In this document: one piece after another, positions 1 to 22,011 of the stretch
Numbering within the stretch: the stretch's first letter is position 1
How the letters are laid out: each line of letters begins with the position of its first letter
Virus record (IMG/VR): IMGVR_UViG_2609459830_000015
Reading direction: 5' to 3' (one strand)
Length of the DNA: 22,011 nt
Origin: a virus
Lineage: Duplodnaviria; Heunggongvirae; Uroviricota; Caudoviricetes
Notes under the pieces: model-generated
What the model was told of the DNA's origin: nothing
Databases searched by the model: none
The model's input: only the letters and a program-made list of their open reading frames with translations
Translations under genes and position numbers: made by a program

Positions 1-349
1 GGCGTAAGAGGCCCCGGAACGTTATCGTTCACACGGACCGTGGAGGCCAGTACTGTTCAGCAGATTATCAGGCGCAACTGAAGCGGCATAATCTGCGTGG
101 AAGTATGAGCGCAAAAGGTTGCTGCTACGATAATGCCTGCGTGGAAAGCTTCTTTCATTCGCTGAAAGTGGAATGTATCCATGGAGAACACTTTATCAGC
201 CGGGAAATAATGCGGGCAACGGTGTTTAATTATATCGAATGTGATTACAATCGGTGGCGGCGGCACAGTTGGTGTGGCGGCCTCAGTCCGGAACAATTTG
301 AAAACAAGAACCTCGCTTAGGCCTGTGTCCATATTACGTGGGTAGGATC
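1..349 (+). mobile_element. IS3-family insertion sequence, right-hand end only (element continues left of the window)
   Basis: Transposase OrfB C-terminal coding sequence runs into the window and stops at 320; 321-349 (ggcctgtgtccatattacgtgggtaggatca) reads as a terminal inverted repeat ending TGGGTAGGATCA, consistent with the 5'-TG...CA-3' termini of IS3-family elements. Exact boundary is +/- a few bp. Confidence 0.85.
3..320 (+). CDS. IS3-family transposase OrfB, C-terminal fragment (5' end outside window)
   Basis: Frame 3 is open from the window edge: ...[51 protein letters not shown]...[22 protein letters not shown]. The HTDRGxQY and CYDNAxxESFF blocks are the DDE-region signatures of IS3-family OrfB. 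Confidence 0.9.
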
Positions 350-471
350 ACGCAGGGGTCGGCCCATTTGAGCTTCAGATAGGAACGTTTGAATTCCTTT
401 CACAAAATACATCACATACTGAACGTGAACATTCCCACTTTGATCTTAAGGCCAAAAAGTATGCAGGACTA

Positions 472-2190
472 ATGATTTTTAGGGATAGCTTGAGAGTATT
501 ACCTTATGGTCGAGTAGATAATGATTTCTTCCAGATAGAAGAAAGACGTTCATGGAATGCAGGGCGATATTATTGGTCTAATAGAAGGATTTTTGGTTAT
601 ATTGGAATTACTCAATCCAGTAATAAAGAGCTGAAAGATAAGTCGGGGAGAGAGGGATTCATAAGAAACCAGGCTGCAAGAGAACTGAAAACTATTATAT
701 CTAATTTGTTAACTGAACTTGCTGATAGATTTTTTGGTTCACGTTCTGATGACCGTAAAGAGCTTTTAGAACAAGTTAAGCGTGAAAAAGAGTTAAGAAA
801 ATCTGCTCAACAACAAGCTCGAAAATCAACACAAAAAAGTTTTTCAGAAGCTTTGAAGAATCAGACACCAGTTCTTGATGCTTCCTTGGAGGCTGTTAAA
901 AGGCTGAAAACTAAGCTTGATAAAACTGATGGTTCGTTAGATTTAAACTATCTTAAAATTATAGACAGTGATCTTACAAACTTAGATGCGTTGCGCAGTG
1001 AAATTAAAACGCCTATCAAACCTCCAAAACTTGGAATGTATGAAGAGAAATATAGAGACTACAGAGATAAATTTAATGAGTTCTCTGCGTATATTCTACA
1101 AATGAAGTTAGCAATTAATAAACTTGATTCTGAATTAAATAAACTTGAGCCTTCATTGTCAGCGAAAAATCACCTTGAAAAAAATCAAGGTATTATTAAT
1201 TCTAAACTAACTAAGTTTAATAACACGATAGAGGAGAAGATACATTCTCTTTTAAAAAAATGGGCCGATGAAATAAAGGTTGATCGAAGTGATTATTATG
1301 CTAAAACTATATCAGTTGTTGATTCAATAGATAATGATTCACAAATTGAAAATGTGTTTAATTTGCTCGATAGTTTATATGTTGAGTCAGTTGATACCCT
1401 AACTTTCAAATATCAATCAATAATAAAAGGTCTCGATAGATTATTTGAAGGTATAAACTTAGATTCAGCATTCTCATTATCTGAAGAAGAACGCTCATAT
1501 TTTGAAGAAAAAGCTAAAAGTTTAAACGCGCTTGCACAGTTAGGTATTAGTGTTGAGATAATATCTCATGAACTTGAAGAAATGGATTCTATGGTAACCA
1601 GAGGACTAAACTCTCTTCCTACTTCTGTAAAAGAACACCCTGGTTTTTCATTGGCGTTAAATGCTCACAGATCGCTTACTCAACAAATACGTTTCTTATC
1701 ACCTTTGAAAATATCAGGTTATCAATCCAGGCAGAGAATAACTGGAAAAAATATCATGGATTATGTCCTGAAGTTCTTTGGGGAGCGTTTCGAACGGCAA
1801 CGAATAACTATTGAATTTAGTGAAGAGTTTAAGCAAATCGCAATAACAGATATACCATCAAGGATCTATCCTGTTTTTACTAATATTATCAACAATGCAA
1901 TGTATTGGGTCAGTCTGTCAAATAATAGGCTCATAAAGATTGGTTTTGTGAATTCTTTGGTTATCATAGCAAATTCTGGTCCGGCAATTGATACCGATGA
2001 TATCCCGCGACTATTTGAACTATTTTATAGCAAAAGAGCAAATGGACATGGGGTAGGTCTGTATCTATGTCGAGAAAACCTTGCTGTTGCACATCATAAA
2101 ATATGGTATTCAGAACCTGATGAAGGCGATAACTATTTAATAAAAGATGGCGCTAATTTTGTGATCCAGTTCAATGGAGTGGAGTTCTAA
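472..2190 (+). CDS. Histidine kinase core (coiled-coil region, HisKA-like H-box, HATPase_c); probably 5'-truncated by the IS3 insertion
   Basis: 572-aa ORF. C-terminal third shows an H-box (LGISVEIISHELEEMDSMV), N-box (VFTNIINNAMYW), G1 box (IANSGPAIDTDDIPRLFELFYS) and G2 box (GHGVGLYLCRENLAV). The N-terminal ~250 aa are K/E/L-rich, coiled-coil-like. The same frame is open upstream from 346 (immediately after the IS3 end) to the first ATG at 472, with no stop. Confidence 0.8.
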   Translation: MIFRDSLRVLPYGRVDNDFFQIEERRSWNAGRYYWSNRRIFGYIGITQSSNKELKDKSGREGFIRNQAARELKTIISNLLTELADRFFGSRSDDRKELLEQVKREKELRKSAQQQARKSTQKSFSEALKNQTPVLDASLEAVKRLKTKLDKTDGSLDLNYLKIIDSDLTNLDALRSEIKTPIKPPKLGMYEEKYRDYRDKFNEFSAYILQMKLAINKLDSELNKLEPSLSAKNHLEKNQGIINSKLTKFNNTIEEKIHSLLKKWADEIKVDRSDYYAKTISVVDSIDNDSQIENVFNLLDSLYVESVDTLTFKYQSIIKGLDRLFEGINLDSAFSLSEEERSYFEEKAKSLNALAQLGISVEIISHELEEMDSMVTRGLNSLPTSVKEHPGFSLALNAHRSLTQQIRFLSPLKISGYQSRQRITGKNIMDYVLKFFGERFERQRITIEFSEEFKQIAITDIPSRIYPVFTNIINNAMYWVSLSNNRLIKIGFVNSLVIIANSGPAIDTDDIPRLFELFYSKRANGHGVGLYLCRENLAVAHHKIWYSEPDEGDNYLIKDGANFVIQFNGVEF

Positions 2191-2191
2191 T

Positions 2192-3940
2192 ATGACAGTG
2201 GCAAATTATAATTCTCTTGTCCAGAAAACTTTCTGCGAAAATGCAATTCGTTCCGTTGTCATGATTGATGACGATTTTCTGACGTATTCTGAATCAATCA
2301 GGGCGTTGAATAACGAAGTTGATTTAGACTACAACAAAATTGACTCATCTAAACGAGCCGCTACTCTTGAGAGCTTTTTTCAATCTAAAAATATGATTTG
2401 TGATGTTGACAATGGTTCTGTTAATTTCGATGTGGATCGGATTAGAAAATCAGATCTTATTATTGTAGATTATCATCTTGATAATAATGCACCTGATAAA
2501 ACACTTAAACTATTACAAGATTTGAAAGACTCCGATCATTTAAATATGATTGTAATATATACTAGAGAGAATTTAGAAACGGTTTGGATGCAGATATCAT
2601 CGACTCTCAAAGGTGCTCTGGATATCAACAGCTTGATCATTGACTACGATAATGAAGATGTCCAAAGTTATTGGGAAGACGTTGTATTACCGAACTTAAA
2701 TGATAATGGTAATAAAGCTCTCACAAGAGATGAAACAATAGCCTATATTAAAGACAGTAAGCCTTGTAGAAGAATTAAAAGATTAATACATGATGATGCT
2801 GTGTTGGAGGATCAAAAGGATAAAAACTTCATTGCAAAAATGATTGCAGAATATGCTGTGTCTAGAAATGCAATTATTTCTAGCAACACATCTGGCAATG
2901 TCATTCGGGGTGATGAAAGCGGAGTAAAATGGATTCAATGTGGTAATATCTTTGTCTCCCTATTTCATAAGGTTCAAGATGATCATGAAAACGATGGAGA
3001 TAGAATTTGGCAAACTCTCAATGATTCTCTCATTGAATGGAAACCATCTTATTATCAGTTAATAAAATCTGAAATTCAGAATGCAATCGAAGCTGAGGCT
3101 TTATCTTTTGTAAATCATTTGGCTAACGATCATTACGGTCAAGCTGCGTGGTTAAATGAGATATTAAAATCAGACTCGCCTGATATTAGATGTAGAAATA
3201 TTGACTTTGTATTTGGTAATTTATCAGAAGAGCTTTATCAAAGACTTAAAAATAATAATACGCTGGATGAATTTATCAAAAGTGTTTTTGATAGCTATTC
3301 AAATGAATACGCTAACAGCGGAGTTGCTGCATTGCTCCAATATTGCTCTTCAAAAATGGATCTGCCATCAAATAATGATACTTATCACGAAATGTATCAT
3401 GCTTTAAATATGAATTTGTCTTCAAAGAATTTTGAAGATGGTCATATTTCTACTGGCACTATTTTCTTTGATACAGAGTCGAACAAATGGTATTTATGTG
3501 TATCTGCGGCATGTGATTTGGTTCCTACTCAGGGTAACGACCCTCACCATGTAAGATTAAGTCCGCACAGGCTCATTAAAGTTCTGGAGCTTTTTAACGC
3601 CAGTCAGAGTAAAGCATTGCCATTTGCTGAACATTCGAAATATATATATGTAATGCATAAAAATCAAAGAAAATATCTCTCTATTTTCGAAGGGGATAAA
3701 ACGCTTCCTGTTGTTGATTATATGGTGGTGTTGAATCATGGAACAACAGTTGATGGCGAAGAAAAAAATATTATTTCTGCCGTGTTTTTAAGTAATATGG
3801 ATGGCAACGTGCAAAATGTTCCTGTCCGACTCAAACTTAAATCTCAACTGAGAACTGGTTATGCAGAAAGATATCAGGCTATAGCGTCTCAGTATAGCTC
3901 AAGGATTGGTGTGGATTATGTATCAATGATGCTACCATAA
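2192..3940 (+). CDS. Receiver (REC)-like domain protein with a large C-terminal domain of unknown function (putative phosphorylation-controlled effector)
   Basis: N-terminus resembles a response-regulator receiver: acidic beta1 (VVMIDDD), candidate phospho-acceptor Asp at the end of beta3 (DLIIVDYHLDNN), Thr after beta4 (MIVIYT), then a Lys. The remaining ~430 aa have no motif I recognise. Start taken as ATG 2192 (GGAG at 2181-2184, 7 nt upstream; 1 nt after the kinase stop); an in-frame ATG at 2174 is the alternative. Confidence 0.7.
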   Translation: MTVANYNSLVQKTFCENAIRSVVMIDDDFLTYSESIRALNNEVDLDYNKIDSSKRAATLESFFQSKNMICDVDNGSVNFDVDRIRKSDLIIVDYHLDNNAPDKTLKLLQDLKDSDHLNMIVIYTRENLETVWMQISSTLKGALDINSLIIDYDNEDVQSYWEDVVLPNLNDNGNKALTRDETIAYIKDSKPCRRIKRLIHDDAVLEDQKDKNFIAKMIAEYAVSRNAIISSNTSGNVIRGDESGVKWIQCGNIFVSLFHKVQDDHENDGDRIWQTLNDSLIEWKPSYYQLIKSEIQNAIEAEALSFVNHLANDHYGQAAWLNEILKSDSPDIRCRNIDFVFGNLSEELYQRLKNNNTLDEFIKSVFDSYSNEYANSGVAALLQYCSSKMDLPSNNDTYHEMYHALNMNLSSKNFEDGHISTGTIFFDTESNKWYLCVSAACDLVPTQGNDPHHVRLSPHRLIKVLELFNASQSKALPFAEHSKYIYVMHKNQRKYLSIFEGDKTLPVVDYMVVLNHGTTVDGEEKNIISAVFLSNMDGNVQNVPVRLKLKSQLRTGYAERYQAIASQYSSRIGVDYVSMMLP

Positions 3941-4011
3941 TTATTATATTTTAGGCGTGGTGATTTTTTTTCGCCATGCCTATTTTATATTTATCATCAC
4001 AATGATGTTGT

Positions 4012-4428
4012 TTATTTTTGTTTAAGTCTTCTAAGCTTCATGCATTCTAATGAGAATAATAATAGAGTTGTGCTGTATATAAAGCCAGAGTTAGTTAATA
4101 ACTTTAAATTTAATGCTTCAGGATTTTCACTGAGAAAGTGAAAGGCATAAACTAAGTATACAGCTAAAGTAGCCGTTCCAATTGTTGGTCCAATATCGCC
4201 TTGATCATGAGGTTCAAGGTTTACATTGAACTTGAAGATTAGCCATTCAAATCCCCAAGTAAAAAAAACAACTAATATCATGGCTGCGAATAATTTCGCG
4301 ATGTTATCTGCTGATGGATTCATCAGAACAGATTGTTTCTGAAAAAATTCACAAAGTGAGAGTCCGAAAAAAATAAAAAAAAGTGGTCTGGAACTAAATT
4401 TTTCAAAAACTTTGAATAGGGTTTCCAT
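4012..4428 (-). CDS. Small integral membrane protein (about 4 predicted TM helices), unknown function
   Basis: 138-aa ORF with hydrophobic stretches (PLFFIFFGLSLCEFF; LFAAMILVVFFTWGFEWLIF; IGTATLAVYLVYAFHFL; GFIYSTTLLLFSL). AT-rich like the kinase/REC cargo. Starts 38 bp downstream of the integrase stop on the same strand. Confidence 0.55.
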   Translation of the reverse strand: METLFKVFEKFSSRPLFFIFFGLSLCEFFQKQSVLMNPSADNIAKLFAAMILVVFFTWGFEWLIFKFNVNLEPHDQGDIGPTIGTATLAVYLVYAFHFLSENPEALNLKLLTNSGFIYSTTLLLFSLECMKLRRLKQK

Positions 4429-4466
4429 TTTCTTTACCTTCAGGATTATATTAGCTATTCTGATAC

Positions 4467-5738
4467 TTAGGCTACCAGAGCATTTGATCTTTGAGCTTGA
4501 ACGTAATCACTCCACCATTGCATCAAACTCTGTCGCTCTATCAGATATTCTGCACGATTGTATGCTGCGATAATTTCATCTTTTTTCGAGTGGGCAAGCG
4601 CTGCCTCAAGAACTTCAGCTCTGAATTTACCAGACTCCTCTGCCGCTGTTCGTGCAATAGAACGCATACCGTGAGCTACAAGCTCGCCTCCGAACCCCAT
4701 TCGGATGATAGCTGCGTTGGCTGTTTGTTCATGCATATGATTAAGAGGCGCTTTTATGCTGGGGAAAACCCATTCTCTATGCCCACTTATTGATTTCATT
4801 AATTCAAGGATGCGCAAAGCTTCTTTACTCAAAGGAACTTTGTGAAGCTTTTTCATTTTCATGAAATCAGCAGGAATGTTCCAAATGCTGTTGGTTGTAT
4901 CAATATCAGACCACCTTGCGCGAACGGCTTCACCCGGACGAACCCATGTCAACAATTGCCATTCAATTAGCATACGTGTTTCCAACCGGATTGACGCATT
5001 CGTCAAAGATTCCATAAACCTTGGCAATTCGCTTGGGGGAAGGGCAGGCATATTTTGCTTTTTTGGTTTACTGAATCTTTGACCAAGGTTGTCAGCCGGG
5101 TTGAACTCAATAAGTTCTTCAGTAGCTGCCCACCGGAAGATTTCATTCAGACGTGAAATGATACGGCGTAGAGTTTCCAATACGCCTCGTTGCTCAATAG
5201 GATCAAGGTGTTGTTTTAAGAGCTTAGGTCGGATCTCATTGATAGGGACATTACCCAGACCGGGAAAGACATTTCTCTCTAAGCTGCGCCAGATGTCTGC
5301 TGCATGGTCTTGTGAGATACCTGATGTCTTTACCTTCTCATCTAACCATTTCCGCGCTACGGCTTGGAGAGTGTGCTCAGTAGCACTCTTTAATGCCTTC
5401 GCCTTATCGTTGTTATGGATTTGGGGATCAACACCATTTGCCAGAAAGGAGAGATATTCATCACGTAAGGCTCTGGCTCTTGCAAGGGTAAGGTGAGGAT
5501 ATGTCCCAAGGCTCATTTTGGTTCTTTTCTTGCTCACTGGTACTGCATACCTGAAATACCAATTTTTCTTGCCTCCTTTCGCCAAAGGAGCGATTCGTAG
5601 AATCAGACCATCACCGTCAAACAAGTTGATTTCTTTATCGGCTGGCTTGGTGCTTTTGATTTCAGTGTCAGTGAGCTTCTTAGCGATTTTTGCCATTTTG
5701 GGACCCTCGGTTTTTGGACCCTTCTTAGTGGGTCCCAT
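4467..5738 (-). CDS. int: P4-type tyrosine integrase (IntA/CP4-57-like family)
   Basis: 423-aa ORF. N-terminal arm-binding region typical of P4-family integrases (KLTDTEIKSTKPADKEINLFDGDGLILRI...KNWYFRY) and a C-terminal catalytic region (...AHGMRSIARTAAEESG...EAALAHSKKDEIIAAYNRAEY) with the R...HxxR...Y pattern. The true start is probably the internal Met (MAKIAKKLTD, about 5696). Confidence 0.9.
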   Translation of the reverse strand: MGPTKKGPKTEGPKMAKIAKKLTDTEIKSTKPADKEINLFDGDGLILRIAPLAKGGKKNWYFRYAVPVSKKRTKMSLGTYPHLTLARARALRDEYLSFLANGVDPQIHNNDKAKALKSATEHTLQAVARKWLDEKVKTSGISQDHAADIWRSLERNVFPGLGNVPINEIRPKLLKQHLDPIEQRGVLETLRRIISRLNEIFRWAATEELIEFNPADNLGQRFSKPKKQNMPALPPSELPRFMESLTNASIRLETRMLIEWQLLTWVRPGEAVRARWSDIDTTNSIWNIPADFMKMKKLHKVPLSKEALRILELMKSISGHREWVFPSIKAPLNHMHEQTANAAIIRMGFGGELVAHGMRSIARTAAEESGKFRAEVLEAALAHSKKDEIIAAYNRAEYLIERQSLMQWWSDYVQAQRSNALVA

Positions 5739-5861
5739 TCAGGGTGCCATAACTCGTAGTTCTCAGCAATTCTCACTGGACGACAATAGACGTAAAAAAG
5801 CCCGCAGAGCTTGTGCTGTGTGGGCTTAGTAGACTTCATTGAACTTCAAACAACTAAAAAG

Positions 5862-5897
5862 TGGTGGGCTGGCGGGAGTTGAACCCGTATCCGAAAA
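5862..5897 (-). other. att-site core: degenerate copy of the tmRNA (ssrA) 3' end, not a complete gene
   Basis: Minus strand reads ...CGGGTTCAACTCCCGCCAGC-CCACCA, matching the 3' terminus of E. coli tmRNA as I recall it (GCGGGTTCAACTCCCGCCAGCTCCACCA) with one base missing and two substitutions just upstream; similarity decays after about 36 nt and no ssrA 5' sequence is present at 5898-6230. Same orientation as, and 124 bp upstream of, the P4-type integrase. Confidence 0.6.
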
Positions 5898-6154
5898 ATT
5901 CTTAACCAATTGAATATTAATGATTTTTCTAATTTAAAATACCTCACGTGCATTTTACGTGCATATTGTAGTACCTCTAACGTCCTGATTCTGTCCAACA
6001 TTTTGAAGTGTTTAGGCGCCACTGGGGCGGTGATTAGCGCTGTTTTGTGCTGTTCATAGCACTTCAAGACTATTCAATTCAGAGCAATCGTTGAAGAATT
6101 ACCCGTAAGGTAATATCATACTATTTAGGTAACTGCGGTTATCACCATCAAGGG

Positions 6155-6188
6155 CCACTGATGACGCTGTTATCATCAGTGGCTTTTT
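6155..6188 (+). terminator. Rho-independent terminator-like hairpin (plus strand)
   Basis: Perfect 10-bp stem CCACTGATGA / TCATCAGTGG (6155-6164 / 6173-6182) with an 8-nt loop, followed by CTTTTTGT. No T-run on the opposite strand, so it is unidirectional. Confidence 0.6.
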
Positions 6189-6230
6189 GTACCTTCACTG
6201 CACAGCCAGTGAAGTGTTGAGGAGACTAGC

Positions 6231-6572
6231 ATGAGAACAGTAGCGAGAAGATCGATACAGACGATTGAGCGTCGGACTCAACTCGTCAGTTCTTTTGTTG
6301 ACTCAAACACAGCAAACGAGTTCTTCGTGAGAAGACTGAGTGATCGTGTCTCCCCGGCACGTCAGCTGTTTATTGTGACATTGAACAATGAGGTTCGTGA
6401 CGGTGACGTGATCCCGTTCGCTGAGATCGCCATGAACAAAGAAAAATTGCGCTATGTTGTGAAGCCAGCAGATCAGTATCCTCAGTATGTAAGCAGTAAT
6501 CTGCTGAAGAAAATTGAAGCGGCAATTGCTCTATACATGCAGAAGAACTACAGGGAAATTAACTACCATTAA
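6231..6572 (+). CDS. Hypothetical protein (113 aa), first gene of a cargo cassette between att and the prophage integrase
   Basis: ORF preceded by GAGGAG (6219-6224) 6 nt before the ATG; no recognisable motif. An 8-bp-stem hairpin (CTTCACTG...CAGTGAAG, 6193-6214) sits in the leader. Confidence 0.6.
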   Translation: MRTVARRSIQTIERRTQLVSSFVDSNTANEFFVRRLSDRVSPARQLFIVTLNNEVRDGDVIPFAEIAMNKEKLRYVVKPADQYPQYVSSNLLKKIEAAIALYMQKNYREINYH

Positions 6573-6583
6573 AAGGTTGCTGA

Positions 6584-7351
6584 ATGGCTCCTGCGTTAAT
6601 ACCTTCATATAACAAGGACTTGAACATTACGCCATTTGGCGAAAAACGTCTTATTGAGTCATTCTATTTTTTCACTGCCGAGGCTGGCTTACTGAGGGCT
6701 GATGAGTACATTGTCAGTTCTGGTGAGTTTCAGTACTACTTGGATGTGTATCAACTGGGATGTTCCACCGACGACTTTTTTTTAGACTATGGCAGTGACC
6801 TTCTTGATTCGAAGGTTCCAATGCAGGATCTGGTCAATACCCTCTTGGGTCTTGATATGGTAGACGATAACAAAACGATAAGAATAGGTCGTATACAGTT
6901 CAACGACTTTAATTTTATCGAAGAGAACGGTCAGATGATGACCGGAAAGCAAGTGAAAAGCGCTGTTATCGCACAGGATTTCCAATCAGCAGGTTTGGCG
7001 CGTGAGATCTATAAAATGCTTGCGCGAAAGCATGAGTTTCTCATCTGCGATAACATTCAAAGTATTGCCGGTGGTGCTCTTTGGGCTAGTAGCATCATTC
7101 GAATTGCCGAGGTACGGATCTACAATTCACGCACGAAGAAATTTATGGACATACTTGGTCCAGGTGCGCGTGGCGTTTCAGGTACTTTGCCATGGAGTGC
7201 GAATGATCTGTCTGTAGATGAGATTGTTCGCTGGGGTCGTGCGTATGATGATGAAAACTGTTGTCGTCACATTGTACATGTTATCTGTAAGGACCGACTC
7301 ATTGACGATCAATTTCATGATTATGTTTCGATAGGTGGCGCGACAGAATAA
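6584..7351 (+). CDS. Hypothetical protein (255 aa), second gene of the att-int cargo cassette
   Basis: ORF starts 11 bp after the upstream gene's stop and is followed by a terminator; no recognisable catalytic motif. Confidence 0.65.
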   Translation: MAPALIPSYNKDLNITPFGEKRLIESFYFFTAEAGLLRADEYIVSSGEFQYYLDVYQLGCSTDDFFLDYGSDLLDSKVPMQDLVNTLLGLDMVDDNKTIRIGRIQFNDFNFIEENGQMMTGKQVKSAVIAQDFQSAGLAREIYKMLARKHEFLICDNIQSIAGGALWASSIIRIAEVRIYNSRTKKFMDILGPGARGVSGTLPWSANDLSVDEIVRWGRAYDDENCCRHIVHVICKDRLIDDQFHDYVSIGGATE

Positions 7352-7363
7352 CCATCAAAAAGA

Positions 7364-7387
7364 CCCGGCATTTGCCGGGTTTTTTCT
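7364..7387. terminator. Bidirectional rho-independent terminator between convergent genes
   Basis: Hairpin CCCGGC-ATTT-GCCGGG (7364-7379) flanked by an A-run upstream and T-run downstream (aaaaaGACCCGGCATTTGCCGGGtttttt), so it works for the plus-strand cassette and the minus-strand integrase. Confidence 0.6.
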
Positions 7388-7392
7388 TCAAA

Positions 7393-15335: not shown

Positions 15336-15748
15336 AGGTACCCGAACAGAAGCAGGCTTAAAGGTGCCTGTTCAGGTTGGCAACCAACTGACCCAACTCC
15401 TCATGTGTACTAGGGAAGTAGTACGTTTTTATGGGGAAGAGGGTAAGGGGGGTAAGGGGGGATTGGGTGTTGGGGCAGGAATAGGGTCTTTTCCAACAGG
15501 AGAGATCCATTGGTTAAGTAGATCACTGTCTTAAGGGCGCAATTTAAAAAAACGCCCGTATCAGCAAGGTAGTACAAAGCGCTCAGGCGCTGAGAAACGA
15601 AAAGGGTTCTTCCTGGAAGAGTGATTTTTCAGAGGAGCTGAATCAGAAGGGAGGCTGGCAGCCTTTGGGGAGGCCACCAGCCATGTGAGGGGGAATCCAT
15701 GAAAACCACATCACAAAATTATTATCTCATCAGCACGGGAGCTGCACA

Positions 15749-17407
15749 ATGGAGCTGACGATCACGCCGAATTTTGCACAGGAACGAGCGTTAAACATGT
15801 TGCGCCGTGACTGGAAGGCAAACGACACCTTCATGGTTTACTCGCCAACAGGTAGCGGTAAAACGGGTCTGGCAGCCTTCATAGTTGCTGGTTTTGTCAG
15901 CCGTGGTATGCGTGTTCTGTTCTGTGTTCCGTACACCATCCTGATTGGTCAGACGGCTAATCGGTTCGTGCAGTATGGTTTACCTGGAGATGAAATCGGT
16001 TATATCTGGGCGGATCACCCGAACTACGATCCGGACCGGAAAATTCAGATTGCCAGCGCTGACACGCTTATTCGTCGTGTTTTTCCTGAAAATATCGATC
16101 TGCTGATTATCGACGAAGCGCACCTGCGTAAAAAACGCATCCTGAAGGATATCGAACGTCTGCGCGGCAAAGGCGTAAAGGTGATTGGCCTGTCGGGTAC
16201 TCCGTTTTCTCCGTTCCTGGGCAAATACTATGACCGACTGATTAAGCCGACCACCATCGGCGAGTTAATCCAGCGTGGCGATCTGAGTAAATACGAATTT
16301 TACGCGCCAACTAAGCCGGATCTGAAAGGTGTTAAAACCACATCTTCGCTTGAGTACGGCCGCGATTACAACGAAACACAGCTGGCTGAAATCATGTGCG
16401 GCTCTACGCTGGTGGGCGACATCGTACAGAACTGGCTGGAGAATGGTCGGGATTTACCTACCATCGCTTTCTGCGTCAACGTAGCTCACGCCAATTATCT
16501 GACAATCCAGTTTAACCTGGCGGGTGTTAACGCTGAGGTAATGACCGCCGACACTCCGGTAGATGAGCGCCAGACCATCATTCACCGCTTTGAAACCGGT
16601 GCAACGAAAATCATCGTTAGTGTGGGCGTTCTGGTGGCCGGCTTTGATAGTGACGTTCGTTGCATCATCTACGCCAGGCCAACAAAAAGCGAAATTCGCT
16701 GGTTGCAGGCTCTCGGGCGTGGGCTGCGCACCGCACCGGGTAAAGAGTCCTGCCTTATCTTCGATCACAGCGGCACCGTGCACCGTTTGGGTTATCCGGA
16801 TTCAATCGAGTACGACGAGCTTCCCGGTAAGTCTGACGGCATGGAGGAAAGCGCGCGCCGGGCAGTTGAGGAACGGGCCGAAAAACTGCCACATGAATGC
16901 CCTCAATGCCACTACATGAAGCCAGCAGGCGTCTATGTTTGCCCGAAATGTGGACACAAGCCGCTGCGAGGTGAAGACGTTGATACTGACACTAGCCGCA
17001 AACTTAATAAGCTGGGTAAAAATCAGCATCAGTCGACGAAGGCAGAGAAACAGTCCTGGTGGAGTCAGATCAAATTTTATCAGCGCCAGCGTGCTTCGCT
17101 GGGGCGTCCAGTCAGTGACGGATGGTGTGCTCACACTTTCCGGGAAAAGTTCGGTGAGTGGCCTGACGGACTGAGTAACTTTCCGATGGAAATTACCCCT
17201 GAGGTAAATAACTACATCAGACACAAACTGATCCGGTTTGCCAAAGGCCACCAGCGGGTTCAGAAGGTCACTGAAAACGCACAAACAACGATTGATTTAT
17301 CTCAGGAACGTGATGAACGACGTGAGATACCGGCAGGCAGTGAGGCCTGGCGCATCATGCAGGCAAAGCACCAACTCCAGAAAAATATAAACAGTCTGAG
17401 TCAGTAA
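15749..17407 (+). CDS. SF2 DEAD/DEAH-box helicase with C-terminal zinc-ribbon (phage replication helicase)
   Basis: Walker A (YSPTGSGKTG), DEAH box (LLIIDEAH), motif III (LSGTPF), motif VI (QALGRGLRT), and a C-terminal CPQC...CPKCG zinc-ribbon. Confidence 0.85.
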   Translation: MELTITPNFAQERALNMLRRDWKANDTFMVYSPTGSGKTGLAAFIVAGFVSRGMRVLFCVPYTILIGQTANRFVQYGLPGDEIGYIWADHPNYDPDRKIQIASADTLIRRVFPENIDLLIIDEAHLRKKRILKDIERLRGKGVKVIGLSGTPFSPFLGKYYDRLIKPTTIGELIQRGDLSKYEFYAPTKPDLKGVKTTSSLEYGRDYNETQLAEIMCGSTLVGDIVQNWLENGRDLPTIAFCVNVAHANYLTIQFNLAGVNAEVMTADTPVDERQTIIHRFETGATKIIVSVGVLVAGFDSDVRCIIYARPTKSEIRWLQALGRGLRTAPGKESCLIFDHSGTVHRLGYPDSIEYDELPGKSDGMEESARRAVEERAEKLPHECPQCHYMKPAGVYVCPKCGHKPLRGEDVDTDTSRKLNKLGKNQHQSTKAEKQSWWSQIKFYQRQRASLGRPVSDGWCAHTFREKFGEWPDGLSNFPMEITPEVNNYIRHKLIRFAKGHQRVQKVTENAQTTIDLSQERDERREIPAGSEAWRIMQAKHQLQKNINSLSQ

Positions 17408-17408
17408 G

Positions 17409-18377
17409 ATGAAAACAGCAGATGCAGCGAAAGGCCGCTGGCCTGAAATATTAGAGCACTTCGGTCTGCCGCCGATAACCGGAAAAAATCACTTCAAGGG
17501 TGAATGCCCGGTATGCGGTGCACGTGGCAAGTTCCGAATTGACGACCGCGACGGTGCAGGAACGTGGATCTGTGTATGTGGTAGTGGCGATGGTATGAAA
17601 CTTGTCACCCTGACACAGGCGAAGCCATTTAACGAGATTTGTACCGAAATAGACCGCCTGATCGGTAATGATTACCAACGGGTTAAAATCCCGGTAACCA
17701 GCAGCGCCACCAGCTTACGCAAACGGGTATTGAGCAAGTTTTCAAAACTGGAGGCACTGCGTGGTACATCCGGCGCAGCGTATCTTAATTCTCGTGGAAT
17801 ATTCAGTCTTCCTGCTGAGGCGATCCGGTTCAATGCCAGGCAGAGACACAACGGGAGTGTGTTCCAGTCTCTTTATTCACTTGCTACGGACGATAAAGGG
17901 GAGTTGTGCTATCTGCACCAGACTCTGCTTGATGGTGATAAAAAAGCAGATATCGGTAGCAGTGCAAAGCGCCTCAAATCCCTGCAGGAAGATAACTATT
18001 TGGATCACGCTCGTTCTGTAGCTATCCGCATGTTTCCTGTCGCCAGCACTCTGGGTATCGCCGAAGGCATCGAAACAGCGCTGTCAGCGCACCAGATTTA
18101 TAACGTGAACACCTGGGCAACCATTAACAGCGGCTTTATGAAAAAGTTTCGCGTACCAGCTGGTGTTCTGCACCTGATTATTTTTGCCGACCGTGACGAG
18201 AACAGCGCCACCGGGCTGGCTGCGGCTTGCGAATGTGCTCATGCCAATCTGATGGCAAAGAATGACCTGCAGCGCGTGAGCGTGTACTGGCCGGATCACG
18301 ATGATTTCAACAATATGCTCATGAACGGTGATCAGGTTCGAGAGCTGGTTTTCCATAAGAAAAAGGCGGTTGCGTAA
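17409..18377 (+). CDS. DNA primase (zinc-binding N-terminus plus Toprim domain)
   Basis: CPVCGARGKFRIDDRDGAGTWICVCG zinc-binding motif; Toprim signatures (GIAEGIETALS with the conserved Glu; LIIFADRDENSATG with DxD). Starts 1 nt after the helicase stop. Confidence 0.75.
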   Translation: MKTADAAKGRWPEILEHFGLPPITGKNHFKGECPVCGARGKFRIDDRDGAGTWICVCGSGDGMKLVTLTQAKPFNEICTEIDRLIGNDYQRVKIPVTSSATSLRKRVLSKFSKLEALRGTSGAAYLNSRGIFSLPAEAIRFNARQRHNGSVFQSLYSLATDDKGELCYLHQTLLDGDKKADIGSSAKRLKSLQEDNYLDHARSVAIRMFPVASTLGIAEGIETALSAHQIYNVNTWATINSGFMKKFRVPAGVLHLIIFADRDENSATGLAAACECAHANLMAKNDLQRVSVYWPDHDDFNNMLMNGDQVRELVFHKKKAVA

Positions 18378-19234
18378 TGCGTACTGATAATAACGAACAT
18401 AAAGCACTATTCACCATCCCGACGGCAGCGTACAGCTCCGCCCTCGCAAACATCAAGCCCCTGCCAGAGCAACGGAGAATCACCGGGCATAAGCAGACTG
18501 ATGCTTATCTTTGGGTGCTGGAGGTTATCCGTCTGAACGAACCCGCACATCTGGATGCTGCTGAGGCTGCGCTGGTGAAAATTAAAATTTCCCCAAAAGA
18601 GGCTCAGGAACGCTATTCGCGTTATCTGCTGGCGAATGGTTACGAACCTTTCCAGGTTGCGTTCGGCATCATCGGCATGGATAACCCTGCGCAGGTTATC
18701 AGGAACGCCCGGGAGAACATCAAAAAAGCGGCATCAGTCAGGGCTACGTTTGGTAGCTATGAAGCAGCGCTCGAAGATGTGGAAGCAGAGCGGGTCATCA
18801 GGTCTTCCCAGAAATTTATCAACGATCATCTCTGGGGCTGGACTGCGGCAGAGAAAAAAGCCGGAAGCATTGGCGGCAGCCGCATGAACGAAATTGATGA
18901 ACAGCGTCGGGCATTTGTTGATGGATATCGCGATGTGCTGCCTGAGCCTTATACGCTGTCTGATGTTGTTCGCGAGTTCGTTTACTGGGACTGGCTCTAC
19001 AGTGTTCGCCACACTGCAACTAAAGAACAGGGCGATGAGTTTGGTTACTCTGAGCATCACGAATCGGTATATGACCGGGAGCGCTACCTTGAAAAATTGC
19101 TGGCAACCATCAAACCGGTGACACGCGCTGAAGCCGTGGAGGTGTGCCGCTGGTTTCTGGCAAGTGGTAAGGGTGAATGCATGGAAGACGACGGTGCAAC
19201 GGTCATTCTCAATCTGGTTGGTGAGTGCGAATAA
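18377..19234 (+). CDS. Hypothetical phage protein (285 aa)
   Basis: ORF coupled to the primase (TAATG overlap at 18375-18379) and to the downstream Q-like gene; no recognisable motif. Confidence 0.55.
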   Translation: MRTDNNEHKALFTIPTAAYSSALANIKPLPEQRRITGHKQTDAYLWVLEVIRLNEPAHLDAAEAALVKIKISPKEAQERYSRYLLANGYEPFQVAFGIIGMDNPAQVIRNARENIKKAASVRATFGSYEAALEDVEAERVIRSSQKFINDHLWGWTAAEKKAGSIGGSRMNEIDEQRRAFVDGYRDVLPEPYTLSDVVREFVYWDWLYSVRHTATKEQGDEFGYSEHHESVYDRERYLEKLLATIKPVTRAEAVEVCRWFLASGKGECMEDDGATVILNLVGECE

Positions 19235-19626
19235 TGCGTGATATTCAGATGGTTCTCGAACGCTGGGGGGCATGGGCGGCAAGTGGTAACGCCGGGGTGG
19301 ACTATTCTCCGATAGCTGCTGGATTTAAAGGCCTTTTACCATCCACCGCTAAACCTCGCCCGGCCTGCAGCGATGATGACGGCCTTATCATCGAAAACTG
19401 CCTTACGCGCCTGAAGAAGAAAAAACCGGACGAGTATTCGCTGCTGGTAGCTCATTATCTGCTGCGCATATCAAAAAGGCAGATTGCCAGAACAAGAAAG
19501 AAGAGCGAAAAGGCAATACGAATTGAGATGCAGATTGCTGAAGGATTTATTGACGGATGTCTGTCGATGCTGGGTGTAAGGCTGGAGATGGACGACTGGC
19601 TGCCCAAAAAAGTAAAAAATGATTAG
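19234..19626 (+). CDS. Q-like late-gene antitermination protein (phage 82/21 Q type)
   Basis: MRDIQMVLERWGAWAASGNAGVDYSPIAAGFKGLL... resembles the N-terminus of phage-82-type Q antiterminators as I recall them. A strong intrinsic terminator lies about 60 bp downstream. Start taken as ATG 19234 (TAATG overlap) rather than the track's GTG 19225. Confidence 0.6.
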   Translation: MRDIQMVLERWGAWAASGNAGVDYSPIAAGFKGLLPSTAKPRPACSDDDGLIIENCLTRLKKKKPDEYSLLVAHYLLRISKRQIARTRKKSEKAIRIEMQIAEGFIDGCLSMLGVRLEMDDWLPKKVKND

Positions 19627-19684
19627 CGCGGTCCGCAAAAAGTATGTCAGTATGTTAAGAGTGGTTACTACGCCACACAGCTTA

Positions 19685-19708
19685 AACCCGCCGCGAGCGG
19701 GTTTTTTT
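19685..19708 (+). terminator. Rho-independent terminator downstream of Q (tR'-like)
   Basis: aaaCCCGC-CGCGA-GCGGGttttttt: GC stem 19687-19701, T-run 19702-19708. Confidence 0.7.
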
Positions 19709-19823
19709 ATGGCTGAAATCGGTCCAGTACAGTAAACGCGCTGGCGGCGGTGAATACCGGTCTTTCAGCTTGCTGGCTTTTTCGACAAGAGTTATTGGTG
19801 TGTCACGTTAACCGGAAAAAGAC

Positions 19824-20021
19824 ATGCTGAAACAGCAGGATATGACCGAAACCGCCAGAGTGGTGTTTAATGAATTAAGCGTCACCGAACCGGCGACCGT
19901 CGGGGAGATTGCGCAGAATACTTACCTTTCACGCGAACGCTGCCAGTTAATACTGACCCAGCTGGTTATGGCGGGTCTGGCAGACTATCAGTTCGGTTGT
20001 TACAGACGCCTTCAGTCCTGA
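19824..20021 (+). CDS. Hypothetical small protein (65 aa)
   Basis: ORF downstream of the tR'-like terminator; its stop codon sits in the stem of a terminator-like hairpin. No motif. Confidence 0.4.
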   Translation: MLKQQDMTETARVVFNELSVTEPATVGEIAQNTYLSRERCQLILTQLVMAGLADYQFGCYRRLQS

Positions 20022-20032
20022 AGGCTTTTTTA
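20008..20032 (+). terminator. Rho-independent terminator-like hairpin
   Basis: GCCTTCA-GTCC-TGAAGGC (20008-20025) followed by TTTTTTAT. Confidence 0.5.
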
Positions 20033-20485
20033 TTTGTGGTAAATGGGCGGCTGGTGGGTGTGGTGGTTGTTGCTTTCCCGTTGCTGAAAAAGAAAGCATC
20101 AGGCGATTAGCAGGGTATCAGTTACCCGTTGAAATTTTTAAATACCTCACAATTCAGGCGGTTGACTGTTGTCTGGTTTGCGGGGAGTTTGTTAAAAGAA
20201 ACTGGCATGGTGAATCCCCCTGTGCGGAGGGGCGATCAGCAACCAGGTATATGGGATAATCGCGGATTCAGGTGCTGATACTGAATTCACCGGGAGGCAC
20301 CCGGCACCATGCTTTGCCACAAAAGTGTTGTTTCTGTTTTTCTCAAACTATCATCGTTATCCCTTTATTTCCGGCTGCGCATGGCGTGGCCTTTTTTTTA
20401 CGACCAGCCACTGGCAGATGGCCATCCTGTAATTTGATTCCGGTTCCGGCTTTTTAACTCTGTTCCTGTACACGGGAGAAATTCG

Positions 20486-20774
20486 ATGTCGATTAAACAT
20501 TATGATGTTGTCAGGGCGGCGTCGCCGTCAGACCTTGCGGAAAAGCTGACACATAAACTGAAAGAGGGCTGGCAGCCGTTTGGTAGTCCGGTGGCCATAA
20601 CCCCTTATACCCTGATGCAGGCGATTGCAGCAGAAGGTGATGTGGTGGTCAGTGGTGCAACTGAGCCGGATTGGTACTACGTCATCGTACTGGCCGGGCA
20701 GTCCAATGCAATGGCTTACGGTGAAGGGCTTCCGCTTCCGGATTCATACGATGCTCCGGATCCGCGCATTAAAC
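20486..20774 (+). pseudogene. NanS-p-like esterase gene (DUF1737-like N-terminus plus start of SGNH domain), 3'-truncated by IS66-family insertion
   Basis: MSIKHYDVVRAASPSDLAEKLTHKLKEGWQPFGSPV... then ...YYVIVLAGQSNAMAYGEGLPLP, where GQSN is the block-I motif of sialate-O-acetylesterase-type SGNH hydrolases. Protein-like sequence stops where the IS terminus GTAAGCG begins (about 20775); the rest of the track ORF is read-through into the IS. Confidence 0.6.
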
Positions 20775-22011
20775 GTAAGCGTGCAGCAAGAACCGTATTG
20801 ACGGGGATGTGTTATTCAGTCGGCAGTGCTACGCGCCAGGGGAGCAGTTCGCCGACCCGGTTTATCGGCCAGTCGGCTATGACGTCAAGGACATAGCGGA
20901 GGTAGCTTTCTGGCTCCACTCCGTTCAGTTTGCACGTCCCGATCAGGCTGTACAGCAGCGCTCCCCGCTCTCCTCCATGATCCGAACCGAAGAACAGGTA
21001 GTTTTTGCGGCCCAGACTGACCATCCGCAACGCATTTTCAGCGATGTTATTGTCAGCCTCAGCCCAGCCATCGTTCGCATAGTACGTCAGCGCCGGCCAC
21101 TGGTTCAGGGCGTATGCGAACGCTTTCGCCAGTTCTGAGTGTCGCGACAGGGTTTTCATCTTTTCACGCAGCCAGCTTTCCAGGGATTTCAGCAGCGGTT
21201 TCGTTTTCAACTGACGTTCGGCAAGGCGCTGCTCCGCCGTCATTCCCCTTATCTCTGCCTCGATGGCGTACAGTTCGCCGATCCGTTTCAGCGCTTCCTC
21301 CGTCAGGGCTGACGGGGTGCGAACGTGCACATCGTGGATTTTACGGCGGGCGTGAGCCCAACAGGCGGCTTCCGTTATCCGGCCATCCCGGTACAGCTCG
21401 TTGAACCCGGCGTATGCATCCGCCTGCAGTACACCACTGAACCCCGCAAGATGGGTCTGCGGATGGATGCCTTTTCTGTCCGGGCTGTAAGCGAACCACA
21501 CCGCCGGCGCCAGCGTTGACCCGGCGTTACGGTCGTCACGAACGTAGGTCCATAACCGCCCGGTCTTCGTTTTCTTATTGCCTGGCAACAGCACCGGGAC
21601 AGGCGTGTCATCAGCATGGAGCTTACCGTCAGTCAGCACATAGTCCTGAAGCGCTTCTTCCAGCGGTGACAGTAGCCGGCAGCATGCATCCACCCAGCCC
21701 GACAGCAGTGAACGACTCAGCTCCACGCCCTGGCGGCCGTACATTTCAGACTGGCGGTACAGCGGGGTGTGCTCTGCATACTTTGAGATCAGCACGCGGG
21801 CCAGCAGCCCCGGTCCTGCGATACCCCGCTCGATGGGCCGTGAAGGCGCGGGGGCCTGCACGATGGCATCGCACTGAGTACAGGCATGCTTTTCACGTAC
21901 AGTCCGGATAACCCGGAAGGCGCTGCGCATCAGCTCCAGCTGTTCGGCGGCATCCTCACCCAGATAGCTCAGCGAGCCTCCACATTCCGGGCAGCATGAC
22001 GCTGCCGGCAG
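20775..22011 (-). mobile_element. IS66-family insertion sequence, one end only (element continues right of the window)
   Basis: TnpC-type transposase on the minus strand running to the window edge; terminus beginning GTAAGCG at 20775, 37 bp beyond the transposase stop. The GTAAGCG terminus is from memory of IS66-family ends. Confidence 0.75.
20812..22011 (-). CDS. IS66-family transposase TnpC (N-terminus outside window)
   Basis: The minus-strand frame is open from the track's Met (21930) to the window edge: ...[48 protein letters not shown]..., giving the CxxC...CxxC zinc-finger typical of IS66 TnpC upstream of the DDE region. Confidence 0.88.

Follow-up and report, generated by a model that had tools for sequence, protein, structure and literature searches.

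A truncated kinase and receiver gene pair in an E. coli ssrA island, most likely an inactive relic of a methylase-linked family that is a candidate immune system

The window (the whole stretch of 22,011 nucleotides that was analysed) carries two adjacent genes, one kinase-like and one receiver-like, which by their Pfam signatures belong to the HEF_HK/Response_reg_2 two-component-like family. The reading that we favour, and consider probable, takes the intact family as a phosphorelay conflict system linked to methylation, the pair as its surviving 3' two-thirds and the window copy as an inactive relic. The family and its domains are already known and have been in Pfam since a 2021 paper; moreover, the same E. 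coli stretch is labelled "remnant integrative element" in a 2005-era GenBank record (AJ304858). The suggestion of an undescribed system in the initial annotation was therefore not sustained. The relevant features of the window are the following:

1..350, forward strand: 3' end of IS3: the orfB transposase C-terminus, whose stop is at 320, then the right inverted repeat (ending at 350)
351..2190, forward strand: HK-like gene truncated at its 5' end, corresponding to codons 376-988 in an intact 988-aa protein
472-2190: RefSeq CDS for the HK-like remnant, 572 aa (WP_000577254)
1537-1713: HEF_HK DHp domain of the remnant, with the His at 1567-1569
1855-2130: HATPase_c catalytic domain of the remnant
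2192..3940, forward strand: RR-like (receiver) gene, 582 aa (WP_000214990)
2267-2272: receiver residues D26/D27
2468-2470: receiver phospho-acceptor D93
2969-2971: receiver K260, which belongs to the same set of REC residues as T124
Receiver residues ~128-226: helical insert
2975-3937: family-specific C-terminal module of the RR-like protein (residues 262-582)
Receiver residues 268-410: helical part of this module
3422-3901: predicted beta-barrel of this module (residues 411-570)
3952..3982, forward strand: intrinsic-terminator-like hairpin, a 12-bp stem then a T run, directly past the RR-like stop codon
4012..4428, reverse strand: hydrophobic hypothetical protein, 138 aa, with no Pfam or NCBIfam family
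4467..5738, reverse strand: P4-type tyrosine integrase of the island, 423 aa (Pfam Arm-DNA-bind_3, Phage_int_M and Phage_integrase)
~5861..5887, no strand assigned: ssrA 3'-end copy (att core), the right island border, from alignment with the ssrA side of E. coli locus L001

The kinase reading frame is uninterrupted from the IS3 end to its stop at 2190. When aligned with the intact gene, the window shows the right end of IS3 at 350 and the IS3/kinase junction at 350/351; homology to that gene begins at 351 and not at 346 as first proposed; a usable ATG with AGGA at 472 is a potential start. IS3 orfB was recognised from the end of its translation (13 residues) and from the identical locus L001, where it is annotated as an IS3-like transposase. 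Two Pfam domains were found on the 572-aa ORF: HEF_HK (PF19191; H-box/DHp) at residues 356-414, with 26.1 bits against a cutoff of 24.1, and HATPase_c at residues 462-553 (E 1.8e-11, 44.9 bits against a cutoff of 26.4). The HEF_HK score is marginal, barely over its cutoff. On the RR-like protein, Response_reg_2 (PF19192) matched with E 3.5e-31, and all three domains exceed their Pfam gathering cutoffs. The initial annotation, which had read a histidine kinase core with H-box and HATPase_c boxes followed by an N-terminal receiver-like domain, was borne out by these Pfam domains. The remnant keeps part of the middle region, a coiled coil, the HEF_HK DHp and HATPase_c; it is without the first 375 of 988 codons and without the N-terminal MutL/MORC-type GHKL ATPase (HATPase_c_3). 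No C-terminal REC was found on the window kinase in the ORF translations or by Pfam.

The REC catalytic residues are present in the receiver, and five REC residues are invariant across 51 receivers. The receiver fold, with its ~100-aa helical insert, reaches K260, thus the unannotated C-terminal module measures ~320 aa, not the ~430 aa originally estimated. This module matched no Pfam family, even at E <= 10, and no PNP, in line with the earlier remark that the effector is not an obvious nucleoside phosphorylase. NCBIfam gave no family on the receiver, PHROGs gave unknown-function families only, whose source prophage records include this island, and a PDB sequence search with the receiver profile returned nothing. 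In a profile search of 1.84 billion representatives, the module occurred only behind this REC; it is the sole candidate effector within the cassette. As a weak lead from the model, its beta-barrel may adopt a MazF/CcdB-like toxin fold. Sequence identity of the barrel to the MazF/Kid/CcdB fold is 4-13%, and the MazF catalytic Arg/Thr pair could not be mapped onto the barrel model; moreover, unlike MazF, Kid and CcdB, the barrel is fused to a REC and a helical domain, with no antitoxin gene. Independent support was sought with Foldseek against the PDB and with hhalign, comparing the barrel with a MazF profile and with CcdB, and both were negative; Kid, EndoA and CcdB served as comparison sequences, together with an E. 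coli MazF sequence that equals PDB 3nfc exactly.

The two genes are tightly arranged: the kinase stop (TAA, 2188-2190) is separated by 1 nt from the receiver ATG at 2192, with a GGAG at 2181-2184, exactly as claimed when translational coupling was first proposed. The AT-rich surroundings were also confirmed, with a GC content of 0.29-0.37 over 500-4500 vs ~0.5 farther right, as were the nearby P4-type integrase and ssrA att core; a kinase paired with a REC-fused candidate effector on a mobile island is indeed what the window holds. The integrase adjoins ssrA in loci L001 and L002. The window and the ssrA side of L001 are identical up to the ssrA 3'-end copy and divergent beyond, where the window carries a second integrated element; no tmRNA gene was found in the window. 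The 138-aa gene adjoins the RR-like gene in enterobacterial loci only and is part of the Enterobacterales island, outside the cross-phyla cassette.

An intact kinase homolog (P0115) shows what was lost. This 988-aa protein, 99% identical to the window kinase, carries HATPase_c_3 (28-137), HEF_HK (772-830) and HATPase_c (878-969), and the window homology to it begins at 351, which is codon 376. In the intact ssrA island, a C5 methylase gene (PF00145, E 7e-59) shares 20 nt with the start of the kinase gene; kinase and receiver follow it, and then the same 138-aa and integrase genes as in the window. Of this arrangement the window has lost the methylase gene and kinase codons 1-375, at a breakpoint that abuts IS3. 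No methylase precedes the pair: IS3 occupies window positions 1-350, and in the identical locus L001 chromosomal genes precede IS3. It is thus because of a deletion, and not by primitive absence, that the window kinase has neither HATPase_c_3 nor a methylase neighbour. What was initially described as a two-gene operon is the remainder of a cassette of three genes, the third being a C5 methylase, which the intact island has and so do 36 of the 37 informative loci.

The HEF_HK/Response_reg_2 family, its kinase-receiver linkage and its C5 methylase association were described computationally by Bellieny-Rabelo, Pretorius and Moleleki in 2021 (PMC8011034). These authors, whose data set included E. 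coli members, reported a 91.6% linkage of the kinase-like and receiver-like genes and an N-terminal HATPase_c_3 (paraMORC-type GHKL) on 83% of kinase members, and left the receiver C-terminal module undescribed (PMC8011034). Their 'group 2' architecture (HEF_HK and HATPase_c only) may partly consist of truncations such as this one. [quoted passage not shown] We found no experimental test of any family member in the literature.

In our synteny sample, 37 genome-contig loci had enough flank. Kinase and receiver genes were adjacent in all of them, and methylase, kinase and receiver together in all but one (36/37); these informative loci span Gamma-, Alpha- and Betaproteobacteria, Acidobacteriota, Planctomycetota, Verrucomicrobiota and Desulfobacterota. 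Vsr was found in 12 loci, and no further gene was conserved among 40 loci. Relatives sit among Tn7-like genes, integrases, ArdC, relaxase and conjugation genes and other restriction or defence genes, a neighbourhood that agrees with the mobile, non-housekeeping setting first noticed in the window. Across 45 full-length kinases, the H-box His-Glu (H782, E783), the N, G1 and G2 residues and the catalytic residues of both GHKL modules do not vary. With its C-terminal domain the intact kinase matches solved sensor kinases (E 1e-12), and with its N-terminal domain PMS2/MutL/Hsp90.

This N-terminal ATPase relates the family to GHKL restriction-modification systems (paraMORC, BbrUII/HgiDII), which share the GHKL ATPase start, the pairing with a C5 methylase and sometimes Vsr. 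In contrast to those systems, a coiled coil here joins the ATPase to a histidine-kinase core, which would feed a separate receiver. Residues 13-138 of the intact kinase match the BbrUII/HgiDII enzymes (NCBIfam NF050001) with E 1.5e-13, but the protein scores 50 bits against a family cutoff of 550 and has no nuclease domain. The paraMORC families of Iyer et al. 2008 were rejected as a match, none being described with a kinase or receiver (PMC2292703). Two further candidates were set aside: MADS, an 8-gene operon whose kinase is flagged by PADLOC as a DNA-modification system component and whose preprint mentions no receiver, HATPase, GHKL or MORC; and the paraMORC protein of the WASA V. cholerae paper, an unrelated GHKL-Shedu nuclease fusion.

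From the domains and their conservation, a working scheme for the intact cassette can be proposed, in which we infer the defensive role, the part played by methylation and the direction of signalling. The C5 methylase would mark host DNA, and the N-terminal GHKL/S5 clamp of the kinase would use ATP to report DNA state. The clamp would then trigger autophosphorylation of H782 (numbering of the intact kinase) and transfer to receiver D93, a chemistry suggested by the conserved catalytic residues, and phosphorylation would switch the family-specific C-terminal module.

A more specific version of this scheme, which we advance tentatively and regard as rather less than an even chance, is that the intact cassette is a new restriction-modification-like immune system, in which a MORC-like ATPase reports non-self DNA via a His-Asp phosphorelay to a toxin output. 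Non-self DNA would then be reported rather than cut directly, and the toxin module of the receiver, possibly the MazF/CcdB-like barrel, would arrest infected cells; without its sensor the effector would be harmless, as the E. coli relic would then show.

We consider it unlikely that the cassette is instead a regulatory two-component system, whose kinase senses an intracellular cue, e.g. a nucleotide level, and whose receiver is a transcription factor for the neighbouring restriction-modification genes. This is the proposal of the 2021 authors, who suggested signalling that controls restriction-modification systems, directly or indirectly, and gave no effector role (PMC8011034). Most response regulators bind DNA, and the C-terminal module of the receiver includes a helical domain of ~140 aa, both of which are in its favour.

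Whatever the intact cassette does, the methylase and the sensor codons of the kinase are gone from the window, hence this copy is most likely unable to sense and an inactive relic, even though the frames of the kinase core and of the whole receiver are intact. With these frames, a usable ATG and a receiver close to the intact allele, it may nevertheless have kept some activity. Of 5426 complete E. coli genomes, 586 carry the locus, with >=99% identity in 562 of the 586, and 484 genomes have the IS3 junction in common; at megablast sensitivity, the missing 2.3 kb of the intact copy was found in no complete E. coli genome. That the truncated pair was kept because it still functions alone, for example as a sensor-less kinase restraining a toxic receiver-effector, or as a minimal abortive-infection or addiction module of the island, seems quite improbable to us. 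Its prevalence and high identity would suit such a role, as would the two intact frames, the ATG with its AGGA, the preserved gene coupling and terminator, and a near-unchanged receiver with 13 synonymous changes and 1 conservative non-synonymous change relative to the intact allele. However, identity as high as this points to recent common descent and not to selection, and much of the synonymous divergence may be older than the deletion. The kinase remnant shows 5 non-synonymous vs 4 synonymous changes, and a promoter scan upstream of it found sites no more often than chance. Moreover, disrupted receiver alleles exist, one of them frameshifted in a complete genome (L005), and separate PHROG families together with a contig ending at codon 453 hint at a second split.

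Finally, Detocs, whose architecture had been invoked for the window pair, is a system of three genes, all needed for detection: DtcA, a TPR sensor kinase, DtcB, a REC-only protein, and DtcC, a REC fused to a PNP or other known effector (Rousset et al., bioRxiv 10.1101/2023.01.24.525353). That the pair is a divergent Detocs member is very improbable: both share in outline a His-to-Asp phosphorelay, putative for the pair, and a receiver fused to a non-DNA-binding output on mobile DNA, and Detocs shows that phosphorelays of this kind can be immune systems, but the intact sensor here is a GHKL ATPase and not TPR, the DHp and REC belong to other Pfam families (HEF_HK, Response_reg_2), no PNP effector is present, a C5 methylase is almost always linked instead, and there is no DtcB-like gene, the absence of a REC-only gene noted at the outset being upheld (no such ORF in 1-6100, none conserved in 40 related loci). 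PADLOC-DB v2 includes Detocs models; the pair matches none of the models of this database, with noise-level matches only for the truncated and full-length kinase and for four receiver homologs.

The window locus itself is of little weight, as a decayed remnant found in ~1/10 of complete E. coli genomes. The family is of more interest: its cassette combines a C5 methylase, a kinase with two catalytically intact GHKL modules and a receiver with a private, unannotated output domain, is carried by transposons, integrative islands and defence islands in many phyla, and is absent from PADLOC-DB v2. We regard the intact family as a good candidate immune system of bacteria. If it is one, only Detocs would precede it among defensive two-component systems, and none before it would read out epigenetic self-marking by a phosphorelay. 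The intact allele, 99% identical to the E. coli remnant, offers a concrete construct for testing.

The left end of the window carries a degraded member of the HEF_HK/Response_reg_2 family, laid out as follows.

Features of the island
1-350: 3' end of an IS3 element (orfB C-terminus with its stop at 320; right inverted repeat to 350)
472 (ATG) to 2190, + strand: kinase fragment, a 572-aa "ATP-binding protein" in RefSeq
2192 (ATG) to 3940, + strand: receiver gene, a 582-aa "response regulator receiver domain" protein in RefSeq
3952-3982: 12-bp hairpin with a T run, 3' of the receiver gene
4012-4428, - strand: 138-aa hydrophobic ORF with no Pfam or NCBIfam family
4467-5738, - strand: P4-type integrase
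about 5861-5887: ssrA 3'-end copy, beyond which a different element starts

Upstream of 472 the kinase frame remains open, running continuously from the IS3 end to the stop at 2190; a single base separates this stop from the receiver ATG at 2192, with GGAG 7 nt 5' of that ATG. GC content over the two genes is 0.29-0.37, compared to about 0.5 further right. The initial annotation, which had described an AT-rich two-gene kinase/receiver pair beside an integrase and an ssrA copy, is borne out in all essential points. The 138-aa protein accompanies the receiver gene in enterobacterial islands (53-100% identity there) and is missing elsewhere. Since the window holds no tmRNA gene, the genuine ssrA has to be outside it. 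A second integrated element (5861-20700) lies in tandem behind the island, beginning straight after the ssrA 3'-end copy.

Features of the second element
6231-6572 and 6584-7351: two ORFs of unknown-function PHROG families
7393-8571, - strand: the element's own integrase (Arm-DNA-bind_2)
within the element: an ORF6N protein and an SPFH/Band 7 protein
13965-14657, - strand: S24 LexA/CI-like repressor
15749-17407: DEAD/ResIII helicase
17409-18377: zinc-ribbon/Toprim primase

Close to the right end of this element, a full-length match to the STnc100 sRNA family (Rfam RF02076) was found at 20176-20348 on the + strand (108 bits, gathering score 47). At its right end, which is GC-rich, the window carries an IS66-family transposase (20812-21930, - strand; DDE_Tnp_IS66, E 6e-107), labelled ISEc22-like in an E. 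coli match.

Pfam detected HEF_HK (26.1 bits against a cutoff of 24.1) and HATPase_c (E 1.8e-11) in the kinase fragment, and Response_reg_2 (E 3.5e-31) in the receiver. This family was described by Bellieny-Rabelo, Pretorius and Moleleki (2021, PMC8011034), who reported a kinase-receiver gene linkage of 91.6%, HATPase_c_3 at the N-terminus of 83% of the kinases and a conspicuous link to C5 methylases and Vsr, and who suggested paraMORC ATPases as ancestors. Their data set included E. coli members, and Response_reg_2 was the only known domain found in the receiver protein. In addition, the GenBank record AJ304858, which covers prophage CP-1639 and the site where it is integrated, gives exactly this stretch the label "remnant integrative element" and names a "histidin kinase-like protein" in it. 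The proposal that the pair is an undescribed system is thus superseded: the family is already known, as an uncharacterised family, and our literature search found no experimental study of it.

The first addition of the present analysis is that the allele widespread in E. coli is what a deletion left behind. Full homologs of the kinase, from Salmonella, Klebsiella and Serratia, are 988 aa long and 99% identical across the whole fragment, and carry HATPase_c_3 at residues 28-137. Their loci show an island at ssrA, with the integrase and the 138-aa gene as in the window; in one of them (L002) the complete three-gene cassette takes up positions 8812-14717. The intact island also encodes a 402-aa C5 methylase (PF00145, E 7e-59), whose stop overlaps the kinase start by 20 nt. 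In nucleotide alignments, homology to the intact kinase begins at window position 351, corresponding to codon 376; therefore, the methylase gene and the N-terminal ATPase of the kinase are missing here. The remnant is found in 586 of 5426 complete E. coli genomes (562 at ≥99% identity), 484 E. coli genomes have the IS3 junction in common, and the missing 2.3 kb was detected in none of the complete E. coli genomes at megablast sensitivity. An intact allele, 72% identical, does occur in E. coli drafts (kinase homolog P0200). A copy of the E. coli remnant with its truncated kinase (99.8-100% identity) also sits on a 5.6-kb contig from a Bacteroidales MAG bin (DAIPZW010000118.1), a placement that most probably reflects contamination or faulty binning.

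The truncated kinase bears on the published classification. The "group 2" architecture (Figure 6 of PMC8011034) comprises HEF_HK and HATPase_c without HATPase_c_3 and accounts for 34 of 222 sequences. The annotated 572-aa E. coli remnant has exactly this look, and part of "group 2" may be artefacts of truncation and not represent a natural variant.

Strain 1639/77 (AJ304858, positions 2683-2760, compared with window 336-360 and with 7730-7750 of the identical E. coli locus) shares both breakpoints, left and right, with the strains that carry IS3, but has a 15-nt filler (ATCCTTAGAGATGCG) where these have the 1.26-kb element. IS3 may have caused the deletion and disappeared afterwards, or it may have inserted at an older junction. 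In one draft genome (L051), too, csiD and the kinase gene lie too close together to leave room for IS3.

A less likely reading is that the pair is a minimal module that still functions. In its favour, the differences between the receiver and its intact counterpart are 13 synonymous and one conservative. On the other side, the kinase remnant has four synonymous and five non-synonymous differences, two junction codons being left out, and some E. coli strains seem to carry a broken receiver gene. In the complete genome of strain 'numer 3' (5192-6942 of locus L005) it is frameshifted near codon 532. A second split, at codon 453/454, is possible: the L051 draft contig (4001-5359) stops at receiver codon 453, a cluster of 453-aa partial proteins numbers 1605 sequences, and residues 454-582 form a PHROG of their own, 129 aa long. 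The PHROGs concerned in these disruptions are 7659 and 30547.

The second addition is the tightness of a three-gene unit. A locus scan, with one genome per species, returned 44 loci spanning Gamma-, Alpha- and Betaproteobacteria, Acidobacteriota, Planctomycetota, Gemmatimonadota, Verrucomicrobiota and Desulfobacterota, and neighbour conservation was assessed by tblastn and all-against-all clustering of flank ORFs. The kinase adjoins the receiver in every locus where the contig allows, and of the 37 loci whose flanks are long enough, 36 have a C5 methylase next to the pair; it is encoded immediately upstream, in the same orientation, in 29 of them and immediately downstream, in the opposite orientation, in seven. 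Vsr is present in 12 loci, and clustering of flank ORFs revealed no further conserved gene. The only informative locus with no C5 methylase detectable within 7 kb on either side is that of a Gemmatimonadetes bacterium MAG (L035, 1-19687), which could be another decayed copy or use another type of methylase; its kinase alignment starts only at residue 76. Other neighbours include Tn7-like transposition genes, integrases, ArdC, a relaxase and further restriction or defence genes. The context is that of mobile elements and defence islands, not of housekeeping loci.

Among 45 full-length kinase homologs, the N-terminal GHKL motifs (E32, N36, D39; D61, G63, G65; G104, G107, G109), the H-box H782 with E783, and the N and G boxes of the C-terminal catalytic domain are invariant. 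All residues required for binding ATP in the two GHKL modules and for His-to-Asp transfer are conserved. In profile searches the C-terminus matched solved sensor kinases (ThkA, E 1e-12; also FixL, SrrB and ZraS), and the N-terminus matched PMS2, MutL and Hsp90. The N-terminus also partially matched the BbrUII/HgiDII restriction-enzyme model (E 1.5e-13), but far under the family cutoff, and no nuclease family was detected at any position of the full-length kinase.

The only candidate output in the cassette is the C-terminal module of the receiver. Its profile retrieved 616 representative clusters among 1.84 billion proteins, and in nearly all of the best 150 the module occupies approximately residues 260-600 of 570-680-aa proteins; it therefore always stands behind this type of REC and is not an effector domain shuffled between proteins. 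Its exclusiveness to the family is the third addition of this analysis. The conserved residues are SEIQN 293-297, N406, TGT 421-423, SAACD 438-442, QLR 552-554 and RxGxD 571-575; no His or Lys is invariant, so a PD-(D/E)xK or HNH nuclease is not suggested. A fourth is a weak lead, which we treat as hypothetical, towards a MazF/CcdB-like fold of this module: Foldseek gave nothing at E ≤0.001, hhalign against the MazF profile and CcdB gave probabilities of 0.1% or less, and none of 51 family members had a PemK or CcdB Pfam match.

For the intact family, the most likely mechanism is inferred to be as follows: the methylase would mark self DNA, a MutL/MORC-like clamp of the kinase would report DNA state, and this report would drive autophosphorylation and then transfer to D93 of the receiver, whose phosphorylation would switch the C-terminal module, harming the cell or the invader. 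The receiver gene is tolerated without the methylase in roughly one in ten complete E. coli genomes, which argues that the effector is inactive without the kinase sensor domain, or simply unexpressed. Alternatively, the pair might act as a transcriptional regulator of restriction-modification genes. Membership in Detocs, as first suggested, is the weakest alternative. The pair resembles two-component systems in its working and Detocs in outline, yet each Detocs feature that was tested is lacking. The single locus in the window is of low to moderate importance; it is the intact family that merits attention.

What the first reader, a model, noticed from the sequence alone, without database searches (positions are those of the whole stretch)
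321..480. IS3 insertion appears to have cut off the 5' part (sensor region) of the kinase gene
The kinase frame is open without a stop from 346, the first codon after the IS3 terminus, through to the first ATG at 472 (translation HAGVGPFELQIGTFEFLSQNTSHTEREHSHFDLKAKKYAGL-MIFRD...). The remaining protein has coiled-coil, H-box and ATPase regions but no sensor or input domain. The system is therefore probably inactivated or deregulated in this genome, and any expression likely depends on an outward promoter from the IS or an internal start.
Basis: seen in the sequence. Interest (0 to 1): 0.5.

Follow-up and report, generated by a model that had tools for sequence, protein, structure and literature searches.

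The report
IS3-truncated remnant of paraMORC histidine-kinase gene
An IS3 insertion sequence marks the edge of a deletion that removed the first 375 codons of a 988-codon kinase-like gene and its partner DNA-methylase gene, leaving a decaying gene fragment that databases still annotate as an intact protein; this is an ordinary kind of gene loss.

Summary
The right end of IS3 stops at base 350, not 345. From base 351 the sequence is 99% identical to codons 376-988 of full-length 988-aa homologues in Salmonella, Klebsiella and Serratia. The open stretch 349-471 is therefore real coding sequence stranded upstream of the first usable ATG (472 = Met-417).

The lost part is not a classical sensor. 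It is an N-terminal GHKL ATPase module (HATPase_c_3, paraMORC type) plus half of a beta-rich middle domain.

The gene belongs to the HEF_HK/Response_reg_2 two-component-like system described in 2021. In intact islands a C5 DNA methylase gene overlaps its start, and that gene is also gone here.

In related E. coli genomes IS3 has no 3-bp target duplication and is flanked on its other side by a truncated ygaQ-like amylase gene. It is therefore a deletion joint, not a simple insertion. The missing 5' part was found in none of 5,426 complete E. coli genomes.

The remnant shows relaxed constraint: 9 nonsynonymous versus 1 synonymous polymorphic codons, plus frameshifts, further IS hits and deletions in some strains. 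It is most likely a pseudogene. Its expression was not tested. Interest is low.

The parts
1..350 (+). Right-hand end of insertion sequence IS3. The 3' end of transposase orfB runs to the TAG at 318-320, and the right inverted repeat ends ...GGATCA at 350.
   Evidence: Pfam finds rve_2/rve_3/rve on the translation of 3-320. The stretch is 100% identical to annotated 'IS3-like element IS3 family transposase' in many E. coli genomes. The inverted repeat was read directly.
225..299 (+). Published outward-facing promoter-like motifs inside the IS3 right end: TTTAAT 225-230 /15 bp/ TACAAT 246-251, and TTGGTG 269-274 ... CAATTT 294-299.
   Evidence: Pattern search and direct reading. The motifs and the reporter data come from PMC12095673. 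In that work the wild-type fragment had no detectable activity, and removing the last 50 bp raised expression about 1.9-fold.
350..351 (+). Junction between the IS3 terminus and the truncated kinase-like gene. It falls inside codon 376 of the 988-codon gene.
   Evidence: The DNA alignment with two uninterrupted alleles loses similarity upstream of 350/351. The protein alignment starts at residue 376/377.
351..471 (+). Stranded coding remnant (third base of codon 376 through codon 416) with no start codon of its own.
   Evidence: 40/41 residues are identical to P0003 residues 377-416. There is no ATG/GTG/TTG in frame before 472.
472..2190 (+). The 572-aa ORF (Met-417 to residue 988 of the ancestral protein). 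It contains the rest of a beta-rich domain, a long helical region, the HEF_HK H-box domain and the HATPase_c catalytic domain. RefSeq annotates it as 'ATP-binding protein' and does not flag it as a pseudogene.
   Evidence: No amino-acid differences after residue 705 in the comparison with P0003, and the invariant H782/E783 and the N and G boxes fall in that stretch.
2192..3940 (+). Partner gene for the Response_reg_2 (receiver-like) protein, 582 aa, with an uncharacterised C-terminal region of about 400 aa.
4012..4428 (-). 138-aa hypothetical gene that is conserved next to the pair in intact islands.
4467..5696 (-). P4-type tyrosine integrase of the ssrA-associated island (409 aa as annotated; the ORF is open to 5738).
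   Evidence: NCBIfam PRK09692, E 4e-132. Context.
5862..5896 (-). Short stretch corresponding to the 3' end of ssrA in related genomes (the presumed att repeat). Similarity to the ssrA context ends at 5896 and a lambdoid prophage follows.
   Evidence: ssrA lies at L001 13862-14224, which corresponds to window 5862 onward. The window matches L001 only to 5896. No tmRNA was found in the window.

Best explanation
Window 351-2190 is the 3' 62% of a gene for a 988-aa soluble paraMORC-type histidine-kinase-like protein. Its ancestral domain order is HATPase_c_3 GHKL ATPase, beta-rich middle domain, long helical region, HEF_HK H-box, then HATPase_c. The gene belongs to a three-gene module (C5 DNA methylase, HK-like, Response_reg_2 protein) carried on an integrative island next to ssrA.

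An IS3 copy transposed into codon 376. An IS3-associated deletion, or recombination between two IS3 copies, then removed everything on the other side of the element. That included codons 1-375, the overlapping methylase gene and the rest of the island, as far as a ygaQ-like amylase gene. These steps are inferred from the missing target duplication and the two truncated flanking genes.

What remains cannot make the N-terminal ATPase/input module. At best it could give a 572-aa product from Met-417, which starts in the middle of a folded domain (weak model). The SD-like AGGA lies only 3 nt upstream of that ATG, and no demonstrated promoter drives it.

The remnant is most likely a non-functional pseudogene drifting neutrally. 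It and its still-intact receiver partner persist because the event is recent: alleles are at least 99% identical across E. coli.

Shown: the breakpoint, the missing domains, the missing methylase, the absence of the 5' part from complete E. coli genomes, and the excess of nonsynonymous polymorphism. Inferred: the order of events, the lack of function and the lack of expression.
For: - Breakpoint: full-length homologues of 988-998 aa cover 100% of the 613-aa translation at up to 99% identity. The alignment runs from residue 376/377 to 988, and DNA homology begins at window 351.
- Domains: P0003 has HATPase_c_3 at 28-137, HEF_HK at 772-830 and HATPase_c at 878-969. The N-terminus also resembles the GHKL domain of BbrUII/HgiDII restriction enzymes (E 1.5e-13, far below the family cut-off).
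- Intact loci: methylase (PF00145) overlapping the 988-aa gene by 20 nt, then Response_reg_2, the 138-aa gene, the integrase and smpB.
- E. coli context: ygaQ' | IS3 | 'kinase. The IS3 flanks are TCT and CGC, so there is no target duplication.
- Missing DNA: the 5' part plus methylase DNA gives no megablast match in 5,426 complete E. coli genomes.
- Frequency: 561 genomes carry the remnant, 484 with the exact IS3 junction and 504 with the ygaQ|IS3 junction.
- Decay: 9 nonsynonymous versus 1 synonymous polymorphic codons in 11 alleles, plus one frameshifted allele. IS1 and ISKpn26 lie in or beside the gene in two strains. One strain has an internal deletion.
- Short homologues elsewhere are artefacts or pseudogenes.
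- The family and its methylase linkage are described in PMC8011034.
Against: - The 572-aa ORF and the receiver gene are intact in the great majority of carriers. 548 of 560 genomes have an uninterrupted receiver-gene site, and the H-box and ATP-binding motifs are unchanged. A residual function cannot be excluded.
- The polymorphism sample is small: 10 variable codons in genomes picked from the low-identity end of the hit list.
- Divergence from intact alleles (5 nonsynonymous, 4-8 synonymous) has no power, and those sites lie in variable columns.
- Pfam-based surveys report HEF_HK proteins without HATPase_c_3 ('group 2', 34 of 222), so a kinase core alone might work in some lineages.
- Charlier et al. 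1982 reported IS3 acting as a mobile promoter (cited), so some transcription is possible.
- The left end of this IS3 copy lies outside the window. The deletion-joint inference therefore rests on related genomes, not on this one.
Confidence: 0.85

Rival explanations
1. The truncated kinase core is still made, from Met-417 and from read-through or outward transcription out of IS3. It would act as an input-less, deregulated kinase or phosphatase on the intact Response_reg_2 partner. The pair would then be a domesticated, functional module.
For: The ORF is intact in most carriers and its catalytic motifs are unchanged. The receiver partner is intact in 548 of 560 genomes. Outward promoter-like motifs lie in the IS3 end, and no terminator-like site lies between them and the ORF. 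The literature lists an HEF_HK+HATPase_c architecture.
Against: The polymorphic codons split 9 nonsynonymous to 1 synonymous, and there is a frameshifted allele. Further IS hits and deletions occur. IS3 itself is lost in the O111 and O103 lineages, so no IS promoter remains there. The wild-type IS3 right end had no detectable promoter activity in a reporter. The product would start inside a predicted beta-rich domain, although that model is of low confidence. The SD-like AGGA lies only 3 nt from the ATG. The short homologues I traced were miscalls or pseudogenes.
Confidence: 0.08
2. This is a simple IS3 insertion into an otherwise complete gene. The 5' part and the methylase gene would then lie just beyond the left end of the IS, outside the window.
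For: The window begins inside IS3, so its own left flank cannot be seen. The right junction sits exactly at the IS terminus, as an insertion would give.
Against: In every related complete genome inspected, the other side of IS3 is a truncated ygaQ-like gene and there is no target duplication. 504 genomes share that left junction. The missing 2.3 kb has no match anywhere in 5,426 complete E. coli genomes.
Confidence: 0.04
3. ATG 472 is the native start of a naturally short (572-aa) kinase, and the open frame upstream is chance.
For: Ten of the listed hits are 564-572-aa proteins at 82-84% identity from other species, including Salmonella, Klebsiella, Pectobacterium, Yersinia and Morganella. RefSeq annotates the E. 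coli ORF as complete.
Against: The upstream 41 codons are 40/41 identical to residues 377-416 of 988-aa proteins. The Salmonella '572-aa' locus has an intact 996-codon ORF. The Klebsiella locus is split into 314 + 572 aa. G415 and L416, just before the Met, are invariant in 40 full-length homologues.
Confidence: 0.02

Closest known systems
HEF_HK / Response_reg_2 two-component-like system linked to C5 DNA methylases (Bellieny-Rabelo, Pretorius & Moleleki 2021, PMC8011034)
   Same: The window has the same two Pfam domains (PF19191 and PF19192), both above their cut-offs, in adjacent co-oriented genes. The kinase-like protein is soluble and carries a C-terminal HATPase_c. Intact relatives have the N-terminal HATPase_c_3 and an upstream C5 methylase, exactly as the paper describes.
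   Different: The window copy has lost the HATPase_c_3 module and the methylase gene through an IS3-bounded deletion. It mimics the paper's 'group 2' architecture (HEF_HK+HATPase_c) without being a native short form.
paraMORC GHKL ATPases and GHKL-type restriction enzymes (BbrUII/HgiDII family)
   Same: The missing N-terminal domain of the ancestral protein matches HATPase_c_3 (E 3.6e-9) and the GHKL part of NF050001 (E 1.5e-13). It sits next to a C5 methylase, as those enzymes do.
   Different: The score of 50 bits is far below the family cut-off of 550 bits, and only the ATPase domain matches. The protein carries a histidine-kinase core instead of a nuclease. None of this domain is present in the window itself.
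IS3-mediated adjacent deletion and IS excision (insertion-deletion-excision model, Kanai et al. 2022, PMC8860574; IS-excision enhancer of EHEC)
   Same: An IS3 copy without a target duplication joins two truncated genes. Related lineages show imprecise loss of that IS3, with a few flanking bases lost or added, and an internal IS3-to-flank deletion at microhomology.
   Different: No operon is formed, because the two truncated genes point away from the joint. The involvement of the excision enhancer is my inference from the serotypes (O111, O103) and was not tested.
Classical membrane sensor histidine kinases truncated by IS elements
   Same: The catalytic core is retained and the N-terminal input region is lost through an IS.
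   Different: The lost region is a cytoplasmic ATPase module, not a periplasmic, PAS or transmembrane sensor. The DHp domain is the divergent HEF_HK type.

Membership tests
IS3 (the element itself, IS3 family) | Terminal inverted repeat ending TGATC.../...GATCA and an orfB with an rve integrase core | tested here: met
   The IRR was read at about 312-350 and pairs with the IRL TGATCTTACCCAGC... in L001. rve_2, rve_3 and rve are found on 3-320. The stretch is 100% identical to annotated IS3 copies.
Simple IS3 insertion | A 3-bp direct target duplication flanking the element, with both halves of the target gene present | tested here: not met
   In L001 the flanks are TCT and CGC, and the left neighbour is a truncated ygaQ-like gene. 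The 5' half is absent from 5,426 genomes. The window's own left flank cannot be tested, because the window starts inside IS3.
HEF_HK histidine-kinase-like family (PF19191) | HEF_HK H-box domain with a conserved His-Glu, followed by HATPase_c | tested here: met
   PF19191 scores 26.2 bits against a cut-off of 24.1. PF02518 scores 44.7 bits against 26.4. H782 and E783 are invariant in 40 homologues and lie in the stretch after residue 705 where the window shows no differences from P0003.
HEF_HK histidine-kinase-like family (PF19191), predominant 'group 1' architecture | N-terminal HATPase_c_3 (paraMORC GHKL) domain | tested here: not met
   The domain is absent from the window translation. It is present at residues 28-137 of the 99%-identical full-length homologues. 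It was lost by truncation at codon 376.
HEF_HK / Response_reg_2 two-component-like system | Adjacent gene that encodes a Response_reg_2 receiver-like protein | tested here: met
HEF_HK / Response_reg_2 two-component-like system | Linked upstream C5 cytosine DNA methylase (frequent, not universal) | tested here: not met
   The methylase is present and overlaps the kinase start in intact loci L002-L006, L009 and L012. It is absent from the window, and its DNA was not found in complete E. coli genomes.
HEF_HK / Response_reg_2 two-component-like system | Autophosphorylation on His and phosphotransfer to the receiver Asp | not testable with these tools
   The defining paper reports no biochemistry for any family member.
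Classical sensor histidine kinase | Transmembrane, periplasmic or PAS/GAF/HAMP input domain N-terminal to the DHp domain | tested here: not met
   Pfam finds no such domain in the full-length homologues, only HATPase_c_3. The paper reports no predicted transmembrane regions in the family.

The most novel reading that the evidence does not exclude
The input-less kinase core (Met-417 to 988) and its intact receiver-effector partner could be retained in hundreds of E. coli genomes because they still function. They might act as a constitutively signalling or phosphatase-locked module, freed from the methylase/ATPase self-versus-non-self check and transcribed out of IS3. That would be a case of an IS turning a restriction-modification-linked signalling system into something new. 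A secondary and more likely point is that the locus gives a natural, stepwise record of the IS3 insertion-deletion-excision pathway across E. coli lineages.
Probability: 0.07. Interest if true: 0.45.

Novelty: new member of a known kind. Interest (0 to 1): 0.2.

Why it matters
There are three practical points.

1. **Annotation.** RefSeq names this fragment as a complete 572-aa 'ATP-binding protein', in a cluster of about 2,000 member sequences. The same 572-aa model appears on genes in other species that are either intact 996-codon ORFs or split pseudogenes. Domain-architecture surveys of this little-studied family can therefore over-count forms 'lacking the N-terminal ATPase'.

2. **Choice of strain.** Anyone testing the HEF_HK/Response_reg_2/C5-methylase system should not use the common E. 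coli copy. It lacks both the methylase and the ATPase module.

3. **IS biology.** The locus preserves successive stages across lineages: IS3-bounded deletion, then imprecise IS3 loss. That laboratory-proposed pathway is said to leave few traces in nature.

None of this would surprise a specialist.

Tried and rejected
- **AlphaFold2 of the full-length kinase-like protein.** With 40 sequences, all at least 61% identical, the model was poor (mean pLDDT 59.8, pTM 0.34). I used only its secondary-structure pattern around the breakpoint and ran no fold search on it.
- **PADLOC models.** No hit for either protein.
- **Generic promoter and terminator scan.** No consensus promoter between 212 and 472 and no terminator-like site.
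- **dN/dS against intact alleles.** Too few differences, and the nonsynonymous ones lie in variable columns.
- **tmRNA searches.** ARAGORN and Rfam found no tmRNA. This showed that the window leaves the ssrA context at 5896 and enters a prophage.
- **Coverage count.** The figure of 558 genomes covering at least 80% of window 1-2200 does not prove the junction, because IS3 is only 16% of that query. I replaced it with a junction-centred query, which gave 484 genomes.
- **Untraceable short homologues.** P0079 and P0085 could not be located on contigs.
- **Supplementary tables of the 2021 paper.** They are not held, so I could not check whether E. coli entries sit in its 'group 2'.
Full report
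**1. What the sequence shows**

- The window opens inside the transposase gene of IS3. The translation of 3-320 carries rve_2, rve_3 and rve integrase-core domains and ends at TAG 318-320.
- The IS3 right inverted repeat ends ...GTGGGTAGGATCA at base 350. This stretch is 100% identical to copies annotated 'IS3-like element IS3 family transposase' in E. coli genomes.
- In the kinase frame a TAG sits at 343-345, inside the repeat. The frame is then open to the stop at 2188-2190. The first ATG/GTG/TTG is the ATG at 472.
IS3 ends at 350, not 345, so the first codon and two-thirds of the second codon of the 'open frame' are IS3 sequence.

**2. Is it a truncation?**

- A search with the 613-aa translation (349-2187) found homologues of 988-998 aa in Salmonella, Klebsiella, Serratia and others. 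They cover 100% of the query at up to 99% identity.
- Against P0003 (988 aa) the window aligns without gaps from residue 376/377 to residue 988, with 607 of 613 residues identical. This includes the 41 codons upstream of ATG 472.
- In a DNA alignment with two uninterrupted alleles, similarity starts exactly at window 351. A350 could belong to either partner.
- The gene is therefore cut within codon 376, and 375 codons plus 2 nt are missing. ATG 472 is Met-417 of the ancestral protein. The two residues before it (G415, L416) are invariant in 40 full-length homologues.

**3.

- Database entries of 572 aa exist in other species at 82-84% identity.
- In Salmonella Bareilly (L009, L010) the 572-aa call sits inside an intact 996-codon ORF that begins 20 nt inside the methylase gene. 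The start was simply under-called.
- In K. pneumoniae (L012) the gene is split into a 314-aa HATPase_c_3 ORF and the 572-aa ORF. The overall span of 2,986 nt is not a multiple of three.
- Two further entries could not be traced.
- None of the traceable cases is a native short gene.

**4. What was lost**

- Full-length proteins have HATPase_c_3 at residues 28-137, HEF_HK at 772-830 and HATPase_c at 878-969.
- In NCBIfam the N-terminus best matches the GHKL part of BbrUII/HgiDII restriction enzymes. The E-value is 1.5e-13, but the score is far below the family cut-off.
- A low-confidence AF2 model (pLDDT 59.8) places a beta-rich domain at about 305-465. The breakpoint would then cut inside a domain, and Met-417 would start mid-domain. 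This is weak evidence.
- The window retains part of that domain, the long helical region, the H-box and the catalytic domain. There are no amino-acid differences from P0003 after residue 705.

**5. What system it is**

- HEF_HK (PF19191) and Response_reg_2 (PF19192) were defined by Bellieny-Rabelo et al. 2021 (PMC8011034). They described an adjacent, soluble, two-component-like pair that is strongly linked to C5 DNA methylases and related to paraMORC ATPases. They proposed that HATPase_c_3 occupies the sensor position.
- Its C-terminal region of about 400 aa matches nothing in Pfam, NCBIfam or PDB.
- In five intact loci the gene order is: C5 methylase (overlapping the kinase start by 20 nt), the 988-aa gene, the Response_reg_2 gene, a 138-aa gene on the other strand, a P4-type integrase, and in L006 smpB and its neighbours. 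Relaxase and further integrase genes lie upstream.

**6. Insertion or deletion joint?**

- In related E. coli genomes the order is gabD-lhgO-glaH, a ygaQ-like alpha-amylase pseudogene missing its N-terminus, IS3, the truncated kinase gene, the receiver gene, the 138-aa gene, the integrase and ssrA.
- IS3 is flanked by TCT on the left and CGC on the right, so the 3-bp duplication expected for IS3 (from my own knowledge) is absent.
- Both neighbours have lost their 5' ends toward the IS.
- A 2.3-kb probe covering the methylase gene and the missing kinase 5' part, taken from an intact locus, finds nothing in 5,426 complete E. coli genomes.
- IS3 is therefore the scar of an IS3-associated deletion or of recombination between two IS3 copies, and the missing part is not 'on the far side'.
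- Which gene was hit first is unresolved. The window's own left flank lies outside the window.

**7. Population picture**

- 561 of 5,426 complete genomes carry the remnant, and 560 of them are at least 99% identical to the window.
- 484 keep the exact IS3|kinase junction, and 504 keep the ygaQ|IS3 junction.
- In the O111 lineage IS3 is gone and the two stumps are joined as ...ccttagagatg-cg-CGCAGGGG.
- In an O103:H2 strain the join is ...cccattc|AGGGGTC.
- In strain C3 only about 135 bp of the IS3 left end remain. They are fused at the microhomology cttgctga to the kinase gene near window 722.
- This series matches the insertion-deletion-excision pathway shown for IS3 in the laboratory (PMC8860574).

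**8. Function of the remnant**

- Among 11 E. coli alleles the kinase remnant has 9 nonsynonymous and 1 synonymous polymorphic codons, and a twelfth allele is frameshifted. The receiver gene has 3 and 3, and the integrase 1 and 1.
- Nine of ten is what neutrality predicts, since about three-quarters of random changes are nonsynonymous. By my own binomial calculation it is unlikely under purifying selection: about 0.001 if omega = 0.2.
- The sample is small and was picked from the low-identity end of the hit list. That choice should not bias the ratio.
- Other strains carry IS1 or ISKpn26 in or beside the gene.
- 12 of 560 genomes have a 1,310-bp IS3-family element in the receiver gene at 3551-3553, with a normal 3-bp duplication.
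- Divergence from intact alleles is too small to be informative.

**9. Expression**

- No consensus promoter or terminator lies between the IS end and ATG 472.
- The IS3 right end contains the two published outward motif pairs: TTTAAT/TACAAT at 225-251 and TTGGTG/CAATTT at 269-299.
- In a reporter study, however, the wild-type 150-bp right end was chosen because it had no detectable promoter activity. Its last 50 bp reduce expression about 1.9-fold, probably through a pause site (PMC12095673).
- The AGGA at 465-468 lies only 3 nt from the ATG.
- Expression is therefore possible but probably low, and I did not test it.

**10. Verdict**

I refine it to an IS3-bounded deletion that removed the ATPase/input module and the methylase gene of a known, poorly characterised restriction-modification-linked signalling system, leaving a pseudogene.
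- This is a new example of a very common kind of event, so interest is low.
- Two side products have some value. One is the mis-annotation and its apparent spread to other species. The other is the natural insertion-deletion-excision series.

Noticed in passing
window 350/351; L017 and L019 around 3890-3912; L007 4000-4010; L008 4860-5015: Different E. coli lineages show successive states of the same joint. 484 genomes have IS3 present. The O111 lineage lost IS3 imprecisely (6 bp of the ygaQ flank lost, 2 bp added). An O103:H2 strain lost IS3 with a few more bases. Strain C3 keeps only about 135 bp of IS3, fused to the kinase gene at an 8-bp microhomology. This looks like a natural record of the IS3 insertion-deletion-excision pathway.
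   Followed up: partly
window 472-2190; L009 3993-6983; L012 2734-5719: RefSeq annotates the truncated E. coli ORF as a complete 572-aa 'ATP-binding protein'. The same 572-aa model is called on an intact 996-codon gene in Salmonella Bareilly and on a split gene in K. pneumoniae. The short model may be propagating by homology-based start selection. The published 'group 2' architecture (HEF_HK+HATPase_c) may include such cases.
   Followed up: partly
window 5897-22011: Beyond the island integrase the window does not continue into ssrA as in most related genomes. It continues into a lambdoid prophage with an integrase at 7393-8571 (-), a LexA-family repressor, helicase and toprim replication genes, a Q-like antiterminator and the sRNA STnc100 at 20176-20348. 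Only about 35 bp (5862-5896) correspond to the ssrA 3' end. No complete E. coli genome in the collection covers 80% or more of the whole window (best 65%).
   Followed up: partly
window 2192-3940 (protein residues ~180-582): The output region of the Response_reg_2 protein is confidently modelled (pLDDT mostly 85-95). It has invariant residues in 41 homologues (C436, C441, P445, Q552, R554, Y557, R571, G573, D575; D442 nearly invariant). It matches no Pfam, NCBIfam or PADLOC family above noise and no solved structure, so its activity is unknown.
   Followed up: partly
window 3551-3553; L007 7202-8511: In the O103:H2 lineage (12 of 560 complete genomes) a 1,310-bp IS3-family element with an AL1L pseudoknot annotation interrupts the receiver gene with a normal 3-bp target duplication. 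A 453-aa truncated product cluster has about 1,600 member sequences in the protein collection.
   Followed up: partly
L001 (NZ_CP026085.1): The record labelled E. coli 'DH5alpha' is 4.83 Mb and carries this ssrA island remnant. As far as I recall, K-12 carries CP4-57 at ssrA, so the strain label may be wrong.
   Followed up: no
L002-L005 positions ~17000-22967 (Salmonella loci): In Salmonella the intact island is not next to smpB. It lies beside a type I secretion operon and a giant BapA-like adhesin gene, so the same island uses or sits at different chromosomal contexts in different hosts.
   Followed up: no

What the first reader, a model, noticed from the sequence alone, without database searches (positions are those of the whole stretch)
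5840..5900. Degenerate ssrA (tmRNA) 3'-end copy between two integrase-bearing elements: tandem integration at ssrA
The minus strand carries about 36 nt matching the tmRNA 3' terminus, with one base missing in the acceptor-stem region and two substitutions further upstream, but none of the rest of ssrA. It lies 124 bp upstream of the P4-type integrase in the same orientation, as expected for an intA-type island at ssrA, yet what precedes it is the prophage rather than the gene. The simplest reading is that a second element (the prophage at right) integrated into ssrA next to a pre-existing island, leaving this displaced att core at the junction.
Basis: partly seen in the sequence, partly recalled or inferred. 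Interest (0 to 1): 0.55.

Follow-up and report, generated by a model that had tools for sequence, protein, structure and literature searches.

The report
Displaced tmRNA-gene end between prophage and island
This is the leftover 3' end of the E. coli tmRNA gene (ssrA), stranded between a lambda-like prophage and an older integrase island when the phage inserted into ssrA. Stacked insertions like this are well known; the one notable detail is that the missing base is the known delta-T357 lesion that inactivates tmRNA.

Summary
Window 5862-5896 (minus strand) matches the last 36 nt of E. coli ssrA: 33 matches, 2 substitutions and 1 missing base. No other part of ssrA is present.

- O91:H21 FWSEC0008 carries the same IS3-truncated island directly beside an intact ssrA (99.85% to window 1-5896).
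- E110019 carries the same prophage without the island (99.9% to window 5862-18187).
- O103:H2 PV16-126 has the full array: smpB, ssrA, a ~53 kb prophage, the fragment, the island, then the gab genes.

Two refinements:
- **The two substitutions are not decay.** They mark the end of a 27-nt identity block (T arm, acceptor strand, CCA) and the start of the phage arm. They occur in every carrier of this phage.
- **The missing base is T357, the U of the G3.U357 wobble pair.** It is private to this strain among about 500 complete genomes with this island flank. It is nevertheless the known recurrent lesion of displaced ssrA fragments (CP4-57 attR, CP4So and others). In IMG/VR I counted 45-46 delta-T357 fragments and none with any other single-base deletion.

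Prophage excision here should therefore either produce inactive tmRNA or be blocked. This is an instance of a known kind, of low to moderate interest.

The parts
5862..5896 (-). Displaced 3' fragment of ssrA. It is the int-proximal att junction (POB') of the prophage and also the former attL of the island. Positions 5862-5887 are the identity block (27 nt in relatives, 26 here because T357 is missing between 5867 and 5868). Positions 5888-5896 are imperfect ssrA similarity inside the phage arm.
5794..5827 (-). Intrinsic terminator hairpin plus U-run immediately after the CCA end. It is island-borne. In island-only genomes it lies directly after the intact ssrA, so it presumably terminates that gene.
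   Evidence: (partial IsrM match to the terminator)
4467..5696 (-). P4-type tyrosine integrase of the island (409 aa; the longest ORF extends to 5738). 99.8% identical to the O91 island integrase and 48% to K-12 IntA.
   Evidence: (NF007246, 440.6 bits against a cutoff of 434)
472..4428 (.). Island cargo. A histidine-kinase-like ATPase (472-2190 +; HEF_HK and HATPase_c), a Response_reg_2 protein (2174-3940 +) and a 138-aa protein of unknown function (4012-4428 -).
1..320 (+). End of an IS3 copy that truncates the island. No distal ssrA fragment (island attR) remains.
5945..5964 (+). CACGTGCATTTTACGTGCAT, a tandem 11-mer and candidate arm-type integrase site in the P arm. An exact 20-bp copy lies in the P' arm, 112 nt before the core, next to the intact ssrA of PV16-126.
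   Evidence: also visible
6231..7351 (+). Two phage ORFs of unknown function between att and int (113 aa, phrog_2594; 255 aa, phrog_3307). They sit in the usual position for phage accessory cargo.
7393..8735 (-). Prophage integrase (7393-8571; Arm-DNA-bind_2 plus Phage_integrase domains) and excisionase (8526-8735; phrog_2917).
5888..22011 (.). Left part of the lambdoid prophage: P arm, cargo, int-xis, early-left genes, CI-like repressor (13965-14657), a DEAD-box helicase ORF (15749-17407; E110019 also annotates a toprim protein next to it), the STnc100 sRNA, and an IS66-family insertion at the right end.

Best explanation
The 35-nt stretch is the displaced 3' end of the tmRNA gene ssrA. It was left at the integrase-proximal end of a lambdoid prophage that integrated site-specifically into ssrA.

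**Before the phage arrived (inferred).** ssrA was followed directly by a small P4-type-integrase island: a terminator, int, a hypothetical gene and a kinase/receiver-like pair. That island had already been truncated by IS3 and had lost its own distal att.

**The integration event (inferred from the junctions).** The phage attP carries the last 27 nt of ssrA: four of the five T-stem bases, the T loop, the T stem, the acceptor 3' strand and ACCA. It is flanked by arms that each hold a CACGTGCATTTTACGTGCAT repeat. Integration gave two junctions:
- ssrA body + core + P' arm. The gene stays functional because its 3' end is now phage-supplied. This junction is off-window.
- P arm + core + the old island-supplied 3' end and terminator. 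This is the junction in the window.

The two 'substitutions' are the first bases of the P arm.

**The missing base.** T357 pairs as the U of G3.U357, and delta-U357 tmRNA is experimentally inactive (PMC10107115). The same lesion recurs in many displaced ssrA fragments. In this strain's lineage it arose after, or independently of, the junction.

**Predicted consequence (inferred).**
- If the phage integrase exchanges strands in the T loop, excision would fuse the ssrA body to the delta-T357 end and switch tmRNA off.
- If it exchanges at the extreme 3' end, the deletion lies in the overlap region and would hinder excision.

Either way, loss of the prophage is penalised.
For: **Comparative evidence for the junction**
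- Island-only empty site: O91:H21 FWSEC0008, ordered gab genes, ygaQ', IS3, kinase, receiver, hypothetical, int, ssrA, smpB. Window 1-5896 matches at 99.85%.
- Prophage-only: E110019. Window 5862-9090 matches at 99.94% and 9088-18187 at 99.91%.
- Both elements: PV16-126, with intact ssrA at record positions 3140916-3141278 and the fragment about 53 kb away.
- The six junction sequences line up as BOB', BOP' and POB'.
- PhiR12_1 (listed host K-12) and PhiR12_5 (listed host E. coli C) carry the same P' and P arms at ssrA.

**Evidence on the att site and integrases**
- An exact 20-bp repeat lies in both arms.
- The phage integrase is 100% identical to E110019's and 95% to other ssrA-linked prophage integrases. 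An excisionase lies next to it.
- The Rfam alignment maps the identity block to the T arm plus acceptor strand and places the gap at U357.

**Evidence on delta-T357**
- K-12 CP4-57 attR reads TGGTGG-GCTGGCGG.
- Literature: PMC10107115 Table 1 and text; Islander's 'small deletion 3 bp upstream of the discriminator', with 148 damaged islands and 125 tandem arrays.
- IMG/VR counts: 45-46 delta-T357 fragments; 0 other single-base deletions across the 17 nt tested; 0 substitutions at position 357.
- Thirteen of those fragments, not counting this strain's own contig, lie next to a homologue (59-91% identity) of this phage integrase.
Against: - The intact ssrA and the far end of the prophage are outside the window, so the full array is shown only in relatives.
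- The source genome is not among the complete E. coli genomes searched. The only identical contig (L011) is probably the same assembly.
- The deletion is absent from PV16-126, E110019 and PhiR12_5, from about 500 genomes with this island flank, and from all 10 with this phage arm. A single-base assembly error cannot be excluded.
- The strand-exchange position of this integrase has not been mapped. The T-loop assignment rests on the identity block and on general knowledge of tDNA-targeting integrases.
- The local sequence does not fix the order of integration, because the fragment still holds the whole 3' core that a P4-type integrase would need.
- The prophage carries an IS66-family insertion and may not be inducible.
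Confidence: 0.88

Rival explanations
1. Reverse order. The prophage integrated into ssrA first, and the P4-type island later integrated into the displaced fragment, which served as a secondary attB.
For: The fragment keeps the complete 3'-terminal block that the K-12 P4-type element CP4-57 uses (CCGCCAGC(T)CCACCA). Both orders give the same local junction.
Against: The same island, with the same IS3 truncation and no distal att, lies directly beside intact ssrA in phage-free genomes such as O91:H21 FWSEC0008. About 500 genomes carry this island flank, and ssrA is annotated at the match in several of the listed hits. The reverse order would need identical truncations to arise independently. An island without a second att cannot have moved recently.
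Confidence: 0.07
2. The missing base is meaningless. It is either a private random decay mutation of a non-functional copy or a single-base assembly error.
For: The base is present in every close relative and in all 10 genomes with this phage arm and about 500 with this island flank. Another displaced copy (strain SJ2D) has a different small deletion, TGG. The only other identical sequence is probably the same assembly.
Against: It is exactly the base missing in K-12 CP4-57 attR and in several other genera. In IMG/VR it is the only single-base deletion seen across the 17 positions tested: 45-46 against 0. It is not in a homopolymer run.
Confidence: 0.3
3. The mosaic was assembled by homologous recombination between strains, importing a prophage-plus-junction segment, rather than by integration in this lineage.
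For: The window's left half is closest to O91/O103-type genomes and its right half to E110019-type genomes. PV16-126 shares the junction but differs from the window beyond about position 9250.
Against: This concerns inheritance only. The junction structure still requires an original site-specific integration at ssrA. The breakpoint falls exactly on the att core, and lambdoid prophages are themselves mosaic.
Confidence: 0.15
4. The stretch is a chance tRNA-like similarity, or a mis-parsed intact ssrA.
For: None beyond its short length.
Against: The 20-mer has 0 chance matches. The stretch aligns base-for-base with ssrA in six genomes. ARAGORN finds no gene and Rfam aligns only the 3' end. Sequence to the right of 5896 is phage arm, shared with the prophage-only genome E110019.
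Confidence: 0.01

Closest known systems
Tandem arrays of integrative elements at the tmRNA gene, with displaced 3' tDNA fragments (Williams 2003, 'Traffic at the tmRNA gene', as cited in the Islander database paper PMC4383910)
   Same: The element restores the gene's 3' end. A displaced 3' fragment in the gene's orientation marks the element's far end. Two integrase-bearing elements sit in series at ssrA. The identity block spans the T arm to CCA.
   Different: The inner island has lost its own distal fragment to IS3, so only one of the two elements still has both ends. By Islander's rule (each member has its own integrase and fragment) it is an array of one complete element plus a remnant.
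CP4-57 attR / delta-T357 'phage regulatory switch' of E. coli K-12, and CP4So of Shewanella oneidensis (PMC10107115)
   Same: The same base is missing (CGCCAGC-CCACCA). The deleted copy is the one that would be joined to ssrA on excision, and delta-U357 tmRNA is inactive.
   Different: There the excising element is a P4-type (or P2-type) prophage and the deleted copy is its own attR. Here the element between ssrA and the deleted copy is a lambda-like phage with a different integrase (25% identity to the island's), and the copy abuts the integrase end of a P4-type island. Excision has not been tested here. Close relatives carry the undeleted copy.
Lambdoid phages that use ssrA as attB in pathogenic E. 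coli (Stx phages at ssrA in O111, PMC2323221; the PV16-126 prophage carrying espK/espN/nleL; Escherichia phages PhiR12_1 to PhiR12_5)
   Same: Same attachment site, same P and P' arms, and integrases 95-100% identical.
   Different: The window's prophage has a different early and replication region from PV16-126 (DEAD-box helicase module, as in E110019) and carries an IS66-family insertion. Its late region and cargo lie outside the window.

Membership tests
Displaced tDNA 3' fragment (att junction of an integrated element) | Matches the 3' end of the target gene through the CCA terminus | tested here: met
   33 of 36 positions match, with a 27-nt identity block in relatives. Chance expectation is 0.
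Displaced tDNA 3' fragment (att junction of an integrated element) | An intact target gene in the same orientation on the far side of an integrase-bearing element | tested here: inconclusive
   It lies outside the window. It is met in PV16-126, which shares the junction: ssrA is about 53 kb away in the same orientation.
Displaced tDNA 3' fragment (att junction of an integrated element) | Empty-site alleles exist in which the flank is joined directly to the intact gene | tested here: met
   O91:H21 FWSEC0008 has island flank plus intact ssrA.
Displaced tDNA 3' fragment (att junction of an integrated element) | Integrase and excisionase adjacent, with arm repeats on both sides of the core | tested here: met
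   int at 7393-8571 and xis at 8526-8735. A 20-bp repeat lies in both the P and P' arms. Protein binding was not tested.
Tandem array at ssrA (Islander criterion) | Each member has its own integrase gene and its own tDNA fragment | tested here: not met
   The prophage has both. The island has an integrase but no distal fragment in the window, L001 or L006, because IS3 truncates it.
Delta-T357 'damaged' fragment / tmRNA excision switch | Single-base deletion 3 bp upstream of the discriminator in the displaced copy | tested here: met
   CCAGC-CCACCA in the window, identical to K-12 attR and to Table 1 of PMC10107115.
Delta-T357 'damaged' fragment / tmRNA excision switch | Excision of the element transfers the deletion into ssrA and inactivates tmRNA | not testable with these tools
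   This requires induction or curing and sequencing of attB. It is inferred only from the position of the identity block.
Functional tmRNA gene | Full tRNA-like domain, tag reading frame and pseudoknots | tested here: not met
   ARAGORN finds none. Rfam RF00023 scores 14.9 bits against a gathering score of 47, with only the 3' end aligned.
IsrM sRNA (Rfam RF02763) | Full-length match above the gathering score | tested here: not met
   45.4 bits against 376. Only 14 nt at the 5' end and the terminator align, and 261 nt of the model are missing.

The most novel reading that the evidence does not exclude
In this strain a lambda-like prophage, not a P4-type element, sits between ssrA and a delta-T357 copy. 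Its excision would then convert ssrA to the inactive delta-U357 allele, or be blocked. The prophage would act as a tmRNA on/off switch, or as a self-stabilising element.

More broadly, delta-T357 is the only single-base lesion seen in displaced ssrA ends, across many flanks and at least two integrase families. That points to a position-specific mutational or selective mechanism that remains unexplained. One possibility is abortive cleavage by the neighbouring P4-type integrase, which here has lost its partner site.
Probability: 0.4. Interest if true: 0.4.

Novelty: already known. Interest (0 to 1): 0.25.

Why it matters
As an annotation it is routine. It fixes the left boundary of the prophage at 5862/5888, identifies ssrA as its attB, and shows that the neighbouring island is an immobilised remnant.

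The useful point for biology is the predicted link between prophage loss and tmRNA function. If the deletion is real, curing or inducing this prophage should give cells that depend on ArfA for ribosome rescue. That would affect the fitness of cured cells and possibly phage yield.

The count of 45-46 delta-T357 fragments against zero other single-base deletions gives a number to a lesion the literature describes case by case. It also shows that the lesion is common next to lambda-like integrases. The table in PMC10107115 (as far as I read it) does not list that integrase type among the mutated cases.

Tried and rejected
- **RNA and gene scans.** ARAGORN and Rfam at gathering threshold found no tmRNA. 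Only the permissive Rfam scan picked up the 3' end.
- **Pattern search.** The 40-mer ssrA end with up to 3 mismatches found nothing, because the indel breaks a gapless match. The 20-mer core did match.
- **Source genome.** No complete E. coli genome covers 80% or more of the window. The species-representative genome scan for the deleted 27-mer found nothing. IMG/VR contig L011 is 100% identical but is probably the same assembly.
- **Literature.** A search for the PhiR12 phages returned nothing relevant. Williams 2002 (PMC100330) and Williams 2003 (PMC142792) are not held, so they are cited only through PMC4383910 and PMC10107115.
- **Defence-system search.** PADLOC found nothing for the island's kinase-like gene, the 138-aa gene or the two phage cargo ORFs, and only one marginal hit (E 0.0028) for the receiver-like gene.
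- **Island attR.** A search for a second ssrA fragment found none within 5 edits in the window, L001 or L006.
- **Spread of delta-T357 by serial site-specific recombination from one ancestral allele.** Considered, not adopted. Crossovers 5' of position 357 keep the deletion linked to its 3' flank, yet it occurs with at least five different 3' flanks. Several origins, or crossovers 3' of position 357, would be needed. This is unresolved.

Full report
**1. What is in the sequence**

On the + strand, window 5862-5896 reads TGGTGGGCTGGCGGGAGTTGAACCCGTATCCGAAA. The reverse complement of the E. coli ssrA 3' end is TGGTGGAGCTGGCGGGAGTTGAACCCGCGTCCGAAA. I took this from strain PV16-126; the K-12 sequence is the same.

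The minus strand therefore carries the last 36 positions of ssrA: 33 matches, two substitutions (5888-5889) and one missing base (between 5867 and 5868).

- The exact 20-mer core is unique in the window and never occurs in shuffles.
- ARAGORN finds no tmRNA or tRNA gene.
- A permissive Rfam scan aligns only the T arm, acceptor strand and ACCA with high posterior probability. It places the gap at the U of the acceptor strand and scores 14.9 bits against a gathering score of 47.
- No second copy exists in the window.

Immediately after the CCA end lies an intrinsic terminator (5794-5827, minus strand). After that comes a P4-type integrase. It matches NCBIfam PRK09692 above its cutoff and has Arm-DNA-bind_3, Phage_int_M and Phage_integrase domains. 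The start used in RefSeq relatives (5696) gives a gap of 165 nt.

**2. Surroundings**

To the left of the fragment:
- the integrase (4467-5696, minus strand);
- a 138-aa protein of unknown function;
- a Response_reg_2 protein and a HEF_HK/HATPase_c protein;
- the end of an IS3 copy.

To the right is a lambdoid prophage:
- two ORFs of unknown function (phrog_2594 and phrog_3307);
- an integrase with an Arm-DNA-bind_2 domain (7393-8571, minus strand), overlapped by an excisionase (8526-8735);
- early-left genes and a CI-like repressor;
- a DEAD-box helicase ORF, with a toprim protein annotated beside it in E110019;
- an STnc100 sRNA;
- an IS66-family transposase at the right edge.

**3. Comparative evidence**

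The window is E. coli chromosome at the ssrA locus. Three reference states exist.

- **(a) Island only.** O91:H21 FWSEC0008 is ordered gabP...glaH, truncated ygaQ, IS3, kinase, receiver, hypothetical, integrase, intact ssrA, smpB. Window 1-5896 aligns to it at 99.85%, through the last 35 nt of its ssrA.
- **(b) Prophage only.** E110019 has no island. The fragment abuts the ypjA side of the backbone. Window 5862-9090 and 9088-18187 align at 99.94% and 99.91%.
- **(c) Both.** O103:H2 PV16-126 is ordered smpB, intact ssrA, a ~53 kb prophage (a dinI pseudogene, espK, espN, nleL, tail, head, Q, cI, int), the fragment, the island integrase, kinase/receiver genes, IS3, and the gab genes.

The left and right alignments overlap exactly on 5862-5896, the ssrA-derived segment. 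This is the signature of attB x attP recombination. Lined up, the six junction sequences give BOB' (O91), BOP' (PV16-126 and PhiR12_1 at intact ssrA) and POB' (window, PV16-126, E110019, PhiR12_5).

The PhiR12 GenBank records list K-12 MG1655 and E. coli C as hosts, and they end in these same arms. I read them as lysogens. In the E. coli C record (PhiR12_5) the fragment sits beside a resident P4-type integrase remnant, the same kind of junction as in the window. No paper on these phages was found.

**4. Anatomy of the att site**

Across hosts with different flanks, the block shared by both ends is the last 27 nt of ssrA: CGGGTTCAACTCCCGCCAGCTCCACCA. That is four of the five T-stem bases, the T loop, the T stem, the acceptor 3' strand and ACCA.

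The two 'substitutions' lie just outside this block. They are identical in every carrier of the phage (E110019, PV16-126, PhiR12_5), so they are the first bases of the phage P arm, which retains partial ssrA similarity. They are not decay.

I reconstructed attP by joining the P' arm from PV16-126, the core, and the P arm from the window. This shows an exact 20-bp direct repeat, CACGTGCATTTTACGTGCAT (itself a tandem 11-mer). One copy lies 112 nt before the core and the other 57 nt after it (window 5945-5964). These are candidate arm-type sites for the arm-binding integrase. Binding is inferred, not shown.

The phage integrase is 100% identical to E110019's, 99.5% to PhiR12_5's and about 95% to other prophage integrases found at ssrA. 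The island integrase is 99.8% identical to O91's and only 48% to K-12 IntA.

**5. Order of events**

The local sequence cannot fix the order, because the fragment still holds the full 3' block that a P4-type integrase uses. K-12 CP4-57 attL and attR share CCGCCAGC(T)CCACCA.

Three things favour island first, phage second:
- The island is IS3-truncated and has no distal ssrA fragment in the window, PV16-126 or O91.
- The identical truncated structure lies beside intact ssrA in phage-free genomes.
- About 500 complete genomes carry this island flank.

**6. The missing base**

It is present in PV16-126, E110019 and PhiR12_5. It is also present in all full-length matches among about 500 genomes with this island flank, where the best identity is 98.5% and every record is one base longer than the query. 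All 10 genomes with this phage arm have it too. So the deletion is private to this strain's lineage.

It is not an arbitrary position, however. It is T357, the U of the G3.U357 wobble pair, three bases upstream of the discriminator.

- K-12's CP4-57 attR reads TGGTGG-GCTGGCGG.
- PMC10107115 reports that CP4-57 excision installs delta-T357. It also shows that tmRNA delta-U357 does no tagging and is synthetically lethal with an arfA deletion.
- Its Table 1 lists the same CGCCAGC-CCACCA for CP4So (Shewanella oneidensis) and a Salmonella Typhi element, and the equivalent deletion (CCCCAGC-CCACCA) for Vibrio cholerae VPI, all with P4 integrases. It also lists one S. putrefaciens element with a P2 integrase.
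[quoted passage not shown] It counts 148 damaged islands and 125 tandem arrays among 3919 islands.

I checked whether the position is special, using IMG/VR.

| Variant searched | Hits attributable to ssrA |
|---|---|
| Any 6-mer replacing the 7-mer AGCTGGC | 45 GCTGGC (delta-T357), plus 1 with an extra substitution; no other single-base deletion (5 hits with unrelated 6-mers, four of them one recurring sequence) |
| Single-base deletions in the 10-nt T-arm segment | 0 |
| Substitutions at position 357 | 0 |
| Substitution at position 356 | 4, all the same variant (ACC) in unrelated flanks; I read them as other species' genes |

- Delta-T357 fragments occur with many 3' flanks: 26 CP4-57 intA-type, 3 of this island type, 6 ypjA-side, 1 lambdoid P'-type and 9 other. 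They also occur with many element arms.
- Thirteen delta-T357 fragments, not counting this strain's own contig, lie 0.1-2.3 kb from a homologue (59-91% identity) of this window's phage integrase.
- One contig (L010) has this same island flank (99.9% identity) with delta-T357 but a different upstream element.

The lesion is therefore recurrent, position-specific and not confined to P4-type elements. Its cause remains unknown. Hitch-hiking of one allele through serial integrations does not easily explain five or more different 3' flanks. An integrase-related lesion, or selection for retaining the element, are both possible. Both are speculation.

**7. Mechanism and consequence**

Shown:
- the junction structure;
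- the empty-site alleles;
- the conserved arms;
- int and xis beside the att site.

Inferred:
- The phage supplies the functional ssrA 3' end at the off-window junction.
- The copy in the window is the former island-supplied end, now orphaned together with its terminator.

If strand exchange occurs in the T loop, excision would join the ssrA body to the delta-T357 end and inactivate tmRNA, as happens with CP4-57. The T loop is the symmetric part of the block, with CGGG and CCCG flanking TTCAACT. Placing the exchange there is general knowledge of tDNA-targeting integrases recalled from memory; the Islander paper lists 'T loop' and 'T/acceptor junction' as subsites.

If exchange occurs at the extreme 3' end, the deletion falls inside the overlap region and should impede excision. 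Either outcome penalises loss of the prophage. A single-base assembly error cannot be excluded, because the only identical contig is probably the same assembly.

**8. Verdict**

The thing itself is ordinary: a displaced tmRNA-gene end at a prophage/island junction at a well-known integration hotspot. ssrA is the target most enriched among tDNA integration sites (PMC4383910), and lambdoid Stx phages at ssrA are documented in EHEC (PMC2323221). The same junction, without the deletion, is present in a RefSeq genome.

The only feature above routine is that the missing base is the known tmRNA-inactivating delta-T357, here positioned so that a lambda-like prophage would deliver it to ssrA.

Noticed in passing
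window 5794-5863 (-): Partial Rfam match to the Salmonella sRNA IsrM: 45 bits against a gathering score of 376. Only 14 nt at the 5' end and the ~55-nt 3' terminator region align, with 261 nt of the model missing. This suggests IsrM lies in a homologous spot, between an ssrA end and a P4-type integrase, in a Salmonella island.
   Followed up: no
window 472-3940 (+): The island cargo is a HEF_HK/HATPase_c kinase-like protein (572 aa) followed by a Response_reg_2 protein (588 aa). PADLOC gives no significant match. The pair is conserved beside the integrase in O91, O103 and SJ2D genomes, whereas O157 strain 493/89 has a different cargo (HxsA, DUF6119) behind a 99% identical integrase.
   Followed up: partly
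window 6231-7351 (+): Two phage ORFs of unknown function (phrog_2594, phrog_3307) lie between att and int, preceded by a terminator-like hairpin at about 6153-6190 (+). Related ssrA prophages (O157 493/89, SJ2D) carry a DUF4760 gene at this position instead. The slot appears to hold exchangeable cargo.
   Followed up: partly
L003 11940-12000; L007 24987-25035 (-): The backbone flank of ssrA on the ypjA side (CTGTTTTT[A/G]TTGGTGTTGTCCTTA[T/C]ACCGTCCAATCATGAT) resembles the lambdoid P' arm (CTGTTTTTATTGCCGCTGTCCGATTGCAGTCCTATCAAAAG). The 'native' sequence downstream of ssrA may itself be a relic of an older element.
   Followed up: no
L009 about 4150-4190 (strain SJ2D): In SJ2D the displaced ssrA fragment next to the same island flank lacks TGG (one CCA of CCACCA) rather than T357. 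This is a different small 3'-end lesion. Compare the multi-base deletions listed for Salmonella LT2 and Yersinia pestis in PMC10107115.
   Followed up: no
window 20176-20348 (+): Full-length Rfam STnc100 sRNA (108 bits, E 4e-23) inside the prophage, just upstream of the point where an IS66-family element (transposase at 20812-21930, minus strand) interrupts similarity to E110019 at about 20774.
   Followed up: no
L010 (IMGVR_UViG_3300010260_000008) 5540-5760: Same island flank (99.9% identity over 5.7 kb) with a delta-T357 fragment that extends 45 nt into ssrA, followed by the arm of a different element. The deleted copy therefore persists beside this island under at least two different upstream elements.
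   Followed up: partly

What the first reader, a model, noticed from the sequence alone, without database searches (positions are those of the whole stretch)
5900..6230. About 300-bp AT-rich non-coding stretch ending in a strong unidirectional terminator: candidate small RNA or regulated leader
No credible ORF lies between the att core and the 113-aa gene, yet the region ends with a perfect 10-bp-stem terminator followed by a T-run (6155-6188) and then a second 8-bp-stem hairpin (6193-6214) just upstream of the ribosome-binding site. I see no good promoter between the terminator and the gene. This suggests either an sRNA ending at 6188, or cassette expression that depends on read-through (attenuation/antitermination). 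The direct repeat ACGTGCAT-TTT-ACGTGCAT at 5946-5964 may be an integrase arm site or a promoter element.
Basis: seen in the sequence. Interest (0 to 1): 0.4.

Follow-up and report, generated by a model that had tools for sequence, protein, structure and literature searches.

The report
Conserved terminator-bearing leader of a prophage cassette
The hairpins are real. They form a promoter-plus-terminator leader that travels with an uncharacterised two-gene phage cargo cassette across many enterobacterial phages, so the cassette most likely makes a short RNA and only a trickle of full-length mRNA. The left third of the flagged stretch is simply the phage attachment-site arm.

Summary
The window is E. 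coli chromosome: a lambdoid prophage inserted beside a ssrA (tmRNA) 3'-end att fragment (5858-5898). The flagged 5900-6230 stretch is two things.

**att arm (5899-~6026).** This is the AT-rich phage att arm, shared by more than 1,000 E. coli prophages. It carries the conserved 11-bp-spaced repeat at 5946-5967, a plausible Int arm site.

**Cassette leader (~6027-6230).** This is the 5' end of a 1.4-kb cargo cassette that cassette-less relatives lack. In order it holds:
- a sigma-70-like promoter (6091-6119) with a palindrome in its spacer
- hairpin 1 (6128-6143)
- an intrinsic terminator (stem 6150-6187, 11 perfect pairs, T-run 6184-6188)
- hairpin 2 (6193-6214)
- the ribosome-binding site, then genes of 113 aa and 255 aa (GNAT-like fold)

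The same layout precedes homologous gene pairs in three genomic contexts. 27 of 33 distinct leaders have a hairpin plus T-run ending 39-53 nt before the ATG, against 1.1% of shuffles, and the stems show compensatory changes. No Rfam family matches.

Best reading: a transcriptional attenuator that yields a roughly 60-nt RNA plus read-through mRNA. No transcript data exist. Whether read-through is regulated, and whether the short RNA acts in trans, is open. Moderately interesting; a new member of a known kind.

The parts
5858..5898 (-). ssrA (tmRNA) 3'-end-like att core fragment (...CGGGTTCAACTCCCGCCAGCCCACCA on the minus strand). Not a complete tmRNA gene.
   Evidence: Matches the annotated ssrA 3' end of other E. 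coli genomes at about 92%. Sub-threshold Rfam tmRNA match at 5873-5887(-), E = 0.003. ARAGORN finds no tmRNA or tRNA in the window.
5899..6026 (.). Phage att arm on the int-proximal side. AT-rich (35% GC) and shared with related ssrA-integrating lambdoid prophages.
   Evidence: 1,182 E. coli genomes match the query. Most match only about window 5700-6008 at 84-95% identity. Homology to the cassette-less relative L002 runs to 6026, and to L003 to 5978. GC values.
5946..5967 (+). Direct repeat ACGTGCATTTT / ACGTGCATATT with 11-bp spacing. Candidate arm-type binding sites for the phage integrase.
   Evidence: Exact 8-mers at 5946 and 5957. GTGCAT-N5-GT(G/A)CAT is kept in the arms of L002, L003 and L007. 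The adjacent integrase is annotated in RefSeq as 'Arm DNA-binding domain-containing protein'. Binding itself is inferred.
6027..7414 (+). Cargo (moron) cassette between the att arm and the 3' end of int. It is absent from cassette-less relatives and replaced by other cargo in others.
   Evidence: BLAST against L002 leaves a gap at 6027-7414. In L002 int follows the arm directly. L003 carries a DUF4760 gene there instead. Only 10 of 5,426 complete E. coli genomes carry this cassette.
6091..6119 (+). Sigma-70-type promoter-like site: -35 TTGAAG (6091-6096), 17-nt spacer, -10 TATCAT (6114-6119). The inferred transcription start is about 6127.
   Evidence: The only promoter-like site in 5600-6700. 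An equivalent site with its -10 ending 105-116 nt before the ATG is present in nearly all leader groups. Activity has not been shown.
6098..6114 (.). Palindrome ATTACC-N5-GGTAAT inside the promoter spacer. Candidate repressor operator.
   Evidence: Read from the sequence. Other leader groups carry a different palindrome at the same place: TATAGC..GCTATA, or TTGCTCA..TGAGCAA. No other copy in the window. Function is inferred.
6128..6143 (+). Hairpin 1 / palindrome GGTAAC-TGCG-GTTATC at the inferred 5' end of the transcript. It could be a 5' stem-loop, a second operator, or both.
   Evidence: Present in the MFE fold. In the 21-sequence alignment, 98% of cells are paired, 2 of 6 pairs show compensatory change, and all one-sided changes are G.U. 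The sequence GATAAC-N3-5-GTTATC is shared by most groups.
6150..6190 (+). Intrinsic terminator: 15-bp stem (11 perfect pairs at 6154-6164/6173-6183), loop 6165-6172, T-run 6184-6188 then GT. The predicted 3' end of a ~60-nt leader RNA is near 6186-6190.
   Evidence: Hairpin dG is -19.9 kcal/mol. It is conserved in position (ending 39-53 nt before the ATG) in 27 of 33 distinct leaders, against 1.1% of shuffles. 95% of cells are paired, with compensatory changes in 4 pairs and many G.U changes.
6193..6214 (+). Hairpin 2 (CTTCACTG-cacagc-CAGTGAAG), ending 4 nt before the ribosome-binding site. Role unknown.
   Evidence: 6 of 8 pairs show compensatory changes in the model-fitted alignment. A hairpin is present in most leader groups but absent in the L030, L052 and L055 groups.
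6219..6224 (+). Shine-Dalgarno GAGGAG of the 113-aa gene.
   Evidence: Read from the sequence. GGAG/GGGG is conserved in all leaders.
6231..6572 (+). 113-aa protein (phrog_2594, unknown function) with an invariant Arg-rich N-terminus, MRTVARRSIQTIERRTQ.
6584..7351 (+). 255-aa protein (phrog_3307), a divergent GNAT-fold protein. Substrate unknown.
7363..7386 (.). Bidirectional terminator-like hairpin ACCCGGCA-ttt-GCCGGGT, flanked by an A-run and a T-run. It lies between the cassette's last stop codon and the int stop codon.
7393..8571 (-). Phage tyrosine integrase. The Xis-like gene (8526-8735) overlaps its start.

Best explanation
Bases ~6027-6230 are the 5' control region of a mobile two-gene phage cargo cassette. 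A sigma-70 promoter (6091-6119), probably under repressor control through the palindromes at 6098-6114 and 6128-6143, starts transcription near 6127. RNA polymerase then meets an intrinsic terminator about 60 nt downstream (stem 6150-6187, U-run 6184-6188). Most transcripts would end there and give a ~60-nt RNA made of a 5' stem-loop, a 6-nt single-stranded linker and the terminator hairpin. The fraction that reads through carries hairpin 2 and the ribosome-binding site and encodes the 113-aa protein and the 255-aa GNAT-like protein. The leader therefore acts as a transcriptional attenuator. It keeps expression of the cassette low in the lysogen and produces a short RNA as a by-product or co-product.

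In the three contexts looked at, the cassette lies downstream of, and co-oriented with, phage late or structural genes. The window context is an exception only in that the late-gene orientation is assumed from lambda's map. Terminator-resistant late transcription could therefore also read into the cassette during lytic growth.

Bases 5899-6026 are unrelated to this. They are the phage att arm, with probable integrase arm-type sites at 5946-5967.

Shown: the structures, their conservation in position, their covariation, and their linkage to the gene pair. Inferred: promoter activity, termination, partial read-through and the repressor sites.
For: - **Structures.** Perfect 11-bp stem plus T-run, unique in the window.
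- **Promoter position.** The only promoter-like site lies upstream of the terminator, with none downstream.
- **Cassette boundaries.** 6027-7414 is missing in the relative L002 and replaced by other cargo in L003.
- **Same leader elsewhere.** 53 loci with the gene pair give 35 distinct leaders. A hairpin plus T-run of dG <= -10 ends 39-53 nt before the ATG in 27 of 33 full-length leaders, against 1.1% of 990 dinucleotide shuffles.
- **Promoter conservation.** A promoter-like site with its -10 ending 105-116 nt before the ATG is present in nearly all groups.
- **Model search.** A covariance model built from 13 leaders finds 10 further loci outside the seed (8 distinct leaders), always on the + strand abutting the ATG.
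- **Covariation.** 92.9% of cells are paired, against 30-52% for slid controls. 12 pairs show compensatory change, against 2-5. The covariation score is 0.244, against 0.05-0.08. One-sided changes are overwhelmingly G.U, as expected for a + strand RNA.
- **Different contexts.** The leader travels with the genes. It sits next to att and int in the window and L007, and after the major tail protein and next to Ant in L009 and L032.
- **Specificity.** A viral-contig scan for hairpin 1 plus the terminator start returns only this cassette and one chance hit inside a coding region.
Against: - No transcript data exist. Promoter activity, termination efficiency and the 3' end are all unmeasured.
- The U-run has only five U before a G, so termination may be weak.
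- One lineage (L008/L024/L025) lacks a U-run, L031 has a poor one, and the most distant homologues (L057-L059, and the SSU5-type phage-plasmids) have a different leader. The terminator is therefore not indispensable to the genes.
- No conserved alternative (antiterminator) pairing was seen in the comparisons made (no systematic search), so nothing here indicates that read-through is conditional.
- The alignment used for pair counts was fitted to the model structure, which favours that structure.
Confidence: 0.7

Rival explanations
1. The main product is a trans-acting small RNA (about 6127-6188: 5' stem-loop, single-stranded ACCAUC linker, terminator with U-tail). It would regulate host or phage mRNAs, or its own read-through mRNA. 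Expression of the downstream genes by read-through would be secondary. This is the IsrK or StxS type of arrangement.
For: The layout of 5' hairpin, linker and terminator with U-tail is typical of enterobacterial sRNAs. Prophage precedents exist in which early termination makes a functional sRNA: IsrK (PMC4825925) and StxS (PMC7547250). Other leader groups have 7-8 U tails. This overlaps with the best explanation and is not exclusive of it.
Against: The linker varies between groups (CACCATCAAG, TTTCCACGAGTA, GAATCAGTAATTC), so no conserved seed is evident. The leader always stays attached to the gene pair and was not found on its own. No target could be identified, and the duplex predictions were uninformative.
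Confidence: 0.2
2. Read-through is regulated. A protein binds hairpin 1, either as RNA or as its DNA palindrome, and switches the terminator or the promoter. The best candidate is the cassette's own 113-aa protein with its invariant Arg-rich N-terminus. This would be autoregulated antitermination or repression.
For: The hairpin 1 sequence GATAAC..GTTATC is conserved far beyond what pairing needs, while the terminator stem and hairpin 2 vary freely. The N-terminus MRT(V/L)ARRS(I/V)QTI..RTQ is nearly invariant at the protein level despite free synonymous change. Palindromes overlap the promoter spacer in every group. GTTATCA recurs 31 nt downstream in the terminator loop in three lineages.
Against: No known RNA- or DNA-binding domain was detected in either protein. 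AF2 gives a GNAT-like sheet, not an RHH, HTH or N-like protein. No conserved antiterminator helix was seen. The spacer palindrome differs between groups while the protein N-terminus does not.
Confidence: 0.15
3. The hairpins belong to the att and integration machinery. They would be either a sib-like retroregulation site for int transcripts running leftward, or recombination-related structure.
For: They lie between att and int. The minus strand folds equally well (-39.2 kcal/mol, z -3.8). In phage lambda, sib lies beyond att (established knowledge).
Against: The same leader precedes the gene pair in loci with no att or int nearby, for example after the major tail protein gene in L009 and L032. 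Related prophages with the same att arm and integrase lack 6027-7414 altogether. G.U substitutions fit a + strand RNA, not a minus-strand one.
Confidence: 0.03
4. Leader-peptide attenuation. The 19-codon uORF (ATG 6161 to TGA 6218-6220) would couple translation to terminator formation.
For: The uORF starts in the 5' arm of the terminator, is preceded by AAGGG, and ends inside the ribosome-binding site. It stays open with a GTG start in the L007 group.
Against: There is no start codon in the L009 group. In L010 it is in frame with the main gene and has no stop. In L033 the frame and length differ. It is therefore not conserved.
Confidence: 0.03

Closest known systems
IsrK locus of Salmonella prophage Gifsy-1 (PMC4825925)
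   Same: A prophage-borne promoter is followed closely by an intrinsic terminator. Terminated transcripts give a short RNA, and read-through transcripts are the mRNA for downstream ORFs whose product is harmful if over-made.
   Different: No sequence or Rfam relationship. In IsrK the short RNA activates translation of the long form in trans through defined alternative structures, and nothing of that kind was shown or seen here. The downstream genes are unrelated (orf45-anrP versus a 113-aa plus GNAT-like pair).
Lambdoid late promoter PR'-tR' and its short transcript (lambda 6S RNA; StxS, PMC7547250)
   Same: A promoter taken to be active in the lysogen, as PR' is, followed by an intrinsic terminator a short way downstream, with the genes beyond it. 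A short RNA is the default product. There is a sequence element in the -35/-10 spacer and a -10-like motif (TATCAC) in the early transcribed region.
   Different: The terminated RNA would be about 60 nt rather than 74-194 nt. No Q-like antiterminator is encoded in the cassette. The spacer element is a palindrome. The window's own late region lies elsewhere: STnc100 at 20176-20348. Q dependence was not testable.
Type III toxin-antitoxin loci (ToxIN, CptIN, TenpIN; criteria in PMC3401426)
   Same: The order promoter, non-coding RNA, terminator that sets the RNA:mRNA ratio, then protein gene. Phage and plasmid association.
   Different: No tandem repeat array (TRF). The proteins are not ToxN-like endoribonucleases and have no PADLOC hit. 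There are two protein genes rather than one.
GNAT-RHH type II toxin-antitoxin modules (TacAT, AtaRT, KacAT)
   Different: The upstream protein is not an RHH antitoxin by AF2 or Pfam. The GNAT protein is 255 aa with an extra N-terminal domain. As far as I know (recalled, not checked), those systems have no leader terminator. Toxicity is untested.
Phage 'morons' (own promoter and terminator, inserted in late operons or next to att; Hendrix-type definition, from established knowledge)
   Same: An autonomous cargo unit with its own promoter and a downstream terminator (7363-7386). It is present or absent between otherwise similar phages and sits at typical moron positions.
   Different: Classical morons have the terminator after the gene. 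This one has an additional conserved terminator between the promoter and the gene.

Membership tests
Intrinsic (Rho-independent) terminator | GC-containing stem-loop immediately followed by a U-run on the transcribed strand | tested here: met
   11 perfect pairs (15 with the extension), dG -19.9 kcal/mol, then TTTTTGT. The minus strand has no T-run.
Intrinsic (Rho-independent) terminator | Structure kept in relatives by compensatory change, at a conserved position | tested here: met
   27 of 33 leaders against 1.1% of shuffles. 95% of cells paired, with 4 pairs changed on both sides and many G.U changes.
Intrinsic (Rho-independent) terminator | RNA 3' ends map to the U-run | not testable with these tools
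   No transcriptome data are available for a strain carrying the cassette.
Any curated RNA family (Rfam 15) | Covariance-model match at or near the gathering score | tested here: not met
   No hit in 5899-6260 apart from chance-level matches (E = 6.2). The only family hit in the window is STnc100 at 20176-20348.
Type III toxin-antitoxin | Tandem array of RNA repeats upstream of the terminator | tested here: not met
   TRF finds nothing in 5880-6260 at score >= 30. There is only a 13-nt imperfect two-copy repeat 31 nt apart. Criterion taken from PMC3401426.
Type III toxin-antitoxin | Terminator between the non-coding RNA and the protein gene, with a promoter upstream | tested here: met
Type III toxin-antitoxin | ToxN/CptN/TenpN-type endoribonuclease toxin | tested here: not met
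   No PADLOC or Pfam match. The folds are GNAT-like.
Riboswitch or alternative-structure attenuator | A conserved antiterminator helix mutually exclusive with the terminator | tested here: inconclusive
   The RNAalifold consensus shows only hairpin 1 and the terminator. By eye, only 5-6-bp competitors exist (GAUAAC with the loop GUUAUC; CAUCA with UGAUG), and they are not conserved across groups.
Leader-peptide attenuator | A conserved short ORF overlapping the terminator | tested here: not met
   The uORF 6161-6220 is open only in close relatives.
Lambdoid PR'-tR' / Q antitermination module | A cognate Q protein and Q-binding element acting at the promoter | not tested
   No Q-like gene lies in the cassette. 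The prophage's Q and late promoter were not compared. The palindromes have no other copy in the window.
GNAT acyltransferase (255-aa protein) | GNAT fold with the R/Q-x-x-G-x-G/A acetyl-CoA motif | tested here: inconclusive
GNAT-RHH type II toxin-antitoxin | Ribbon-helix-helix antitoxin encoded upstream | tested here: not met
Lambda-type att site with integrase arm-type sites | Repeated short motifs in the arm, conserved among phages with related integrases | tested here: met
   GTGCAT-N5-GT(G/A)CAT is kept in four arms. The arm is shared by more than 1,000 E. coli prophages. Int binding itself is not testable here.

The most novel reading that the evidence does not exclude
The ~60-nt terminated leader RNA is a working third component of the cassette. 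It would be an RNA partner, such as an antitoxin, decoy or specificity factor, recognised through hairpin 1 by the invariant Arg-rich N-terminus of the 113-aa protein. Together they would control a GNAT-fold effector. That would be a protein-protein-RNA toxin/defence module of a type not yet described, with the terminator setting the RNA:protein ratio as in type III toxin-antitoxin systems.
Probability: 0.1. Interest if true: 0.7.

Novelty: new member of a known kind. Interest (0 to 1): 0.42.

Why it matters
The work gives a defined, testable control element for an uncharacterised and probably dosage-sensitive phage cargo module. That module (a small protein plus a GNAT-like protein; phrog_2594 and phrog_3307) is spread among phages and phage-plasmids of Escherichia, Atlantibacter, Yersinia, Buttiauxella, Leclercia, Pantoea, Serratia and relatives.

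It adds a comparative, covariation-supported case to the small set of prophage loci where early termination yields both a short RNA and a rationed mRNA (IsrK, StxS).

It also shows that the flagged stretch must be split into an att arm and a cassette leader when such prophage ends are annotated. The motif is absent from Rfam and could be added as a cis-regulatory or sRNA family.

Tried and rejected
- **Rfam.** The gathering-threshold scan of the window and a permissive scan of 5850-6260 gave nothing for the leader.
- **Protein libraries.** Pfam, PADLOC, NCBIfam and PDB sequence searches of both proteins gave no hit.
- **sRNA targets.** RNAduplex of the putative sRNA against its own mRNA gave long non-specific duplexes and was uninformative, so I dropped it.
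- **Leader peptide.** The idea was rejected because the uORF is not conserved.
- **att or sib-like structure.** Rejected for the hairpins because the leader moves with the cassette to contexts without att.
- **Type III toxin-antitoxin.** Rejected because there is no tandem repeat array.
- **13-nt repeat as an insertion footprint.** The repeat TGAAGTGTT(T/G)AGG at 6004 and 6210 is not kept in L007 or L002, so it is probably chance.
- **DnaA box.** A resemblance in TTATCACCA is perfect only in L038. Judged by eye to be chance.
- **Shared regulation with the prophage.** I searched the window for further copies of either palindrome and found none.
- **Literature.** Searches for PhiR12 and for the protein accessions, locus tags and PHROG ids found nothing relevant.
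- **Plain MAFFT alignment of all leaders.** It misaligned the terminator arms between groups, so I used per-sequence folding and a covariance-model alignment instead.
Full report
**Where the window comes from**

The 5700-7400 stretch of the window is 99.8% identical to the E. coli O103:H2 PV16-126 chromosome. From left to right it holds:
- a CP4-57-type island integrase at 4467-5738 (-)
- a 40-nt fragment at 5858-5898 (-) that matches the annotated 3' end of ssrA (tmRNA) in other E. coli genomes at about 92% (sub-threshold Rfam tmRNA match; no complete tmRNA by ARAGORN)
- a lambdoid prophage of the PhiR12 type, whose integrase (7393-8571, -) and Xis-like gene (8526-8735, -) point towards that att fragment

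Two + strand genes of 113 aa and 255 aa lie between att and int.

**Checking the observation**

- The terminator stem is 11 perfect pairs (6154-6164 / 6173-6183) with an 8-nt loop. A/G:U pairs extend it to 6150-6187, followed by TTTTTGT.
- It is the only perfect hairpin of at least 10 bp in the 22-kb window.
- It has a U-run on the + strand only.
- The second hairpin (6193-6200 / 6207-6214) is also exact.
- The 116-nt leader folds at -40 kcal/mol, z = -3.4.

'AT-rich' applies only to the left part. GC is 19% at 5899-5945 and 35% at 5900-6026, but 44-49% over the leader, against 46% for the window.

The promoter scan finds one site in 5600-6700: TTGAAG-17-TATCAT at 6091-6119. It lies upstream of the terminator, and nothing lies between the terminator and the ATG.

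**The stretch is two things**

Of 1,182 E. coli genomes that match 5700-7400, only 10 carry the part to the right of about 6010-6026. The others share only the island end, the att fragment and about 110-130 bp beyond it.
- In strain 'numer 3' (L002) the phage integrase follows this arm directly.
- In UTAK-6 (L003) a different gene (DUF4760) sits there.
- BLAST places the cassette at window 6027-7414 relative to L002.

So 5899-6026 is the phage att arm. The ACGTGCAT repeat (5946 and 5957, 11-bp spacing) lies in that arm and is kept as GTGCAT-N5-GT(G/A)CAT in L002, L003 and the Atlantibacter relative L007. The motif is not enriched elsewhere in the window. With an integrase annotated as carrying an arm DNA-binding domain, arm-type Int sites are the natural reading, by analogy with lambda's P' sites (established knowledge). 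Binding itself is inferred.

**The leader belongs to the cassette and is conserved with it**

The two proteins match PHROG families of unknown function, phrog_2594 and phrog_3307. They have graded homologues at 46-89% identity in Enterobacter, Citrobacter, Yersinia, Pantoea, Serratia, Mixta and others.

Scans of genomes, viral contigs and metagenomes returned 53 loci in which the pair is intact and adjacent. These give 35 distinct 170-nt upstream sequences. Read side by side, they share one layout:
- a -35/-10 promoter with a palindrome in its spacer
- a second palindrome or hairpin (mostly GATAAC-N3-5-GTTATC) just after the -10
- a hairpin with a conserved CCAC...GTGG base followed by a T-run
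- usually a further hairpin
- GGAG, then ATG

Four measurements support this.
- **Position of the terminator.** A hairpin plus T-run with dG <= -10 kcal/mol ends 39-53 nt before the ATG in 27 of 33 full-length leaders, against 1.1% of 990 dinucleotide shuffles.
- **Position of the promoter.** A promoter-like site with its -10 ending 105-116 nt before the ATG recurs in nearly every group, with different hexamers: TTGAAG/TATCAT, TTGATT/TACACT, TTGCTC/TATATT, TTGAAA/TAGTAT, TTGCAG/TACACT.
- **Model search.** A covariance model built from 13 leaders recovered 10 more loci (8 distinct leaders) from three groups outside the seed. All were on the + strand and abutted the ATG.
- **Covariation.** On the resulting 21-sequence alignment, 92.9% of cells are paired, against 30-52% when partners are slid. 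12 pairs carry compensatory changes, against 2-5. The covariation score is 0.244, against 0.05-0.08. At most 1 of 500 shuffles reached the observed value for four of the five measures.

That alignment is fitted to the model, which favours the structure. The per-sequence folds show the same result without any alignment. One-sided changes in the terminator are almost all G.U, which fits an RNA read from the + strand.

**Genomic contexts**

The leader is not tied to att.
- In the window, L007 and about 20 near-identical loci, the cassette lies between the att arm and int.
- In L009 (Yersinia pekkanenii) and L032 it lies after a phage major tail protein gene and next to an Ant anti-repressor gene.
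- In SSU5-type phage-plasmids a roughly 30%-identical pair lies between the lysis genes and parA, with a different terminator-less leader.

This rules out an att- or sib-type role for 6027-6230. It also defines the mobile unit as promoter, leader, two genes and a downstream bidirectional terminator (7363-7386).

In the two contexts where upstream genes could be read, the cassette is co-oriented with upstream late or structural genes. In the window the same would hold after circularisation, if this prophage is organised like lambda. That last point is an inference, because the prophage's right end lies outside the window.

A pattern scan of 2.9 million viral contigs for hairpin 1 plus the start of the terminator returned three copies of this cassette and one chance match inside a coding region. 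The leader was therefore not seen in front of other cargo.

**What the genes are**

Neither protein matches Pfam, PADLOC, NCBIfam or PDB sequences.

*The 255-aa protein.* Several weak lines of evidence point to a divergent GNAT-fold acyltransferase:
- AF2 models are of moderate confidence (pLDDT 75 and 77 for the two proteins).
- It has an R/Q-x-x-G-x-A motif (QSAGLA; family consensus RGAGLA) at the expected strand-helix junction.
- A profile search of 1.84 billion representatives found only 56 relatives. The weakest of these align over the same region to proteins whose Pfam domain there is PF00583.

The substrate is unknown.

**How it most likely works**

I commit to a transcriptional attenuator.
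1. The cassette's own promoter fires.
2. Most polymerases stop at 6184-6190 and release a ~60-nt RNA. This RNA consists of a 5' stem-loop, a short linker and the terminator hairpin.
3. The remainder read through and make the bicistronic mRNA.

This ration would suit a GNAT-type effector that may be harmful in excess. The palindromes over the promoter spacer and at +1 to +17 suggest an added layer of repression.

The structures, their conservation and their linkage to the genes are shown. Promoter activity, termination and partial read-through are inferred.

Three questions remain open:
- Whether read-through is conditional. No conserved antiterminator helix was seen (no systematic search), and the 19-codon uORF overlapping the terminator is not conserved.
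- Whether the short RNA acts in trans.
- Whether hairpin 1 works as RNA, as a DNA operator, or as both. Variable loop length and G.U-only changes favour RNA. Strong sequence conservation favours DNA, as does the fact that in the L035/L052/L054 group the hairpin 1 position carries a second copy of the spacer palindrome.

Some lineages have lost the U-run (L008/L024/L025, L031), and distant homologues use other leaders. The terminator is therefore a frequent feature of the family but not an obligatory one.

**Comparison with known systems**

In function, the nearest cases are prophage loci where early termination yields both a short RNA and a rationed mRNA.
- **IsrK of Gifsy-1.** The terminated RNA activates translation of the read-through form (PMC4825925).
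- **PR'-tR' of Stx phages.** The terminated transcript matures into the sRNA StxS (PMC7547250).

Neither is related in sequence, and no Rfam family matches.

Type III toxin-antitoxin loci share the order promoter, RNA, terminator, protein. However, they require a tandem repeat array and a ToxN-type RNase (PMC3401426). Both were tested here and not met.

GNAT-RHH type II modules share the small-gene-plus-GNAT order and promoter palindromes, but the upstream protein is not an RHH protein.

The cassette fits the general notion of a phage moron, with the unusual addition of a terminator between its promoter and its genes.

**Verdict**

The flagged region has to be split into an att arm and a cassette leader. 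It is a new, unlisted member of a known kind of element. Interest is moderate. It would rise if the short RNA proved to be a functional partner of the two proteins.

Noticed in passing
window 6135-6147 and 6166-6178: GC(G/T)GTTATCA occurs twice, 31 nt apart: once in the 3' arm of hairpin 1 and once in the loop and 3' arm of the terminator. The same duplication is present in the L007 group and in the diverged L011 leader, but not in the L010, L033 or L009 groups. It could mean DNA half-sites on one helix face or an alternative RNA pairing with GAUAAC. Unexplained.
   Followed up: partly
window 6161-6220: A 19-codon uORF (MTLLSSVAFCTFTAQPVKC*) starts in the terminator's 5' arm and ends inside the ribosome-binding site of the 113-aa gene. 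It is open in the closest relatives only.
   Followed up: yes
phage records PV340549-PV340554 (PhiR12_1 to _5); locus L017 354-1117: In the lab-propagated PhiR12 phages and in one viral contig, the 255-aa gene matches in two pieces and is annotated as two hypothetical proteins. It appears to be frameshifted there, while the 113-aa gene is 100% identical.
   Followed up: no
phage record PV340554.1 (PhiR12_5) 1392-3092: This 'phage' record also contains window 5700-5862, which is the start of the neighbouring island's integrase and the ssrA fragment. Either the prophage boundary was drawn too wide or excision was imprecise.
   Followed up: no
window 472-4428: The neighbouring ssrA island carries a 572-aa ATP-binding protein, a 588-aa protein annotated 'response regulator receiver domain' and a 138-aa hydrophobic protein next to its integrase. 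This looks like a candidate defence-type module. It was not examined.
   Followed up: no
window 20176-20348 (+): Full-length match to Rfam STnc100 (108 bits, E = 4e-23), a gammaproteobacterial sRNA family, inside the prophage.
   Followed up: no
L004 (SSU5) 1905-1975 and L005 (PhiR41_1) 1935-1995: The distant (~30% identity) gene pair in SSU5-type phage-plasmids has its own conserved upstream element: CTCGTAGCCTCTAAACC, a small covarying hairpin, then TCGCCGC. It has no terminator.
   Followed up: no
window 7363-7386: A strong bidirectional terminator-like hairpin (ACCCGGCAtttGCCGGGT with an A-run before and a T-run after) lies in the 41-nt gap between the cassette's last stop codon and the convergent int stop codon.
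   Followed up: partly
window 6004-6016 and 6210-6222: A 13-nt direct repeat TGAAGTGTT(T/G)AGG sits at the end of the att arm and just before the ribosome-binding site. It is not kept in L002 or L007, so it is probably chance.
   Followed up: yes
L038 leader (IMGVR_UViG_3300013001_000245), just after hairpin 1: The 3' arm of hairpin 1 plus the linker reads TTATCCACA there, a perfect DnaA-box consensus. The window has TTATCACCA (7 of 9). Judged to be chance.
   Followed up: no

Follow-up and report, generated by a model that had tools for sequence, protein, structure and literature searches.

The Gene Pair and Its Prophage Context

The window analyzed here (22,011 nt of DNA from a Caudoviricetes virus, IMG/VR record IMGVR_UViG_2609459830_000015) carries two genes on its + strand, referred to below as A (6231–6572, 113 aa) and B (6584–7351, 255 aa). 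The open reading frame listing contained both exactly as described in an earlier note on this DNA, as coupled frames of 113 and 255 aa, with a spacing of 11 nt between the stop codon of A and the ATG of B. A is preceded by a Shine–Dalgarno sequence, GAGGAG (6219–6224), and AAGG is located 7 nt upstream of the B ATG. In a PHROG search, A matched PHROG 2594 (E = 9e-26) and B matched PHROG 3307 (E = 1e-59), and homologs of both proteins were found to keep a constant length down to ~30% identity. Because of these matches and the constancy of length, A and B are genuine genes rather than chance open reading frames. The 113-aa start of A is favored by the N-terminal sequence MRT.ARRSIQTI, which is invariant in the A family, together with the GAGGAG element. 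In the RefSeq annotation of one genome, A is shortened to 81 aa.

To the left of the pair lies a remnant of the 3′ end of ssrA, the tmRNA gene (5850–5890, − strand; placed by an Rfam tmRNA match and by the homology boundary). It is the att core common to a P4-like island on the left and a lambdoid prophage on the right, and it marks the left end of the prophage. Positions 348–362 of the Rfam tmRNA model match 5873–5887 (− strand), and no complete tmRNA or tRNA was found in the window. Other lysogens of the same phage are homologous from 5862 onward, and window position 5872 is where the GenBank record of phage PhiR12_1 starts; this places the cassette inside the phage genome, between att and int. 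The att position assumed in the earlier note was thus borne out, as was the convergent orientation of the pair with the prophage integrase gene (7393–8571, − strand, 392 aa; Pfam Arm-DNA-bind_2 and Phage_integrase, PHROG 1). The integrase is a tyrosine integrase and belongs to the context of the cassette, not to the cassette itself. On its right are an excisionase gene detected by the PHROG search (8526–8735, − strand) and lambdoid genes, including those for a CI-like repressor in the early region (13965–14657, − strand) and a Q-like antiterminator (19225–19626, + strand); helicase and primase genes are also present among the early genes. On the other side of att, a P4-type integrase gene (4467–5738, − strand) heads the low-GC island.

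The pair had been described as bracketed by terminators on both sides, and this holds for the downstream side. A predicted two-way intrinsic terminator, ACCCGGCAAATGCCGGGT (7363–7380), is situated between the B stop codon (7351) and the int stop codon (7393). It is a GC-rich hairpin that the terminator scan reports on the − strand; on either strand, the stem is followed by a T run. The hairpin upstream of the pair, in contrast, is no boundary; it belongs to the leader of the cassette.

The Leader and Its Candidate Regulatory Sites

The non-coding DNA upstream of A is always at least 190 nt long, and ~140 nt directly upstream of the gene is conserved alongside the cassette in different host elements. 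A consensus scan predicted a σ70-like promoter, TTGAAG-17 nt-TATCAT (6091–6119, + strand), and the arrangement TTGnnn-17-TAnnnT holds its position in the cassettes of other phages. The promoter spacer contains a palindrome, ATTACC-N5-GGTAAT (6098–6114), which varies on both arms by lineage (TAGCT/AGCTA in Yersinia, TACCT/AGGTA in Pantoea). Another palindrome, GGTAAC-TGCG-GTTATC (6128–6143), lies just past the predicted transcription start. When leaders accompanied by an A at least 64% identical were compared and up to two mismatches were allowed, the corresponding element, (G/A)ATAAC-N4-GTTAT(C/A), was present 85–111 nt upstream of the A ATG in 24 of the 28 distinct leaders. This palindrome is 92% pairable and mostly conserved in sequence, with one symmetric variant (AACAAC/GTTGTT). 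Both palindromes are candidate operators for a cassette-encoded factor; the one at 6128–6143 may alternatively form a small RNA hairpin.

Between the promoter-like site and A, there is a hairpin with perfect 11-bp arms, GCCACTGATGA and TCATCAGTGGC, that spans 6154–6183 and is followed by TTTTT (6154–6188 in total, + strand), and so resembles an intrinsic terminator. Cassettes from Atlantibacter, Leclercia, Yersinia, Pantoea, and others have a hairpin with a T run at this site; some of the pairs are changed on both sides (UA 9 and CG 7 at one pair), and 83% of cells are paired. A second hairpin, CTTCACTG/CAGTGAAG (6193–6214, + strand), was predicted by RNAfold 5 nt before the Shine–Dalgarno sequence. 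Hairpins of differing sequence take its position in other lineages, with seven of the eight pairs changed on both sides, and the case for its conservation in structure is weak to moderate, only 64% of cells being paired. Covariation statistics were modest.

The space between the 6154–6188 hairpin and the A ATG is too short for a promoter. A and B would therefore have to be transcribed through the terminator-like hairpin, which points to attenuated or conditional expression of the pair. As a boundary terminator, the 6154–6183 hairpin with its T5 was rejected: it comes after the promoter-like site and moves together with the cassette. At the level of consensus matches, the cassette may have a promoter and a terminator of its own, namely the promoter-like site kept in position and the two-way terminator downstream, and an extra terminator-like hairpin ahead of the genes. 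Comparison of the leader with Rfam at E values up to 5 yielded, apart from the tmRNA remnant, just a fragment of IsrM, sub-threshold and to the left of the cassette. Repeats in the leader were limited to a single imperfect 13-nt pair (6135–6147 and 6166–6178), and no tandem array was present.

Distribution of the Cassette

Among 5,426 complete E. coli genomes, the integrase is found in 133, and 10 of these carry the pair. The slot between att and int in related ssrA prophages with the same integrase holds the pair, a DUF4760 gene (STEC strains), or nothing, and the earlier expectation that this interval is a variable cargo slot proved correct. Across ~60 loci, with identities of 30–100%, the order is always A and then B, and the gap between them is 10–35 nt. 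The pair occurs beside the tape-measure gene within tail operons of siphoviruses and in the baseplate operons of myoviruses (Yersinia, Pantoea, Xenorhabdus), and it also adjoins Q-like and Ant genes; in every phage context it is co-oriented with late genes. On a Photorhabdus chromosome, it lies in an islet between hrpA and hcp, and in P. akhurstii it is duplicated in tandem.

In SSU5 and related phage-plasmids, the pair lies between the lysis genes and parA. A B homolog was found on 375 PLSDB plasmids, many of them SSU5-like and some from Acinetobacter. The latter include pMMCU2 and pAba79f, 10-kb mobilizable OXA-24/72 plasmids of A. baumannii that carry the pair (E = 4e-14 for A and 6e-31 for B over the Acinetobacter plasmid homologs) and on which blaOXA is the sole flag in the AMRFinder annotation of PLSDB. 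A DUF2971 gene, a PADLOC candidate (PDC-S31), adjoins the pair in Atlantibacter and lies at a distance of 2.3 kb from it in SSU5.

The pair is accessory cargo and not a core phage function. The variability of the slot and the presence of the pair in unrelated slots and replicons show it to be an autonomous accessory module, and the cassette as a whole is a “moron” of temperate phages and plasmids, a two-gene accessory unit that is complete in itself and moves horizontally. Homologs were thus not found to be conserved core phage genes, the outcome that would have spoken against a cargo role, with the caveat that in SSU5-like elements the pair is both syntenic and common.

Protein B

Both protein families have few members, all of them from Gammaproteobacteria, and the named ones are without exception annotated as “hypothetical”. 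Neither A nor B matched any model in Pfam, NCBIfam, or PADLOC, the PHROG annotation of both families is “unknown function” only, PDB sequence searches with three family profiles returned no meaningful match, and a literature search found no published account of the proteins.

B, whose family has 56 representatives among 1.8 billion proteins, is acidic (pI 4.8; 4.6–5.5 across the family). Its structural model contains the characteristic α/β fold of GNAT enzymes, with the β4-α3-β5-α4 core, and AtaT and TacT are among its matches. The stretches KQVKSAVIAQDFQSAGLAREIYKML and FLICDNIQSIAGGALWASS read like GNAT motifs A and B. Motif A (Q/R-x-x-G-x-G/A) corresponds to Q134-S-A-G-L-A139, encoded at 6983–7000; the pattern [QR]-x-[AST]-G-L-[AG] is kept in 29 of 29 close relatives and degenerates in some distant family members. 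Through its residues ~91–184, the B family profile reaches multi-domain proteins bearing Acetyltransf_1 (E ~1e-5 to 1e-4). No Pfam model matched the B protein of the window even at E = 0.1, and curated GNAT models matched, weakly, only 3 of 32 family members (best E = 0.007). The predicted fold, the motif, and the distant profile matches together indicate that B is, as modeled, a very divergent GNAT-fold acyltransferase. With the GNAT fold and the Q-x-x-G-x-A motif at residues 134–139, the earlier statement that neither protein has recognizable motifs is wrong for B. Invariant residues in the wide family are P3, Q123, Y143, D156, Q159, W167, and W204, with Trp167 taking the usual position of the catalytic Tyr of helix 4. 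A zinc site or a catalytic Cys (C60, C155, C227, H229) was considered and rejected, as these residues are invariant among close relatives and variable in the wider family.

The B gene contains a frameshift-prone T8 run (6776–6783), which is T7 in the PhiR12 phages. The PhiR12 lineage and Xenorhabdus indica have a frameshifted B together with an intact A, and pMMCU2 is possibly a third case; A is intact in all of the ~60 loci. Since the length of B is 2.3 times that of A, a total of two or three disruptions in B carries no significance. The indels in B of pMMCU2 may be sequencing errors. The PhiR12 phages with frameshifted B are on record as phage isolates, grown on E. coli K-12 or C.

Protein A

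A is basic (pI 9.8), as are proteins throughout its family, and its N-terminal motif R-S-[IV]-Q-T-I is invariant. The model of A (pLDDT 84) consists of a short helix, a meander of five β strands, and a 20-residue C-terminal helix, and it resembles the β-sheet arm seen in Hat1, RimJ/RimL, and other enzymes of the GNAT type. Pfam searches and fold comparison revealed no RHH, HTH, or DUF1778 fold. Mean column identity is 76% for A and 69% for B, so that A is as conserved as B or more. The idea that A and B are paralogs or parts of a split enzyme was rejected: hhalign detected no relation between them, and no fused A–B protein was present among the matches.

Discussion

By analogy with characterized systems, the pair would work most like a GNAT-type toxin–antitoxin operon packaged as a phage moron. 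It shares with the GNAT–RHH systems (TacA–TacT, AtaR–AtaT, KacA–KacT, and ItaR–ItaT) a bicistronic, tightly linked layout with the partner gene upstream. The antitoxin of those systems is an RHH/DUF1778 protein, whereas A is neither; their toxin is basic and ~170 aa long, whereas B is acidic and has 255 aa. B also lacks a Pfam GNAT match and has Trp167 in place of the usual catalytic Tyr, and the leader bears a terminator-like hairpin. Since two defining features, the RHH/DUF1778 antitoxin and the compact basic toxin, are missing, the pair should not be filed with the GNAT–RHH systems. Phage morons (lambda bor and lom, HK97 gp15, the P2 old/tin/fun slots) are likewise units of promoter, gene, and terminator, as predicted here, placed between conserved genes, present or absent among syntenic phages, and co-oriented with late genes. 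The cassette differs from them in its carriage on non-phage plasmids and in a chromosomal islet, in having two genes and a structured leader, and in the nature of its product, which is predicted to be a cytoplasmic enzyme rather than an envelope protein. AcrVA5, a GNAT anti-CRISPR protein that acetylates Cas12a, and other phage-borne GNATs are likewise found on temperate mobile elements, and B could, like AcrVA5, acetylate a protein of a competing system. Two-domain GNAT-like enzymes (the N-terminal and GNAT domains of Hat1, FemX, and tandem-GNAT proteins) are also among the closest systems. The order of promoter, short structured leader, terminator-like hairpin, and genes is similar to that of type III (ToxIN-like) systems, but the cassette has no tandem repeat array and consists of two protein genes, neither of them ToxN-like.

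A toxin–antitoxin or exclusion module is a plausible interpretation of the pair. In its more specific form, an addiction or abortive-infection module with a GNAT effector, we adopt it tentatively, as possible rather than probable. Addiction modules typically sit on small plasmids, phage-plasmids, and prophage cargo slots. The reading is suggested by the strict A-then-B adjacency with short gaps at all loci, by the movement of the pair together with its ~140-nt upstream region into unrelated slots and plasmids, and by the variability of the att–int slot in related prophages. It is also suggested by the GNAT fold of B, an established toxin fold, by the placement of the small partner first and the enzyme second, as in GNAT–RHH systems, and by the opposite charges of the two families, which would fit a tight neutralizing complex. 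B is the gene that decays, A being never disrupted; two conserved palindromes, one within the promoter spacer and the other at the predicted transcription start, show symmetric lineage changes; and the DUF2971 (PDC-S31) gene is a neighbor in two unrelated contexts. These features, too, are in its favor.

We infer from these features that A and B would bind each other, that B would be toxic, that the operon would be autoregulated, and that there might be an anti-phage effect, which is pure conjecture. Associations that hint at such an effect are limited to the variable slot and to the DUF2971 (PDC-S31) candidate near the pair in two unrelated contexts. According to the proposed mechanism, B would be an acyl-CoA-dependent acyltransferase that acetylates a positively charged cellular target, a protein or an amine. 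A, a small basic protein, would keep B inactive in an obligate complex, and, alone or as the A–B complex, would repress the cassette promoter via the palindromes at 6098–6114 and 6128–6143. Loss of the element, or an infecting phage that disturbs gene expression, would then free B.

Several findings weigh against the toxin–antitoxin reading. A and B have zero matches to toxin–antitoxin, defense, or GNAT family models; in particular, a PADLOC check suggested in the earlier note (PADLOC-DB v2.0.0, E up to 0.1) assigned neither protein to a defense model. Typical antitoxins are fast-evolving and partly disordered, and A, with no RHH, HTH, or DUF1778 fold, is at least as conserved as its partner. 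Known tRNA-acetylating GNAT toxins are basic proteins of ~160–180 aa, which B, with 255 aa and a pI of 4.8, does not resemble; the replacement of the usual Tyr by Trp167 and the degeneration of motif A in distant members also count against the reading. The disruptions of B are too few for significance, with the pMMCU2 indels doubtful. To our knowledge, a terminator-like leader hairpin is not usual in type II toxin–antitoxin operons, and its presence is a further argument against. The toxin–antitoxin idea of the earlier note has survived in part: it gained from the GNAT fold, from frameshifts in B with A intact, and from the promoter palindromes, but A belongs to no known antitoxin type and B is an acidic protein of 255 aa.

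The main alternative is an acetyltransferase of two subunits, A and B, that is not toxic and acts on a single specific target, with A as the basic targeting or substrate-binding subunit. A protein of the host or of an incoming phage could be that target, for superinfection exclusion or lysogenic conversion, or else a host immune protein (anti-defense, cf. AcrVA5). The well-folded model of A, its conservation on a par with B, and its likeness to the GNAT arm look more like a structural subunit than a labile antitoxin, and terminator-resistant late transcription could pass the leader hairpin of a cassette that is co-oriented with late genes. Carriage on 10-kb plasmids and beside parA is, however, less expected for a phage-specific exclusion or anti-defense factor, and the searches gave no hhalign relation between A and B, no sign of a split enzyme, and no A–B fusion. 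We regard a two-subunit enzyme as possible, if somewhat doubtful.

An arrangement with A as regulator of the operon, binding DNA or RNA, and B as a stand-alone detoxifying GNAT appears improbable. Such a B would give the lysogen or plasmid host the benefit of resistance to a basic small molecule, for example a polyamine, an antibiotic of the aminoglycoside kind, or a toxin of the microcin or aminoacyl-nucleotide type. Resistance GNATs need no conserved, tightly linked partner that co-evolves with them throughout the family; AMRFinder in PLSDB flags blaOXA alone on the Acinetobacter plasmids; and A has no known DNA-binding fold. Still less credence can be given to a reversed polarity, in which A would be a small basic toxin and B an enzymatic antitoxin that acetylates it, as in type VII systems. 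The basic charge and toxin-like size of A (113 aa), the enzymatic nature of B, and the strict pairing would suit it, but the viable, plaque-forming PhiR12 phages and X. indica combine a frameshifted B with an intact A, a state that would be lethal or counter-selected if A were toxic. A core housekeeping role in the phage or plasmid, such as virion assembly, lysis, or partition, is hardly credible: despite the synteny between lysis genes and parA in SSU5-like elements and the frequent location within tail operons, the pair is missing from 123 of the 133 E. coli genomes with the same integrase, the slot can be empty, its position differs in every phage type, it is also carried by non-phage 10-kb plasmids and a chromosomal islet, and PhiR12 phages with frameshifted B are recorded as phage isolates.

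A more daring reading, which we consider rather unlikely in its entirety, is that A and B represent a previously unrecognized family of phage and plasmid conflict modules. In such modules, a GNAT acyltransferase with a non-RHH basic partner would be silenced by a leader attenuator/operator and released on infection, by terminator-resistant transcription, or on loss of the element, and it would acetylate a basic protein rather than aminoacyl-tRNA, a class of target new to bacterial immunity and addiction.

Three things make the cassette interesting: the partner protein is unusual, the leader is structured, and clinically relevant phage-plasmids as well as resistance plasmids of Acinetobacter carry it widely. 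SSU5-like phage-plasmids of Klebsiella, Escherichia, and Enterobacter account for hundreds of its carriers, which also include prophages of E. coli, Yersinia, Pantoea, Photorhabdus, and Xenorhabdus and the OXA-24/72 carbapenemase plasmids of A. baumannii. If the pair has no phenotype, it is one more uncharacterized moron. Should B prove to be an acetyltransferase under the control of A, whether toxic or target-specific, the cassette would represent a new GNAT architecture that combines a partner without the RHH fold, an acidic enzyme of 255 aa, and a leader of the attenuator type. A function would then be assigned to two “unknown” PHROGs, 2594 and 3307, and the pair could be a maintenance determinant of clinical relevance for the plasmids that carry it.

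Leader and Genes of the Cassette

Judged from its sequence, the leader of the A-B cassette (window positions 6091–6224) is predicted to be structured to an unusual degree. One palindrome lies inside the spacer of the predicted promoter, and a second, conserved palindrome is located at the predicted transcription start. Upstream of gene A, there is a perfect 11-bp hairpin with a run of five T residues, while another hairpin is found immediately 5′ of the Shine-Dalgarno sequence. The two arms are spanned by an imperfect direct repeat of 13 nt (6135–6147 and 6166–6178). Being terminator-like, the 11-bp hairpin with its T-run should, as predicted, cause most transcripts to stop before gene A. The layout of the cassette (promoter, short RNA, terminator, and genes) is similar to that of type III toxin-antitoxin loci, but its leader differs from theirs in having no repeat array. 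No family was matched when the leader was compared with Rfam.

In RefSeq, gene A of E. coli strain E110019 (locus L001, 6467–6712) begins at an internal start and is 81 aa long. The 113-aa form is supported by conservation of the N-terminus in the family and by the Shine-Dalgarno sequence. Gene B contains a run of eight T residues at window positions 6776–6783. The run consists of seven residues in all five records of the PhiR12 phages and in two IMG/VR contigs, and the change frameshifts gene B after residue 66. The T8 run could be a slippage-prone on/off site; alternatively, T7 could be a lineage mutation. In Photorhabdus akhurstii (L022), the A-B pair is present twice in tandem (3967–5039 and 5633–6711), each copy having a separate leader.

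Neighborhood of the Pair

An Atlantibacter prophage (L012) has a DUF2971 gene (4055–5029) directly adjoining the A-B pair, and in phage-plasmid SSU5 (L003) such a gene (9085–9843) is located 2.3 kb downstream of the pair. Both match the PADLOC candidate defense model PDC-S31 (E values of 8e-31 and 2e-33, respectively).

Beyond the gene of the Q-like antiterminator (19225–19626), the window contains an STnc100 sRNA (20176–20348; Rfam, 108 bits) followed, just past Q, by an IS transposase gene on the minus strand (20812–21930).

The att Site and Its Cargo

An island with a P4-like integrase and the lambdoid prophage are arranged in tandem at a common ssrA-derived att site (window positions 4467–5890 and 7393–8571), with one copy of the 3′ end of ssrA, in degenerate form, between them. 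Next to the same prophage in strain E110019, the place of the P4-like island is taken by ypjA, the CP4-57 end on the K-12 map. In prophages of STEC O26, O103, O111, and O157 with the same integrase family, the slot between att and int, equivalent to window positions 5900–7390, is filled by one DUF4760 gene (1585–2493 in L028; 1522–2445 in L031), which lies on the opposite strand and codes for a product of ~300 aa. The DUF4760 protein had no match in PADLOC; its gene is a further uncharacterized cargo gene of the att-int hotspot.

Behind the P4-type integrase, window positions 472–4428 belong to a low-GC island (0.29–0.37). It codes for a 572-aa protein with Pfam HATPase_c and HEF_HK domains (472–2190), and a 588-aa Response_reg_2 (PF19192) protein, whose gene (2174–3940) overlaps the preceding one. 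Next comes a 138-aa membrane ORF (4012–4428) on the minus strand. PADLOC matches for the island proteins were marginal only. These Pfam families have been described from biological-conflict systems, and the histidine-kinase/receiver pair (472–3940) may be a more conventional defense candidate than the A-B pair.

Follow-up and report, generated by a model that had tools for sequence, protein, structure and literature searches.

Replication at a ColE1-type origin proceeds without a plasmid-encoded initiator: a structured transcript (RNA II) is read into the origin and forms a persistent R-loop, in which a run of six G in the RNA pairs with a C run of the template and stabilises the hybrid. In phage T4, oriF and oriG are activated by a transcript that stays hybridised, and UvsW, an SF2 helicase, acts on branched DNA and on R-loops, including those at the T4 origins. 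G-quadruplex/R-loop control elements are also known from mitochondrial CSBII primer formation and from pilE of Neisseria. The put RNA comprises about 70 nt with two stem-loops and occurs as related copies downstream of PL and PR.

In many temperate phages, a module of a helicase and a Toprim primase, termed Eru1 in Stx phages, replaces lambda O/P. Its hosts are Escherichia, Salmonella, Klebsiella, Citrobacter, Enterobacter, Morganella and Pectobacterium, and its carriers include Stx-converting phages of pathogenic E. coli. In the available text of two studies, the Eru1 unit of non-lambdoid Stx phages consists of a DEAD/DEAH helicase and a Toprim protein beside a LexA-family repressor (PMC8044961, PMC8951638). 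By a whole-word search, the available text of PMC8044961 mentions neither an origin nor iterons nor any non-coding element, and a term search of that of PMC8951638 returned no description of the element reported here. As far as the literature on G-rich or R-loop phage origins, Fels-1 replication and Eru phages is searchable, the element is undescribed, the origin of the module has not been located and the start of its replication has not been explained.

Here we analyse a stretch of 22,011 nucleotides from a virus of the Caudoviricetes (IMGVR_UViG_2609459830_000015; hereafter the window), in which such a module is preceded by a gap of 413 bp (15336-15748) between a 102-aa ORF (15027-15335) and the helicase ORF (15749-17407). 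This gap of the prophage is not filler but contains a strongly conserved, G-rich, structure-forming DNA or RNA element common to many temperate enterobacterial phages, including Shiga-toxin phages. Tentatively, and short of even confidence, we regard it as the cis-acting control region of an initiator-less helicase-primase module, the core of which (~215 bp) would most likely be the phage origin, of an R-loop/G-quadruplex type activated by transcription.

Genomic context and distribution of the module

The gene preceding the gap (plus strand; phrog_852, E = 3.7e-41) belongs to no Pfam or NCBIfam family; its 102-aa product has a conserved basic helix (RKENRARHEANTRLR), and a weak AlphaFold model (pLDDT 65) has three helices. 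This ORF directly precedes the element in the relatives with an identified upstream ORF, and its homologues stand before the core in relatives from enterobacteria, Stx phages and Vibrio. On the same strand follow a RadD/YejH-like SF2 helicase (Pfam ResIII and Helicase_C; NCBIfam RadD, 4e-27; PDB 6jde, 3e-20; a weak match to T4 UvsW) and a Zn-ribbon/Toprim primase (17409-18377; Pfam Toprim_3 and Zn_Ribbon_Prim), with the Q antiterminator gene downstream in the same operon. A scan placed a promoter-like site at 14726-14754, upstream of the gap. In the left operon, the scan covered the first ORF (13410-13829), which encodes a helix-turn-helix regulator, and revealed no N-like gene. The ORFs scanned between cI and Q have no domain of the Phage_rep_O or RepL kind, and in whole phages with the module (~37-42 kb) helicase and primase are the only replication genes.

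None of the enterobacterial relatives examined lacked the G-rich core, even at a helicase identity as low as 65%. Relatives from Morganella, Pectobacterium and Salmonella, whose helicases are 65-69% identical, retain a G-run pair, a T-run, a 'CCAA box' and a GATC hairpin, and the same four elements occur in Stx phages (helicase 66% identical). The core was found in 98 phage records, 66 of them named Stx-converting. In a pattern search, the helicase lay 200-523 nt downstream in 98 of 120 matches, and the remaining matches were unrelated sequences or truncated contigs, except for one locus (L346) that carries the window's own core with no helicase detected within the 3 kb searched downstream. 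Core and helicase lie 133 to 880 nt apart, and the space between may hold inserted ORFs, so the core is not a translational operator of the helicase. In a Vibrio relative (helicase 58% identical), the same slot holds AT-rich DNA, three copies of the 17-bp ACGACAGAACCTGTCGC and a RepL/HTH_36 gene; instead of being iterons, these repeats may serve the RepL-like gene as operators.

Conservation and organisation of the gap

The initial annotation had made its proposal of an origin depend on conservation among phages with the same replication module. Such conservation is clear, and the gap is conserved at least as well as the flanking genes, with nucleotide identities of 85-98% compared with 70-95% for the 102-aa ORF, helicase and primase genes; it is evidently under purifying selection. 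Within a profile of 58 sequences, 15424-15528 is among the least variable stretches (1-3% non-majority bases), with the exception of 15469-15483 (4.6%). The sequence features that had been listed for the gap were all recovered, displaced by two bases at most, and its extent of 413 bp was confirmed, but it is not wholly non-coding as had been described, given that a conserved 19-codon ORF with a strong Shine-Dalgarno sequence (15699-15758) lies inside it.

The gap consists of two parts, a core of ~215 bp (about 15385-15600) and a helicase leader (15635-15758). Within the core are a T-run, two runs of five or six G with one to three A/T between them, and hairpins whose loops are constant and whose stems covary; an 18-bp motif specific to the family stands on either side. 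A conserved box, GGGTTCTTCCTGGAAGAGTGATTTTT (15604-15631, plus strand), is an invariant block in 41 relatives, and TCCTGGAAGAG is retained in Fels-1 too, inside the 5' end of an ORF inserted there. GC content stays at 0.485-0.515 over 15300-15799 (200-nt windows), and GC skew is strongly positive over 15300-15700 with a maximum of +0.40 at 15400-15599. The whole gap folds better than shuffled sequences on both strands (z = -4.3 for plus, -5.3 for minus), and folding alone can therefore not identify the strand. A cmscan search of 13500-17000 against Rfam at E<=1 gave no match within 15336-15748. Scans of the gap found no sigma-70-like promoter on either strand, no convincing intrinsic terminator on the plus strand, and a terminator-like hairpin on the minus strand at 15370-15353. 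Relatives have 1-2-nt indels within their T, G and A runs, which rules out hidden protein genes.

The G-tract and its flanking motifs

The G-tract (15433-15475, plus strand) comprises six G runs of 4, 3, 6, 6, 3 and 4 bases, with G6-TAA-G6 at 15447-15461, and 15433-15476 is 64% G with a single C. Directly 5' of it is a T5 run (15426-15430, plus strand), and 191 of 209 unique cores have a run of at least four T no more than 60 nt upstream of their G runs. The potential for a G-quadruplex suspected from the G runs was borne out by prediction: the G4Hunter score reaches 2.4, the highest of the 22-kb window and equalled in only 7 of 2000 shuffles of the gap, and the tract is the sole canonical (G3+ N1-7)x4 motif on either strand of the window. 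Among the 209 unique related cores, 129 (62%) have a canonical four-run motif, so that a standard G-quadruplex is not universal, whereas the G-run pair is. The tract is almost invariant in 41 aligned relatives, and the G-rich side is the plus, helicase-sense strand in all 266 related loci tested.

The twofold tandem repeat that had been reported for this tract is exact (GGTAAGGGG at 15442-15450 and 15451-15459). A perfect tandem 9-mer requires T at 15444, where 40 of 40 aligned relatives have A (GGGAAAGGGGGGTAAGGGGGG); beyond the window, the tandem was seen only in near-identical copies of the window's own sequence (L026 and L346, for example), and thus only in its own lineage. What is conserved is therefore G6-N3-G6 and not the repeat unit. 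The spacer between the G runs varies (AAA, TAA, A, TTT and others) while the runs themselves are retained, the pattern that would be expected of G-run chemistry and not of a base sequence that is read out. In other families, GCGAAGC-type GAA-loop hairpins substitute for some of the G runs.

Family-specific palindromic motifs of three sequence classes bracket the core, ~150 bp apart. In the window, the left copy is the 18-bp palindrome GTACTAGGGAAGTAGTAC (15407-15424, no strand assigned), with matches in only two places of the window at up to two mismatches, and the right copy is GTATCAGCAAGGTAGTAC (15558-15575, no strand assigned; direct repeat D2), 151 bp from the left one. In 88 loci the motif brackets the core at either end, the GTACTAGGGAAGTAGTAC type being nearly mutually exclusive with the TTTAGACGTCTAAA type of other families, and in one family its central six bases are inverted (TTTAGC vs GCTAAA). 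The left copy forms a hairpin of -6.3 kcal/mol with two GC pairs, followed by GUUUUUAU, which is weak as a terminator. The right copy, almost invariant in aligned relatives, does not fold (-0.3 kcal/mol) and thus behaves as a sequence motif; it is probably a protein-binding site. The motif is not a cI/cro operator, as these are TTTATCGG..CCGATAAA-like. Mutual information with motif class has a weak maximum in the C-terminal tail of the helicase, and protein clustering against motif class was uninformative: single linkage merged everything, and a correlation with primase clade may be mere linkage.

Plus-strand hairpins and the helicase leader

Hairpins 1 and 2, which together form direct repeat D1, share the constant loop TTAAAGGT on the plus strand. 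Hairpin 1 (15325-15346) has a 7-pair stem (-10.1 kcal/mol, z = -2.9) and, in this window only, the TAA stop of the 102-aa ORF within its loop. Hairpin 2 (15349-15373) has the stem CAGGC/GCCTG (-10.9 kcal/mol, z = -2.7), with a compensatory CAGGT/ACCTG in ENT39118. In other families, the same loop sits on different stems (CCGGGC/GYCCGG, CTGAC/GTCAG, ATGAC/GTCAT), and the G.U variants of these TTAAAGGT-loop stems are compatible with the plus strand only.

Further structures on the plus strand lie within the core. The 'CCAA box' GGGTCTTTTCCAACAGGAGAGATCC (15484-15508) forms a local hairpin, and CTTTTCCA (15489-15496) is complementary to TGGAAGAG (15612-15619); the 47-nt segment 15484-15530, with the CCAA-box hairpin and a second small hairpin, folds at -13.7 kcal/mol. 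The counterpart of this box in other families, GGCACTGCCAAGG, has its pairing partner in a second box ~110 nt further downstream, the proportion of paired cells being 83.5% as compared with 34-44% in slid controls. This long-range helix, which was proposed by hand, combines strong complementarity with little covariation within that family set, and has compensatory changes in L252. A GATC...GATC stem (15504-15524) with the conserved 13-nt loop CATTGGTTAAGTA is part of the alifold consensus, and the same loop is carried by GGTAC/GTACC in L256 and L239 and by GATT/GATC in L013; at least one GATC is present in 209 of 209 cores. The A-tract hairpin of the initial annotation, GGGCG-N13(A7)-CGCCC, is found at 15535-15557 (arms 15535-15539 and 15553-15557; -8.1 kcal/mol, z = -2.1). 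Its stem is GGGCA/TGCCC in Fels-1, a compensatory change, and GGGCG/CGCCT in many relatives, a G.U pair on the plus strand. Few double compensatory changes and a small covariation term were obtained with RNAalifold both for 41 close relatives (-2.0 kcal/mol) and for 14 sequences of another family, and one-sided stem changes are mostly G.U-compatible on the plus strand. Several of these structures behave as plus-strand hairpins with covarying stems, which would suit an RNA, or displaced single-stranded DNA, no less than an origin.

The last 124 bases (15635-15758) are a separate unit, made up of a leader hairpin and of the 19-codon ORF, which would couple translation into the helicase gene. The near-palindrome AGGCTGGCAGCCT, now placed at 15652-15664 and thus two bases away from its first description, belongs to this translational leader and not to the core, as part of a larger plus-strand hairpin (GGCUGG..GCCUU/GGGGC..CCAGCC, 15653-15682). 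The 55-nt segment 15646-15700 that contains the hairpin folds at -21.1 kcal/mol. The hairpin recurs in Fels-1 and phi467, there with an ORF between core and hairpin, and an A-to-G change in ENT39118 lengthens its stem. A Shine-Dalgarno sequence, GAGGGGG (15687-15693), stands five nucleotides before the ATG at 15699, and the ORF runs 10 nt into the helicase gene (ATG at 15749), to its TGA stop at 15756-15758. With its own Shine-Dalgarno, a stop overlapping the helicase start and its conservation, it has the features of a translationally coupled upstream ORF; it is retained in 41 relatives (with a GTG start in L013 and an early stop in YP3) and in Fels-1, and its peptide sequence is only loosely conserved. 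Ss-VASD has a 125-aa ORF with the same kind of overlap at the helicase start.

A candidate origin activated by transcription

We propose that transcripts initiated at the early promoter (14726-14754) extend rightward across cro and the 102-aa gene and reach the core, where the non-template G6-N3-G6 runs would give rise to an unusually stable rG:dC hybrid with the template and hence to an R-loop. The displaced plus strand could then fold as a G-quadruplex together with the conserved hairpins and hold the duplex open, while the family-specific 18-bp motifs on both sides might bind a module-specific protein that positions the complex. The RadD/UvsW-like SF2 helicase, the Zn-ribbon/Toprim primase and host replisome proteins would start DNA synthesis at the core. 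This proposal builds on the observed conservation, strand asymmetry, covarying hairpins and flanking motifs, on the constant linkage to helicase and primase and on there being no other replication gene; from these we infer R-loop and G-quadruplex formation, protein binding and origin activity.

As in R-loop origins, a G-rich non-template strand (the 43-nt G-tract) lies downstream of a promoter-like site. We count the features that suggest a site in DNA in favour of an origin, namely the flanking palindromes, the right copy that does not fold, the inverted motif centre and the GAA-loop hairpins that replace G runs. The same holds for the purifying selection on the gap, the association of the core with the module, its variable distance from the helicase, G runs retained beside varying spacers, whole phages without other replication genes, a RadD-like helicase with weak similarity to UvsW, the GC-skew peak and the Vibrio slot. 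The conserved core, the contents of the Vibrio slot and the lack of other replication genes make an origin at the gap plausible.

The initial annotation had suggested a separate, iteron-like origin upstream of the helicase. Its position stands as plausible (conserved, linked to the module, no other replication genes), but its iteron-like nature is unsupported, with no array of at least three repeats, no AT-rich unwinding element, no initiator gene and a GGTAAGGGG tandem limited to one lineage. The only repeat families in the window have two copies (the tandem 9-mer, and the 18-bp flank motif at 151 bp). The only A/T run is ATTTAAAAAAA, inside a hairpin loop; there is no GATC cluster (two GATC in 413 bp), and by eye neither DnaA boxes nor IHF sites were seen in the gap. 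The lack of these classical hallmarks counts against our reading, as do hairpins that RNA would explain as well, a canonical quadruplex motif limited to 129 of 209 cores, the weak mutual information between proteins and flank-motif class, and Vibrio repeats that may be operators. Going further, the core might represent a class of initiator-less temperate-phage origins, although we consider this generalisation rather unlikely. In such a class, a pair of G5-6 runs would replace the AT-rich unwinding element, the transcribed region would form an R-loop, G-quadruplex and hairpins bracketed by putative protein-binding motifs, a RadD-like helicase and a Toprim primase would recognise it, and Eru1-type Stx phages would use the same device.

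Comparison with known systems

The core resembles ColE1 in its G6 runs, of which there are two on the non-template strand, downstream of an early promoter and with conserved hairpins around them, the hybrid here being a prediction. However, ColE1 has no sequence similarity to the core, no equivalent of the antisense RNA I or its promoter was found in the gap, and ColE1 uses host RNase H and Pol I whereas the module of the window brings an SF2 helicase and a primase. The likeness to T4 lies in this SF2 helicase, which is weakly similar to UvsW and more strongly to RadD; yet T4 is a lytic phage with its own replisome, its UvsW removes R-loops rather than initiating, and there is no similarity in origin sequence. 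A non-template G-run cluster proposed to act only when transcribed, with a hybrid or G-quadruplex starting a DNA transaction, also recalls CSBII and pilE, but these belong to other organisms and processes, and the order differs, the T-run here standing before the G runs and not after them.

Lambda ori has the same genomic position, immediately past the gene at the cII place of the early-right operon, and the core plausibly shares its dependence on PR transcription. However, lambda ori consists of four 19-bp iterons bound by O and an AT-rich region, all inside the initiator gene, while the window has no O/P, iteron array or AT-rich element, and its element lies in a gap. None of the features of a lambda-type iteron origin (at least three iterons, an AT-rich element, an O-like gene) was thus found. 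IncQ (RSF1010) oriV is similar in that a mobile element has its own helicase (RepA) and primase (RepB'), and conserved single-strand hairpins serve as priming sites, but IncQ has RepC and iterons with the ssiA/ssiB hairpins on opposite strands, whereas the window has all hairpins on one strand and no identified iteron-binding initiator.

With put and nut the element shares structured elements on the sense strand downstream of PR and two adjacent hairpins, and put and nut act over distance; the G-run core has no counterpart there. Membership of HK022 put is ruled out, with only chance words of 9-13 nt shared with the HK022 cro-cII region, as is membership of lambda nut, given 8-nt loops that are not GNRA-like pentaloops and a single location. 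The leftward side has neither TTAAAGGT hairpins nor the GTAC motif, and no boxA-like CGCTCTTA was seen in the gap by eye. The gene content is the same as in Eru1, and a homologous core is present in Stx phages of the Ss-VASD type. Eru1 is defined by genes in the available text of PMC8044961 and PMC8951638, and its helicase is ~66% identical to that of the window.

Alternative explanations

The structure signals are all on the transcribed sense strand, and the main alternative, possible if somewhat unlikely, is that the core acts in cis as a structured RNA, being part of the early-right transcript. It could be, for example, a processive antiterminator or anti-pausing element (protein-independent or protein-assisted) that works in the manner of HK022 put or lambda nut, or an RNA stabiliser or processing site, and would set the levels of helicase, primase and Q. 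Constant loops with covarying stems (TTAAAGGT, the 13-nt loop, GGGCG/CGCCC to GGGCA/TGCCC and the long-range helix of L252) and one-sided changes that mostly keep G.U pairing on the plus strand would suit such an RNA. So would a variable distance to the helicase, tolerated as with a processive antiterminator, and a Q gene downstream in an operon without an identified N-like gene (from the scan of the left operon's first ORF). The 102-aa protein might then bind the TTAAAGGT-loop hairpins through its basic helix. However, the element has no Rfam match at E<=1, no similarity to the HK022 putR region and, unlike put and nut, which are present in both operons, no further copy on the side of the leftward operon. 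The gap lacks a convincing plus-strand intrinsic terminator, and the alifold covariation term is small. Moreover, the TTAAAGGT hairpins are missing from many families that keep the G core, G runs without a C-rich partner are not ordinary helices, and the unfolded right flank motif and the motif centre inverted in one family argue for a site in DNA. Such a DNA-level regulatory site, in which flank motifs and core gate transcription into the replication genes by operator/looping, roadblock or insulator action and do not form an origin, is improbable. It would account for the family-specific palindromes of three classes ~150 bp apart and for a right copy that is a sequence motif and not a hairpin, and the difference of the motifs from cI/cro operators implies another DNA-binding protein; but no candidate regulator covaries sharply with motif class, the gap has no promoter by the scan, and neither the invariance and strand specificity of the G runs nor the covarying stems are explained.

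That the composition is a by-product, in that an untranslated stretch of an operon must avoid Rho loading and so becomes G-rich, C-poor and structured, we consider quite improbable. Only the leader and the upstream ORF would then have a specific function, and some of the sequence would be remnants of lost inserted genes, as might be read from the strongly positive GC skew over 15300-15700, from inserted ORFs that fill the space between core and leader in relatives, and from the TCCTGGAAGAG box common to the 5' end of the ORF inserted in Fels-1. Yet composition does not require base-by-base invariance across 100 nt, and G6-N3-G6 kept across families at 65% helicase identity, the flank repeats and the constant hairpin loops would go unexplained. 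Very improbable is an independent small RNA, or small proteins, encoded on either strand of the gap: there is no sigma-70-like promoter on either strand, indels of 1-2 nt in relatives break every ORF >30 aa, Rfam gave no match, and the wobble changes fit the plus strand and not the minus strand. These points stand against the better-than-shuffled folding of both strands, the terminator-like minus-strand hairpin at 15370-15353 and two small hypothetical minus-strand ORFs that are annotated in Fostie under the match to the gap.

Implications

For the helicase-primase module, the element provides a precise candidate origin of ~215 bp with defined motifs. An origin of this kind would be unusual, being G-rich, dependent on transcription and without an initiator gene, and could bear on the speed of toxin-gene amplification in Stx phages after induction. 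If the element acts as RNA, phage early genes would have a conserved cis-regulator of a kind so far undescribed. Either way, it is a practical landmark for annotation. Assemblies repeatedly break inside the element, which may be a sequencing hazard.

Genomic context and conservation of the helicase-proximal gap

The window corresponds to the immunity and replication region of a lambdoid prophage. Preceding a 413-bp gap (15336-15748) are the gene of an S24-family repressor (13965-14657, minus strand), a YdaS/Cro-like gene ending at 15064 and a 102-aa ORF (phrog_852, 15027-15335); the gap is followed by genes for a RadD-like SF2 helicase (15749-17407) and a Zn-ribbon/Toprim primase (17409-18377) and, downstream, a 285-aa ORF and the Q antiterminator gene. 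A promoter-like site (14726-14754) points rightward into the helicase/primase operon. At 14689-14710 and about 13880-13912 lie probable cI/cro operators (TTTATCGGCTTTCCGATAAAT and related copies), which are unrelated to the motifs flanking the core of the gap. The interval separating the repressor gene from the next ORF to the left contains an A9 run and a subsequent GCCCACTTAAGAGTGGGC hairpin (13921-13952) that together resemble a bidirectional terminator; weak sub-threshold Rfam matches (Trp_leader, STnc430) stem from this hairpin region.

The comparison with related prophages proposed in the initial annotation revealed that the gap is conserved among carriers of the same helicase-primase module, namely phages Fostie, YP3 and ENT39118, 42 E. 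coli genomes, and prophages of Enterobacter, Citrobacter, Trabulsiella, Pseudocitrobacter, Pseudescherichia and Superficieibacter. In none of them do the flanking genes resemble the window more closely than the gap does; in Fostie, for instance, the gap reaches 92-95% identity, compared with 76% for both the 102-aa ORF and the primase and 80-84% for the helicase. A per-column profile of 58 unique sequences places 15424-15528 and 15604-15735 among the least variable stretches. Small ORFs annotated in the Fostie gap are ruled out by 1-2-nt indels in homopolymer runs. The relatives examined, which range from enterobacterial to Vibrio phages, carry the 102-aa ORF upstream of the element; the homologue in Ss-VASD (about 1628-1920 of the Stx-phage locus L411) is unannotated. 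The product of the ORF contains a conserved basic helix (EPVSFRKENRARHEANTRLR), belongs to no Pfam or NCBIfam family, and is modelled by AlphaFold as a three-helix bundle with low confidence.

A strand-specific G-rich core

All gap features described in the initial annotation were found in the sequence: the tandem GGTAAGGGG x2 (15442-15459) within a G-tract (15433-15475), a GGGCG-N13-CGCCC hairpin (arms 15535-15539 and 15553-15557), and AGGCTGGCAGCCT (15652-15664). The G-tract has the canonical form of a predicted plus-strand G-quadruplex and is the sole such motif on either strand of the window; its G4Hunter score of 2.4 is the maximum of the 22 kb and was reached by only 7 of 2000 shuffled gap sequences. 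The plus-strand runner-up (19254-19291, score 1.56) includes a G6 run (19265-19270) and falls just inside the 5' end of the Q antiterminator gene.

Among 288 related loci gathered via the helicase, 266 had sufficient upstream sequence, and in every one the strongest G- or C-skewed 40-nt window before the helicase was G-rich on the helicase-sense strand. The 209 unique cores share a ground plan of paired G runs (6+6 in 120, 5+5 in 62) separated by AAA (95), TAA (88), A (14) or TTT, TA, TT and TTA, with an upstream T run in 191 and at least one GATC 3' of the G runs in all; 129 possess a canonical four-run G motif. This plan is kept at 65-69% helicase identity in Morganella, Pectobacterium, Symbiopectobacterium and a Salmonella lineage, and likewise in Stx phages of the Ss-VASD type, whose helicase is 66% identical; their version of the core recurs in 98 phage records (93-100% identity), of which 66 are named Stx-converting. 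Position 15444 is A in 40/40 aligned relatives, so that only the lineage of the window showed the perfect tandem 9-mer; judged from this alignment, the conserved feature is G6-N3-G6. Taken together, the comparisons show that the element is real, under selection and strand-specific. In the relatives examined it accompanies the 102-aa ORF and the helicase-primase genes, except for the helicase in L346 (IMGVR_UViG_2537561991_000013), where the search found none within 3 kb downstream of an identical core, which may reflect insertion or rearrangement.

Two-unit organization of the gap

The gap consists of two units, the core with its approaches and a helicase leader. In the first, the 18-bp palindrome GTACTAGGGAAGTAGTAC (15407-15424) and a related right copy (15558-15575), 151 bp apart and the window's only two good matches to the motif, bracket a T5 run, the G-tract and a CCAA box. 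In other families this GTAC-type motif is swapped for a TTTAGACGTCTAAA-type palindrome, and in Stx phages for TAGTT...GAAATAATT, copies of which likewise bracket the core about 150 bp apart. Because the window's right copy shows no folding (-0.3 kcal/mol) and the central bases are inverted in one family, we read the flank motifs as candidate sites in double-stranded DNA that differ from the cI/cro operators. Two hairpins share the constant loop TTAAAGGT on stems that vary by family (GGGT/ACCC, CAGGC/GCCTG, CAGGT/ACCTG, CCGGGC/GYCCGG, CTGAC/GTCAG, ATGAC/GTCAT). A GATC...GATC stem, replaced by GGTAC/GTACC or GATT/GATC in other lineages, closes a conserved 13-nt loop, and Fels-1 has GGGCA/TGCCC instead of the GGGCG/CGCCC hairpin. 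In L185- and L216-related families, a second box, about 110 nt downstream, complements the CCAA box (paired in 83.5% of cells vs. 34-44% in slid controls), with compensatory changes in the related locus L252; the window has an analogous pair, CTTTTCCA/TGGAAGAG.

The leader unit (15635-15758), common to the window, Fels-1 and phi467, comprises a hairpin (15653-15682) and a strong Shine-Dalgarno sequence before a 19-codon ORF (15699-15758, stop codon 15756-15758), which is kept as an ORF with a loosely conserved peptide (MKTTSQNYYLISTGAAQWS). Its 10-nt overlap with the helicase start suggests translational coupling, and the inserted ORF of Ss-VASD overlaps the helicase start in the same way. This optional ORF of about 122-125 aa separates core and leader in Fels-1 (STM0899, L004 4106-4474), phi467 (L005 3634-4002) and Stx phages (L411 2127-2504); in Fels-1 and phi467 it has 122 aa. 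Its 5' end keeps the TCCTGGAAGAG box, which is non-coding in the window.

A possible origin or cis-acting RNA

The distance from core to helicase ranges from 133 to 880 nt, so the core does not serve as the helicase's translational operator. The initial annotation had envisaged a separate iteron-like origin before the helicase, a reading that is partly supported: an origin in this position is plausible and the element proved conserved, but it is not iteron-like. The best single reading, which we hold tentatively, is a transcription-activated origin of the R-loop/G-quadruplex type, based on the DNA-type flank motifs, an R-loop-prone composition (GC skew +0.40), the absence of other replication genes and the content of the Vibrio slot. 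Whole phages of this module assembled as 37-42 kb "plasmid" records (Klebsiella and others) carry no replication genes beyond helicase and primase. Records of 37-43 kb with the module are deposited as Klebsiella, Enterobacter and Morganella plasmids (e.g. NZ_CP076549.1, NZ_LR890473.1, NZ_CP083847.1, NZ_CP149982.1); presumably they are excised, replicating prophages caught by assembly, and NZ_CP076549.1, examined in full, is a whole temperate phage with integrase. In Vibrio phage 1.233.B (helicase 58% identical), the same slot (L412 1700-2470) has no G-tract and contains an intrinsic-terminator-like hairpin, AT-rich DNA, three 17-bp repeats (ACGACAGAACCTGTCGC) and a RepL/HTH_36 "replication protein" gene.

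A cis-acting RNA within the early transcript, which we rate somewhat less likely, would equally be expected to show covarying plus-strand hairpins, and since the displaced plus strand of an R-loop would bear these hairpins too, sequence alone does not separate the two models. Tests against put sites, nut sites and Rfam placed the element in none of these families, which weakens its identity as a put/nut site, not the idea that it works like one.

In PMC8044961 and PMC8951638, the Eru replication units of Stx phages are defined by genes, a helicase and a Toprim protein. Neither a whole-word search of PMC8044961 nor term searches of PMC8951638 brought up any reference to an origin, iterons or a non-coding element, and the literature on G-rich or R-loop phage origins, as searched, contained no description of the element. 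The element offers a well-delimited target for mutation as a candidate for either the unmapped origin or a new cis-regulator of a phage replication module that is widespread and medically relevant.

The record of Escherichia phage vB_EcoS-611R1 (ON470586.1, 21,467 bp; helicase 100% identical to the window's) terminates exactly at the helicase start codon and probably represents an incomplete genome with a break close to the gap. At least 10 independent IMG/VR contigs start (L035, L056, L065, L068, L069, L087, L088, L096) or end (L311, L344) within the G6-TAA-G6 tract (~15447-15461), 289-299 nt before the helicase ATG. These breaks are probably sequencing or assembly drop-out and hint, weakly and indirectly, at a structurally difficult tract, which is a practical hazard for sequencing and assembly.

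What the first reader, a model, noticed from the sequence alone, without database searches (positions are those of the whole stretch)
20486..20820. NanS-p-like esterase gene is cut by an IS66-family element: the prophage late region is disrupted
The esterase ORF has the DUF1737-like N-terminus and the GQSN block but then runs straight into IS sequence that begins GTAAGCG at about 20775, with TnpC on the opposite strand. With the IS3-truncated kinase and the frameshifted early gene, this points to a decaying, probably defective prophage/island complex that IS elements are remodelling.
Basis: partly seen in the sequence, partly recalled or inferred. Interest (0 to 1): 0.45.

Follow-up and report, generated by a model that had tools for sequence, protein, structure and literature searches.

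The report
Prophage esterase gene cut by ISEc22
A prophage gene for a sialic-acid esterase (NanS-p type) is cut after its 96th codon by a copy of the common E. coli insertion sequence ISEc22, an ordinary and already described kind of gene knock-out in a resident prophage.

Summary
ORF 20486-20896 starts as a NanS-p-type esterase (DUF1737 domain, GQSN serine motif). Similarity to intact 616/617-aa homologues stops at 20774, after codon 96 plus one base. From 20775 the sequence is the terminal repeat (GTAAGCGTGCAG...) of ISEc22, an IS66-family element, 99.7% identical to annotated copies. Its tnpC lies on the minus strand and runs off the window end. Two draft genomes carry the same Q-to-esterase module uninterrupted, so this is a truncation and not a natural gene end.

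The window holds only 1237 of the IS's 2454 bp, so the far end and the expected 8-bp duplication (CATTAAAC) cannot be seen. One other sequence has this exact junction, a 3.6-kb metagenome contig. There the far IS end abuts a CP4-type island gene, not the rest of the esterase. So the IS may now mark a rearrangement or deletion, unless that contig is a repeat-induced chimera.

Related prophages carry independent ISEc22 insertions nearby, at esterase nt 1344 and in ydfR. IS elements in nanS-p are already published. "Defective prophage" is plausible but not shown: integrase, repressor, replication genes and Q read intact. Low interest; already known kind.

The parts
20486..20774 (+). 5' fragment of a NanS-p-type esterase gene: codons 1-96 plus the first base of codon 97, out of 616-617 codons
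   Evidence: Collinear with intact genes in L016 and L024 (99.6%, no gaps), L004 and L001. Similarity ends at 20774.
20495..20635 (+). DUF1737 domain (residues 4-50), complete
   Evidence: Pfam PF08410, E = 3.9e-16, profile positions 2-53 of 53. Reported as the capsid-decorating domain of phi24B gp84.
20696..20707 (+). GQSN motif of the SASA/SGNH esterase domain (Ser codon 20702-20704). Only 38 residues of the roughly 320-residue catalytic domain remain.
   Evidence: Read from the sequence. The intact homologue aligns to NanS 3pt5 over its residues 59-379.
20767..20774 (.). Target site CATTAAAC: the 8 bp expected to be duplicated at the far IS end if this is still a simple insertion
   Evidence: Inference from the 8-bp duplications around other ISEc22 copies: CCCTGTTT in L002 and ATTTAAGA in L003. 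Not verifiable in the window.
20775..22011 (-). ISEc22 (IS66 family), the end next to tnpC: 1237 of 2454 bp, inverted relative to the esterase. Terminal repeat GTAAGCGTGCAGCAAG... starts at 20775.
   Evidence: 99.7% identical to annotated ISEc22 copies. Same first base as in L002, L003, L024 and L026. IS length 2454 bp measured in L002, L003 and L026.
20812..22011 (-). tnpC (DDE transposase), the C-terminal 399 of 512 codons; runs off the window
   Evidence: Pfam DDE_Tnp_IS66 E = 5.6e-107, IS66 C-terminal element, zf-IS66. Full length of 512 aa seen in L002 and L026.
20775..20896 (+). IS-encoded read-through tail of the chimeric 136-aa ORF (the remaining two bases of codon 97, 39 further codons, stop)
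   Evidence: The same chimeric ORF, one residue different, is P0001 on contig L026.
20176..20348 (+). STnc100-family small RNA upstream of the esterase, followed by a terminator-like hairpin at 20373-20391
   Evidence: Rfam RF02076, 108 bits against a gathering score of 47, E = 4e-23. Terminator scan.
19225..19626 (+). Q antiterminator gene, reads intact; defines the start of the late unit the esterase belongs to
   Evidence: Pfam Phage_antitermQ, E = 3.1e-52, full profile. The same protein precedes intact esterase and lysis genes in L016.

Best explanation
A copy of ISEc22 (IS66 family, 2454 bp, tnpA-tnpB-tnpC) transposed into codon 97 of the prophage's NanS-p-type sialate O-acetylesterase gene. 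It sits in the opposite orientation to the gene.

Shown:
- The junction lies exactly at the first base of the IS terminal repeat.
- The remaining ORF encodes the whole DUF1737 domain, 38 residues of the catalytic domain including the GQSN serine, and a 40-residue IS-derived tail.

Inferred:
- The product cannot be an esterase. It lacks residues 97-379 of the catalytic domain, which by knowledge of SGNH hydrolases hold the later catalytic blocks and the histidine. It also lacks the C-terminal DUF6645/lectin-like domain.
- The esterase is the first gene after Q, its promoter-proximal terminators and an STnc100 RNA. Q-dependent late transcription would therefore have to cross 2.45 kb of antisense IS to reach any lysis and structural genes.
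- Whether those genes still follow the IS cannot be seen.
For: - Break point: similarity to intact genes ends at 20774 and IS similarity starts at 20775.
- The uninterrupted allele of the very same Q / 65-aa ORF / STnc100 / esterase module exists in L016 and L024 (99.6% over 1775 bp, no gaps). It reads ATTAAAC|AGCTGG and encodes 617 aa.
- The IS end is identical to ends of ISEc22 copies that have clean 8-bp duplications.
- TnpC domains are present.
- Intact homologue architecture is DUF1737 + SASA + DUF6645. It aligns to NanS 3pt5 over residues 59-379 and to NanS-p 6yp6 over 421-613.
- An independent sequence, L026, has the same junction with only 5 mismatches in 1952 bp. So the junction is not peculiar to this assembly.
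- Q and the upstream RNA and terminators.
Against: Nothing contradicts the insertion itself. The limits are these:
- The far IS end, tnpA/tnpB and the target duplication are outside the window.
- Loss of esterase activity and polarity on late genes are inferred, not measured.
- No terminator-like site was found on the + strand inside the visible IS part, so read-through by Q-modified polymerase is possible.
Confidence: 0.95

Rival explanations
1. Simple, still intact insertion. The far IS end, about 1.2 kb beyond the window, is followed by a second CATTAAAC, the rest of the esterase gene, and the holin, lysozyme and structural genes, as in strain Z1323HEC0393.
For: - ISEc22 copies in L002 and L003 are simple insertions with 8-bp duplications.
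- In Z1323HEC0393 the orthologous prophage has ISEc22 in the same gene with the 3' part and the lysis genes right after it.
Against: - The only sequence that has this junction and spans the IS (L026) does not continue into the esterase.
- The predicted right junction is absent from 5426 complete E. coli genomes.
Confidence: 0.45
2. The IS now marks a rearrangement. After insertion, recombination with another ISEc22 copy (or IS-mediated deletion or inversion) joined the esterase 5' fragment to a CP4-type island. The rest of the esterase and the late genes are deleted or moved, leaving an early-region-only prophage remnant.
For: - L026 is identical to the window over the 611 bp upstream of position 20671, has the same junction base, and differs by 5 mismatches in 1952 bp.
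- Its far IS end reads GCTTAC|TGCGAAACGGTTGTCATGAGG. That is the 5' end of an antirestriction gene next to a DUF932 gene, with no duplication of CATTAAAC.
Against: - L026 is a short-read metagenome contig that passes through a 2.45-kb multicopy repeat. Pairing of its two flanks may be an assembly artefact.
- It is not the window's own genome.
- In E110019 the orthologous prophage is flanked by ssrA and ypjA, with no such island next to it.
- That right junction was found in no other collection.
Confidence: 0.45
3. The window's allele derives from the Z1323HEC0393-type insertion (ISEc22 at esterase nt 1344) by deletion of nt 290-1344 next to the IS, not from a separate transposition.
For: Same gene, same IS, same orientation, in a prophage whose early region is 99.9% identical.
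Against: - The two IS copies differ at 8 of 1237 aligned positions, against 2 for L026 and 4 for an unrelated copy.
- The segment between Q and the esterase (19822-20186 and the esterase 5' flank) is a different module in Z1323HEC0393.
- The Z1323 prophage carries an IS3 insertion and a 4.4-kb deletion that the window lacks.
Confidence: 0.04
4. Assembly chimera: the esterase fragment and the IS are not adjacent in the real genome.
For: The window begins inside an IS3 copy and ends inside ISEc22, as a short-read contig bounded by repeats would.
Against: - The join is exactly at the terminal base of the IS, as transposition produces. A chimera would join at shared sequence.
- The same join occurs in an independent assembly.
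Confidence: 0.02
5. Natural short gene: a stand-alone DUF1737 protein that ends here by design.
For: Most DUF1737 proteins in the databases are single-domain.
Against: - The ORF continues past DUF1737 into 38 residues of the esterase domain, nearly identical to 616-aa proteins. Its last 40 residues are encoded by the IS terminal repeat region.
- The uninterrupted allele exists.
Confidence: 0.005

Closest known systems
nanS-p::ISEc22 in the ssrA-region prophage of E. coli Z1323HEC0393 (NZ_CP148357.1, locus L003)
   Same: Same IS, same orientation, same target gene, in a prophage with a 99.9% identical early region.
   Different: There the insertion is at nt 1344 of the gene, with a verified 8-bp duplication ATTTAAGA and the 3' gene part and lysis genes following. 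Here it is at nt 289 and the far side is unseen. The IS copies differ at 8 of 1237 positions.
IS elements within or next to nanS-p in the Q-S region of Stx2a phages (Pascal et al. 2023, PMC10462455)
   Same: IS insertion into the esterase gene between Q and the holin of lambdoid E. coli prophages. One published case is an IS66-family element, ISEc8 in phage F451.
   Different: The published cases are mostly IS3-family (IS629/IS1203) and lie in Stx2a phages. This prophage has no stx genes in the window and the IS is ISEc22.
NanS-p esterases of Stx and lambdoid prophages (933W 933Wp42, phi24B gp84; structures 6yp6, NanS 3pt5)
   Same: The first 96 residues are nearly identical to those of 616-aa relatives of this family: DUF1737, then the GQSN start of the SASA domain.
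   Different: Only 16% of the protein remains. Residues 97-379 of the catalytic domain and the C-terminal DUF6645 domain are missing, so it is a pseudogene and not a functional member.
ISEc22 / IS66 family
   Same: GTAAGCG terminal repeat and TnpC with zf-IS66, DDE_Tnp_IS66 and IS66_C domains; 99.7% nucleotide identity to annotated copies.
   Different: Nothing differs in the visible part. tnpA, tnpB, the other repeat and the duplication lie outside the window.

Membership tests
ISEc22 (IS66 family insertion sequence) | Terminal inverted repeat beginning GTAAGCG | tested here: met
   GTAAGCGTGCAGCAAG at 20775, identical to the ends of copies in L002, L003, L024 and L026.
ISEc22 (IS66 family insertion sequence) | DDE transposase TnpC with IS66-type domains | tested here: met
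   PF03050 E = 5.6e-107, PF13817, PF13005 on 399 visible residues. The N-terminal 113 residues are outside the window.
ISEc22 (IS66 family insertion sequence) | Near-identity to reference copies of the named IS | tested here: met
   99.7% over 1237 bp to copies that RefSeq annotates as ISEc22.
ISEc22 (IS66 family insertion sequence) | Accessory genes tnpA and tnpB upstream of tnpC | not testable with these tools
   Outside the window. Present in L002, L003 and the same-junction contig L026.
ISEc22 (IS66 family insertion sequence) | 8-bp target-site duplication | not testable with these tools
   The far end is outside the window. Duplications are seen in L002 (CCCTGTTT) and L003 (ATTTAAGA). None is seen in L026, which has CATTAAAC against TGCGAAAC.
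NanS-p prophage sialate O-acetylesterase | N-terminal DUF1737 domain | tested here: met
   PF08410, E = 3.9e-16, residues 4-50.
NanS-p prophage sialate O-acetylesterase | Complete SASA/SGNH catalytic domain | tested here: not met
   Only residues 59-96 of a domain spanning 59-379 remain. Pfam SASA is not detected in the 136-aa ORF.
NanS-p prophage sialate O-acetylesterase | C-terminal DUF6645 / lectin-like domain | tested here: not met
   Absent from the ORF. Present at residues 467-577 of intact homologues.
NanS-p prophage sialate O-acetylesterase | Position between antiterminator Q and the lysis cassette | tested here: inconclusive
   Q lies 860 bp upstream. The lysis genes would lie beyond the IS and cannot be seen. 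They follow the intact gene in L016.
NanS-p prophage sialate O-acetylesterase | 9-O-acetyl sialate esterase activity | not testable with these tools
   Needs an enzyme assay. Loss is inferred from the missing domain.
STnc100 small RNA (RF02076) | Score above Rfam gathering threshold over the full model | tested here: met
   108.1 bits against 47, model positions 1-206 of 206, window 20176-20348.

The most novel reading that the evidence does not exclude
The head of the late operon of this prophage lineage has been hit by ISEc22 three separate times, always in the same orientation: esterase nt 289 here, esterase nt 1344 in Z1323HEC0393, and ydfR just after the holin in L024. This could reflect selection for insertions that block Q-dependent lysis while keeping the early region and cargo genes, or a local ISEc22 target preference. 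A second reading is that the truncated ORF, which keeps the entire capsid-binding DUF1737 domain, still acts as a stand-alone decoration-like protein. Three same-orientation events have a 1 in 4 chance by orientation alone, and no functional data exist.
Probability: 0.07. Interest if true: 0.35.

Novelty: already known. Interest (0 to 1): 0.1.

Why it matters
It matters little beyond annotation.

- The ORF should be labelled a pseudogene (nanS-p::ISEc22), not a DUF1737 protein.
- This prophage copy cannot add to the strain's ability to use 9-O-acetylated sialic acids.
- The prophage's late functions are at least interrupted and possibly lost.
- For assemblies, the contig starts in IS3 and ends in ISEc22. 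What follows the esterase cannot be learned from short reads.
- The junction could serve as a lineage marker. It is absent from 5426 complete E. coli genomes and present in one metagenome contig.

Tried and rejected
1. **Search for the source genome or any contig with the junction.** The 23-mer GCGCATTAAACGTAAGCGTGCAG is absent from genome contigs, viral contigs and metagenome contigs. No complete E. coli genome holds the junction. The exact chimeric ORF is not on record.

2. **Look-ups by neighbouring proteins.**
   - The 65-aa ORF is too widespread: 14113 blocks, none the source.
   - The Q look-up gave the uninterrupted allele (L016, L024) but not the source.

3. **Junctions beyond the IS.** The predicted right junction of a simple insertion and the right junction of L026 are both absent from complete E. 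coli genomes. The L026 right junction is also absent from genome contigs and metagenome contigs.

4. **A 96-aa "partial" DUF1737 protein cluster (P0012, 681 members).** It looked like widespread breakage at the same codon.
   - The contigs simply end at nt 288-290 of intact paralogous genes. Base 290 is A as in the intact gene, not G as in the IS.
   - Paralogues differ at nt 288 and 291.
   - These are assembly forks between paralogues, so this was rejected as evidence of an IS hot spot.

5. **A CP4-type island next to the orthologous prophage,** which would have explained L026 by a simple adjacent deletion. In E110019 the prophage lies between ssrA and ypjA with no such island.

6. **tRNA scan of the window:** none found.

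Full report
**Observation.**
- The + strand ORF 20486-20896 (136 aa) starts with a complete DUF1737 domain (residues 4-50, E = 3.9e-16).
- It continues into ...YYVIVLAGQSNAMAYGEGLPLPDSYDAPDPRIK.
- Megablast of 20300-20900 against 5426 complete E. coli genomes gives thousands of hits annotated "SASA family carbohydrate esterase". All of them end at query base 475, which is window 20774.
- The stretch 20775-22011 matches copies annotated "IS66-like element ISEc22 family transposase" at 99.7% over its full length.
- On the minus strand, 20812 to beyond 22011 encodes 399 residues with the zf-IS66, DDE_Tnp_IS66 (E = 5.6e-107) and IS66 C-terminal domains.

**The break is a truncation.**
- Intact homologues in O26:H11 11368 (L001) and E110019 (L004) are 616 aa. 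Their architecture is DUF1737, SASA and DUF6645.
- Residues 59-379 align to E. coli NanS (PDB 3pt5, E = 1e-121). Residues 421-613 align to the NanS-p C-terminal domain (6yp6).
- The protein alignment is identical, apart from one to three allelic differences, up to K96. The intact proteins then continue QLARRSTVTPGG while the window reads RKRAARTVLTGM.
- At the DNA level, intact genes read CGCATTAAAC|AGCTGGCGCGCC and the window reads CGCATTAAAC|GTAAGCGTGCAG.
- The best control is the uninterrupted allele of the same module. A look-up with the window's Q protein returned two draft genomes, L016 (GCA_900449145.1) and L024 (GCA_000268205.1). They are collinear with window 19000-20774 at 99.6% without gaps. 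They have the 65-aa ORF and the esterase start at the same offsets, and an intact 617-aa esterase followed by holin, ydfR, lysozyme and Rz genes.

**The IS end is authentic.**
- Two complete ISEc22 copies were read at both ends. L002 runs 2501-4954 with flanking CCCTGTTT on both sides. L003 runs 19150-21603 with ATTTAAGA on both sides.
- Both copies are 2454 bp, begin GTAAGCGTGCAGCAAG at the tnpC side and end ...GACGACGCTTAC at the tnpA side.
- The window's IS starts with the same base at 20775. A full-length copy would end near 23228, about 1.2 kb past the window.
- A join exactly at the terminal base of an IS is what transposition produces. A misassembly would not produce it.

**Context.**
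- Window 5862-19821 is 99.9% identical to a lambdoid prophage of EPEC E110019. There it lies between ssrA and ypjA, carries espM2, espW and nleG-type cargo, and has an intact esterase.
- The window lacks the IS3 insertion that E110019 and Z1323HEC0393 have at the point matching window 9088-9090. Its Q gene reads intact, whereas E110019's is frameshifted.
- Between Q (19225-19626) and the esterase lie three features:
  - a terminator-like hairpin at 19684-19704;
  - a widespread 65-aa ORF (19824-20021) with its own terminator-like hairpin;
  - an STnc100-family RNA (20176-20348, 108 bits), followed by a third hairpin.
- The esterase is thus the first long gene of the Q-dependent unit, and the IS sits about 1.1 kb downstream of Q. 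That Q-modified polymerase must cross the IS to reach late genes is an inference from the lambdoid layout.
- No terminator-like site was found on the + strand in the visible IS part.

**What lies beyond the IS.**
- The window cannot tell, and its source was not found.
- A protein search with the chimeric ORF found one near-identical 136-aa protein, P0001, with one substitution. It lies on a 3580-bp ENA metagenome contig, L026.
- L026 bases 1-1952 differ from window 20060-22011 at 5 positions with no gaps. The 611 bp upstream of 20671 are identical. Both most likely descend from one insertion event.
- L026 spans the whole IS (716-3169, with tnpA, tnpB and tnpC called). Its far end reads GCTTAC|TGCGAAACGGTTGTCATGAGG.
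- That sequence is the first codons of an antirestriction gene next to a DUF932 gene of a CP4-type island: 96.6% to many E. coli, with an uninterrupted version in L035.
- There is no CATTAAAC duplication and no esterase 3' part. If L026 is assembled correctly, the IS is now a joint between unrelated regions, and the late genes are deleted or moved.
- L026 is a short-read contig passing through a multicopy 2.45-kb repeat, so its two flanks may be wrongly paired.
- I rate simple insertion and rearrangement about equally likely for the window's genome.

**Independent hits nearby.**
- Z1323HEC0393 has ISEc22 in the same gene and orientation at nt 1344, with a clean duplication and the lysis genes following.
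- L024 has an ISEc22-like copy (98.7%) in the same orientation, about 40 nt into ydfR just after the holin.
- The Z1323 copy differs from the window's at 8 of 1237 positions, and its Q-to-esterase spacer is a different module. These are separate events, not derivatives of one another.
- Three events are too few to claim a hot spot or selection.

**Comparison with the literature.**
[quoted passage not shown] They are mostly IS3-family, with one IS66-family case, ISEc8 (PMC10462455).
- DUF1737 was recently reported as the capsid-decorating domain of phi24B gp84, cleaved off after about residue 57. Most DUF1737 proteins are single-domain (bioRxiv 10.64898/2026.04.10.717836).
- The truncated ORF keeps that whole domain, including the Tyr in ITPYTL. 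A residual structural role cannot be excluded but is speculative.
- STnc100 is a known prophage RNA related to PasD and often linked to esterase genes (bioRxiv 10.64898/2026.05.13.724894).

- The early gene at 9260-9828 (minus strand) is split into two ORFs. It corresponds to a CDS annotated "frameshifted" in the 99.9% identical E110019 prophage.
- The HATPase/HEF_HK ORF 472-2190 is annotated as a complete 572-aa CDS in other strains that share the same IS3 neighbour. However, its frame is open from the IS3 end (TGATCC...-type terminus ending at 351) to the ATG at 472. Truncation by IS3 is therefore plausible.
- The prophage's integrase, repressor, helicase, primase and Q read intact. "Defective" is likely but not shown.

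**Verdict.** This is a real, precisely located and ordinary IS knock-out of a prophage accessory gene, of a kind already published. Interest is low. The only open point is whether the IS is still a simple insertion or marks loss of the late region.

Noticed in passing
window 20176-20348 (+): Full-length match to the prophage small RNA family STnc100 (RF02076, 108 bits) directly upstream of the esterase gene, followed by a terminator-like hairpin at 20373-20391. Recent work links STnc100 and PasD RNAs to esterase genes.
   Followed up: partly
window 19684-19704, 20008-20025, 20373-20391 (+): Three terminator-like hairpins with T-runs lie between Q and the esterase start. The first is only about 60 nt after the Q stop and may end a short PR'-type leader RNA. 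The count (4) is not above the shuffle expectation (3.4).
   Followed up: no
window 1-351 and 20775-22011: The window starts inside an IS3-family copy (end at 351, ...GGTAGGATCA) and ends inside ISEc22. It looks like a short-read contig bounded by repeats.
   Followed up: partly
window 352-2190 (+): The HATPase_c/HEF_HK ORF (ATG at 472, 572 aa) has an open frame all the way up to the IS3 end, so it may be 5'-truncated by IS3. The same IS3 junction is conserved in O103:H2 PV16-126 and a pigeon isolate, where RefSeq calls the CDS complete. It is paired with a Response_reg_2 protein (2174-3940) and a P4-type integrase (4467-5738).
   Followed up: partly
window 9088-9090: Empty site of an IS3-family insertion that is present in the otherwise 99.9% identical prophages of E110019 and Z1323HEC0393. 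In Z1323HEC0393 the IS3 is also next to a 4.4-kb deletion.
   Followed up: partly
L024 9511-11847 and L003 19150-21603: Two further ISEc22-type insertions in related prophages, both in the same orientation as in the window: about 40 nt into ydfR after the holin (L024), and at esterase nt 1344 with duplication ATTTAAGA (L003).
   Followed up: partly
L026 3170-3580: In the only other sequence with this junction, the far IS end interrupts an antirestriction gene a few codons after its start, next to a DUF932 gene of a CP4-type island. There is no target duplication matching the esterase side.
   Followed up: partly
L027-L032 (contig ends): Many draft-genome contigs end at nt 288-290 of paralogous esterase genes (96-aa partial proteins, cluster of 681 members). 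This coincides with the IS site but is explained by paralogue differences at nt 288 and 291.
   Followed up: yes
window 19824-20021 (+): A 65-aa ORF with a weak winged-helix (TrmB-like, E = 0.002) match is found immediately after Q in a very large number of lambdoid and Stx prophages (14113 index blocks), usually followed by a DNA methyltransferase gene that is absent here.
   Followed up: no
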